Below are positions 1 through 43,538 of a DNA stretch of 43,538 nt, one piece after another (position 1 is the first letter of the stretch; every line of letters starts with the position of its first letter). The notes below the pieces were generated by a model, which worked only from the letters and a program-made list of their open reading frames with translations, had not been told where the DNA came from and did not search any database. This DNA is from a virus. Its lineage: Duplodnaviria > Caudoviricetes. Made by a program: the position numbers and the translations under genes. The stretch is from positions 1 to 43,538 of IMG/VR virus record IMGVR_UViG_3300032266_000559; one strand, written 5' to 3'.

Positions 1-123
1 CGGGCCACGGCCGACAGCGCCAACGCCTCGTCGATCTCGTCGCTGTCCTCCTCGTTCACAAGCTACCAGACCAGCAACAATTCGGCGGTGTCGGCGGCGG
101 CCACGGCCGCCAGCCGCATCCGC
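1..123 (+). repeat. Terminal direct repeat copy 1 (circular assembly overlap)
   Basis: Identical to 43416-43538; lies inside the tail fibre ORF. Confidence 0.95.
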
Positions 124-2910
124 GTGTTCCGCCAGTCGACGACACCAACGGCCGGCGGCATCGGCGACGTGTGGTTCAACACCTCGAACAGCAACAAGCC
201 CTACGCATGGGACGGCACGAGCTGGGTCCTCGTCGATGACCAGCAGATCGCAGCCGTGGCGACCGTCGCCGGCCGCGTCAGGGTGTTTCGCCAGGCCAGC
301 GCGCCGAGCGCCGGCGGCGTGGGTGATGTCTGGTACAACACCGGCGACAGCAATCGCCCCTATGTGTGGGACGGGTCGAGCTGGGTGATCTCGGACGACA
401 CCCGGATCGCGACCGCTCAGGCGGCGATCACCAGCGAGGCGTCGACCCGCGCCACCGCCGACAGCGCGATGGCGTCGCAAATCACCAGCCTGACGGCGAA
501 CCTGACGACGACACAGGCGCAGCTCGCCGACACCGGCCCGATCGAGGCGGTCGTCACCTGGAATTTCAACAACACGGCGGACGGCTGGACGACAAACGGC
601 GCGGTGACAACGGCCACCGTTCAGGCCTCGGCGCTGCGGCTTTCGTCGACCGGCGACATGATCATCTATTCGCCGACAATTTCGATTGATGGATCAAAAG
701 AGTTCTTGGTTCAGGCGCGCGTGACCCGCGTGGCTGGCGCGGGATGGGATGGCACGGTTCTGCATTTCACCGCCGGCCACGGCGAAAGCGCCTCATACTA
801 CAAAAACCTAGCCAATCCCGGCCTGACGGCCGGCCAGTCGGCAATCCTAACCTGGGATATGTCGGCTCTAACGGTCGGCGGCGCCGATTGGATTAGCAAC
901 ACGATCACCAAGATCCGCCTCGACCTCGGCTCGACCAGTGCCGACGTGTTCGATGTCGATTGGGTGGCGATCGGCCACCGCGGCCCCGGAAACTACAACG
1001 TCAGCATCGCCGCCGCGAACGCCGCGATCACGACCGAGCAGACCGCGCGCGTCAACGGTGACAGCGCGAACGCGACCTCGATCACCAATCTGACGACCTC
1101 GTTCAACACCTACAAGACCAGCAACGACGCGGCCCTCGGCACCACAAACAGCAACCTCGGCGCGCTGACGACCCGCGTGACCAGCGCCGAAAGCGCGATC
1201 ACAACCGAGGCCTCGACCAGGTCGTCGGCAGACAGCACCAATGCGACCGCGATCTCGACGCTCAACAGCTCGTTCACCAGCTATCAGACCACGGCGAACG
1301 GCCGTCTCGGCGCCCTCGAGAGCACCACGGGCTCGCTCGGCACCAGGATGACGGCGGCCGAAACGAACATCACAAATGAGGCCTCGACCCGCGCATCGGC
1401 TGACACCGCCGAGGCGTCGACCCGATCGGCGCTCGGCGCAAGCGTCCAAACCCAAATCACAAACCTGGGCTCGGGCACCGCTCAGCAGGTTTTCAAGCAA
1501 GGTTCAGCGCCGACGGTCGATCAGGTCTGCCCGCCCGGCAAAAACCGCTTGAACCAATCGTCTTTTGTTGACGGCGTTTTCAACTATTGGAAGATCACCA
1601 CAACTTACACGGGCAGTTCTGATCGTGGCCTGTTCGCCACAACCGACACCTGGACACCGCCGGGCGCTCGAAACGTTTTCGTTCACCTTGCAGGCACTCC
1701 TGCAAGCGGAACATATATGGGTCTGTATAATGATGGTTTGGACGGGTCGCCCCGCTATGCGGTGACGGCTGGCCAGAAATACGAATTTTCGGCCTACCTG
1801 GCCAACCATCGACTGCAGGGCGTCACGGCAAGGATCGTCTGGTTTAACGCGACCCCAACTTATCTGGGAACGTCGTCCTCGACGACGGTCACGACACAAG
1901 GCGGCGGCAGCGGCAACAAACTCAGCACTTTCGAGCGGGTTTTCGTCATTGCAACCGCTCCGGCCGGTGCGACGCAATGCTATCTCGTCGTCGACGGCAC
2001 CGCCAACGGCACGGCTGATCCCTACATCATGCTGGTCAAGCCGTTCTTCGGCCTTGCCGAGCCCGACCAGACCGTGCCCTCGCCATGGGTCGACGCCAAC
2101 ACCGGCGCGATCTGGTTGAACACGTCCGACAACTACCGGATGTCGGTCTGGAACGGGCTCGCGTGGGAGCTGCGCGACGATCAGCGCATTGCCGTTAACG
2201 CCGCCGCCATCACATCCGAGGCCAGCACCAGGGCCACGGCCGACAGCGCCAATGCCTCGGCGATCACGTCGCTGACGACAACCGTCAACGGCAACACCGC
2301 CTCGATCACCAGCCAGCAGACGTCGATCAACGGCCTGTCGGCGCTCAAGACGCTGACCGTCAACGCCGGCGGCGCCATCGCCGGCTATTCAATCTATGCG
2401 GGCGGCGGTTCCTCCACCTTCCGCATTCAGGCCGAAAATTTCGAGGTGATAGGCTCGGGCGGCTCTGGCGCCGCACCGTTCCGCGTCTCCGGCGGCGTGA
2501 CCTACATCAACGAAGCGCGGATCGCCAACGGTGCCGTGTCCGAGGTCACGGCCGGGATGGCCGCGGGCTATGTCGATCTTGCCGTGACGGTCGAGGCCGG
2601 CGCGAAATTGGTTTTCATCCTGAGCACACTTGGCGGCAATCTCCAGCCAGCCATGGAGCTTTACGACCTGACGGGTGGCGCCAGCGTCGTCAACATCGCG
2701 CCGTCGTCCTATTCGTTCAGCCTCTGGGTCTCGACCGGACCAGATAGCGGCTACTATGCCACGCAATACATCTACCAGCCGACGACTTACCAGTGGGTGT
2801 TGACGCCCAGTTATACTGGCTATCGAGCGTTCCGACTGCGCAATAACACCGGCAATCTGACGTCGGGCTATGCAACCGTCATCATGACCATCATGCAGCT
2901 CAAGAAGTGA
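1..2910 (+). CDS. Long tail fibre / host-specificity protein, 3' part (continues from 42975 across the junction; ~1116 aa in total)
   Basis: Repeated TEASTRATADSA coiled-coil motifs, xVFRQ..P..GDVWFNT..WDG.SW modules and CBM-like domains; in frame with the GTG at 42975. Confidence 0.85.
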   Translation, partial: RATADSANASSISSLSSSFTSYQTSNNSAVSAAATAASRIRVFRQSTTPTAGGIGDVWFNTSNSNKPYAWDGTSWVLVDDQQIAAVATVAGRVRVFRQASAPSAGGVGDVWYNTGDSNRPYVWDGSSWVISDDTRIATAQAAITSEASTRATADSAMASQITSLTANLTTTQAQLADTGPIEAVVTWNFNNTADGWTTNGAVTTATVQASALRLSSTGDMIIYSPTISIDGSKEFLVQARVTRVAGAGWDGTVLHFTAGHGESASYYKNLANPGLTAGQSAILTWDMSALTVGGADWISNTITKIRLDLGSTSADVFDVDWVAIGHRGPGNYNVSIAAANAAITTEQTARVNGDSANATSITNLTTSFNTYKTSNDAALGTTNSNLGALTTRVTSAESAITTEASTRSSADSTNATAISTLNSSFTSYQTTANGRLGALESTTGSLGTRMTAAETNITNEASTRASADTAEASTRSALGASVQTQITNLGSGTAQQVFKQGSAPTVDQVCPPGKNRLNQSSFVDGVFNYWKITTTYTGSSDRGLFATTDTWTPPGARNVFVHLAGTPASGTYMGLYNDGLDGSPRYAVTAGQKYEFSAYLANHRLQGVTARIVWFNATPTYLGTSSSTTVTTQGGGSGNKLSTFERVFVIATAPAGATQCYLVVDGTANGTADPYIMLVKPFFGLAEPDQTVPSPWVDANTGAIWLNTSDNYRMSVWNGLAWELRDDQRIAVNAAAITSEASTRATADSANASAITSLTTTVNGNTASITSQQTSINGLSALKTLTVNAGGAIAGYSIYAGGGSSTFRIQAENFEVIGSGGSGAAPFRVSGGVTYINEARIANGAVSEVTAGMAAGYVDLAVTVEAGAKLVFILSTLGGNLQPAMELYDLTGGASVVNIAPSSYSFSLWVSTGPDSGYYATQYIYQPTTYQWVLTPSYTGYRAFRLRNNTGNLTSGYATVIMTIMQLKK

Positions 2911-2914
2911 CGCC

Positions 2915-3166
2915 ATGATCCCGCCAACCGAAAGCGGCCATTCCGACTATGCGGTGTTCGATCCCGACAACGGGATCGTGCGCCAGGTCGGCACCTATCC
3001 CGACTCCATGCTGGCGGCGCTGATCGTCAGCGGCTCGCCGATCCTGCCGATCAAAGCGCAGATCGGCGATCGCATCGACCTGGCGACCGGCGAGATCGTG
3101 CCGCCGGCCGCCGGCGTCACCCTGGGCGACCGGGTGTTTCACGGGCCGGTCCAGCCGCCCGCCTGA
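2915..3166 (+). CDS. Small tail-fibre-associated protein (83 aa)
   Basis: Starts 4 nt after the fibre stop; position typical of a fibre chaperone. Confidence 0.55.
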   Translation: MIPPTESGHSDYAVFDPDNGIVRQVGTYPDSMLAALIVSGSPILPIKAQIGDRIDLATGEIVPPAAGVTLGDRVFHGPVQPPA

Positions 3167-3192
3167 CGCCCGCCCGAACCTGAACCCGTCGC

Positions 3193-3216
3193 AGCCCGCT
3201 TGAGCGGGCTTTTTTT
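3193..3216 (+). terminator. Intrinsic terminator between tail and lysis genes
   Basis: AGCCCGC-TTGA-GCGGGCT followed by T6. Confidence 0.8.
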
Positions 3217-3234
3217 ATGGCCGGAGCCGATCCC

Positions 3235-4026
3235 ATGTCGACCATCACGACTGCCATGCTGCGCGAGATTGCGCCGGGCGCCGACCCGAAACTGCTCGCC
3301 ACCCTCGCGCCGGCGCTCGCCACGACGCTGGCGGCCAACGGCATCGACACGCCGCTGCGCCAGGCGCATTTCATCGCGCAGGCGGCGCACGAGACGGGTG
3401 GATTCCACACGCTCGAAGAATATGGCGGGCCGAGCTACTTCGCCCGCTATGACGGCCGGAAGGACCTCTGCAACGTCCGCTCGGGCGACGGCGCGCGGTT
3501 TCACGGCCGCGGGATTTTCCAGCTTACCGGCCGCGTGAACTACGAGGCCTACGGCAAGCGCCTCGGCATCGACCTGGTCAACAACCCGGCGCTGGCGGCG
3601 TCGCCGGCCATTTCGGTCCGGATCGCCGCGGCGTTCTGGACGGCGAAGGGCCTGAACGCCTGGGCCGACCGCGATGACGTGGTCGAGATCACGCGCCGGA
3701 TCAATGGCGGCCGCAACGGCCTCGCCGAGCGCCGGCGCTACCTCACCGCCGCAAAGGCGCAGCTTGGCGTCCTGGCGCCGCTCGGCCTTGTCTTGGCCGC
3801 GGACCAGCCGGCACCGGCAGAGGACATTCCCGACGCGCCGATCGCCGCCGACCCGACCAAACGCTGGTTCGAGTCCGACACCGTCCGCGGCTCGCTGCTG
3901 TCGGCAATCCCGGGCCTGCTGGCGGCCGTGCAGTCGCCCTGGGGCCTCGCCGCCCTGTTCGCCATCCCGATCGCCGTCGGGACCGGGATCGTGATCTACA
4001 AGCGGCTGACGCGGGACCCGGTCTGA
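3235..4026 (+). CDS. GH19 (chitinase-like) endolysin with hydrophobic C-terminal extension
   Basis: AHETGGF..E and GDGARFHGRGIFQLTGRVNY motifs, ITRRINGG; GGAG RBS before the ATG at 3235. Confidence 0.9.
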   Translation: MSTITTAMLREIAPGADPKLLATLAPALATTLAANGIDTPLRQAHFIAQAAHETGGFHTLEEYGGPSYFARYDGRKDLCNVRSGDGARFHGRGIFQLTGRVNYEAYGKRLGIDLVNNPALAASPAISVRIAAAFWTAKGLNAWADRDDVVEITRRINGGRNGLAERRRYLTAAKAQLGVLAPLGLVLAADQPAPAEDIPDAPIAADPTKRWFESDTVRGSLLSAIPGLLAAVQSPWGLAALFAIPIAVGTGIVIYKRLTRDPV

Positions 4027-4412
4027 TGCCGTTCCTCTCGCTGCTGGTCTCGCCGATCGGCCGCTGGGCCGCGGCCCTCCTCTTCGCCATGACGTTGATC
4101 GGCGCCGCCTACCTCAAGGGCCGCGCCGATCGTGCGGCCCTCGACGAGAGCGCAGCCCTGCGCGCCAGCAACGCCGCGCTGGTCGAGCAGCTCGACAGCA
4201 CCCGCAAGGTCGCCGACGCCGCCAACGCCCGCGCCGAGCGCGCCGCGGCCGACCAGGCCGCCACGACGGAAAGGATCGCCGACTATGAAACCGCCCTGGC
4301 CCGCCGTCCGAACGGCGCTTGCGCTCTCAGCCCTGATGATGCTCGCCGGCTGCTCGGCATCGGTGACGGACCGCAAGCCGACCCTGCCGGCGGCGCCCGC
4401 CGGGTTCGGTGA
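4026..4412 (+). CDS. Inner-membrane spanin (Rz-like)
   Basis: N-terminal TM helix, Ala-rich coiled coil and C-terminal Cys, directly after the endolysin. Confidence 0.7.
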   Translation: MPFLSLLVSPIGRWAAALLFAMTLIGAAYLKGRADRAALDESAALRASNAALVEQLDSTRKVADAANARAERAAADQAATTERIADYETALARRPNGACALSPDDARRLLGIGDGPQADPAGGARRVR

Positions 4413-4566
4413 ACCGGTGCCGGTTCCAACGCCGCGAGCCGGCCAGGACGCCCGCGCTGTGGCCGCGAGGGCCTATGGGGCGCTGCGCCAGGCCAACGGC
4501 CGCCTGGTGGCCGACCGCGCGTTCTATGACGACGTCCGCACTCGTTTCTCGGAGCCGCCCCGATGA
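4285..4566 (+). CDS. Outer-membrane lipoprotein spanin (Rz1-like), overlapping the Rz-like gene
   Basis: MKPPWPAVRTALALSALMMLAG-C lipobox, Pro-rich mature part, different frame within the Rz-like gene. Confidence 0.7.
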   Translation: MKPPWPAVRTALALSALMMLAGCSASVTDRKPTLPAAPAGFGEPVPVPTPRAGQDARAVAARAYGALRQANGRLVADRAFYDDVRTRFSEPPR

Positions 4567-4889
4567 CGCCGCTCGACATGATTTTCGGCCTCGGGATGGC
4601 CATCCTCGCCGCCGGCAATGTGTGGGCCGTCCGCGCCGCCAATGAAGCGGCGGCGGACAGAAAGGCCATGCGAGCCGAGCTGCAGGAGCTGCGCAACGCG
4701 CGTGCGGAGGATCGGCTCGACGCCGCAAAGACCTACGTCGCGCGCGAGCATCTCGAAGCACTCGACGAGCGGATCGTCCGAACCGAGGAGCGGCTCCTCG
4801 CCGAGTTCCGCGAGTTCCGGACCTCGATCACCGCAGCCCTGTCGACCCTCGCCGTCGGTCGGCGGGCTCAACCGCGTCAAGGTGAATGA
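4563..4889 (+). CDS. Membrane protein, possible holin/antiholin
   Basis: N-terminal TM helix plus coiled coil, in the lysis cassette, ATGA overlap. Confidence 0.5.
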   Translation: MTPLDMIFGLGMAILAAGNVWAVRAANEAAADRKAMRAELQELRNARAEDRLDAAKTYVAREHLEALDERIVRTEERLLAEFREFRTSITAALSTLAVGRRAQPRQGE

Positions 4890-6221
4890 ATGGCTCGTTC
4901 CTCACTGAAGTGGCCCGCCGAGATCCGCGCGGCCGTGCTGGCGGCGCTGGCCGCCGGCGAGCGGCCGTCGCATGTCGCTCAGCGGCTTGGCGTGGGCGCC
5001 GGCACGGTGCGGCGCTACAAGCTCGAAGCGACCCGCGCCGGCCTCGCCGCCGCCCTGGCGCCGCAAGGCGCCGGCAAGCCCGCCTCCGGCGCCGCAAAGG
5101 ACCCGCCACCGCCGCCGATGGCGCCTGCGGCCGAGGTCCGCCTGCGCGACGAGCTGGCGCGCGCCCGGCGCGAGCGCGACGAGGCGCTGCGCACGGCCAA
5201 TCGCGACGAGGACATGCGGCGCGAGCTATGGCGCCTGGCGCCGATTCCCGCGCCGGTCCTCTTCACCCGGCCACCGGCGAGCGACCCGCGCGCCGAAACC
5301 GTCGTCGTGTTCGCCTCCGACTGGCATTTCGGCGACCGCATCGACCTCGAAAAGATGGACGGCCTCAACAGCTATACGGCCGCGATCGCCCAGGCGCGCG
5401 CCGGCCGGCTGTTTTCGACGGTGGCCGACCTGACAACCCGCCATTGGGCCGGCCCGGCGCCCGCGCGGCTGATCATCATCCTCGGCGGCGACATGATCAG
5501 CGGCGAGATCCACGAGGAGCTGGACAAGGCCAACGAGTTGCGCTCGATCGACGCCGCGCAGCATTGCGCGTCGTCCATCATGGGCGGCCTGACATGCCTC
5601 CTCGAGGCGCTGCCGGGCGTCCCGATCGAGGTCATAACCTTGCCAGGGAACCATGGCAGGACGACCCGCAAGCCGCAGTCCAAGTTCGTGAACGACTCCT
5701 ACGACGTCCACATCAGCAACATCGTCGAGGCCCATTTCGCCGCGACCAAGGAACGCCGGATCAAATTTTGGGCGCCGGTGTCGGGCGACGCCGTGTTCTC
5801 GGTCGACGGCTGGGTCGTCCTGGCCACCCATGGCGACCGGATCGGCAGCAGGGGAGGGCAGGGGTTCGTTGGCCCGGCGGCCACGGCCGCGCGCGGGTTC
5901 AAGCGCCTCGTCGCGGACTATGCCACGCGCGGCACGATCGTCGACCTGGTGCTGTGCGGCCACTTCCACACGCCGCTGCGCCTTGAGGAGGGCTACGTCT
6001 GCGGCACGCTGGCCGGGCCAAGCGAGTACGCCCGCGACGGCAGGTTCAGGCCGCACCCGGCGAGCCAGCTGTTCCTCGCGATTCATCCGAGGCGTGGCGT
6101 CACTCAGGTCCGCGAGATCTCCGTCGGCGCGCCCGACGAGGGCTCGATCTACCAGGGCCGCGAGGACCGCGGCACGCTGCGCCCGCGCTACCGCGTGCCG
6201 GCCATCAGCGTCCCGCGCTGA
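4890..6221 (+). CDS. HTH-fused calcineurin-like metallophosphoesterase
   Basis: N-terminal HTH; SDWH, GGD, GNHG, HGD and GHFH motifs. Confidence 0.85.
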   Translation: MARSSLKWPAEIRAAVLAALAAGERPSHVAQRLGVGAGTVRRYKLEATRAGLAAALAPQGAGKPASGAAKDPPPPPMAPAAEVRLRDELARARRERDEALRTANRDEDMRRELWRLAPIPAPVLFTRPPASDPRAETVVVFASDWHFGDRIDLEKMDGLNSYTAAIAQARAGRLFSTVADLTTRHWAGPAPARLIIILGGDMISGEIHEELDKANELRSIDAAQHCASSIMGGLTCLLEALPGVPIEVITLPGNHGRTTRKPQSKFVNDSYDVHISNIVEAHFAATKERRIKFWAPVSGDAVFSVDGWVVLATHGDRIGSRGGQGFVGPAATAARGFKRLVADYATRGTIVDLVLCGHFHTPLRLEEGYVCGTLAGPSEYARDGRFRPHPASQLFLAIHPRRGVTQVREISVGAPDEGSIYQGREDRGTLRPRYRVPAISVPR

Positions 6222-6392
6222 CCGTTGCCGCCGGCCGCTACGATGACCCGCTCGAACCGAGGGCGGCATAGTAGCGGCCGACCGTTGACCGTTGACGCTT
6301 AACTTTTCCGACTTTCCAACCAAGGCCCTCCCAAGGCGGGCCGCCGATAGTTGGAAAGAAACACCCTTGACATCAACACCGGAGCCCGACCG

Positions 6393-6719
6393 ATGACTGT
6401 CCGCAAGCCGCGCCAGCCCGAAACCGCCGCCGATCTGCTCGATGCTGCTGCCGTCGTCGTCGGCCAGCGCGAGGGCCAACACGGCGGCAAGTCCGCGAAC
6501 CATGCCGCAATCGCCGCCGTGTGGAATGGCATTCTTGAGGCTCGCGCGATCAACGGCCACGGGTCCCTCGCGCTGCAGGGGTCCGACGTCGCGAACCTGA
6601 TGGAAGGATTGAAAATCGCGCGGCGCTATTCGGGCGGGTTCAACGCCGACGATTATCTCGACGGCGCCGGCTATGCGGCCTGCGCCTACGAGGTCCGCAA
6701 GGGCGAGGTCGAAAGCTGA
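6393..6719 (+). CDS. DUF6378-like phage protein
   Basis: R..QHG...IA..W...KIAR...DDYLDGAGYAAC pattern; GGAG RBS. Confidence 0.7.
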   Translation: MTVRKPRQPETAADLLDAAAVVVGQREGQHGGKSANHAAIAAVWNGILEARAINGHGSLALQGSDVANLMEGLKIARRYSGGFNADDYLDGAGYAACAYEVRKGEVES

Positions 6720-6948
6720 TCCTCGGCGGTTAGATACAACCGCCGGAGGTTGTATCTACCGCCTCCCGGCGGTCAATTTCGGTTTGCCACTGGCAAAAAT
6801 TCTCTTTGGGAATCAACGGCGGAACTTGTGACCGTTTGCCACGTCAACCCTTTGGCATTGTTGCGTTTATCGTTAAGGCTTCGTTAAACTGGGCCTTGTG
6901 ATTTCAACGGGTTATAGGCCAAGTTTGCCAAGGTTTGCCAACCGGCGT
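6720..6948. other. Putative attP region
   Basis: AT-richer intergenic region at the integrase 3' end; GTTTGCCA x4 (6782, 6834, 6923, 6933) plus inverted TGGCAAA (6791) as arm-type sites; IHF-like TTTCAAcgggTTA at 6902. Confidence 0.6.
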
Positions 6949-7962
6949 TCACGTCTCGTCCAATTCGCGCTTCGCCATGGCTGATCGCGCAAGGCGTTTT
7001 TGGTCCGCCGACCGGGTGTAATGCGTCACCATCGCCGGCGTCCGATGACCGGTGATGGACATGATCTCGCGGTCGCTGCAGCCGGCCTCGGCCAACGCCG
7101 CCGCGGCCGACTTCCGCAAGCCGTGCAGCACGCAACCATCCGGCAAGCCCGCGTCGTCGATCGCCCGGGCGAACCAATCGCCCAGCCCGTTCGACGTAAA
7201 CGGTCGGCCGCTCGGCTGATGCAGGATCATGACGGCCTGGCGCTCGACGCCAACGAGCTCGACGCTAAGGGCCGAATGCTCGGGCACGGCCAGCGCCTCG
7301 CCCGTCTTTTCCTGCACCACATGAATCAGCCCGTCGCGGCGGGCGTGCCATGTCATCGCGGCGAGGTCGCCCCGACGCTGGCCGGTATAAAGCGCCAGCA
7401 AAAAGCAGCGCCGCTCCATGGAGCCAGCAGGCCAGCGCGCCAGAAATGCCGCGTGCTCGGCAATCGTCCAGGCGCGATGCTCGCCAAGCCGGAATCGTTT
7501 CAGTCCGCGCGCCGGATTGTCCTGGCGATACGAGCGGTCGACCGCGAACGCCATCAGCACGGCGACGACAGACAGCACCAGATTCGCCCAGCCTGGCCGG
7601 TCGGCCAGCTCGGCGTTCGTGTTCTGCAAATGCTTACGGGTGACTTGCGCGACGGGCAGCGCCGCGCCCGGCCTCGCGCCGAGGAAGTCGATCACGCGCA
7701 TGTAAAGCTTGCGCGACTTCGGCTTGAGGCTGTGGAATTCCGGCGAGCCCTGATACTCGGCCATCAGGGCCGCCATCGTTCCAGCCGCGTGGCGGGGCGT
7801 ATGTGGCCGATCGTCGGCGGCTGCGCGGTAGGCGTCCAGAAACGCACCCATGCCATCAGCCGGGTCTGGGAGCGGTTTGCGGGTGCCGCCGCGGCGGTAA
7901 TAGAAGCGAACCCGGCCGTGTCGGTCCCGGAATCGGTGGACATATGGCAGCGGTGTTTTCAC
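6949..7962 (-). CDS. int: Tyrosine recombinase (integrase)
   Basis: TGQRRGD, HGLRK, TGH and HYT catalytic R-H-R-H-Y residues; N-terminal arm-binding-like RDRHGRVRFYYR. Confidence 0.95.
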   Translation of the reverse strand: MKTPLPYVHRFRDRHGRVRFYYRRGGTRKPLPDPADGMGAFLDAYRAAADDRPHTPRHAAGTMAALMAEYQGSPEFHSLKPKSRKLYMRVIDFLGARPGAALPVAQVTRKHLQNTNAELADRPGWANLVLSVVAVLMAFAVDRSYRQDNPARGLKRFRLGEHRAWTIAEHAAFLARWPAGSMERRCFLLALYTGQRRGDLAAMTWHARRDGLIHVVQEKTGEALAVPEHSALSVELVGVERQAVMILHQPSGRPFTSNGLGDWFARAIDDAGLPDGCVLHGLRKSAAAALAEAGCSDREIMSITGHRTPAMVTHYTRSADQKRLARSAMAKRELDET

Positions 7963-8195
7963 AAGCGGTCCGCGATTGCGATCTGCGCAGGATCTGTGGC
8001 GTATCGCAGATCCTTGAATGCATCCCGCAGATCGTCAACGTCCCAGATGCGGCACCCGTCGATTGCGCGCGGCGGCGGCATCCGCCCGGCGGCCACGAGC
8101 TCGCGAAACTTGGACGGCGACACGCCGACAGACGCCGCGGCTTCCGGCTCGCGCAGTCCGAACACGATCGGCACAGCCACGGCGCGGCGTGTCAT
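7959..8195 (-). CDS. Excisionase / AlpA-like HTH protein
   Basis: EAAASVGVSPSKFRELVAAGRMPPP..WDVDDL; overlaps the int start. Confidence 0.8.
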   Translation of the reverse strand: MTRRAVAVPIVFGLREPEAAASVGVSPSKFRELVAAGRMPPPRAIDGCRIWDVDDLRDAFKDLRYATDPAQIAIADRL

Positions 8196-8668
8196 GTCAG
8201 CACTCCTCGCCAACTCCGGGGCAACGCTCGCTCAAGCCAAACGAGCGCCTCGCTCCGCCGACCGCACGTCAACTCCGCCGTGGCAATATCCAATTCCTGA
8301 AAATCGATTGTATCGTCGTTGATTATCTGCCGGATGGCGCAGATATCTTTCGGCGTTAGTTTGCGGTCCTTGAGTTCGGCGATGATTTCAGCCGTGCTAA
8401 ACTCATCAAGATCGATATCGACATCAACGTCGACGCAGACGCTTGTGCTTCTCGACACCATCTCACCGCTCCTTGTCATTTTGCCGTCAACCTCAAGCGT
8501 CAGCCGGTTGGCCACGCTGAACCACACGGCCACCCGCTCGTCGCCCTTGTAGATCGCGAACCACCAGCGATTGCGGTCCATGCGCTCCATGTGAAAGCTC
8601 ACACCCTCGGCAACGATCTCGTCGAGCTTGCCGTCCTGCCGGCGGATTTCGAAGGTGGGCTCGGTCAT
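8192..8668 (-). CDS. Hypothetical early protein (158 aa)
   Basis: 4-nt overlaps with both neighbours; start re-assigned to MTEPTF. Confidence 0.6.
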   Translation of the reverse strand: MTEPTFEIRRQDGKLDEIVAEGVSFHMERMDRNRWWFAIYKGDERVAVWFSVANRLTLEVDGKMTRSGEMVSRSTSVCVDVDVDIDLDEFSTAEIIAELKDRKLTPKDICAIRQIINDDTIDFQELDIATAELTCGRRSEALVWLERALPRSWRGVLT

Positions 8669-8904
8669 GGCGCGCGATCCTCGGTCGGCACAAGCATGTC
8701 GGCGATCCGTCGCGCCAGTTCCCAGGCGCCAGCATCGCGGCAATGACCCGACACCCTGAACGATTTCAGCACCGGAACCTTGGATGGGCCGGGATCGGTC
8801 AAGGTGTCGACCTCGTAGTCTGACACGGCGGCGAGGTCGGAAACGTTGCGGGCTTTCGCGAGCGCGATCGTGCGGCTGTTGATCTCGATCCTGATCGTCA
8901 TCAT
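8665..8904 (-). CDS. Hypothetical early protein (79 aa)
   Basis: Coupled stop/start overlaps in the operon. Confidence 0.65.
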   Translation of the reverse strand: MMTIRIEINSRTIALAKARNVSDLAAVSDYEVDTLTDPGPSKVPVLKSFRVSGHCRDAGAWELARRIADMLVPTEDRAP

Positions 8905-9146
8905 GGCTCGCCGTCCAAATCCCTGCGAGCTGCATCGCGGGCGATCACGAGCGGCTCATATCGCCCCGTCGTAAACGCGGCATCCCAGCGCCGCAGCGCC
9001 CTCTCCATCTGCGCGATCCGCTCGGCCTGCTGGTCGAGGAGGTCGGCGGCTTTACCGAGAATCCAATCGCCCCACGGATCGCCAAGTCTGTTGAGCTTGC
9101 CATCACGCTTTTCTCGTAGCGCGCGCGTCATGTCGCCGTGGTCCAT
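8901..9146 (-). CDS. Hypothetical early protein (81 aa, MDHGDM...)
   Basis: TGATG/ATGA coupling; the longer ORF call runs into the repeat array. Confidence 0.6.
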   Translation of the reverse strand: MDHGDMTRALREKRDGKLNRLGDPWGDWILGKAADLLDQQAERIAQMERALRRWDAAFTTGRYEPLVIARDAARRDLDGEP

Positions 9147-9352
9147 CACAGCAGCCTCCCTGCTTGATCGGCCGCGGCGGCGAGCAGGCGATAGTCGTCC
9201 GCGATCGCGGCCATGACGCCGATCTGAAAGTCGGCATCGGCCTGCTTCATCCGGCCGTCTGCCACGCGCGTCGCGTAAACGCGGCGGCGGAAACCAAGCT
9301 CCCGCTCGGTCGCCTTGAGCTTCTCCCTGGCCGTGAAAGTGAGAGTAGTCAT
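9146..9352 (-). CDS. Small phage early protein (68 aa)
   Basis: ERELGFRRRVY..RVADGRM motif that I recognise from phage ORFs; GGAGG RBS at the end of the array. Confidence 0.7.
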   Translation of the reverse strand: MTTLTFTAREKLKATERELGFRRRVYATRVADGRMKQADADFQIGVMAAIADDYRLLAAAADQAGRLL

Positions 9353-9361
9353 CGGTCCTGC

Positions 9362-9861
9362 GCCTCCCGTGCCTTGCCCTGCTCATCCGTGCCTTGTCGT
9401 GCCGAGCCTGCCTTGCCGCGCCATGCCTCGCCGGGCCTCGTCTGGCCAATCCGAGCCTTGCCTGCTTTGCCATGCCATGCACCGCCCCGCCGTTCCGAGC
9501 CGTGCCCCGCCTGCCTTGCCATGCGCCGCCAGGCCATGCCTGACCTCGCCATGCCGAGCCCCGCCTGCCGCGCCAGGCCGTGCCGTGCCCCGCCTCGCCT
9601 TGCCCGGCCGGGCCTTGCCTGCCGTGCCGGGCCTTGCCCGGCCGCGCCACGCCTAGCCTCGCCTGCCTTGCCGAGCCCAGTCCGGCCTAGCCTTGCCCCG
9701 CCTGCCGCGCTGTGCCCAGCCTTGCCCTTCCAAACCGTGCCTTGCCACGCCTTGCCTGCTTTGCGATGCCTTGCCCCGCCGCTCCGAGCCGCGCCGAGCC
9801 AAGCTCTGCCGCGCCGTGCCTGCTTTGCCCCGCCATGTACGGCGAAACACCGCCGCGCATC
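9362..9861 (-). ncRNA. GGC-NN pentamer array, predicted multi-guide ncRNA (VIPR-like), 10 units
   Basis: ~92 in-register pentamers (plus strand gccNN) punctuated by 4-nt gcct at 9362, 9406, 9460, 9509, 9563, 9617, 9661, 9700, 9754 and 9818; downstream of a RAMP-like gene. The repeat is certain; the RNA function is inferred. Confidence 0.8.
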
Positions 9862-9912
9862 GCGTTGTGGCCCGATGCGACCGAGTGGCCGTCGTCGCAC
9901 CGGGCCGCCGCC

Positions 9913-10374
9913 TCACCCTGCAGCCAGCATCAAGCCCGCCCGCAGGCGTTTCTCGATGCCGTCGAGCTGGTGGGTGATCTTGTCGAGTTCCGGAGCCGCG
10001 CAGCGGGCCAGCATGGACCGCGCCTGCCGGATCGTTTGCGCCGTCAGGAGCCGCCGGCGCGCTTCGTCGCCAATGACCTCGTCGGCGCGCGTGTATCCGC
10101 CACCATTCCTGCGCGACTCCGGTTCGCTCACATAGACAGGCGCGATGACCGCCTGCCCGTCGGTTCGCGGCAGAACCTCGACCACGACCCGGATGATTTT
10201 GCGGGCCTGTTCCAGCCGGTAAAGCTCGCCCGCCTTGCTGTCGTCCCATTCAAACCGAGAGTGCAAAACGGTGTTCTCGGACCGAGCGAATGCGACGACG
10301 TCAGCAGGGTCAAGCGCGCCTGCCGGATGCGCCTGACGGATCATTTCCAGTTCGGATTTGATCGCCTCGGACAT
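9913..10374 (-). CDS. Accessory protein of the RAMP/array locus (153 aa)
   Basis: Start MSEAIK 1 nt after the RAMP-like stop; LHSRFEWDDSKAGELYRLEQARKIIR motif. Confidence 0.8.
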   Translation of the reverse strand: MSEAIKSELEMIRQAHPAGALDPADVVAFARSENTVLHSRFEWDDSKAGELYRLEQARKIIRVVVEVLPRTDGQAVIAPVYVSEPESRRNGGGYTRADEVIGDEARRRLLTAQTIRQARSMLARCAAPELDKITHQLDGIEKRLRAGLMLAAG

Positions 10375-10375
10375 T

Positions 10376-11047
10376 TCAGCCTTCCGTCGCCAGACGGAAC
10401 AGACCAAAGCCCAGCCCAGCCGATGCCCGGCTGTCGGGCCGGCCTTCGCCGATCCCCACTTGCTGGCCTGCGCGCTGCAGCAGGTTCGTCGCGTCCTGGA
10501 TCGAGAACTGGTCGAGGTCGAACCGGACGCGGACATTCGCCGACCACTCCCGCCACAACGGCCGGACGTGAACGTCGACGACGCCGGTCGCATTGCGGAC
10601 GTGCGCGTCGAACCGTTCCCACGCGCCATGGATCGCGACGAGCGGCGTGCCTTCCTGATAGTCAAACCCGTCGGCCTCGACGAACACCGACAACTTGGCC
10701 AGCGTCATCTTGTAACCGACCAGGCGACAGGCCGAGATCATCGCGTTGCGGAACGCCGCGGCCGGAATCCCCGGCGCGTCAGGCTCGTGTGGTGCGCCTT
10801 TCTTTCCGAGGATGTGCATGGCGTTGCGGCAATCCTCGTCGAAGTCGCGCGCCTCGCGGACCTTTTTCGACCGCGCCTGCGAGCCGCTGGCCATCTTGTC
10901 CATCATCATCTGCTTGGCTTTGTGGCTGAACCGGCTCTGGCAGTACGGCGCGGTCCCGATGATCTGGAATTCACAGGTCTGAAACCGCGGCGCCGGGATC
11001 GTCACCATCTTGGATGGCGCCTTGTTCTTCGTGATCGTGTCGAGCAT
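10376..11047 (-). CDS. Cas7/RAMP-like protein (Vipr-like, 223 aa)
   Basis: FQIIGTAP first strand, GIPAAAFRNAMISAC (cf. Cas7/Csm3 IPgsslKGalR), C-terminal Gly-rich loop GIGEGRP...GLGFGLF; GAGAGGGA RBS. Confidence 0.78.
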   Translation of the reverse strand: MLDTITKNKAPSKMVTIPAPRFQTCEFQIIGTAPYCQSRFSHKAKQMMMDKMASGSQARSKKVREARDFDEDCRNAMHILGKKGAPHEPDAPGIPAAAFRNAMISACRLVGYKMTLAKLSVFVEADGFDYQEGTPLVAIHGAWERFDAHVRNATGVVDVHVRPLWREWSANVRVRFDLDQFSIQDATNLLQRAGQQVGIGEGRPDSRASAGLGFGLFRLATEG

Positions 11048-11186
11048 TGCAGTCCCTCTCAAATGGCCGCCCGGGTAGTCGGTCGGCCGGCTTGGTTTTG
11101 CGCGCCCTCGACCGGAATGGCTCGATGGCTGTCACCCTTGCGAGTGCCGCCCGGCTGCCGAAACAGCCGGGGAGCCGCCGCAAAGC

Positions 11187-11852
11187 TCAGACGACGTCGC
11201 GCGTCCCGCCCTCGATCCGCAGCGCCGGCAAGGTCTCGCACCACGCCGCCATCAGTGCGTCGGCGACCTCAAGCGGCGGCCGGAGCCGGAACCGTTGCGT
11301 CAGCGGCGGCGTGTTCTCGATCGTGTGACCCCACGACAGCGGCGGCCGGGCCAGAAAGTCGCGCCGCTCGGTCACCAAGGCGCGCACGTCGGCCTTGTGG
11401 ATCTCGAATCGCTGATCGTCGGTCGGCATCGGCAGGCCGGCGGCGGTGTGAATTGCGACGTCATGGCGGACCTTGAGTTCACCCACGATCGCGCTCGGTT
11501 TCGTCCACTCGATCGACTTCATCTCGTGCGCAAACCGGCGCCGATAGAGATCGTCGAGCGCCATCACGACCGGCGTGATGATGTCGCCGATCACCGCCTC
11601 GTGGGCGTCGTGCAGAAGCACCCACGGCCGCAGCTCGACGGGCGCGGCCAGCGCGGCGATCAGCAGGTGCTGGGCGACGCTGATCGGCTTCTCGCTGCAG
11701 GCGTTGAACCGGGGAACATGCGCCAGCGTCAGCGCCATCTCGTGAAAGTCGACATCGGCGGCGCGCGGCTCGACCATGTCGATCACCCGGCCGTGCCGGG
11801 ATTGCGACCAGATCAGCGGCGGGCGGCGTTTGGGCTCGCGCTTGACGGTCAT
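11187..11852 (-). CDS. HD-domain phosphohydrolase (YfbR/5'-deoxynucleotidase-like)
   Basis: PRFN..SVAQH...LLHDAHEA.IGDI.TP...KAD. Confidence 0.85.
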   Translation of the reverse strand: MTVKREPKRRPPLIWSQSRHGRVIDMVEPRAADVDFHEMALTLAHVPRFNACSEKPISVAQHLLIAALAAPVELRPWVLLHDAHEAVIGDIITPVVMALDDLYRRRFAHEMKSIEWTKPSAIVGELKVRHDVAIHTAAGLPMPTDDQRFEIHKADVRALVTERRDFLARPPLSWGHTIENTPPLTQRFRLRPPLEVADALMAAWCETLPALRIEGGTRDVV

Positions 11853-12076
11853 CGGCGGTCACCCTCGATCACCATCAGACAGCCGCGCGCGGCCGTCAGG
11901 GCCAGCGCACACCGGTCGGCCAAGATGTCGAGCGCCATGATGGCGCCCTCGGCGTGCTCGCGTTCGAGCGTGCCGGGTTCGTGGTTCTGGCGGACCTTCG
12001 AGAAACCGGCGCGCAGGTCGAGGATCGCGAGCCCGGCCTCGCCGAGTGCCTGTCGGACGGCCTCGGGGCTCACCAT
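11849..12076 (-). CDS. Hypothetical protein (75 aa)
   Basis: Coupled overlaps; start MVSPEA. Confidence 0.55.
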   Translation of the reverse strand: MVSPEAVRQALGEAGLAILDLRAGFSKVRQNHEPGTLEREHAEGAIMALDILADRCALALTAARGCLMVIEGDRR

Positions 12077-12216
12077 GGCAGCACCGCCGCGCCGACGGTG
12101 AGGGCCGCCAGCGCGGCCGAGGAGGCTATCACCGCGCGGCCGAGACCGGCGGCGGCGGCGACGATCTGGGCGGCAGCGACGAACCCGCCGATGAGGAGGA
12201 GGAGGGCGGGCGTCAT
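12070..12216 (-). CDS. Small hydrophobic protein (48 aa; not in ORF track)
   Basis: MTPALLLLIGGFVAAAQIVAAAAGLGRAVIASSAALAALTVGAAVLPW; overlaps both neighbours. Confidence 0.5.
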   Translation of the reverse strand: MTPALLLLIGGFVAAAQIVAAAAGLGRAVIASSAALAALTVGAAVLPW

Positions 12217-12344
12217 GCGCCGAACCCGATGGCAAGGCCCAACACGGCCGCCGAGAAGGCGGCGAGGCCGGCGAGCGTGGCGAGATCGTCGAGCGCGCGG
12301 GCTATCGCCTGGCGGCGCTGAATGCGGGCAAGGGTGTGGCGCAT
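12213..12344 (-). CDS. Small membrane protein (43 aa), first gene of the PL operon
   Basis: GGGGGA RBS; basic N-terminus plus C-terminal TM helix. Confidence 0.55.
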   Translation of the reverse strand: MRHTLARIQRRQAIARALDDLATLAGLAAFSAAVLGLAIGFGA

Positions 12345-12371
12345 GGTTTTCCCCCGGAGTGGTGCTGTCCG

Positions 12372-12412
12372 AGGGTAAGCAAAACCTACTTTTGATGTCA
12401 ACTGAAACTTAC
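12372..12412 (-). promoter_or_regulatory. PL promoter with two operators
   Basis: TTGACA (12401-12396)-18 bp-TACCCT; 15-mers GTAAGCAAAACCTAC (12375) and TCAACTGAAACTTAC (12398). Confidence 0.7.
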
Positions 12413-12479
12413 ATGCAATCACCGGCCGCGATGCGGTAGCCTTGAAAGGTCCGTTTCGCGCACGACGAGGAGCGATTCA

Positions 12480-13217
12480 ATGGCCCGGCGACTTTTGATC
12501 CTTGCCATCGTTCAGTGTTGGGCGGCGGCGGTGTCCAGCACGGCCGCGGTGGCGCTCGAACCGATCGTCGCCGGCCGCGAGGGCCTTTATGCGTGCGACA
12601 ACATCGTTCAGATGAAAACGTTCATGGTCGAGCTGTTCTTTGGCGGCAAGTCCGATGATCTGAAATGTTCCAGCATTCCAGCCGGAACCCGCATCCTCGG
12701 CGACAATGTCCGACGGGTGAACGGTTTCATCAGCGGCGATGGTGTCGCCAACAGCTTCCGGAACGGCGTGGCGTTTGCGTTCTTCGGGATTGCGGAACCG
12801 CAGCAGTCACCCGCCGCCGCGGCGCCGCCGGCCGCCGCGCCGCCCGCACCGCCGCCTGTCTATGTCCCGCCGCCGCCTCGCGTGTTCAAGGTGATCAGTC
12901 CGAGCGACGTGCGGGCGACGCCCGACAAATGGCAGGGGCGCGATATCGAATTCCGCAACGTCAACGTGTATTGGGTCGACGATGATGATATTCGGATCAC
13001 GACGAGCGATAGTCTCACCGTTTTTGTAAAACGGGTCCGCGGCGGCGGTCAGTTGAAAGACAAATGCGAGACCGTCAAAGATGCCGTTTCCTCGAAATGT
13101 CGGGCGACGGTTCGTTTTTCCTATCAGGCCTATGATGTCGACCAGCCGTCGGGGCTGGCAAAGCGCACCGTGCTGGTGACGAACGACGCGGAATTGATTG
13201 TCGGGCGCGGCAAATAA
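12480..13217 (+). CDS. Exported accessory (moron-like) protein in the immunity region
   Basis: Signal peptide, Pro-rich linker, two domains; GAGGAG RBS; convergent with cI. Confidence 0.75.
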   Translation: MARRLLILAIVQCWAAAVSSTAAVALEPIVAGREGLYACDNIVQMKTFMVELFFGGKSDDLKCSSIPAGTRILGDNVRRVNGFISGDGVANSFRNGVAFAFFGIAEPQQSPAAAAPPAAAPPAPPPVYVPPPPRVFKVISPSDVRATPDKWQGRDIEFRNVNVYWVDDDDIRITTSDSLTVFVKRVRGGGQLKDKCETVKDAVSSKCRATVRFSYQAYDVDQPSGLAKRTVLVTNDAELIVGRGK

Positions 13218-13220
13218 TCG

Positions 13221-13814
13221 TCACAGATCGAATAGCACGCGCCGCACTCGACCGATCGCCTTGACGGGGCCTCTCGGAAAGATGTCCTCAAAACCCGGGT
13301 CGGTGCTGTCCGCCGTCAGCCTGGGCGGCGCATCGCGGTAGCGTTTCAACGTCGCGCCGACGTCGGTCTCGAACACATAGATGCCGCGATCGACCAGCGT
13401 TCGCTCCGAGATGTCGACGAACACAATCGAGCCGTGAGGCGCCACCCGGTTCATGGATTCGCCGCCAACACGCGCGGCGACGAACACGCCCGGCGGCAGG
13501 CTGGCGGCTCGAATGCGTGGCAGATCCGACAGGCGTTCGACGGTTTCCAGCTCGGCCCATGGCCCAGCCGATATCGACTGAATAAGCGGGACCTCGCGCA
13601 CGCCCGCATCGCCAGGTGTGTCGAGCAGATCGTCCGCGCTCAGGCCAAGCAAATCGGCCAGCACTTTCCACCGGTGTCCTTTGGGGACGTGCTTGCCGAT
13701 CTCCCATTGGGTGACCGTGACACGGCTGACGCCCATGGCTGTCGCGACCTGGGCTTGCGTCAAGGCGCGAGCCTCGCGGGCTATTCTGATCCGCTTTCCG
13801 ATCTCGCCCGTCAT
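13221..13814 (-). CDS. cI: CI-like repressor (HTH + S24 peptidase)
   Basis: LTQAQVA..MGVSRVTVTQWE HTH; GESM and TLKR Ser/Lys dyad; AG cleavage site. Confidence 0.93.
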   Translation of the reverse strand: MTGEIGKRIRIAREARALTQAQVATAMGVSRVTVTQWEIGKHVPKGHRWKVLADLLGLSADDLLDTPGDAGVREVPLIQSISAGPWAELETVERLSDLPRIRAASLPPGVFVAARVGGESMNRVAPHGSIVFVDISERTLVDRGIYVFETDVGATLKRYRDAPPRLTADSTDPGFEDIFPRGPVKAIGRVRRVLFDL

Positions 13815-13850
13815 GGCCCGACCGTGCAAGGTTGCACTTAACACGGCAAC

Positions 13851-13891
13851 GGAGGTTTTGCTTGACATCGAATGTAAGTGAAACCTACTTT
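13851..13891 (+). promoter_or_regulatory. PR promoter with two operators
   Basis: TTGACA (13862)-18 bp-TACTTT; 15-mers at 13851 (reverse complement TCAAGCAAAACCTCC) and 13874 (GTAAGTGAAACCTAC). Confidence 0.7.
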
Positions 13892-13898
13892 CAACGCT

Positions 13899-14219
13899 AT
13901 GAGCACGCATCCGGTTCCCTGCACTGGTCTCGCCGCCGCCGTTGATGCGGCCGGCACGATGGCTGATCTGGCCCGTCGCCTCGGCATTTCCCGCGCTGCC
14001 GTCGCGCAGTGGCGAAAGGTTCCCGCCGAGCGGCTGGTCGAGGTCGAGCGCGTCACCGGCGTCTCCCGCGCGATTCTTCGGCCCGACCTGTTCGGTCCGT
14101 CCGATCCTCCCCCCGACGGTTTCACGTTCTGTCCGTCGGGCACTTCCTCGCCGCCCGTCGAGCCTCAAAGCGATGGGGACACCGGCGAGGACCTTTCTTC
14201 CTTGGAGCGCCAGCCGTGA
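13899..14219 (+). CDS. cro: Cro/YdaS-like regulator
   Basis: LARRLGISRAAVAQW..VPAER...LRPDLF; divergent from cI. Confidence 0.88.
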   Translation: MSTHPVPCTGLAAAVDAAGTMADLARRLGISRAAVAQWRKVPAERLVEVERVTGVSRAILRPDLFGPSDPPPDGFTFCPSGTSSPPVEPQSDGDTGEDLSSLERQP

Positions 14220-14632
14220 CGGCGGCCGGCGCCTCGTTGACGCGAGTGTCGCCGGCCTTTGCGCGACAGTCGTCAGCTCAGGTTGGGCAACGATCCGGAA
14301 AAACCGGACAGTTGGCGCAGCACCAGACCCCGGCCGCCATCGCCGGACGGCTGCGCATGTTCCTGACGGCCCGCCATCCGGTGAAAACCTGCGCCGCCGT
14401 TGCGGCCGCAACGGGCCTGCACGAATCCGCCGTTGCCAAGTGGCTCGACGGCCGGTCTGCGCCTTCCTCGCCGGCCCTCCTTGTCCTGGTCGGCACCTAT
14501 GGCCCGGCCGTTCTGGCCGCTGCGATGGCGCGCCCGCCGCAGTGGCTGGACGACGCCGCTGCGCGGCAACAGCGGGCCGAGATCGAGGCCGAGATTGAAA
14601 GCCTGACGCGCGTGTTGAGGGGGATCGCGTGA
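14216..14632 (+). CDS. CII-position HTH regulator
   Basis: VAAATGLHESAVAKWL..RSAPS HTH; GTGA overlap with cro; start uncertain. Confidence 0.6.
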   Translation: MTAAGASLTRVSPAFARQSSAQVGQRSGKTGQLAQHQTPAAIAGRLRMFLTARHPVKTCAAVAAATGLHESAVAKWLDGRSAPSSPALLVLVGTYGPAVLAAAMARPPQWLDDAAARQQRAEIEAEIESLTRVLRGIA

Positions 14633-14781
14633 CTGCACTGAAACGGGGGTTTGTCGGCGGCGTCATGCTTGCCGTCATCGTCGCATTGATCGTGGTCGAG
14701 GCCGTCGCGACGGTTTCGACTTGGCCCGGCCGGATCGTGCTGCGCGCGACCGAGGCCGTCAGGGGGAGGTTCGACCGGTGA
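14629..14781 (+). CDS. Small membrane protein (50 aa; not in ORF track)
   Basis: GTGA overlaps at both ends; one TM helix. Confidence 0.45.
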   Translation: MTALKRGFVGGVMLAVIVALIVVEAVATVSTWPGRIVLRATEAVRGRFDR

Positions 14782-15173
14782 CGACCAATTTCACGAAAAT
14801 GACCGAGGAGGAGATCGTCGCAATCTGCGCCATGCGGACGCGCGGCGTCCCGATCACCGAGATCGCGGCGCATTTCGGGCGGTCCTACAACGCGGTCAGC
14901 CATCAGCTGCGCCAGCGCGGCGTTCGGATCGTCACGCACCTGGCGCACGTCGAGGGCGTGAGCGGCGAAGGGATCTCGGACGTCACTGACCGGCTGCGCC
15001 ACGCCAACGAGGCCGAGGCCTGCTCGGCGCACCTGCTCGACCTTGAGACGCACTATCCCGACGGCCCGCCGTGGCGGGTTTCGCCGGTCTCGCACGAAAA
15101 TCGGCAGGTGCGGTTCTCGATCCCGACACCGTTCTCAATGGTCGGCTCGCCGGCCGCCATGTGCGAGGGCTAA
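14778..15173 (+). CDS. HTH protein (GcrA-N-like)
   Basis: MTEEE...G..ITEIAAHFGRSYNAV. Confidence 0.55.
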   Translation: MTTNFTKMTEEEIVAICAMRTRGVPITEIAAHFGRSYNAVSHQLRQRGVRIVTHLAHVEGVSGEGISDVTDRLRHANEAEACSAHLLDLETHYPDGPPWRVSPVSHENRQVRFSIPTPFSMVGSPAAMCEG

Positions 15174-15176
15174 CCG

Positions 15177-16019
15177 GTGCGCGCGATTGACCCCGGTTTT
15201 GTCAAGGCGCCGAGGGCGCAGGGCTTTGGCGTGCCGCCGATGCTGCAATGGGTCCGCATCGACAAGCTCGTGGTCGACGACAGCTATCAGCGCCCGATCG
15301 CCGGCGCTGGCAAAACCAACGTCAAGCGCATCGCCTCGCAATTCCAATGGTCGTGCTTTGCGCCGGCCATCGTCTCGCCGATCGAGGGCGGGCGGTTTGC
15401 GATTGTCGACGGGCAGCACCGCATCACCGCCGCGGCAGCCTGCGGGTTCGACGAGGTTCCCTGCCAGATCATCGTCGCCGAGCCTGCCGAACAGGCTGCG
15501 GCGTTCAAGGCCGTGAACGGCAACGTGACCAAGATGGGCCGCATGGCGATCCACGCCGCTGCGGTTGCAGCGGGTGATCCGACGGCGCTGATCCTCGACG
15601 AGGCTTGCCGCACGGGCGGCGTCACGCTGCTGCGCTATCCCGTCCAGGCGAGCGAGCAGAAACCCGGGCAGACCCATGCGGTTCAGGCCTGCGCGGCATG
15701 TCTGGCGCAGTATGGCCGCGACACCTTAATCACGGCCCTTCAGTGCGTCACGCAAACGGACAACAACGTGCCCGGGATGCTGACCGGGCCGCTGATCAAG
15801 GCGCTGTGCGAGGTCCTGGCCGGCGAACCGGCCTGGCGCGACGCCGGCGAGAGGTTGCTCCGGGCGTTTGACGAGATTGACCTGATCTCGGCGGTTGACG
15901 ACGCCGGGACCGCGGTCGCCAAGACGCGCGGATTGAGCCGCACGACTGCGCTGGCGCGCCTGTTGCGCGAGCGACTGGCGGCCGATCTGCCCGTCCCGGC
16001 GAAGGCGGTGACGGCATGA
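15177..16019 (+). CDS. ParB/Srx-like N-terminal domain protein
   Basis: VDDSYQR...IVDGQHR. Confidence 0.8.
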   Translation: MRAIDPGFVKAPRAQGFGVPPMLQWVRIDKLVVDDSYQRPIAGAGKTNVKRIASQFQWSCFAPAIVSPIEGGRFAIVDGQHRITAAAACGFDEVPCQIIVAEPAEQAAAFKAVNGNVTKMGRMAIHAAAVAAGDPTALILDEACRTGGVTLLRYPVQASEQKPGQTHAVQACAACLAQYGRDTLITALQCVTQTDNNVPGMLTGPLIKALCEVLAGEPAWRDAGERLLRAFDEIDLISAVDDAGTAVAKTRGLSRTTALARLLRERLAADLPVPAKAVTA

Positions 16020-16615
16020 AGATCCGCCACGCCCTCGCCGATCGCGGCGACGACTTCTATCCGAGCCCGCCGGAGGCGACGTGGGGGCTGCTGGCGGCCG
16101 AACACCGCCACATGCCGTTGCGGCTGTGGGAGCCAGCTTGCGGCGATGGCGCCATCGTGCGGCCGTTGCGCGCGGCCGGATACAAGGTCTTTGCGAGCGA
16201 CCTGGTGGATCGGGGCTGTCCCGGCGCTTTGGCCGGCGTCGACTTCCTGATGGAATTGCACGCGCCGGCCGGCCTCGCCGGCATCGTGACCAATCCGCCT
16301 TACAAGCTGGCCCAGGAGTTCATCGACGTCGCCCTCGATTTTTCGGGATACGTCGCGGTTTTGCTGCGGCTGCAGTTCCTCGAATCCGAAACGCGCCGGC
16401 CCTGTTTCGCGCGCTGGCCGCTGGCGGCCGTGCATGTGTTCTCGGCCCGTTTGCCGATGATGCACCGCGGCGGCTGGGAAGGGCCGCGCAACGGTTCGGC
16501 TCAGGCTTTCGCGTGGTTCGTGTTCGATCAGCGTCGGGCCAACGCGAACCGGTTGTCTTGGATCAGCGCCGACATGATCGCCGAGGGCCGGCGCATGTGT
16601 GGGGTTGACGCATGA
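16016..16615 (+). CDS. DNA N6-adenine methyltransferase
   Basis: DFYPSP, WEPACGDG (SAM-binding motif I), VTNPPY (motif IV). Confidence 0.85.
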   Translation: MKIRHALADRGDDFYPSPPEATWGLLAAEHRHMPLRLWEPACGDGAIVRPLRAAGYKVFASDLVDRGCPGALAGVDFLMELHAPAGLAGIVTNPPYKLAQEFIDVALDFSGYVAVLLRLQFLESETRRPCFARWPLAAVHVFSARLPMMHRGGWEGPRNGSAQAFAWFVFDQRRANANRLSWISADMIAEGRRMCGVDA

Positions 16616-16887
16616 GCGCCGCCGCCCGCGAGCCCGCACCCGCCAGGCCGGACCCGATCCGCCTCGAGGAGATGCTCCTCCTCGTCCAGTTCGAGCGCGA
16701 TCGCCGCGCGATCCTGCGGCGCACGCTGATCGAGGAGGGCGCTCTGCAGGGGCCGATCGACGATCGGACGCAACAGGTCTGGCGCCGGATCGAGGACCTG
16801 CTGGCCAAGGGCATCGTCGTGCGGCGCGAGCTGGCGACCCTGCTCGGCCGCGTCACGATCGCCGAGCGCGACGAGGTCATGCGGTGA
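16612..16887 (+). CDS. Hypothetical protein (91 aa)
   Basis: Coupled overlaps with neighbours. Confidence 0.6.
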   Translation: MSAAAREPAPARPDPIRLEEMLLLVQFERDRRAILRRTLIEEGALQGPIDDRTQQVWRRIEDLLAKGIVVRRELATLLGRVTIAERDEVMR

Positions 16888-18050
16888 TCGGCCAGGACGC
16901 CCTCGACGATCTCAAGGCCCGCCAGCCGATCGAGGCGGTCGCCGGCCGTTATGTGCGCCTGCGCCGCTCCGGCGTCGACAAGCTCGTCGGCCCGTGCCCG
17001 GTGTGCGGCGGCCGGGCCACCAGCGCCCGGTTCGAGATCCGCCTGCGCGATCAGGCGTGGGTCTGCGCGGTCTGTCCTGATGGCGGCGACGTCATCCGCC
17101 TCGTGCAGCGGGTCGAGGGTTGCGATTTTCGCACGGCGATCGAGCGGCTCGGCGGCGCGCCCGATGTCGATCCCGAACAGGTGCAGCGCCTGCAGGACGA
17201 GCGCGACGCCAAGCGGGCGCAGCGCGACGCGACCGAGGAGCGGTATCGCGAGGCCACGCGAACCCGGCTGTGGAAACAATGGAAAGCGGCCGGGCCGGTC
17301 GCCGGCACGCCGGTCGAGGCTTACCTGCGCGGCCGGGGCCTTGACCTGCCGGCTTCGACGCCGGGCCTGCGCGCGTTGTCGGCGGCGGCCTACTGTCACG
17401 GCGAGCTCACCGGCCCGACGGGCCGCCAGTCGGCCCGCGTGCTGGCCCGCGGCTGGGCTATGGCGGCGGCTTTCATTCGGGCCGACGGAACGTTCGGCGG
17501 GCTCCACCTGACGCATCTCGACGACGGCGACCCGCCCGCAAAGCTGGTTGCGGTCGATCCGGACACCGGCGAGATCCTGCCGGCGAAAAAGATGCACGGC
17601 TCGAAGCGCGGCGCGCACATTCTCGTCGCGCCGTCAGATGGGCCGCCGCGCCGTCTCGTCGTCGGCGAGGGGATCGAGACCACGCTGGCGGTCTGGACCG
17701 CTCACCTGCGGACAGGCCGACCGCTCGACGCAACCGAATGGTGGGCGGCCGGCGACCTTGGCAACCTGGCGGGCCGCGCGGTCTCGACCATCGCGCATCC
17801 GGACATCAAGCGGCCGGACGGCCGACCGCATCGCGTGCCGGGGCCTGATCCCGATCCGGACGATGCCGGCCTCGCGATTCCCGACTCCGTGACCGAGATC
17901 GTCCTTCTCGGCGACGGCGACAGCGAGCCGGTTCTGACGCGCCACGCCATGACGAGGGCCGCCCGGCGGTTCCGCCGGCCTGGCCGAACGATCCGCTGCG
18001 CGTTTGCGCCGACGGGTCTCGATTTCAACGACCTTTTGCGGGCCGGGTGA
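16884..18050 (+). CDS. Primase (zinc finger + TOPRIM), P4 alpha-like N-terminal half
   Basis: GPCPVCGG...CAVC..GGD; GEGIET; GDGD. Confidence 0.85.
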   Translation: MIGQDALDDLKARQPIEAVAGRYVRLRRSGVDKLVGPCPVCGGRATSARFEIRLRDQAWVCAVCPDGGDVIRLVQRVEGCDFRTAIERLGGAPDVDPEQVQRLQDERDAKRAQRDATEERYREATRTRLWKQWKAAGPVAGTPVEAYLRGRGLDLPASTPGLRALSAAAYCHGELTGPTGRQSARVLARGWAMAAAFIRADGTFGGLHLTHLDDGDPPAKLVAVDPDTGEILPAKKMHGSKRGAHILVAPSDGPPRRLVVGEGIETTLAVWTAHLRTGRPLDATEWWAAGDLGNLAGRAVSTIAHPDIKRPDGRPHRVPGPDPDPDDAGLAIPDSVTEIVLLGDGDSEPVLTRHAMTRAARRFRRPGRTIRCAFAPTGLDFNDLLRAG

Positions 18051-19642
18051 TGACGACAGGCGCCGACCAGGTCATGACGGCTTTCGACGCGGCCGAGCTG
18101 CTCGACGGCGAGGATGTGACGCCGCAGGACATGCCGCCACCGCAGCAAATGCCGCCGCCACCGCCGTCGATCGACGCCGAGCTGGCCGCCCTGCCGTTGA
18201 ACGATACCGGCAACGGCCAGCGGATGCTCAGACGGTTCGGCGACCGCATCCTGTTCGTGCGTGACGTCGGCCCGTATGTGTGGACGGGCAAGATGTGGGA
18301 CGGCGATGGCGGCGCCGATCACGCCCGGGTGCTCGGCCAGGAGACGGCCGCAGCGATCGCGTCGGAGGCCCGGGCCATCTATCTCGGCGGGCCTCGGCCA
18401 GACGAGAACGAGGCGGCCTGGCAAAAGCGCGTCGCGCGCCATCATGGGTTCGGCGTCAGCAGCGGCAACAGCGGCCGGATCGCCGCCATGATCGAGCAAG
18501 CCCAGCCGCACAAGACGGTTCCGCCCGACCAGCTCGACGCCGATCCGATGCTGATCAACTGTCAAAACGGCACGCTCGAATGCAAGCTGGTCGACCACGG
18601 TGACGGTCGGGTTGCCTCGGTCGAGCTGCGCGAACACCGCCGCGAGGATCTGTGCTCGAAGGCGGTCGCGACCGATTATCAGCCCGACGCCGACTGGCCC
18701 GCGTTGCGCGCGTTTCTGGCGCGCGTACAGCCTGACGAATCCATCCGACGGTTTTTGCAGGTGTGGGCGGGCTATAGCCTCACCGGACTGACGAGCGAAC
18801 AAAAGCTGGTCTTTTTCTCAGGGCACGGGGCCAACGGCAAATCGACGTTCGTCGACCTGTCCGCCCGCCTGATGGACGGTTATGCCGCGTCGCTGCGGTT
18901 TGAAAGTTTGGCCGGCGATGGCAGTCGTCGCGGCGATTCTGCGACGCCCGATCTGGCGCGCCTGCCGGGCGTGCGGCTGCTGCGCGCCGCCGAGCCGGAA
19001 GCAAACATGCGGCTGAAAGAGGCCGAGGTCAAAGCGATCACCGGCGGCGAGCCGCTCCTCGTCCGCCACCTGCACGGTCGATTCTTCGAGATGCGGCCGG
19101 TGTTCAAGCTGGTGCTGTCAGGCAACCACAAGCCGGACATTCGCGGCCTTGACGAGGGGATCTGGCGCCGCATCCTGCTGGTGCCGTGGGACGTCTCGAT
19201 CCCGCTGCTTGAGCGAGACAAGGGCCTGGCGGCGAAGCTGTGGGACGAGCGGGCCGGCGTGTTCAACTGGATGCTCGACGGGCTGCGGATCTACCTTGAG
19301 GAGGGCCTCGTCGTGCCCGAGGCCGTTGTGGCCGCCACGGCGAGCTATCGGGACGACAGCGATCCCGTCGGCGCCTTCCTGCGCGATTCGACCGAGGCCG
19401 ATCCTGGTGGCGCTGGCGTGACCGCCCGCGACCTGTTCCGCGCCTATGCGGGCTGGTGCGAGGTCAACGCCGTTCGCGCTTGGTCGGAAAAGGCATTCGC
19501 GGGGGCTATGGGTCAGAAAAGCATCCCGAAATCGACGGACCGGGTGCGGCGCTATCTCGAAATCCGCCTTCGGCCAGATGCGCCGCGCGGCCCCGATGAC
19601 ACCACCCCGCACCCCTCTGTGGCGGACGAGAACGTGCTGTGA
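18050..19642 (+). CDS. P4/D5-family SF3 replicative helicase
   Basis: NDTGNG.R, Walker A GHGANGKST, KAITGGE, GNHKP, GIWRR. Confidence 0.92.
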   Translation: MTTGADQVMTAFDAAELLDGEDVTPQDMPPPQQMPPPPPSIDAELAALPLNDTGNGQRMLRRFGDRILFVRDVGPYVWTGKMWDGDGGADHARVLGQETAAAIASEARAIYLGGPRPDENEAAWQKRVARHHGFGVSSGNSGRIAAMIEQAQPHKTVPPDQLDADPMLINCQNGTLECKLVDHGDGRVASVELREHRREDLCSKAVATDYQPDADWPALRAFLARVQPDESIRRFLQVWAGYSLTGLTSEQKLVFFSGHGANGKSTFVDLSARLMDGYAASLRFESLAGDGSRRGDSATPDLARLPGVRLLRAAEPEANMRLKEAEVKAITGGEPLLVRHLHGRFFEMRPVFKLVLSGNHKPDIRGLDEGIWRRILLVPWDVSIPLLERDKGLAAKLWDERAGVFNWMLDGLRIYLEEGLVVPEAVVAATASYRDDSDPVGAFLRDSTEADPGGAGVTARDLFRAYAGWCEVNAVRAWSEKAFAGAMGQKSIPKSTDRVRRYLEIRLRPDAPRGPDDTTPHPSVADENVL

Positions 19643-19644
19643 CG

Positions 19645-19945
19645 ACCCTCGCGAGGGTTGCGAGGGTCGTGCGAGGGTCAGGCATCAACCCTCGCAACCT
19701 GTAACCTTCGGACAGGATTGAGGTTTTCGGCGTTTTTTTTGGGCTTGCGAGGGTTGCGAGGGTTTCCCGCATACGCGCATGAGAGAGGGGAGAGGGGGCG
19801 TTTCTATTTTCTCATGCGTAAACTTATGAATAACCCTCGCAACCCTCGCAAGAGAGAAAAAACAGGCCATAAGGCACCGGAATCGTTGAGCAATTTTTGT
19901 GCGAGGGTTGAGGTCCGACCTTCGCACAACCCTCGCAACCCTCGC
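19645..19945. repeat. Iteron cluster, putative replication origin
   Basis: 12 exact GCGAGGGT/ACCCTCGC octamers in both orientations around AT-rich tracts, directly after the helicase. Confidence 0.8.
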
Positions 19946-19959
19946 AAAGGCACATCACC

Positions 19960-20811
19960 ATGCGGACGATGACGATCGAGGCGGCCCTGCGCTGGGCCTA
20001 CCGTGACGAACTGCCGAAACAGCCGGCCCGCATCCGGCCGCCCGAGGAGGCCGGCAAGCCCTGGAACAAGGTCTCGGCGGTCGGCGACTATGGCACCGTC
20101 ATCGACAGCATGTCGGACGCCGAGAACGAGTTTGGCCTTTGCCCGTTCGCCCAGGCCGAGACCGGCCCGCATCCCGATGCGGTCGCGCTGCACGCGGCCG
20201 TCTGCCGCCTCGACGATCTTGACCTGACCTTGCCCGATGGCTGGAACCCGCTCGGCGATTGCGGCATGGGCGCCGACGCCCTGGCCGCAGCCGGCCGGGC
20301 CGTGGCGATGCTGGCCTATGTCGACGGCTCCGGCCGCACCCGCCTCAAGATCCCGCCGCGTCTGCTGATCCAGCGTTGCGCGATCCTCGGCCCGCCCGTG
20401 TGGGAAACCGAGCAGCCGGTGCGGCGCGAGTTCACCGGGCCGGACGGTCGGCCGCGCTGGTTCCGGCGAGTGACGATCCCGATCGGCGAGGGCGGCCACC
20501 CTTACGAAACCGAGATCGACGGGTTCGACGCGAAAAAGCGCCGGCCGCATCCCGACGCCTACCGGCGGTTCGTGTGGGAACCCGACCCGGCCGGCATCGC
20601 CGCAGACCGCGGCAAGTGGGAACTGTGGCGGGCCTGTCTCGACGCGCTGGTCGACGATCCGGCGCTGCAGCTCGACACCATTGCGCTGCGGCCGTCAGAC
20701 TTTCCGGAAAGGCCGTGGGAATCGACCCGCCAAGGCCCGCGCGTGCACGTCCGCGGCCTTGCGCAGCCGCCGGGTGAAAAAAACGCAACGCACGCTTCAA
20801 ACGCCCCTTGA
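19960..20811 (+). CDS. Conserved phage protein at the late-regulator (Q-like) position
   Basis: TIEAALRWAYRDELPK, PHPDA motifs; function inferred from position only. Confidence 0.6.
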   Translation: MRTMTIEAALRWAYRDELPKQPARIRPPEEAGKPWNKVSAVGDYGTVIDSMSDAENEFGLCPFAQAETGPHPDAVALHAAVCRLDDLDLTLPDGWNPLGDCGMGADALAAAGRAVAMLAYVDGSGRTRLKIPPRLLIQRCAILGPPVWETEQPVRREFTGPDGRPRWFRRVTIPIGEGGHPYETEIDGFDAKKRRPHPDAYRRFVWEPDPAGIAADRGKWELWRACLDALVDDPALQLDTIALRPSDFPERPWESTRQGPRVHVRGLAQPPGEKNATHASNAP

Positions 20812-20860
20812 CGTGCGACTGAGATTTGGTGCACAACAGGCCACCATCAAAACGACATGG

Positions 20861-20897
20861 AAACCCCGGCGCGAAAGCGGTCCGGGGTTTTGCTTTT
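20861..20897 (+). terminator. Terminator hairpin ahead of the late operon (tR'-like)
   Basis: AAACCCCGG-CGC-GAAA-GCG-GT-CCGGGGTTT followed by TGCTTTT. Confidence 0.6.
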
Positions 20898-21091
20898 CCG
20901 GACACCTTGTGAGGCCGACCGATGTGCCAGTGCGCCGAGCGCCGCGCAGTCATCGTTCAGGCCGCCGCCGGTGACATGCCGGTCGGTCAGGCCGCAGCAT
21001 TCGTCGCCGCCTCGACCCTGCAAGATCTGCGCGGCATCTCGACGGCCGCCATCGCGGCCGCTCGTGCAAGGCTCGCCGGCAAGCGGCGCTG

Positions 21092-21697
21092 ATGTCGGGC
21101 GGGATCTCGCTGCACGTCGATATCGCGCCGCTGCTGGCGCTGGCGACCAAGCTCCGGAACGCTGACAAAAAGGTCGCGACCGCGATCCGCCAAGGGCTGA
21201 ACGAGGGCGGCGACCTCGTCCGCACCGACGTCCGCCGCGCCCTGCAGAAAACCACGGGACTGCGGACCTACAAGTCGGTGACCAGCCGCACGCGCTCGAC
21301 GGCCGCAACCGACGGCGCGCTGCGCTACACGATCATCGGGTCGGGCAAAGGCATCCCGATCAAGGAATTCACGACCAAGGGCACGCTCGGCCCCGGCGGC
21401 GGTGTCACGTCCAATCCATGGGCCACACTGCACAAGTTCAAGCGATCCTTTGTCGGCAAGGGCAAGATCGCGGGCCAGTTCAGGGCGCGCCTGCCGGGGC
21501 CTAGGGTCGAACGCACTGTCTCAGGCGGCAAGCGCGGCACCCGCACGATCAAGGTGTCAGCCATCCGCGCCCTCTATGGCCCGTCGATCCCGAAAGAGAT
21601 GCTGCAGGGACCGGTGCCGGGGCTGTTCCTGATCTCGGCCGGTGCGCAGGTGCCGCCCGCCATCATCAAGCGCGTGTCGCGCGCGTTCATCGGCTGA
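21092..21697 (+). CDS. Lambda gpZ-like minor tail / tail completion protein
   Basis: Basic protein ending IRALYGPSIPKEM; placed before terS. Confidence 0.6.
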   Translation: MSGGISLHVDIAPLLALATKLRNADKKVATAIRQGLNEGGDLVRTDVRRALQKTTGLRTYKSVTSRTRSTAATDGALRYTIIGSGKGIPIKEFTTKGTLGPGGGVTSNPWATLHKFKRSFVGKGKIAGQFRARLPGPRVERTVSGGKRGTRTIKVSAIRALYGPSIPKEMLQGPVPGLFLISAGAQVPPAIIKRVSRAFIG

Positions 21698-21766
21698 CCG
21701 TCGCCTCGCCCTGCCCGACCGAGGGGGTGGGGGTGGGGTGGGCGCCTCCGGAGGGGGGGGGCCTCT

Positions 21767-21808
21767 GGGTCCTTCCCCGGCCCCGGGGGGGCCGCGCGGC
21801 CGCCGCAG
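21767..21808 (+). other. Putative cos site (cosQ + cosN-like)
   Basis: GGGTCCT (identical to lambda cosQ) followed 23 nt later by CGGCCGCCGCAG, just upstream of terS. Confidence 0.55.
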
Positions 21809-21851
21809 TCCGAAAAAACGCTAGTCGGACTCAGAAAAAACAGGGTCAACG

Positions 21852-22481
21852 GTGTCAACGCTCAACCGCCCAACGGTCAACGGTGACGTGCCCGGGCTCT
21901 GGCTGAACGTGTCCGAGCTGGCGCGAGCCCGCGGAATCGACAAGGCGGCCGTCTCGCGCCGCGTCGCCCGCCTGGTCGAGATCGGCGCCCTCGAAACCCG
22001 CCCGGGCGCGCGCGGCACGAAACTGATCAACGTCGCCGCCTTCGACCGCGCGATCGGCGAGGTCGGCGACCTGGCGCACGCGCAGGCTCCGGACCTGGAC
22101 GACGCGCCGCTGCTGGCGCCAGCCCAGCCGCCGGCCGAGACCGCGTCGGCGACCTACACCCGCGAGCAGGCCCGCGAGAAGTCCTACGCGGCCGACCTGA
22201 AAAAGCTCGACCTCGACGAGCGCCTCGGCAAGCTCGTCACGGTCGAGTCGGTGCAGGACGGCGCCGTGCGTCTGGCGGAAACGCTGGTGCGCCAGCTCGA
22301 CCAGATGGCCGGCCGCGCCGACGATATTGCCGCTGCCGTGGCGAAAGACGGCGTCCTGGGCGCCCGCGGCGCGCTCAAGACCGTCGCCCGCGAGATCCGC
22401 GAAAGCATGGCCCGCGAACTCGAGCGCCTCGCCGACACGGCGCAGGCCGAGCACCAGGCGCAGGACGAGCCGGACGAATGA
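21852..22481 (+). CDS. terS: Terminase small subunit (Nu1-like)
   Basis: N-terminal wHTH, coiled coil ..LDLDERLGKLV; precedes terL; start uncertain. Confidence 0.8.
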   Translation: MSTLNRPTVNGDVPGLWLNVSELARARGIDKAAVSRRVARLVEIGALETRPGARGTKLINVAAFDRAIGEVGDLAHAQAPDLDDAPLLAPAQPPAETASATYTREQAREKSYAADLKKLDLDERLGKLVTVESVQDGAVRLAETLVRQLDQMAGRADDIAAAVAKDGVLGARGALKTVAREIRESMARELERLADTAQAEHQAQDEPDE

Positions 22482-24547
22482 CCGTTCATTTCCGCTACAG
22501 CGCGACGGCCGTGGCCGCTCGCGCTGCAGCGGCCGTGCTGATGCCGCCGGCGCCCATGCGCCCGACCCAATGGGCGCGCGACAACCTGGTCGTGCCCGAC
22601 GGGCCGCGTGCCGGCGAGCCGTGGTCGCTGGATCTGACGCCCTACGTCGCCGAGCCGCTTGACTTCATGGGGCCGGATTCGCCGGTCAACGAGATCGCGA
22701 TCCGCAAGGGGGTCCAGACCGGTTTCACGACGCTCGCGATCGCGATGATCGGTCACTCGATCGACCGCGACCCGTGCCGCATGATGGTGATTCAGCCGAC
22801 CGACGGCGCCCTCTCGGACTTCAACCGGGAGAAGCTGCAACCGGCGATCGAAGGATCGAAAGCACTGGCCGCCAAGGTCGCGGCGCAGACGAGCCGCTCG
22901 GCGACGGGCTCGACGACCTACAGCAAGCGATTCCCCGGCGGGTCTCTCACGCTGGCCATCGCCTCGTCGCCGGCCGATCTGCGAAGCAAGACCATCAAGA
23001 AGATGGTCCGCGACGAGATCGACGAATATCCCGACGACCTCGACGGCCAGGGCTCGCCGCTCAAGCTGTCGGAAGGCCGCCTGACCAGCTTCCTCGCCCA
23101 GGGCGACTGGAAACTGATCGACATCTCGACGCCTACTGTGAAGGGCGCCAGCAAGATCGACGAGCGGTTCGAGGAGGGCGACCAGCGATTCTGGCGCGTT
23201 CCTTGTCCGCACTGCACGCAAGAGAACGGCAAACCGTCCGAATTCACCTTTGAATGGGGCGAAAACTTCCGATTTTCGCGCGAATATCCGCATAACGCCC
23301 ATTATGTGGCCCCGTGCTGCGGTTCCGTCATCGAGGCGCACGAAAAGGCCAGCCTCGTCCGAAAAGGCCGCTGGGCGCCAACGGTCGAGGAGCCCGGCCG
23401 GTTTCCGAGCTACCATTTCGACGCGCTGTCATCGCCGTTCGTGCCGTGGGACCACGTCGCCAAGGAATGGATCGACGCCGGCGAGGACCCGACCAAGCTC
23501 AAGGCGTTCTGGAACCTTTGGCTCGGCCTCGCCTACGAGATCAAGGGCGATGCGCCCGACCACGAGCTGCTCTATGCGCGGCGCGAGGACGGCCTCGTCC
23601 GCGGCCAGGTTCCGCCCGGCGGCCTCATGCTGGTGGGCGCCGCCGACGTGCAGATGCGCGGCATCTGGTGGGAGGTCAAGGCGCTCGGCCTGCGGCGCGA
23701 AAGCTGGGTCGTCGATGCCGGCTACCTCGACGGCGACACGTCGAGCCCGACGGGCAGCGCCTTCGAGGCCCTGCGCGACCAGGTGCTGAACAGGGACTGG
23801 CCGGACGCCTGGAACCGCAAGCGCGCGCTCGACGCTTTCGGCATCGACTCTGGCTACCAGTCGCACGCGGTCTATGGCTGGGTCCGGTCCGTTCAGCGTC
23901 TCAACCGCGCCGGCCGCGACGTGGTCTACGCGGTGAAGGGCGCCGACGGCTGGGGCCGGCCTGCCATCGGCTCGCCGGCGCTGGTCGACATTCGCCTCGA
24001 CGGCCGCAAGATCAAAAAGGGCTGCAAGCTCTGGACGATCGGCACCTGGCCGCTGAAGGGCGCCTTTTACGAGGATCTGCGCAAGCAGCGCACCGACACG
24101 GGAACGCCGGAAGGCTTTCACCATTTCGGCGCCTGGCTCGACATGGCGTTCTTTCGCCAGATCACGGCCGAGTATCTCACCGACGAGATGCTGCGCGGCA
24201 AGCCGCGCCGCGTCTGGAAAATACGCGCCAGCGAGCGCGACAACCACTGGCTCGACACCGAGGTCTACATCGCCGCGCTCGCCGAGCATCTCGGCGTGCA
24301 GCGGATGACCTCGGACGAGTGGGCGGTGCTGATGGCCGAGCGCGGTCCGCCTCCGGGTGATCCTGCGCCGCTCTTTGCACCGCCGTCCTCGCCTTCCGTG
24401 CCGCCGGCGGTCTCTCGTGAGGCGTCCGCCCCTGATGCCGGGCAGGCCGAACCCGGGCCGGCAATTCAACCCGCCGGCCCGCGGCCCGCTCCGGAGCGCA
24501 CCGGCTGGTCCGGAGCCGGCCGCGGCTGGCTCAAACGCAACCGATAG
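22478..24547 (+). CDS. terL: Terminase large subunit, lambda GpA family
   Basis: TPY, KGVQTGFT Walker A, DEID Walker B, ISTPT, CPHC, DSG, NHWLD. Confidence 0.95.
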   Translation: MTVHFRYSATAVAARAAAAVLMPPAPMRPTQWARDNLVVPDGPRAGEPWSLDLTPYVAEPLDFMGPDSPVNEIAIRKGVQTGFTTLAIAMIGHSIDRDPCRMMVIQPTDGALSDFNREKLQPAIEGSKALAAKVAAQTSRSATGSTTYSKRFPGGSLTLAIASSPADLRSKTIKKMVRDEIDEYPDDLDGQGSPLKLSEGRLTSFLAQGDWKLIDISTPTVKGASKIDERFEEGDQRFWRVPCPHCTQENGKPSEFTFEWGENFRFSREYPHNAHYVAPCCGSVIEAHEKASLVRKGRWAPTVEEPGRFPSYHFDALSSPFVPWDHVAKEWIDAGEDPTKLKAFWNLWLGLAYEIKGDAPDHELLYARREDGLVRGQVPPGGLMLVGAADVQMRGIWWEVKALGLRRESWVVDAGYLDGDTSSPTGSAFEALRDQVLNRDWPDAWNRKRALDAFGIDSGYQSHAVYGWVRSVQRLNRAGRDVVYAVKGADGWGRPAIGSPALVDIRLDGRKIKKGCKLWTIGTWPLKGAFYEDLRKQRTDTGTPEGFHHFGAWLDMAFFRQITAEYLTDEMLRGKPRRVWKIRASERDNHWLDTEVYIAALAEHLGVQRMTSDEWAVLMAERGPPPGDPAPLFAPPSSPSVPPAVSREASAPDAGQAEPGPAIQPAGPRPAPERTGWSGAGRGWLKRNR

Positions 24548-24556
24548 GGATTTCGC

Positions 24557-24751
24557 ATGGCTTACGGTCAGACCGACCTCGACGCGCTCGAGCTGGCGAT
24601 CGCCACCGGCGCGCTCAAGGTGAGGTACGCCGACGGCCGCGAGGTCACCTACCGGTCGCTCGCCGAGATGCGGTCGGTGCGCCGCGAGATCCGCGCCGCC
24701 CTCGGCCTGTCCGAGCCCAGCCGCACCATGGTGGCGGAGCATCGCCGGTGA
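24557..24751 (+). CDS. Head-tail joining protein, gpW-like
   Basis: LDALELAIATG..V.Y.DGREVTYRSL.EM, between terL and portal. Confidence 0.85.
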   Translation: MAYGQTDLDALELAIATGALKVRYADGREVTYRSLAEMRSVRREIRAALGLSEPSRTMVAEHRR

Positions 24752-26310
24752 GCGCCGCGCGCAAGCCCTACGGCCAGCTGAACTGGCTCGACCGTGCGGT
24801 CGCGGTGTTCTCGCCCAACGCGGCGCTCGGTCGCGCCAAGGCCCGCCTGCAGCTCGACATGCTCGCGCGCGGCGGGTTCGAGGCGGCGCGCGCCGACTCG
24901 CGCGGCTCGTCCTGGCGCGCCGAACCGCCGGGCGCCAACACCGCGCTCTATGGCGACATCGTCTCGATGCGCCAGCGCGCCCGGTCGATGGTGCGCAACA
25001 GCCCGCTCGCCAAGCGGTCGATCGAGATCCTCACCGCCCACACGGTCGGCTGCGGCATCCGGCCGTCGTGGCAGACCGAAAGCAAGGCGCAGCGCCGCCG
25101 GCTCAAATCGGCATGGGACCGCTTCGTCGAGACCGCCGACGCCCGCCGCCAGGTCGACCTCTACGGCCTGCAGGCTCAGGCCGTCCAGGCGATGTTCGAG
25201 ACCGGCGAGGTCTTGACCCTGCGCGACCAGGCCGCGCGCAATGGCGTCAAGGCCCTGTCCTACCTGCTGATCGAGGGCGACCAGCTCGACCACAACATGG
25301 AAGGGGTGTTCGACAAGCGCGTCGTCCGCCTGGGCGTGGCGCTCGACGAGAACTGGCACTCGGTCGCCGGCTATTACCTGTTCGACCAGAACCCGGGCGA
25401 CGCCATCCTGTGGGGCTATTATCCGGTCAGCCGCTTCGTTCCGCGCGAGGGCATCAACCACCTTTACCGCATCCGCCGGCCGGGCCAGTTCCGCGGCGTT
25501 CCGGAGCTGGCAGCGTCGCTGCCGATCATGCGCGACCTGGCCGACTATCAGGAGGCGGCGCTGGTCAAGGCGCGCATCGAGGCGTGTTTCTCGGCGTTCA
25601 TCACGTCCGAGGACAGCGCCACGGGCACGCTGGCCACCCGCACCGAGCAGAAAACCGGCGCGGACGGCTCGGCGCACGACACGGTCATCGGCGAGCTGTC
25701 GCCCGGCGTCCTGCAGCGGCTGTCGCCCGGCGAAAAGATCGACTTTGCCCAGCCGACCAGCTCGAGCGATTTCAGCGCCTTTATGCTGAACGGCACGATG
25801 GCGGCGGCGTCCGGCGCCGGCGTCACCTATGACCAGGCCACCGGCGACCTGCGCCAGGCCAACTATTCCAGCCTGCGCGCCGGAAAGATCGAGTTCCGGC
25901 GCTCGGTCGAAATGATCCAGCATCTGACGATCGTGCCGATGCTGTGCCGGCCCTGGTATCGCGATTTCATCACCTTCGGCCGCACCTATGGCGACCTGAT
26001 CGCCGCGGACGAGCGGGTCGGCGTGCGCTGGGTCACGCCGGCGTGGGAGCCGATCGACCCGGTGAAGGACCTGAACGCCGACATCCTCGCCGTGCGGTCC
26101 GGCCGCATGTCGCTCGGCGACTACATCGCCAGCTGGGGCGAGGACCCGCACGAGCAGATCGAGGAGATCGCGGCCTTCAACGCGCTGCTCGACGCCTCCG
26201 GCATCGTGCTCGACACCGACCCCCGCAAGATGAGCGCGGGCGGCCAGATGCAGCCGCCGGCGCCTGACAGCGCCGCGCCGGCCCAGCCTGCGAAAGGAAC
26301 TGACGCATGA
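24748..26310 (+). CDS. Portal protein, lambda family
   Basis: RARSMVRN, RPGQFRGVP, ANYSSLR, IDPVKD. Confidence 0.93.
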   Translation: MSAARKPYGQLNWLDRAVAVFSPNAALGRAKARLQLDMLARGGFEAARADSRGSSWRAEPPGANTALYGDIVSMRQRARSMVRNSPLAKRSIEILTAHTVGCGIRPSWQTESKAQRRRLKSAWDRFVETADARRQVDLYGLQAQAVQAMFETGEVLTLRDQAARNGVKALSYLLIEGDQLDHNMEGVFDKRVVRLGVALDENWHSVAGYYLFDQNPGDAILWGYYPVSRFVPREGINHLYRIRRPGQFRGVPELAASLPIMRDLADYQEAALVKARIEACFSAFITSEDSATGTLATRTEQKTGADGSAHDTVIGELSPGVLQRLSPGEKIDFAQPTSSSDFSAFMLNGTMAAASGAGVTYDQATGDLRQANYSSLRAGKIEFRRSVEMIQHLTIVPMLCRPWYRDFITFGRTYGDLIAADERVGVRWVTPAWEPIDPVKDLNADILAVRSGRMSLGDYIASWGEDPHEQIEEIAAFNALLDASGIVLDTDPRKMSAGGQMQPPAPDSAAPAQPAKGTDA

Positions 26311-28334
26311 CAAAGCGGACCGGCCAGCCGCCCGCGGCAGGCGTGCGGCTGCTCGCCTTCACCGGCGGCAGCTACGACGCCAAGACGCGCACGGCCGAGG
26401 TCGTCATCACCACCAGCACGCCGCTCAAACGCTGGGGCATGATTGAGATCCTCGAGGTTTCCGACAAGGCCGTCGACCTGTCGCGGGTCGAGCTCGGCCA
26501 GGTCAAGCTCCTCGACAGCCACAACTCCGGCTCGGTCGAGTGCGTGCTCGGCGTGCTGGAATCAGCCCGCATCGAAAGCCCGGCCGTCGTCGGCGTGATC
26601 CGGTTCGGCGAGACCGACGACGCGATCAACGCCGCCGGCATGGTCGAGCGCGGCGAGATCACCGGCATCTCGTGCGGCTATCGCGTGCTCCAGTGGGAGC
26701 GCACCGACTACGACGCCGAGACCGAGACCGAGACCTGGACCGGCACGCGCTGGGAGCTGTTCGAGGTCTCCCTCGTGTCGATCCCGGCCGACAAATTTGC
26801 GGGCATCCGCTCGCTCGACACCCTTCCGCCCCTGGCCATCGAGGCCGTTTCCAAGGAGTCTACCATGACCGATTCTTCGGTTCGTCAGACCACGGCCGAG
26901 GAGTCGGCCGCCTCCACTCCGGCCGCCATCGTGCCGACCGTCAGCGAGACCCGCGCCGCCGCTCCGGCGCCCGCACCCGTCGACTCCGGCGCCGCCCTGC
27001 GCGCCGACCGCGCGCGGTCCGCCGAGATCATCGCCATCGGCGCCCGGCACAATCTCGACACGGCCATGACCAGCCAGGCGATCGCCGAAGGCGTGTCGCT
27101 TGATGCCTTCCGCGCCACCGTGCTCGAAACCCTCGCCGCCCGGTCCCCGGCCGCCCAGCTCAAGCCCGGCGCCGGCACCTTCGGCATCGTCGATGCCGGC
27201 GAATCGCCGGACAGCCGCCGCGACGCCATGGTCGACGGCATCATCATGCGGGCCATGGGCTTCGCGCCCGACGGCACCGCCGGCCGGCCCAAGGTCGACA
27301 ACGCCGAACGCTCGCGCGAGTTCGCCGGCATGTCGCTGGTCGAGCTGGCCGCCGAGACGCTCGGCATTCGCGGCGCGCACCGGATGCCGCGCGTGCAGCT
27401 CTACGAACAGGTTGTCACCCGCTCGATGCTCGGCACGTCGGATTTCCCGCTGCTGCTGGCCGCCGCCGCCAACAAGTTCCTGCTGGCGCAGTACCAGTAC
27501 CAGCAGCCGAGCTATCGCATGTTCTCGGCCAAGAAGAATTTCAACGACTTCAAGGCCCACAACTTCCTGCGCGTCGGTGATTTCCCGATCCTCGAGCAGC
27601 TCACCGAGACCGGCGAGTTCCGCAACGGCGCGATCTCGGAAAACCGCGAGATCGTGTCGGCGCTGACCTACGGCAAGATCGTCAGCCTGAGCCGCCAGAT
27701 GTTCGTCAACGACGACCTCTCGGCGTTCTCCGACCTGACCAGCGCCGCCGGCCGCCGCGTGGCGGATTTCGAGAACAGCGTCGCCTGGGGCATCGTGCTG
27801 TCCAATTCCAAGGCCGGCCCGACCATGTCCGACACCGGCGGCCTGTTCAACTCGACGGCTGTCACGACGGCCGGCGGCCATGCCAACCTGGCCGGCACGG
27901 CCGCGGCCATCACCATCGCGTCGATCGGCGCTGGCCGCACCGCCATGCGCGTGCAGAAGTCGCTGGACGGTATCCCGCTCAACATCGCCCCGACCATCAT
28001 CATCGCCGGCCCGCAGAAGCAGACCGAGCTCGAGCAGCTGCTCTCGACCTCGCTGCTGGCGACCCAGATCTCGAACATCAACCCGTTCAACGGCGGCGGC
28101 ATGACTTCGCTGAAGCCGGCGATCGACGCCTACATCACCGACAACGCCTGGTATCTGTTCGCCGACCCGATGGCCGCGCCGACCTTCGTCTATGGCTACG
28201 TCAGCGGCTTCGAGGGGCCGCGGTTCGCGATTGACCAGCCGTTCCGCCAGGACGGTCTCAGCCTGAAGGTGGTCGAGGACTTCGGCTTCGGCGGCATCGA
28301 CTGGCGCGGCGCCTACCGCAACGCCGGCGCGTGA
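26307..28334 (+). CDS. Prohead protease-major capsid protein fusion
   Basis: LLDSH, ISCGY, EVSLVSIPAD protease motifs; TSDFP...DFK...DDL...DWRG capsid motifs. Confidence 0.92.
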   Translation: MTKRTGQPPAAGVRLLAFTGGSYDAKTRTAEVVITTSTPLKRWGMIEILEVSDKAVDLSRVELGQVKLLDSHNSGSVECVLGVLESARIESPAVVGVIRFGETDDAINAAGMVERGEITGISCGYRVLQWERTDYDAETETETWTGTRWELFEVSLVSIPADKFAGIRSLDTLPPLAIEAVSKESTMTDSSVRQTTAEESAASTPAAIVPTVSETRAAAPAPAPVDSGAALRADRARSAEIIAIGARHNLDTAMTSQAIAEGVSLDAFRATVLETLAARSPAAQLKPGAGTFGIVDAGESPDSRRDAMVDGIIMRAMGFAPDGTAGRPKVDNAERSREFAGMSLVELAAETLGIRGAHRMPRVQLYEQVVTRSMLGTSDFPLLLAAAANKFLLAQYQYQQPSYRMFSAKKNFNDFKAHNFLRVGDFPILEQLTETGEFRNGAISENREIVSALTYGKIVSLSRQMFVNDDLSAFSDLTSAAGRRVADFENSVAWGIVLSNSKAGPTMSDTGGLFNSTAVTTAGGHANLAGTAAAITIASIGAGRTAMRVQKSLDGIPLNIAPTIIIAGPQKQTELEQLLSTSLLATQISNINPFNGGGMTSLKPAIDAYITDNAWYLFADPMAAPTFVYGYVSGFEGPRFAIDQPFRQDGLSLKVVEDFGFGGIDWRGAYRNAGA

Positions 28335-28433
28335 TAACGGCGCGGCCCCGACAGGGGCCGCGCTTTCCCACCGGCGTGGGTTCCGCCCGCGCCAGCCCGC
28401 CCGTTTTCCGTTCAGCCCTCTCGGGAGATCCCC

Positions 28434-28775
28434 ATGCGCAATTTCATCCAGAAAGGCGACACCTTCCAGGTCGTCGCGCCCGCCGCCGTCACCACGGGCG
28501 TCGGATTCCTCCTCGCCGGCACCGGCGCGTCGGCCCGGTTCGTGGTGGCCATGCAGACCGCCGCCTCGGGCGCGCTCGTCGAGGTCCTCGCCGAGGGCAT
28601 CATCGACTATGCCAAGGCGGCCGTGGCCATCACCCTGGGCGACGTCGCCTACTGGGACGACACGAACAAGGTCGTCACCAACGTCGTCGGCTCGAACACC
28701 AAGATCGGCATCTTCACAGTTGCCGCCGTGTCCGGTGCTGCCAACGGCCGCGTGCGCCTGAACGGCGCGTTCTGA
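28434..28775 (+). CDS. DUF2190 family capsid decoration/cement protein, copy 1
   Basis: MRNFIQKGD...G..AYWD...IG...V.LNG. Confidence 0.8.
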   Translation: MRNFIQKGDTFQVVAPAAVTTGVGFLLAGTGASARFVVAMQTAASGALVEVLAEGIIDYAKAAVAITLGDVAYWDDTNKVVTNVVGSNTKIGIFTVAAVSGAANGRVRLNGAF

Positions 28776-28823
28776 TCCGCACGGGGCCGCATTGCGCGGT
28801 CCCGCTTACCTCCGGGGGCCACC

Positions 28824-29156
28824 GTGAAAAACTACGTCTCGACAGGCGAAGTCGTCGACATGGTGGCCCCGGCGGGCGGCGTGGTGTCCGGTCAGGGCTA
28901 CGCGATCAATGACGCGGTCGTGTTCGCGCAGCGATCCGCTGCGGCCGGCGAATTGTTTCCAGCGCTCGTCGTCGGTTGCGTTGATCTCCCGAAACAGTCG
29001 TCACTTGTCATCCCGGCCGGTCGTCGCCTGTTCTGGAACGACACGCTCAAGCGCGTGTCGGACAACACTTTGGACGGCAACCGCATCGGATTCTCCGTCA
29101 ATGCGGCCGGCAATGGCACCACGACCGTCCGCGTCCTGTTCTATGCGCTGAGTTGA
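28824..29156 (+). CDS. DUF2190 family protein, copy 2
   Basis: MKNYVSTG...AP.GGV.SG...LPK...LFWN...IG. Confidence 0.75.
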   Translation: MKNYVSTGEVVDMVAPAGGVVSGQGYAINDAVVFAQRSAAAGELFPALVVGCVDLPKQSSLVIPAGRRLFWNDTLKRVSDNTLDGNRIGFSVNAAGNGTTTVRVLFYALS

Positions 29157-29161
29157 GCCGC

Positions 29162-29551
29162 ATGGCATCGCCATTCCAGCGCCTCGACACCGCCGCCCAG
29201 CGCGTGCACGACCGGGTGTTCGGCGAGCTGTTCACGCACAAGCCGCGGACCCGCGCGGCCAACGTCAACGCCGCATGGGTCGCCGACACGTCGCGCACAC
29301 AGCAGACGGTCACGGCGATCTATACCGAGCGCGACCTGCCGGAGGACCTGCCGGAGTCGATCGACGTCCGCGAGGATCGCCGGCCCGGCGTCTCGACGCA
29401 TCGCCACACGATCGAGGTCGGCGCCACCGCCAGCATCAACGTGAACCCGGGCGACATCTTCGTGCGCGCGGCCGACGCCTCGTCCTGGCGGGTCAATTCC
29501 GTCGACCTGGACGACGCCGGCCGCCAGAAATGCACCGTGAACCGGATCTGA
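29162..29551 (+). CDS. Head-tail joining/closure protein
   Basis: Size and synteny. Confidence 0.55.
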   Translation: MASPFQRLDTAAQRVHDRVFGELFTHKPRTRAANVNAAWVADTSRTQQTVTAIYTERDLPEDLPESIDVREDRRPGVSTHRHTIEVGATASINVNPGDIFVRAADASSWRVNSVDLDDAGRQKCTVNRI

Positions 29552-29555
29552 CGAC

Positions 29556-30326
29556 ATGCTGGCCCGTCTCGCCCTGCGCCTCGCCGCCATCGAGGCGCTG
29601 GCCCCGTCTGCGCTGGCTGCGACAGGCCCGTGGTCGACCATGGCCGGACCGCGCGTCTATGACAGCCGCCAGGACCCGATCGACGGCCTTGACGCCAGCG
29701 AGACCCGCGCGCTGCTCGTCGTCTACACCGAGGCCGACATCGCCAAGCCCTACGGCTCCGGCCAGACCAGGCCGGACGACACGACCGTCGACCTGATCGT
29801 CGAGGCAATGATCGCGACGCGCGGCAGCATCATCGTCGACCAGCCCGACGGCAGCACCACGACGGTCGGCAGCGTCGACCAGCCGGTCACCGACCAGTAT
29901 CACGAGGCCCTCGTCGACATGCTTGAGGCCACGGTCCGCCGGCGCCTGCTGGGCGGCGACGCCGACGACAACGCACGGCTGTTCCGCCAGGTCGCCGTCG
30001 GCATCCTGCACGTCGAATCCGTCTCGCAGCGCGTCGCCGACCGCACGATCAGGCTGGCCGGCCGCACCATGACGTTCAAGTGCAAGGTGCGGGCCGACAC
30101 CTGGCCCACCACGACGCAAACCGGCCTGTCCCGCCTGCCGGAGCCGCTGGCGTCCGTCGCCAAGGCCCTGCCGGCCGGCGCCGCGCTCGACCTTTGCACG
30201 GCCCTGGCGGCGTCCGTCCCGGCGCCGGTCACCGCGCCGGCGCTTGTCGGCGTCGATCTCTACGTCGCCGGCGATCGCACGCCGAATGCGTCGAACCCTG
30301 ACACCCGCGCGCGCACCAATTTCTGA
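29556..30326 (+). CDS. Neck / tail terminator-like protein
   Basis: RVYDSR.DP, VYTE motifs; synteny. Confidence 0.55.
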   Translation: MLARLALRLAAIEALAPSALAATGPWSTMAGPRVYDSRQDPIDGLDASETRALLVVYTEADIAKPYGSGQTRPDDTTVDLIVEAMIATRGSIIVDQPDGSTTTVGSVDQPVTDQYHEALVDMLEATVRRRLLGGDADDNARLFRQVAVGILHVESVSQRVADRTIRLAGRTMTFKCKVRADTWPTTTQTGLSRLPEPLASVAKALPAGAALDLCTALAASVPAPVTAPALVGVDLYVAGDRTPNASNPDTRARTNF

Positions 30327-30335
30327 GGCTGACCC

Positions 30336-30551
30336 ATGCCCGCTGAATTCGCCGTCCTGTCCGATCCGTCACACCTGCTGCCGTGGCCCGGCAATCCGTC
30401 GCGCCTGTTCGCGGCGGCCGGCGAGATGATCGACACCGACGACCCGTTCTGGATCGGCGCGCTTGCCGACGGTTCGGTCCGTATCGCGCCACTTCCCGCA
30501 CCGCCCGCACCCGCGCGGGCTTCCGCCGCCAGCAAATCCAGCGAGGGCTAA
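30336..30551 (+). CDS. DUF2635-like small protein preceding the sheath (Mu gp38-like)
   Basis: FW...LADGSV motif; synteny. Confidence 0.6.
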   Translation: MPAEFAVLSDPSHLLPWPGNPSRLFAAAGEMIDTDDPFWIGALADGSVRIAPLPAPPAPARASAASKSSEG

Positions 30552-30554
30552 TCC

Positions 30555-32072
30555 ATGCCGATCCTGTTCAACCAGATTCCGGGGTCCGGCCTTGTCGCCC
30601 CGATGTTCGCCTTCGAGGTCAATTCCGCCGGCGGCTATGGTTCGCCCGCGCGCCTGCTGCTGGTCGGCCACAAGACTTCGTCCGGTTCGCTCGCGGCCAA
30701 CACGCCGACCGTGATCGGGTCGCAGTCGGACGCCGACAGCCTGTGCGGCGGCGGCTCGATGCTGCGCGAGATGTACCGCATCGCGCGCCAGAACGCGCCC
30801 GTGCAGGAAATCTGGGCCATGCATGTCGCCGAACCGTCCGGCGCGGCGCAGGTCTCGACCATCACGGTCGGCGCCGCTGCGGCCGGCACGGCCGGGTTCG
30901 GCGCGATCGACATCTGCGGCGAGCGTATTACGCTGCAGCTCGCGACGACCGACACCGTCACGACAATCGCCACCGCCCTGGCGGCTGCGATCAACGCCTA
31001 TTTCAACGCGCTGACCGGCGCGATGCTGCCGATCACCGCCACCTCGGCGGCCGGCGTCGTCACCGTCACGGCCCGCCATCTCGGCGCGATCCTGGCCGAC
31101 ATCGACTACTATGTGCCGACCGAACTGACCGGCAACATCTTCGCCCCGTCCGGCCGCATCACCGTTGCCAGCACGACGGCCGGCACCGGCACGCCGACCC
31201 TGTCGACGGCCCTCGCGGCGCTCGGCGATGACGCCTACGATATGATCGTGTCGCCCTGGGGCGACGCCACGTCGATCGGCGCCTATACGACCGCGCTGAA
31301 CGACACGTCGGGCCGCTGGGCCTACAGCCGCCAGTCCTACGGCCATGTCATCACGGTCTCGACCGGTTCGCTGTCGGCGCTGACCACGCTCGGCCTGTCG
31401 CTGAACGACCGCCATGTGACCGTGCTCGGCCGCCTGTCGGCCTCGCCGCATCCGGCCTGGCTGTGGGCCTCGGCCTTCGCCGCCCGCGCCATGCCGTGGC
31501 TGAGCGACTATGTGACCGGCAACGTCAGCCGCAACCAGACCGGGCTTGTGGTGCAGGGCCTCATCCCGCCCCGTGACCGCTCGACCTGGCTGCAATATGC
31601 GTCCCGCAACACGGCGGCCGGCTCGGGGATCTCGACCTGGATTGTCAACCAGGATGGCACGATCGCGATCGACAAGCTGGTGACGACCTACCGCACCGGC
31701 GTCAGCGGCCAGGCCGACACGGTGTTCCGCGACATCCAGTCGATGCTGCAGCTGACCTCGATCCTGCGCTACATGCGCACCCAGCTGGCCAACCAGCACG
31801 GCACCAAGGCCATCGCGGACTCAAACCCCGGCAACCTCGGCGCGCTGGTGACGGTCCGCGACATCAAGGCCACGCTCGTCATGGCCTACGACCAGCTCGC
31901 CGCCTGGGGCGTGGTCGAAAACGGCGTGGGCTTCGCCGCCAACGTCCAGGTGCAGCGCAACACCGGCCAGCCGAACCGTGTCGACGTGTTCATGCCGATC
32001 CAGCGCGTCAAGCCGCTCGACGTCCTCGCCGGCAACGCGACGCTCTATGCGTCGCAGCTGCCCGGCTCCTGA
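30555..32072 (+). CDS. Tail sheath protein (Mu gpL-like)
   Basis: FNQIP..L.AP, GGGSML..MY, RW...RQ.YGH, VTTY, NRVDV. Confidence 0.92.
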   Translation: MPILFNQIPGSGLVAPMFAFEVNSAGGYGSPARLLLVGHKTSSGSLAANTPTVIGSQSDADSLCGGGSMLREMYRIARQNAPVQEIWAMHVAEPSGAAQVSTITVGAAAAGTAGFGAIDICGERITLQLATTDTVTTIATALAAAINAYFNALTGAMLPITATSAAGVVTVTARHLGAILADIDYYVPTELTGNIFAPSGRITVASTTAGTGTPTLSTALAALGDDAYDMIVSPWGDATSIGAYTTALNDTSGRWAYSRQSYGHVITVSTGSLSALTTLGLSLNDRHVTVLGRLSASPHPAWLWASAFAARAMPWLSDYVTGNVSRNQTGLVVQGLIPPRDRSTWLQYASRNTAAGSGISTWIVNQDGTIAIDKLVTTYRTGVSGQADTVFRDIQSMLQLTSILRYMRTQLANQHGTKAIADSNPGNLGALVTVRDIKATLVMAYDQLAAWGVVENGVGFAANVQVQRNTGQPNRVDVFMPIQRVKPLDVLAGNATLYASQLPGS

Positions 32073-32108
32073 TCCGCTTTCACCCGTCCAATCTGAGGAG
32101 ACACCACC

Positions 32109-32477
32109 ATGGCCGATTTTGGCGGCGAAATGCGGATGCTGGTGAGCGGCAAGCCGTTCATCTTTCGCGCGAAATTTTCCCTCGACCCGGTCAACGCCGC
32201 CGTCACGGCGATTCCGAACCAGGACGGGTCGCTGTCGCGCTCGTTCAAGCCGGACGGCTACTCGGCCGAGATCACGTTCGAGGACACGCCCGGCACCGAC
32301 TGGAACAGCCTGATGCGCGCCGCGCCGGGTCCGGTCTCGATCATCGAGGACCTGACCGGCACGACGCACAATTTCTACAACGGGTTCTTTGAGGGCTCGC
32401 CGATGATCGACCGCGAGACCGGTGAAGTGACCGGCCTCAAGGTCCGCGCCTCCGGCTATCGCAGGGTCGTCGGCTGA
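32109..32477 (+). CDS. Tail tube protein (Mu gpM-like)
   Basis: 122 aa, directly after the sheath, strong GAGGAG RBS. Confidence 0.8.
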   Translation: MADFGGEMRMLVSGKPFIFRAKFSLDPVNAAVTAIPNQDGSLSRSFKPDGYSAEITFEDTPGTDWNSLMRAAPGPVSIIEDLTGTTHNFYNGFFEGSPMIDRETGEVTGLKVRASGYRRVVG

Positions 32478-32821
32478 TGGCCAAAACCACCACGATCGAG
32501 CTGCTCGAGAAGCGGCCCGGGTTCCAGGACGAGACCGTCGAGCGGGTCATCCTTCGCGAGCCCAAGGCCCGCGAGTTTTTCACGCTCGGCGAGCCGACCG
32601 TCATGGCCCGGTCGCCGGACGGCACCGTGTTTGCGACCGAGCGGCCCGACGTCGTGGCCGACTACATCGCGGCGTGCGTCATCGAGCCCTCGTCGAAAGC
32701 GGTCCTCGACAATCTGTCGCTGGCCGACGCGATGCGGGTGAAACAGGCCATGCTCGATTTTTTCGGGAATGCCCGGGAGCTGTCGTCGCCCACTGGTGCG
32801 ACCTCCTCGTCCTCGACCTGA
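32477..32821 (+). CDS. Tail assembly chaperone (Mu gp41/P2 gpE-like)
   Basis: LREP, LSLADA...DFF; between tube and tape measure. Confidence 0.8.
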   Translation: MAKTTTIELLEKRPGFQDETVERVILREPKAREFFTLGEPTVMARSPDGTVFATERPDVVADYIAACVIEPSSKAVLDNLSLADAMRVKQAMLDFFGNARELSSPTGATSSSST

Positions 32822-32922
32822 TGGTCGTCGACGCCCGGGCCTGCGGCGACATGGCGTTGTCCGAGTTGCAATGGTGGGTCGATCGCGCCGAGCGCCGCGG
32901 TTTGCTGAAGCGGAAAGACTGA
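32758..32922 (+). CDS. -1 frameshift extension of the chaperone (gpE'/gpGT-like)
   Basis: Slippery T TTT TTC at 32758-32764; -1 frame open to 32922, encoding DMALSELQWWVDRA. Confidence 0.75.
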   Translation, partial: FFRECPGAVVAHWCDLLVLDLMVVDARACGDMALSELQWWVDRAERRGLLKRKD

Positions 32923-32925
32923 CCC

Positions 32926-34980
32926 ATGGCGAACGCCCTCGAAGCCCGGCTGATTATCTCGGCCGAGGACAAGACGGGTGCGGTCGTCGATGCGGTCGCG
33001 CGCAAGATCGACGGCCTTGGCAAGTCGATCAAGAATGTCGAGTCGACGTCGCGGGCGCTCGGCGGCATCACGCGCCGCATCGACCAGACCGAGCGCGCGA
33101 TCAACCCCGTCGTGAAAACCGCCAAGACGGTCGCCGCGACGGCGACCGCTGTCGCCGGCTCTGCCGCCGGCATCATGGCGGCCAAGGTCGCGCGCGACAG
33201 CGTCACGACCTACAAGCATTTCGACGACCTGGTCCGCTATCAGCGCGCCGTCATGGGGATCTCGAAAGAGGACCAGAAACCGCTGATCGACCAGGCGCTC
33301 AAGATGGGCGCGACGACGCCGTTCAACGACCTGCAGGTGCTCGAAGCCCAGCTCGATCTTGCGCAGCGCGGCGTCAAAAAAGACCTGATCATCCCGATCG
33401 TGCAGTCGGCCAGCGAATATGCGCAGGCCATGAACGCGCAGCTGCCGGAGGCCGCCAAGACGATCGAGGGCATTCTGTTCTCGACCCGAAAGCACATGGA
33501 GGACGGCAACGAGGCGCTGGCCAACGCCAAGAAAACCGTCGATTTCGCTGCCAAGCTGGCCAAGGTCGGCGGCCTCGACAACGAGGACGTGAAAGCCTTC
33601 TACAAATACGGCGGCGCGCCAGGCGCCACCGCCGGCCTGCCTGACGCCTATGTGGGCGCCATGGCGGCCCTGATGCGCCGCTCGAACGTCCGCGGCGACG
33701 AGGCCGGCGTCGCGGTCCGCGCGTTCTCCGGCCGCCTCGTCGCCCCGACCCGCCAGGCGCTCGACGCCTACCGGACGATGGGGATCGACTTCAACAAGTT
33801 CACGTCCGGCCCCGGTCAGCTGTCGCCGGAAAACCTCGGCCTGAGCATCAAGGCCAAGTTCGGCAAGGGCCTGACCGCCAACCAGCTCAAGTCGCTGGGC
33901 GAGATCATGGGCGACACCGAGGTCACCGGCTCGCGCGAGAATTTCGTCGAGAAGGCCTCCGACATCGTCGCGCAGTCCTTTGACCGCAAGAAAGACGGCA
34001 CGCTGAAGGCCGCCGACGCCAAGGCGATCGCGAAGGCCGTCGACACCTTCTACAAGCTGTCGGTCGCCTCGGTGGACACGCCGGCGCTGCTGCGCGCCAT
34101 CATCGCCGCCAACCCGACCCTGAACCAGGCCAACGCCATCTTCGGCGAAAAGCAGGGCGGCCGGTTCACGGCCGTCAGCGGCGGCGGCGTCAAGCTGTTC
34201 GACGAGACCGTCGGCAAACTGACCAACGTCAGCGAGGGGTTCGCCAAGTCGATCGGCGACGAGCGCATGGGCGGTTTCTCCGGCGCCCTGCTGCGCGCCG
34301 AAGGCGCTATCAAGAATTTCGAGACCGCGCTCGGCCGCGCCAACGACTCATGGCTGACGCAAAGCCTCAACACGTTTTCAGGGTTCGTAAATTCGGCGTC
34401 GAAGATGTCGGACGCACAACTGCAGGCTGCAACCGCAGTCGGCGGGTTCGTCGCGGCAGTCGGCCTCGCCGAGGGCGCCATGCGGACGCTGGCGCTGATG
34501 GGCATGGTGCGGCCCGGCGGCATCGGTCTGCCGGCGCTGACCCGCCTCGGCTGGGCCGGACTGGCCACGGCCGTCGGGACCGGCGTCTATCAGGCCGGGT
34601 CCTGGCTGTCGGCCCAGCCCGGGTTCACGGTCGACCCGGAGCAGATCAAATCCGGCATGAAATCCGCGCCGCTTGATTTCGCCGATTTCGAGCGCGCCAG
34701 GCGCGCCCAGGACGAGTTCCGCCGCGACCCGGAGGCCGCCCGCGGGCGTGCGTTCCAGAAGGTCACCAGCGGCCCGATCGAGGCGCAGATCAAGGGCGAC
34801 GTCGTCGCCAAGGTCGAGGGTCACGCGACGGTCAGCTCGACCGTCACGGTCAACGCATCGCCGGATTTCGTGGCGCGCGTGGTGCAACAGGTTCAGGCCA
34901 CCGGCGTCCTGCAGCCGGCGGCCGGAAACGAGGTCGGCTCGACGGGCAAAAGCCAGCCCGACACCGGCGATGGACGCTAG
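32926..34980 (+). CDS. Tape measure protein
   Basis: Ala-rich helical, SAEDKT start, GDEAGVA.R core. Confidence 0.9.
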   Translation: MANALEARLIISAEDKTGAVVDAVARKIDGLGKSIKNVESTSRALGGITRRIDQTERAINPVVKTAKTVAATATAVAGSAAGIMAAKVARDSVTTYKHFDDLVRYQRAVMGISKEDQKPLIDQALKMGATTPFNDLQVLEAQLDLAQRGVKKDLIIPIVQSASEYAQAMNAQLPEAAKTIEGILFSTRKHMEDGNEALANAKKTVDFAAKLAKVGGLDNEDVKAFYKYGGAPGATAGLPDAYVGAMAALMRRSNVRGDEAGVAVRAFSGRLVAPTRQALDAYRTMGIDFNKFTSGPGQLSPENLGLSIKAKFGKGLTANQLKSLGEIMGDTEVTGSRENFVEKASDIVAQSFDRKKDGTLKAADAKAIAKAVDTFYKLSVASVDTPALLRAIIAANPTLNQANAIFGEKQGGRFTAVSGGGVKLFDETVGKLTNVSEGFAKSIGDERMGGFSGALLRAEGAIKNFETALGRANDSWLTQSLNTFSGFVNSASKMSDAQLQAATAVGGFVAAVGLAEGAMRTLALMGMVRPGGIGLPALTRLGWAGLATAVGTGVYQAGSWLSAQPGFTVDPEQIKSGMKSAPLDFADFERARRAQDEFRRDPEAARGRAFQKVTSGPIEAQIKGDVVAKVEGHATVSSTVTVNASPDFVARVVQQVQATGVLQPAAGNEVGSTGKSQPDTGDGR

Positions 34981-34989
34981 GGGGACGGC

Positions 34990-36195
34990 ATGGTCGACTG
35001 GCCCTCAAAGCTGTGGCCCGCGTCGTTTCGCGGCGTGCCGTTCTACGTCGAGAAGGATGTCGAGGGCGGCAAGCGTCGCATCGTCAGCCATGAATTCCCG
35101 ATGCGCGACACGCCGTTCCACGAGGATCTCGGCGAGGGCCTGCGCAATTGGGACGTCACCGCCTATGTGGCGTCGGACAGCGTCACCGCGCAGGCGGCGG
35201 CGCTGGTCGCCGTCCTGGCCCTGCCTGGCGCGGCCGTCCTCGTCCTGCCGACTGCCGGCCCAGTGCAGGTCCGCGTCACCGAATGGAAACGCGAGCAGGG
35301 CCGCGACACGCAAGGCTATATCGCGTTCACAATCCAGTTCGTCCGCGAGGGCGCGGCGTTCGGCCTGATCGGCGTCGCGCAGCTTGCCCAGCAAGTGTTC
35401 GACGGCGCCGACACGCTCGGCGCGGTCGCCGGCCTGGTCGTCTCGGCGATCGAGGTCCGCAACCTGCCGGGCTCGGTCGCCGACGCGGCCGTCGCCGGCC
35501 TGCAGGACGCCTGCGCGATCCTCGAGGACGTGCGCACGTCCAACGCCGTCGACCCGACCATCTCGGCGCAGGCCGCCGACCTGCTGTCGAGCCTCTACGA
35601 CGACGCGCCGACCCTGATCTCCCGGCGCACCGGTGCGGACGCTGCCGCCGGCGAGCGCCTCGTCGCCGCCGCCCGGCTGATCGGCGACGGCATGGCGCCG
35701 GCCGATGCGTCCGCGGCGTTCGGCGCCCTGTCGGACGCCGAGCCGCCCACGCCCGCCGCCTACACGCTGGCGCCGACGCCGGCCGTGCGCCAGCGCAACA
35801 CCGCCCGGCTCGACCGAATGCTGCGGCTCGCCACGCTCGCCGCCTGGGGCGACGCGCTGATGGGCAAGACCTATGCGGCCCGCGGCGACGGCGTCGCCGA
35901 TCGGGCGCTGGCGTCGATCCGGTTCGGCATTGCGCTCGCGGATCTCGGCGGCGCCGAGAACCTCGAAGCCTATGCGGCCACGGCGGCGCAGCGCGGCCGG
36001 GTCGCCGCCTACCTGTCGCGGTTGATCACCGATCTGGCGCCGGTCATCACCGTGACCGCCCCGGTCCGCCTGCCGTCGCTCTATTGGGCCTGGCGCCTGT
36101 ACGAGGACCCGACCCGCGCGCCGGAGCTGGTCGCCCGCAACGGCGTCCGCCATCCCGCCCACATGCCGCCGGCGTTCCAGGCGCTGGCAAGCTGA
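34990..36195 (+). CDS. Mu gpN-like DNA circularization / tail protein
   Basis: ASFRGVPF...HEFP.RD...EDLG; LY.D..RA.ELV.RN...HP. Confidence 0.88.
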   Translation: MVDWPSKLWPASFRGVPFYVEKDVEGGKRRIVSHEFPMRDTPFHEDLGEGLRNWDVTAYVASDSVTAQAAALVAVLALPGAAVLVLPTAGPVQVRVTEWKREQGRDTQGYIAFTIQFVREGAAFGLIGVAQLAQQVFDGADTLGAVAGLVVSAIEVRNLPGSVADAAVAGLQDACAILEDVRTSNAVDPTISAQAADLLSSLYDDAPTLISRRTGADAAAGERLVAAARLIGDGMAPADASAAFGALSDAEPPTPAAYTLAPTPAVRQRNTARLDRMLRLATLAAWGDALMGKTYAARGDGVADRALASIRFGIALADLGGAENLEAYAATAAQRGRVAAYLSRLITDLAPVITVTAPVRLPSLYWAWRLYEDPTRAPELVARNGVRHPAHMPPAFQALAS

Positions 36196-37280
36196 TGGGT
36201 CCGGAGCGCATCACGGTCTCGGCCGGCGGCCAGTCCTGGTCCGCCTGGACGAGTGCCTCGGTCGGCGCCAGCGCCAAGGAAGCGGCGCGCTCGTTCCGGC
36301 TCGCGGTCGCGGCCGAGGTCGGCGCGATCGCCACGGCCTGGACGTTCAAGGCCGGCACGCTTGTGACGATCACGGCCAACGGCTCGCTGTTGTGCACCGG
36401 CTACGTCGACCGATACCAGCCCTCGATCTCGGCGACCGATGCGTCGGTCACCATCACCGGCCGGTCGAAATCGCAGGACGCGATCGACTCGTCGGCGATC
36501 CACAAGACGGGCCGGTTCGAGAAGAAAACCGCCGTCGACATCGCGAACGAGCTGGGCAAGACGGTCGGCGTCACCTTCGCCGCCGACGACACCCTGCCGC
36601 AGATCGCGAAATGGCAGATCACGCCCGGCGAGACGATCTTCCAGGGGGTCGAGCGCCTGGCGCGCGACCACGGCTACACGCTCGCGGGCCAGCCCGACGG
36701 CAGCGTCAAGTTCTTCAAGGCCGACAAGGCGCAAAGCCAGGCGGGTGCGCTCGTCGAGGGCGTCAACATCATCAGCGGCGAGGCTGATCACAACTGGTCG
36801 AACCGGCATAGCGAGTACCGGGTCCGCGGCCAGCGCGCGACGGGCAGCACCGCCGACGACCTGCAGATCGAGGCGATCGCCCGCGACGCCGGCGTCGGCC
36901 GCTACCGGCCGCTCGTCATCGTCGAGCAGAAAGACACCGACAAGGAACGCGCCAAGGGCAAGGCCGGCGCGCGGCGCGACAAGCAGGCCGGCGCGTCGCT
37001 GTCGGCCTCGATCACCGTCCAAGGCTTCCGTGACGAAGGCGGCGAGCTGTGGACGCCGGGCCGCAAGGTGTGGGTCGAGAGCCCGTACCTGTACCTGACG
37101 CAAGACATGCTGATCGAGTCCGTCACCTATTCGCAGGACCGGTCGGGATCGCTGACCAAGCTGTCGCTGGTCGACCCTAAAGCCCATGGCGGCAAGACCG
37201 GCAAGGCCGCCAAGTCGGGCGACGCCTGGACGGTCGGCGCGACGCCGCCGGAAGCAACCGCAGCAGGATCGGGCGAATAA
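36195..37280 (+). CDS. Baseplate hub (Mu gpP-like)
   Basis: GYVD, GRSK.QD.IDSS, PGET, RYRPLVI, LWTPG. Confidence 0.88.
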   Translation: MGPERITVSAGGQSWSAWTSASVGASAKEAARSFRLAVAAEVGAIATAWTFKAGTLVTITANGSLLCTGYVDRYQPSISATDASVTITGRSKSQDAIDSSAIHKTGRFEKKTAVDIANELGKTVGVTFAADDTLPQIAKWQITPGETIFQGVERLARDHGYTLAGQPDGSVKFFKADKAQSQAGALVEGVNIISGEADHNWSNRHSEYRVRGQRATGSTADDLQIEAIARDAGVGRYRPLVIVEQKDTDKERAKGKAGARRDKQAGASLSASITVQGFRDEGGELWTPGRKVWVESPYLYLTQDMLIESVTYSQDRSGSLTKLSLVDPKAHGGKTGKAAKSGDAWTVGATPPEATAAGSGE

Positions 37281-37780
37281 TGCCGAGCGAGGATCGCGAC
37301 GCCATCGCCACCATGATCCGGCGCGGCACGCTCAAGCAATTCGACGCCACCGGATCGCAGCACCTGGCCCGCGTCACCGGCCTGCGCGGCGAGGAACTGG
37401 CGGGCGTCCCGCGGTTCAAGGAATTCGGGTTCTCGTCGCACCCGCCGATCGGCTCGACCGCCACCATCATGGCGCTGGGCGGCCGGTCCGACCGCGCCAT
37501 GGTCGTCGGCATCGACCACGCCGACCACGGCCCGCGCGACCTCGAAACCGGGCACACGGCCCTCTATGACGCCTACGGCAACACGGTCAGCCTCGTGCAG
37601 AAACGCATTCGGATCGTCAGCTCAGGCACCGTCTCGATCAAGGCCCCGGTGATCATCCTCGACGGGCTGGTGAAGCTCGGCGGCGAGGACGCGAACAAGC
37701 CGGCCTCGATGCTCGGCACGACCGACAGCGCCGGCCATTCCGAGATCGGCAACCTCGCGACACGGGTCCTCGTGAAATGA
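37280..37780 (+). CDS. Baseplate spike (Mu gp45/gpV-like)
   Basis: FGFSSHPP.G, LGG.SD, G.TALYD. Confidence 0.85.
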   Translation: MPSEDRDAIATMIRRGTLKQFDATGSQHLARVTGLRGEELAGVPRFKEFGFSSHPPIGSTATIMALGGRSDRAMVVGIDHADHGPRDLETGHTALYDAYGNTVSLVQKRIRIVSSGTVSIKAPVIILDGLVKLGGEDANKPASMLGTTDSAGHSEIGNLATRVLVK

Positions 37781-38316
37781 CCACCATTCGCCTGCGCGAC
37801 GGCGAGGCCTGCGCGCCCGATCCGTTCCTGCTGTGGGACACCGTCTGGAATTCGCAGACGGGCCGCGGCGATTGGGCCTTGGCGACCTCGTCCGAGGTCG
37901 GCAACGCCGGCGGCCTGCAGGCGAAAGCCGGGCTCGAGACGGCCGTGATCCTGAGCCTGTTCGTCGATCGCCGCGTCCCCGTCGATCATCCTCTCGCCTG
38001 GCTCGCCGGCCCGGACCGCCGCGGCTGGTGGGGCGACGGCGTGCGCCAGACCGGCGAGGTCGAGACCGGGTCGCTGCTGTGGCTGCTCGAGCGCGCGCCG
38101 CTCGACGCTCAGACGGCGCGCTGGGCCGAGGCGATCGCCCTCGACGCGCTGGCGCCGCTCGTCCAGCAGGGCGCCGTCGTCAAGCTCGAGGCAAGGGCCG
38201 AGGCGCGCCTCGCCGACAACCGGCTCGATCTCGGAATTTCGCTCTACGGCCGCTCCGGCACGAAAATCTATGCCCGCAAGTTCGAGCGGCTTTGGCAGCA
38301 AGAGGGGCTCGCCTGA
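37777..38316 (+). CDS. Baseplate protein (Mu gp46-like)
   Basis: LETAVILSLF.DRR, RGWWGD, GSLLWLLER. Confidence 0.9.
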   Translation: MTTIRLRDGEACAPDPFLLWDTVWNSQTGRGDWALATSSEVGNAGGLQAKAGLETAVILSLFVDRRVPVDHPLAWLAGPDRRGWWGDGVRQTGEVETGSLLWLLERAPLDAQTARWAEAIALDALAPLVQQGAVVKLEARAEARLADNRLDLGISLYGRSGTKIYARKFERLWQQEGLA

Positions 38317-39419
38317 TGGTGTTTCGCATTCCGTCGCTGGGCGAGCTGGTCGACCAGGTCCGCGCGGCATTCCGGTCCGAGCTGCCGGGCTCCGACGCCT
38401 GGCTTGAGCCGAACAATGTGACCGTGACCGCCAAGGTGCTGGGCGGCGAGCTGTCGCAGATCCATGGCCGGCTCGACTATATCTCGCGCCAGAAATTCGC
38501 GCTGACGGCCGACAGCGAGAATCTGGACCGCCACGCCCAGGAGATCGGCCTCGCCCGCCTGCCGGCCGCCCTGGCGTCCGGCGTCGTGGTGTTCGCGACC
38601 ACGGCCGCGACCGTCGTGGTCGAGGGCGCGGTCGTGCAGCGGGCCGACGGCATCACCTACCGGATCACCCGCGGCGGCACGACGAGCGGCGTCAGCACCT
38701 TGCCGCTGCCGGCCGTGGCGGTGTCCGCCGGCCGGGCCGGCAATGCGGTCGCCAATGCCAGCCTGACGATCACGTCCGGCGTCACCGGCACGGCGACGGC
38801 CGCGATCGGCGCGGCCGGGTTCACCGGCGGCGCCGACATCGAGGACGACGAGGCGCTGCGCGCCCGCATCCTGTTCCGCAAGCGCAATCCGCCCCACGGC
38901 GGCTCGCCGGCCGACTATGTGATGTGGGCCGGCGCGGTCCCGGGCGTCAGCCGCGTGTTCGTCGAGCGGCTGTGGAACGGCCCCGGCACGATCCGGATCT
39001 ATCCGCTCGCCGACGACACGAACTCGACCGGCATCCCCTCGGCCACGCTGGTGGCGTCCGTCGCGACCGCGCTTGAGGCGCTGCGCCCGGCCGGCGCTGC
39101 CGTCACCGTCCAGGCGCCGACCGCCTATCCGATCGCCGTGGAGGTGTCGGGCCTGCTGCCGTCGACCGTTGCGGTCCGCGAGGCCGTTCTGGCCGAGCTG
39201 CGCGACGCCGTCCGCCGCGAATCCCGCGTGGCCGGGACCGACAAGGTCGTCTCGGCCCTGCCGTTCCTGGCGACACCCCAGGTGTTTTCGCGGTCCTGGC
39301 TGTGGCAGGCCGTCGCCAATGCGGCCGGCGAGACCCGCCACGTCCTGGCGACGCCGTCCGGCGACCTGACCATCCCGGCGGGCTCGATCGCCACGCTCGG
39401 CACCGTCTCGTTCACCTGA
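38316..39419 (+). CDS. Baseplate J-like wedge protein (Mu gp47-like)
   Basis: GGAD.E.DE.LRAR...PPHGG...DY..WA..VPGV.R. Confidence 0.92.
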   Translation: MVFRIPSLGELVDQVRAAFRSELPGSDAWLEPNNVTVTAKVLGGELSQIHGRLDYISRQKFALTADSENLDRHAQEIGLARLPAALASGVVVFATTAATVVVEGAVVQRADGITYRITRGGTTSGVSTLPLPAVAVSAGRAGNAVANASLTITSGVTGTATAAIGAAGFTGGADIEDDEALRARILFRKRNPPHGGSPADYVMWAGAVPGVSRVFVERLWNGPGTIRIYPLADDTNSTGIPSATLVASVATALEALRPAGAAVTVQAPTAYPIAVEVSGLLPSTVAVREAVLAELRDAVRRESRVAGTDKVVSALPFLATPQVFSRSWLWQAVANAAGETRHVLATPSGDLTIPAGSIATLGTVSFT

Positions 39420-39432
39420 CGGGGACCGCGCC

Positions 39433-40101
39433 ATGTCCTGTCCGACCATCATCACCGACATCGACCGGTGCCCGACCCAGCCGGAGGTCCTGCAGCGCCT
39501 GCTTGCGCTGCTGCCGCGCGGCCGCGCCTACAATAACCATGACGGCGGCCCGCAGGCCTCCGGCCCCAATGCCACCACGCTCGGCCGGTTCTGGTCGGCG
39601 CTCGCCGTCGTGATCGCCACGCTTGAGGCGCGGATCTGCGCCCTGCGCGAGGAATTTTTCTGCGTCACGCATGTTGAGACGCACGACCTCTGGCTCGCCG
39701 AGTACGGCCTGCCGGATGCGTGTGACCCGTTCCCCGACCTCTGCGCCAAGGTGTCGGCGCTCGGCGGCTCGCGGTGTGAGTATTTCGCGGCCGTCGCGCT
39801 GCGGGCCGGCTGGCTGATCGGCTGCACCGACGACGACCAGTGCACGACCTATGCGGGCTCCGGCGTGGCGCTCGCCGGCCGGGCCTTCACCGGCTACGGC
39901 CCGCGCTGGGCGACGCTGTTCATCACCGTTTACCTGTCGCAGTCGCCCGCTTATGTGGCGCCGACCACGACGCCGCCGCTCGCCGGCCGCCTGCTGGCCG
40001 GTATGCCGCTCGCCTGCACGACGCCCGATATCGGCCCGCTGCGATGCCTGATCGAGCGGATCGTGCCGGCTCATTGCGTCGTCGCCTGGACGTTCGCCTG
40101 A
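39433..40101 (+). CDS. Baseplate wedge protein (Mu gp48/DUF2313-like)
   Basis: LLALLPRGRA, W..EYGLPD, C.IERI.PAH. Confidence 0.85.
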   Translation: MSCPTIITDIDRCPTQPEVLQRLLALLPRGRAYNNHDGGPQASGPNATTLGRFWSALAVVIATLEARICALREEFFCVTHVETHDLWLAEYGLPDACDPFPDLCAKVSALGGSRCEYFAAVALRAGWLIGCTDDDQCTTYAGSGVALAGRAFTGYGPRWATLFITVYLSQSPAYVAPTTTPPLAGRLLAGMPLACTTPDIGPLRCLIERIVPAHCVVAWTFA

Positions 40102-40143
40102 CCGCCGATTCCTGACCCCTGCGCCTGACAGAAAGGCCCAACC

Positions 40144-41142
40144 ATGACCGATATTCTCGGCCCGGCGTCTGCCGCCAATGCCGTCACCGTCGATCCCGGC
40201 GAAAGCCGGACTTTTGGCGGCACCGACTCGTTTTTCAAGGATTGCACGACGCCGTCGGCGGTCGACGGAACGGCCCTGCAGGCCGCATTCCTGAACGGTA
40301 TCCTGCGCCAGCTCCGGACCGCGATCCGCGACGCCGGCGTAACCGAGGACAACGCCTCGACCATGCTGCGCGATGCGTTCCGCGCCCGCGTCGCCAAGGC
40401 TGGCGACACCATGACGGGCCTGCTGACGCTGTCGGGCGCGCCGACCGCATCCCTGCACGCCGCCACCAAGACCTATGTGGACACCGCCGACGCGCTGCGG
40501 CTGCTGCTGACCGGCGGCACGCTGACCGGCCCGCTGGTGCTGGCCGCCGACCCGGCCGCCGCCCTGCAGGCCGCGACGAAGCAGTATGTAGACTTGCGGC
40601 TTGCGCTGGCCGGCGGGACGATGACCGGCGCGCTGACGCTGGCCGCCGACCCGTCGTCTGCCCTGCAGGCCGCGACGAAGCAATACGTCGATTACTATCG
40701 CCAGGTTGACGTGATCATGCGCGACGAGCGCACCACAGGCACGGCCGGCGGCACCGGCGTCGCGCCGCCAAGCCGCACGACGCTGCCGCTGAACACGACC
40801 AGCAAGAATCGCGGCTCGCTCACGTCGCTGTCCTCGAACCAGTTCACCCTCCCGGCCGGCACCTTCTACATGCAGGCTTGGTCGAGCGGTAACGACCAGA
40901 GCGCCGGCAAGATGTTCCTGCGCAACGTCACCGACAGCACCGACCTGCTGCAGGGGCCGCACGGTGGCGCGTTTGGCATCCTGGGGTTCATCTCCGGCGA
41001 GTTCACGCTGGCGGCCACCAAGACGTTGCGCCTCGAAGCCGTGATCAACGGCGGCGGCGACGGCGCGGCCGAGCTTGGCCAGCCCTACAGCGGCACCGGA
41101 ACGGAAGTCTATCGGCACGTCGAAATCACCCGAATCGCTTGA
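40144..41142 (+). CDS. Short tail fibre protein
   Basis: Three G.TMTG.L.L..DP...LQAATKQYVD repeats; follows the baseplate genes. Confidence 0.8.
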   Translation: MTDILGPASAANAVTVDPGESRTFGGTDSFFKDCTTPSAVDGTALQAAFLNGILRQLRTAIRDAGVTEDNASTMLRDAFRARVAKAGDTMTGLLTLSGAPTASLHAATKTYVDTADALRLLLTGGTLTGPLVLAADPAAALQAATKQYVDLRLALAGGTMTGALTLAADPSSALQAATKQYVDYYRQVDVIMRDERTTGTAGGTGVAPPSRTTLPLNTTSKNRGSLTSLSSNQFTLPAGTFYMQAWSSGNDQSAGKMFLRNVTDSTDLLQGPHGGAFGILGFISGEFTLAATKTLRLEAVINGGGDGAAELGQPYSGTGTEVYRHVEITRIA

Positions 41143-41150
41143 GGCCAGCC

Positions 41151-41849
41151 ATGACCGAATCCGCCTTTGTGCTCGTCCCGCGCGCCTCTCTGCCGCCGGC
41201 CCTCGCGCTGTCGATCGTCGGCGTCCGCGACGAGGCCGTGATCCTGCCGCTCGGTCCTGCCATCGGCGACGCCGAGGCGCTCGACCTCGACCCGCCGGCG
41301 CCCGCGCCGGGCACCGCCGCGGTCTATGACCTGGCGGCCGGCGCCTGGCTGACGCTGCCCGACCATCGCGGCGAACGCTGGTGGAATGATCAGGTCCCGG
41401 TCTACATTTTGGCCGAAGAGCTGGGTCGCGACCCGGAGGCCGAGGGCCTCACCCGCGAGCCCGGCCCGATGCCGCTCGACGTCGCCCGCGACTCCAAGCG
41501 CCTCGAAATGGACGCGGCCTGTTCGAAGGCGATCACCGGCGGGTTCGTGTCCTCGGCGCTCGGCGCACCGCACCGCTACGGCAACGCCCTGACCGACCAG
41601 GTCAACCTCCTCGGATCGGTGCTGGCGGTGATGTCGCTCGGCGCCGACTCGTCGCCGCTGACCTGCCGGGACCCGAAAGGCGAGTGGGCGCTGCGGCCTC
41701 ACACCGCCGCGCAGATCGTCGCCGTCGGCGAGGACGGCAAGGCCTGGGTCGTGGCGTGCCGTCAGCACCTGTCCGAGCTGCGCGCGCAGATCGCCGGCGC
41801 CACCACGGCCGCCGCCGTGCTCGCGCTCACCTGGACGGACCCGGCCTGA
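41151..41849 (+). CDS. Tail fibre assembly / DUF4376-like protein 1
   Basis: W...PDHRGE; I.GGF.SSALG..H.Y...DQ.NL; HTAAQI. Confidence 0.7.
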   Translation: MTESAFVLVPRASLPPALALSIVGVRDEAVILPLGPAIGDAEALDLDPPAPAPGTAAVYDLAAGAWLTLPDHRGERWWNDQVPVYILAEELGRDPEAEGLTREPGPMPLDVARDSKRLEMDAACSKAITGGFVSSALGAPHRYGNALTDQVNLLGSVLAVMSLGADSSPLTCRDPKGEWALRPHTAAQIVAVGEDGKAWVVACRQHLSELRAQIAGATTAAAVLALTWTDPA

Positions 41850-42589
41850 TGACCGCCGCCCCGATGACGCCGGGCTCGGCCGAATATGCGGCCTTCATGT
41901 CGCAGCCGCCGACGCCGCCCGATATCGGGAATCCGATATCGGCTGAACCGCCGCCGCCGCCGCCGATCGCCTATGTGATCGACCCGCTGACCGGCGCGTT
42001 GCTCTACTCAACACCTTGGCCCGGCGAGGATCTGTCGTCGCTGTGCGCCATGGGCCAGATGGCCACGCGCGTCGCGCCGCCGGCCTTCGCCGGCGGGTTC
42101 GTGCCGCGCTGGCACGATGGCGCGTGGGAACTGCAGCAGGACCACGCCGGCGAGGTCTGGTTCACGGCGGACGGCGCGCCGATCGTCGTCGAGGCCGGCG
42201 TCGACCCGGCCGCCCGCGGCCTGACGCGCGATCCGCCACCGCCCACGCCTGCGGCGTTGCGGGCCTATCTGGCCGACCGTCGCCGCCGCGCCGTTGACGC
42301 CGGCGTCATGGTTGACGGCGTCCCGTTCAGGACTGACCGCGACAGCCGGTCCGACCTGGTCGGCGCGATCGTGTGGGCCGGGCTTTATCCGGAAGGCGTG
42401 CGCCAATGGCTGACGCCGACAGGGTGGGTCGACTTGACGTCGCAGCAGCTGATCGCCGCCGGCGTCGCCGTCGCGACGCATGTGCAGGCCTGCTTTGACC
42501 GCCAGGCCGAGATCGAGGCCGAGATCGAGGCCGGCACCATCACGACGCCGGCCGAGATCGACGCGGCCACCTGGCCGCCGGCCGCATAG
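41849..42589 (+). CDS. Tail fibre assembly / DUF4376-like protein 2
   Basis: DHAGE.W; TDRDSR; HVQACFD. Confidence 0.7.
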   Translation: MTAAPMTPGSAEYAAFMSQPPTPPDIGNPISAEPPPPPPIAYVIDPLTGALLYSTPWPGEDLSSLCAMGQMATRVAPPAFAGGFVPRWHDGAWELQQDHAGEVWFTADGAPIVVEAGVDPAARGLTRDPPPPTPAALRAYLADRRRRAVDAGVMVDGVPFRTDRDSRSDLVGAIVWAGLYPEGVRQWLTPTGWVDLTSQQLIAAGVAVATHVQACFDRQAEIEAEIEAGTITTPAEIDAATWPPAA

Positions 42590-42597
42590 GAGTCGCC

Positions 42598-42978
42598 ATG
42601 ACGACCATCAAGACGCTGCCGCGGTATGAGGTCACGATCGAGGCCTCAAACAACGAGGACCTGGTGCTGGCCCTCGACTTCTCGGCGGCCGACAACGTGA
42701 CGCCGATTGCCCTGACCGGCATCGCTTTCCGGTTCACGGTCCGCGCCAATGCTGACGACGTGGCGGCGGCGATCGCCGCGACCACGGCGGCCGGCACGCT
42801 GGCGATCGGCACCGGTTCGCCCGACCCGACCAATCGCCTCCTGTTCTCGATTCCGCAGGCCACCATGGCAACCGTGCAGCCCGGGGCCTACATCTTCGAC
42901 CTGCAGGCGATCGCCGACGGCGTGACCCTGACGGTCGCCTATGGCCAGATCCTGATCGCCCAGGGCGTGTCGCGGTGA
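42598..42978 (+). CDS. BppU-N-like fibre adaptor protein
   Basis: PIALTG, G.Y.FDLQ, G.I.I..GVSR. Confidence 0.6.
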   Translation: MTTIKTLPRYEVTIEASNNEDLVLALDFSAADNVTPIALTGIAFRFTVRANADDVAAAIAATTAAGTLAIGTGSPDPTNRLLFSIPQATMATVQPGAYIFDLQAIADGVTLTVAYGQILIAQGVSR

Positions 42979-43538
42979 GCCGCGTCCTGTCGGTCGTCCG
43001 GCATAGCAGGCTGACGGTCGGCCAGGCCTCTCCGGCCGTCGTTACGACCGCGCCGACGCCGACGCTCAACCAGACCGCCGACATCGCCCCGGTGCGCCCG
43101 CGCGGCGTGCGGACGATCCGCCGGCACAACCGGATCTACTTCGGCAAGCCGGCGACGACCCAGCTCGTCAGCGAGGATTTCTACGCGGCGCTCAATGCCC
43201 GCATGGACGGCGCCTATGCGGCGGTGACGTTCGAGGCCTCGGCCCGCATCTCCGGCGACAGCTCGGTCGCCTCGTCGGTCACCAGCCTGTCGTCTTCGTT
43301 CACGACCTACCAGGGCACCGCCAACGGGCGCCTGACGAGCCTCGAGGGCACGACCGGCACGCTCGGCACGCGCATGACGACGGCCGAATCCGCGATCACG
43401 ACCGAGGCCACGACCCGGGCCACGGCCGACAGCGCCAACGCCTCGTCGATCTCGTCGCTGTCCTCCTCGTTCACAAGCTACCAGACCAGCAACAATTCGG
43501 CGGTGTCGGCGGCGGCCACGGCCGCCAGCCGCATCCGC
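42975..43538 (+). CDS. Long tail fibre, 5' part (continues at position 124 after the overlap)
   Basis: GTGA overlap start; open frame to the window end, in frame with ORF 88..2910. Confidence 0.8.
   Translation, partial: MSRVLSVVRHSRLTVGQASPAVVTTAPTPTLNQTADIAPVRPRGVRTIRRHNRIYFGKPATTQLVSEDFYAALNARMDGAYAAVTFEASARISGDSSVASSVTSLSSSFTTYQGTANGRLTSLEGTTGTLGTRMTTAESAITTEATTRATADSANASSISSLSSSFTSYQTSNNSAVSAAATAASRIR
43416..43538 (+). repeat. Terminal direct repeat copy 2
   Basis: Identical to 1-123. Confidence 0.95.

What the first reader, a model, noticed from the sequence alone, without database searches (positions are those of the whole stretch)
9460..9512. Unit 8 decodes to the patatin catalytic motif GTSTGGII
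If every third target base is skipped, U8 reads GGn ACn TCn ACn GGn GGn ATn ATn = G-T-S-T-G-G-I-I, treating the terminal AA as the shared end mark (ATn may also be Met). GTSTGGII(A) is the canonical GxSxG nucleophile elbow of patatin-like phospholipases, a family that includes CBASS CapV-type effectors. No patatin is encoded here. Inference: the guide skips wobble positions to hit a conserved motif regardless of synonymous change, and may silence a host anti-phage effector. Other units also read as plausible peptides (U7 GS[IM][DE][HQ][IM]LG[IM]; U5 [DE]YVAR[NK]PT; U9 [KN]S[FL][HQ][DE]P[DE][IM]A) that I cannot assign. Caveat: found post hoc among 10 units x 2 orientations.
Basis: inference. 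Interest (0 to 1): 0.85.

Follow-up and report, generated by a model that had tools for sequence, protein, structure and literature searches.

The report
Phage guide RNA aimed at CBASS
A temperate phage carries a VIPR guide-RNA array in which one unit, read two bases out of every three, matches the catalytic-serine codons of phospholipase genes in bacterial CBASS anti-phage operons, so the phage likely uses RNA-guided gene silencing to switch off this host defence.

Summary
9460-9512 is unit 8 of a staggered VIPR vrRNA array (minus strand) behind vipr and vap in a temperate phage of probable Rhizobiales host. Under the published 1-nt-skip code its first eight dinucleotides read G-T-S-T-G-G-[IM]-[IM]; the terminal AA is unmatched and sits at a position biased in the whole family.

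In 401 Rhizobiales genomes the pattern has 9 exact hits (reversed control 0). All are patatins in codon phase, and 8 lie in CBASS operons. It matches exactly 8 of 17 cyclase-linked patatins and 0 of 45 others in the HMM set, and ties for the most widely shared gapped site in those 17 loci. Six of the eight operons have capP, the DNA-damage inducer. Unit 9 matches the start of a prophage gene under the same code.

VIPR, wobble skipping and active-site targeting are published; a target in host immunity was not found in the library searched. Binding and silencing are untested and the real host is unknown. Rivals exist: 22 of the 45 other patatins match 15/16, and 62 of 75 patatin hits on viral contigs show no cyclase nearby.

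The parts
9460..9512 (-). vrRNA unit 8: nine pentamers (9464-9508) between two A-GGC junctions; NN 1-8 decode to the patatin GTSTGG[IM][IM] codons
9360..9846 (-). Staggered vrRNA array: about 94 GGY/NN pentamers, 10 units separated by nine 4-nt A-GGC junctions (9406, 9460, 9509, 9563, 9617, 9661, 9700, 9754, 9818)
   Evidence: staggered architecture as described in fig. S18 of 10.64898/2026.04.26.720920
9406..9463 (-). vrRNA unit 9: first nine NN match the start-codon region of a conserved prophage gene (phrog_2300), wobble-phased, on the opposite strand
9563..9620 (-). vrRNA unit 6: its 8-NN core matches a prophage DNA-methyltransferase family in IMG/VR, but both flanking NN mismatch; unconfirmed
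9913..10374 (-). vap-like accessory gene, 153 aa (phrog_15946, unknown function; no Pfam family)
10376..11047 (-). vipr gene, 223 aa RAMP-fold protein with C-terminal glycine-rich loop
   Evidence: SUSP1 Vipr in PDB at E 0.0015 and E 9.9e-6 with a profile; model pLDDT 82.5 matches Csm/Cmr RAMP complexes
9810..9912 (-). Leader between vap and the array with two predicted hairpins; role unknown
   Evidence: z -1.93, weak
6949..7962 (-). Tyrosine integrase (temperate lifestyle; named relatives from Rhizobiales)
13221..13841 (-). cI-like repressor (HTH + peptidase S24), upstream of the leftward genes that include vipr

Best explanation
Unit 8 is a guide unit of a phage VIPR array whose dinucleotides match the catalytic-serine codons of CBASS phospholipase (CapV-type) genes, and it likely directs the Vipr filament to bind these genes and repress them, which would blunt the host's cell-suicide defence. 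Shown here: the VIPR locus, the decoded string, its exact codon-phased match to patatins, and its bias toward cyclase-linked ones in Rhizobiales. Taken from published VIPR work: one Vipr per pentamer, pairing of NN with a 1-nt target skip, no PAM, repression by binding. Inferred: the array is cut into single guides at A-GGC; the terminal NN does not specify the target; U8 pairs with the template strand about 35 codons behind the DGGGxRG motif; and the benefit is greatest during lysogeny or induction, because DNA damage both induces prophages and, through CapP/CapH, raises CBASS transcription.
For: VIPR identity; 71 related viral loci were found and staggered arrays were parsed beside many of them. 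Host order: 11 of 14 terminase relatives are named Rhizobiales prophages, 1 is an unclassified alphaproteobacterium, 2 are distant betaproteobacteria; the 4 named integrase relatives are Rhizobiales. Target: 9 of 401 genomes exact, control 0; 9 of 9 are patatins in codon phase; 8 of 9 lie beside a CD-NTase. The independent NF041079 search gave 62 patatins in 60 of the same 401 genomes: exact in 8 of 17 cyclase-linked and 0 of 45 others; Fisher p 7e-6, or 5e-5 counting L181. The 8 fall in four lineages only 38-47% identical, and the skipped bases vary. Skips 0, 2 and 3 reach only 10-13 of 16. capP lies beside 6 of 8 targets; CapP/CapH raise CBASS on DNA damage. Same code in this array: 19 of 47 IMG/VR hits of the U9 core are one prophage gene and all 19 also match the unsearched first NN; 5 of 201 Rhizobiales genomes, control 0, 4 in that gene.
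Against: No binding, expression or silencing data. The host strain is unknown, and none of 5 genomes with related prophages has the exact site. The exact site is in only about 2% of Rhizobiales genomes sampled, and 9 of 17 CBASS patatins escape with 11-15 of 16. 22 of 45 other patatins match 15 of 16, and one exact hit (L181) is a truncated patatin with no cyclase in view. Neighbours were checked for only 13 of those 45. On viral contigs 62 of 75 patatin hits have no cyclase within the fetched flanks. Only 16 bases specify the match, and the terminal NN mismatches (16/18). No second guide against this motif was found in 270 family units (best other 11/16), in IMG/VR (0 hits) or in JGI metagenomes (2 chance hits), for the sense orientation only. 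U2, U3, U5, U6 and U7 show nothing above control in Rhizobiales. capP frequency among unmatched CBASS operons was not measured. Repression cannot remove effector protein already made (inference).
Confidence: 0.65

Rival explanations
1. U8 is a real patatin-directed guide, but its natural target is a patatin outside CBASS: a stand-alone patatin on a competing phage or mobile element (ordinary VIPR inter-element warfare) or a chromosomal patatin of the host.
For: 62 of 75 exact patatin hits on viral contigs have no cyclase in the fetched flanks. L181 is an exact hit without a cyclase in view. 22 of 45 non-linked Rhizobiales patatins match 15/16. All published natural VIPR targets are mobile elements, other VIPR genes or REP decoys, and U9 hits a prophage gene.
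Against: In the probable host order 8 of 9 exact sites are CBASS. Among cultured phages, relatives of one stand-alone viral patatin occur only in 6 Wolbachia WO records and 1 uncultured phage, none from Rhizobiales. Hosts of the IMG/VR stand-alone patatins were not determined.
Confidence: 0.2
2. The patatin reading is a post hoc coincidence; U8's real target is some other, unsampled sequence that matches including the terminal AA.
For: Only 16 bases are matched; 11 of 86 IMG/VR hits are chance non-patatin sites. U6 shows that a 16-base core can converge on one redundant family (16 of 22 hits) without confirmation. By my rough estimate, the chance that one of 21 windows hits some conserved gene of any kind is of the order of a few percent.
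Against: U8 is one of only 12 top-shared patterns among 123,936; P 3.5e-9 per window, 7e-8 over 21 windows. That leaves about 1e-4 to 1e-3 after allowing 1,000-10,000 recognisable gene families (my estimate). None of the 86 viral or 9 bacterial exact sites continues with AA.
Confidence: 0.07
3. U8 was acquired against a CBASS patatin but is a relic or is ineffective: it is not processed, binds without silencing, or the locus is decaying.
For: A close relative has lost the array, vap and part of vipr (1,246-bp deletion in contigs of two runs). U8 has three non-canonical spacers of nine. One published test found 1 of 4 reprogrammed guides inactive.
Against: vipr and vap are intact here; published natural guides silence by binding inside coding sequences.
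Confidence: 0.08

Closest known systems
VIPR systems (Escherichia phage SUSP1 and Pseudomonas fulva prophage, type II; staggered arrays of fig. S18), 10.64898/2026.04.26.720920 and .720927
   Same: Vipr RAMP + vap + GGY/NN array; 1-nt skip falling on wobble positions; no self-target; at least one guide (U9) aimed at a prophage gene; staggered units overlapping by 1 nt.
   Different: No pseudoknot tail per unit as in SUSP1; VIPR type not assigned here. Published natural targets are satellites, prophages, other VIPRs and viruses; 'patatin' and 'CBASS' occur 0 times in the main text and the supplementary PDF. Data S3 (target lists) was not available.
SUSP1 vrRNA4 against the F5 satellite recombinase active site, 10.64898/2026.10.15.759431
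   Same: The guide reads codon positions 1-2 of catalytic-site codons, so synonymous change gives no escape.
   Different: The target there is a parasite's recombinase; here it is an anti-phage effector. 'patatin', 'CBASS' and 'phospholipase' occur 0 times in that main text.
CasPRs, phage proteins that silence cas genes (10.64898/2026.02.23.707548, abstract)
   Same: Prophage-encoded repression of an immune gene by binding inside its coding region.
   Different: Protein-only DNA recognition, directed at CRISPR-Cas; not RNA-guided and not CBASS.
Viral single-guide RNAs (10.64898/2026.06.01.729453, abstract) and phage-encoded CRISPR such as ICP1 type I-F (PMC11656645, passages)
   Same: Phage RNA guides used against host or resident defences.
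   Different: They borrow host Cas9 or use full CRISPR with contiguous pairing; their targets are the cas9 promoter or defensive elements, not CBASS.
Anti-CBASS proteins Acb1, Acb2, Acb4, Acb5, Tad1 (PMC13728456, passages)
   Same: Phage countermeasure to CBASS, including phospholipase-effector systems.
   Different: These cleave or sequester the cyclic-nucleotide signal; none of the passages seen describes RNA-guided silencing of CBASS genes.

Membership tests
VIPR | Vipr protein: RAMP fold with G-loop, homologous to SUSP1 Vipr | tested here: met
   SUSP1 Vipr is the only significant hit; invariant G-loop
VIPR | Adjacent array of alternating GGY/NN pentamers | tested here: met
VIPR | Minimal two-gene locus vipr + vap in a phage, no cas genes or CRISPR array | tested here: met
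   no cas family among the 38 ORFs scanned
VIPR | 1-nt-skip target code with the skip on wobble positions | tested here: met
   U8; U9: (computational only; a scan of relatives' guides against 0.73 Mb of held loci was uninformative)
VIPR | No self-targeting | tested here: met
   best skip-1 self matches of the units with 8 or more NN are 65-81% (U8 13/18)
VIPR | vrRNA expressed, processed and bound by Vipr; DNA binding and repression | not testable with these tools
   needs sRNA-seq, pull-down and reporter assays
VIPR type (I-VII) | Placement by Vipr phylogeny, vap family and array architecture | not tested
   reference sets (data S4) not available; the vap has no Pfam family
CBASS phospholipase (CapV-type) as target | Patatin motifs GGGxRG, GxSxG, DGG | tested here: met
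   8 of 8 CBASS targets have all three; motifs as defined in PMC9095652
CBASS phospholipase (CapV-type) as target | CD-NTase in the same locus | tested here: met
   8 of 9 exact Rhizobiales hits; 13 of 75 patatin hits on viral contigs
CBASS phospholipase (CapV-type) as target | Present in the phage's actual host | tested here: inconclusive
   host strain unknown; 0 of 5 genomes with related prophages have the exact site

The most novel reading that the evidence does not exclude
Phage VIPR arrays are programmable anti-defence weapons: a temperate phage has acquired one guide that locks onto the most widely shared codon block of CBASS phospholipase genes and silences diverged CBASS operons, preferentially the DNA-damage-inducible CapP/CapH ones, during lysogeny or induction. 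This would be the first RNA-guided, transcription-level anti-CBASS mechanism, and it would make decoded vrRNA arrays a readable record of which immune genes phages fight.
Probability: 0.55. Interest if true: 0.88.

Novelty: new variant of a known kind. Interest (0 to 1): 0.75.

Why it matters
The VIPR papers cast the system as a tool of conflict between mobile elements, or as host defence against viruses. A guide against a host immune effector adds a third role, counter-defence. The anti-CBASS factors in the review passages seen destroy or soak up the signal; this would act on transcription, and one guide of about 50 nt covers enzymes only about 40% identical because it reads the non-synonymous bases of the catalytic serine loop. 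It is directly testable with a two-gene plasmid and a CBASS operon. It also suggests that decoding unassigned vrRNAs could point to defence genes not yet recognised.

Tried and rejected
Self-targeting: none. Rfam: no match. The 4-repeat GGY run near 2078 lies inside the tail gene and was rejected as a vrRNA.

Other units, exact 8-NN cores in IMG/VR: U2 23 hits, U3 15, U7 20, scattered or small redundant clusters, none extending to a full match. In Rhizobiales: U7 1 of 191, U2 0 of 191, U3 20 hits against 30 control, U5 2 against 4, U6 12 against 11. U1, U4 and U10 were too short or were not searched in collections. No unit other than U8 matches the CBASS loci or their 8-20 kb surroundings. The U6 methyltransferase has a relative in 1 of 5 records that carry the U9 target, but the U6 site there is only 15/20 in another register, so it is left unconfirmed.

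Search for convergent anti-patatin guides: nothing; only the sense orientation of GTS[TI]GG was scanned in the collections. Relatives' guides against held loci at skips 0/1/2 gave chance-level hits (8, 5 and 10) and could not test the skip rule.

Sequencing runs: no RNA holder listed. Laying four runs on one CBASS patatin gave nothing in three and only short pieces in the fourth, which proves nothing. The NCBIfam CBASS_lipase cut-off does not separate CBASS from stand-alone patatins, so neighbours were used instead. The promoter scan gave one weak site at 13161 (chance mean 0.4).

Literature searches: VIPR/vrRNA with CBASS or phospholipase gave 0 papers; only four distinct VIPR papers are listed; two searches listed no RNA-guided anti-CBASS paper by title or abstract start. 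The library lacks most subscription journals.

Full report
Setting. The window is the whole record, a 43.5-kb temperate phage with integrase, cI-like repressor, primase, terminase, portal, capsid and contractile tail. Of 14 terminase relatives in GTDB genomes, 11 are named Rhizobiales, 1 is an unclassified alphaproteobacterium and 2 are distant betaproteobacteria. The four integrase relatives with an organism name are Methylobacterium, Kaistia, Hyphomicrobiaceae and Rhodoligotrophos. The host order is therefore inferred; the strain is unknown.

The locus. On the minus strand lie a 223-aa gene (10376-11047), a 153-aa gene (9913-10374) and an array of about 94 pentamers (9360-9846). The first protein's only significant PDB sequence match is SUSP1 Vipr (E 0.0015; profile E 9.9e-6), and its model (pLDDT 82.5) matches Csm/Cmr RAMP complexes. 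The array is GGY/NN, broken nine times by a 4-nt A-GGC into ten units. This is a VIPR system with a staggered array. The discovery paper (10.64898/2026.04.26.720920; I read parts 1-3 of 6, one methods section and passages, and searched the supplementary PDF; data S1-S4 were not available) reports the 1-nt-skip rule, wobble alignment, repression from either strand, no PAM and staggered arrays. The structure paper (.720927, parts 1-2 of 6) shows one Vipr per repeat. The competition paper (10.64898/2026.10.15.759431, parts 1-3 of 8 and passages; supplementary tables not seen) shows a guide on active-site codons of a satellite recombinase.

The observation. Unit 8 (9460-9512) has NN = GG AC TC AC GG GG AT AT AA, which is G T S T G G [IM] [IM] plus AA. 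The window has no patatin and no self-target. The last NN is biased across the family: AA, AT or AC in 73% of 270 unique units from 71 related loci plus the window. It is unmatched in the targets of both U8 and U9, so setting it aside is reasonable; the full match is 16/18, above the 80% threshold the authors use.

What it hits. In IMG/VR the 16-base pattern has 86 exact hits; 75 are patatins in codon phase (55 distinct contexts) and 11 are other sites; 13 of the 75 have a cyclase in the fetched flanks. In 401 genomes of the probable host order there are 9 exact hits, reversed control 0, against 0.7-0.9 expected. All 9 are patatins in codon phase, and 8 lie beside a CD-NTase with E2 or capP genes. 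The ninth, L181, is truncated and has no cyclase in view.

An independent set. NF041079 over the same 401 genomes gave 62 patatins in 60 genomes. Seventeen have a cyclase neighbour; their U8 scores are 16 (8 genes), 15 (1), 14 (4), 13 (1), 12 (2) and 11 (1). The other 45 score 15 (22), 14 (14), 13 (7) and 12 (2), none 16. Neighbours were examined for 13 of these 45; the other 32 were fetched with short flanks only. Fisher p is 7e-6, or 5e-5 with L181; the genes are not independent, but the eight exact ones form four lineages 38-47% identical, with varied skipped bases.

Chance. The 17 CBASS loci (65.9 kb) hold 123,936 distinct gapped 16-mers. The most widely shared occur in 8 loci, there are 12 of them, and U8 is one. 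P is 3.5e-9 per random window and 7e-8 for the array's 21 windows; allowing 1,000-10,000 families that a reader could have recognised leaves 1e-4 to 1e-3 (my estimate). None of 590 windows of 226 related units hits these loci. Only the native order of 1,680 permutations hits 8 loci, and skips 0, 2 and 3 give 10-13 of 16. Hitting some conserved gene of any kind is far likelier, a few percent by my rough estimate, so the weight lies in the rank and the defence context rather than in the mere match.

Internal control. Unit 9's 8-NN core has 47 IMG/VR hits; 19 are the start-codon region of one prophage gene (phrog_2300; five distinct contexts), and all 19 also match the unsearched first NN. In Rhizobiales 5 of 201 genomes hit with at most one mismatch, control 0, and 4 are this gene. 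The skips fall on wobble positions. This supports the code and the host order for this array. U2, U3, U5, U6 and U7 gave nothing above control in Rhizobiales; U6's methyltransferase family in IMG/VR (16 of 22 hits) is unconfirmed.

Context of the targets. In 8-20 kb around the eight operons I saw integrases, restriction-modification genes, AbiV, Gabija, Druantia and ArdC, or housekeeping genes, and no virion genes among the 72 ORFs scanned. They look like defence islands rather than prophages. Six of the eight have capP. CapP/CapH raise CBASS transcription on DNA damage, which also induces prophages (10.1101/2022.04.27.489752, passages). I did not measure capP among the unmatched operons, so this is a rationale and not an enrichment.

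Mechanism. Likely: early leftward transcription yields the array; units are cut at A-GGC; Vipr coats U8; the eight NN pair with the template strand over the nucleophile serine codons, 33-35 codons behind DGGGxRG (motifs as in PMC9095652, passages); the bound filament blocks transcription, with polarity on the cyclase where the patatin comes first (L176, L177). Every step after the sequence match is inferred from other VIPRs.

Against. No expression or binding data. The host's own CBASS is not seen. Half of the CBASS patatins escape, many non-CBASS patatins are one base off, and stand-alone viral patatins are common, although among cultured phages relatives of the one tested occur only in Wolbachia WO and one uncultured phage. 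No second anti-patatin guide was found. A close relative has deleted the system.

Novelty. 'Patatin' and 'CBASS' occur 0 times in the two VIPR papers searched for them and in the genomic-language-model paper (passages), and a library search for VIPR with CBASS or phospholipase gave 0 papers. The closest concepts are CasPRs and vsgRNAs (abstracts), phage CRISPRs (passages) and signal-destroying Acb proteins (passages). An unchecked AI note from this scan reports VIPR guides against Cap3 and BilC in another genome; it is a lead only. Verdict: a known system with a new class of target, well supported in sequence and untested at the bench. Interest 0.75.

Noticed in passing
window 9345-10592 (runs X2, X5): Contigs of a relative about 91% identical join 9345 to 10592 with 21 other letters between, deleting the array, vap and the 3' part of vipr: a VIPR-null relative, recalling the vipr-vap1 deletion in SUSP1-like phages. 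A contig in X4 has an intact-looking vipr and a diverged array.
   Followed up: no
window 9406-9463 (unit 9): Guide covers the start codon of phrog_2300, a conserved prophage gene of unknown function; a natural knock-down target that suggests the gene matters to the competing prophage.
   Followed up: partly
window 9700-9757 (unit 3): Decodes to [KN]V[KN]T[FL][RS][KN][CW]T, which recalls (from memory) the recognition helix of XRE-type HTH repressors; no hit above control was found.
   Followed up: partly
L001-L071 arrays: First NN is biased to GA/AA/AT and last NN to AA/AT/AC across 270 units; several units contain internal tandem duplications of NN blocks (L015, L061, L062), a possible trace of how guides are built.
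   Followed up: no
L072-L157: Many viral contigs carry stand-alone CapV-like patatins (phrog_25573, unknown function, for those tested) without a cyclase nearby; 13 viral contigs carry whole CBASS loci.
   Followed up: partly
window 9810-9912, minus strand: Two predicted hairpins between the vap stop codon and the first array unit; possible processing or leader element.
   Followed up: no
window 12480-13217: 245-aa gene with a proline-rich linker between the early genes and cI, on the opposite strand; no Pfam or PHROG match; moron-like.
   Followed up: no
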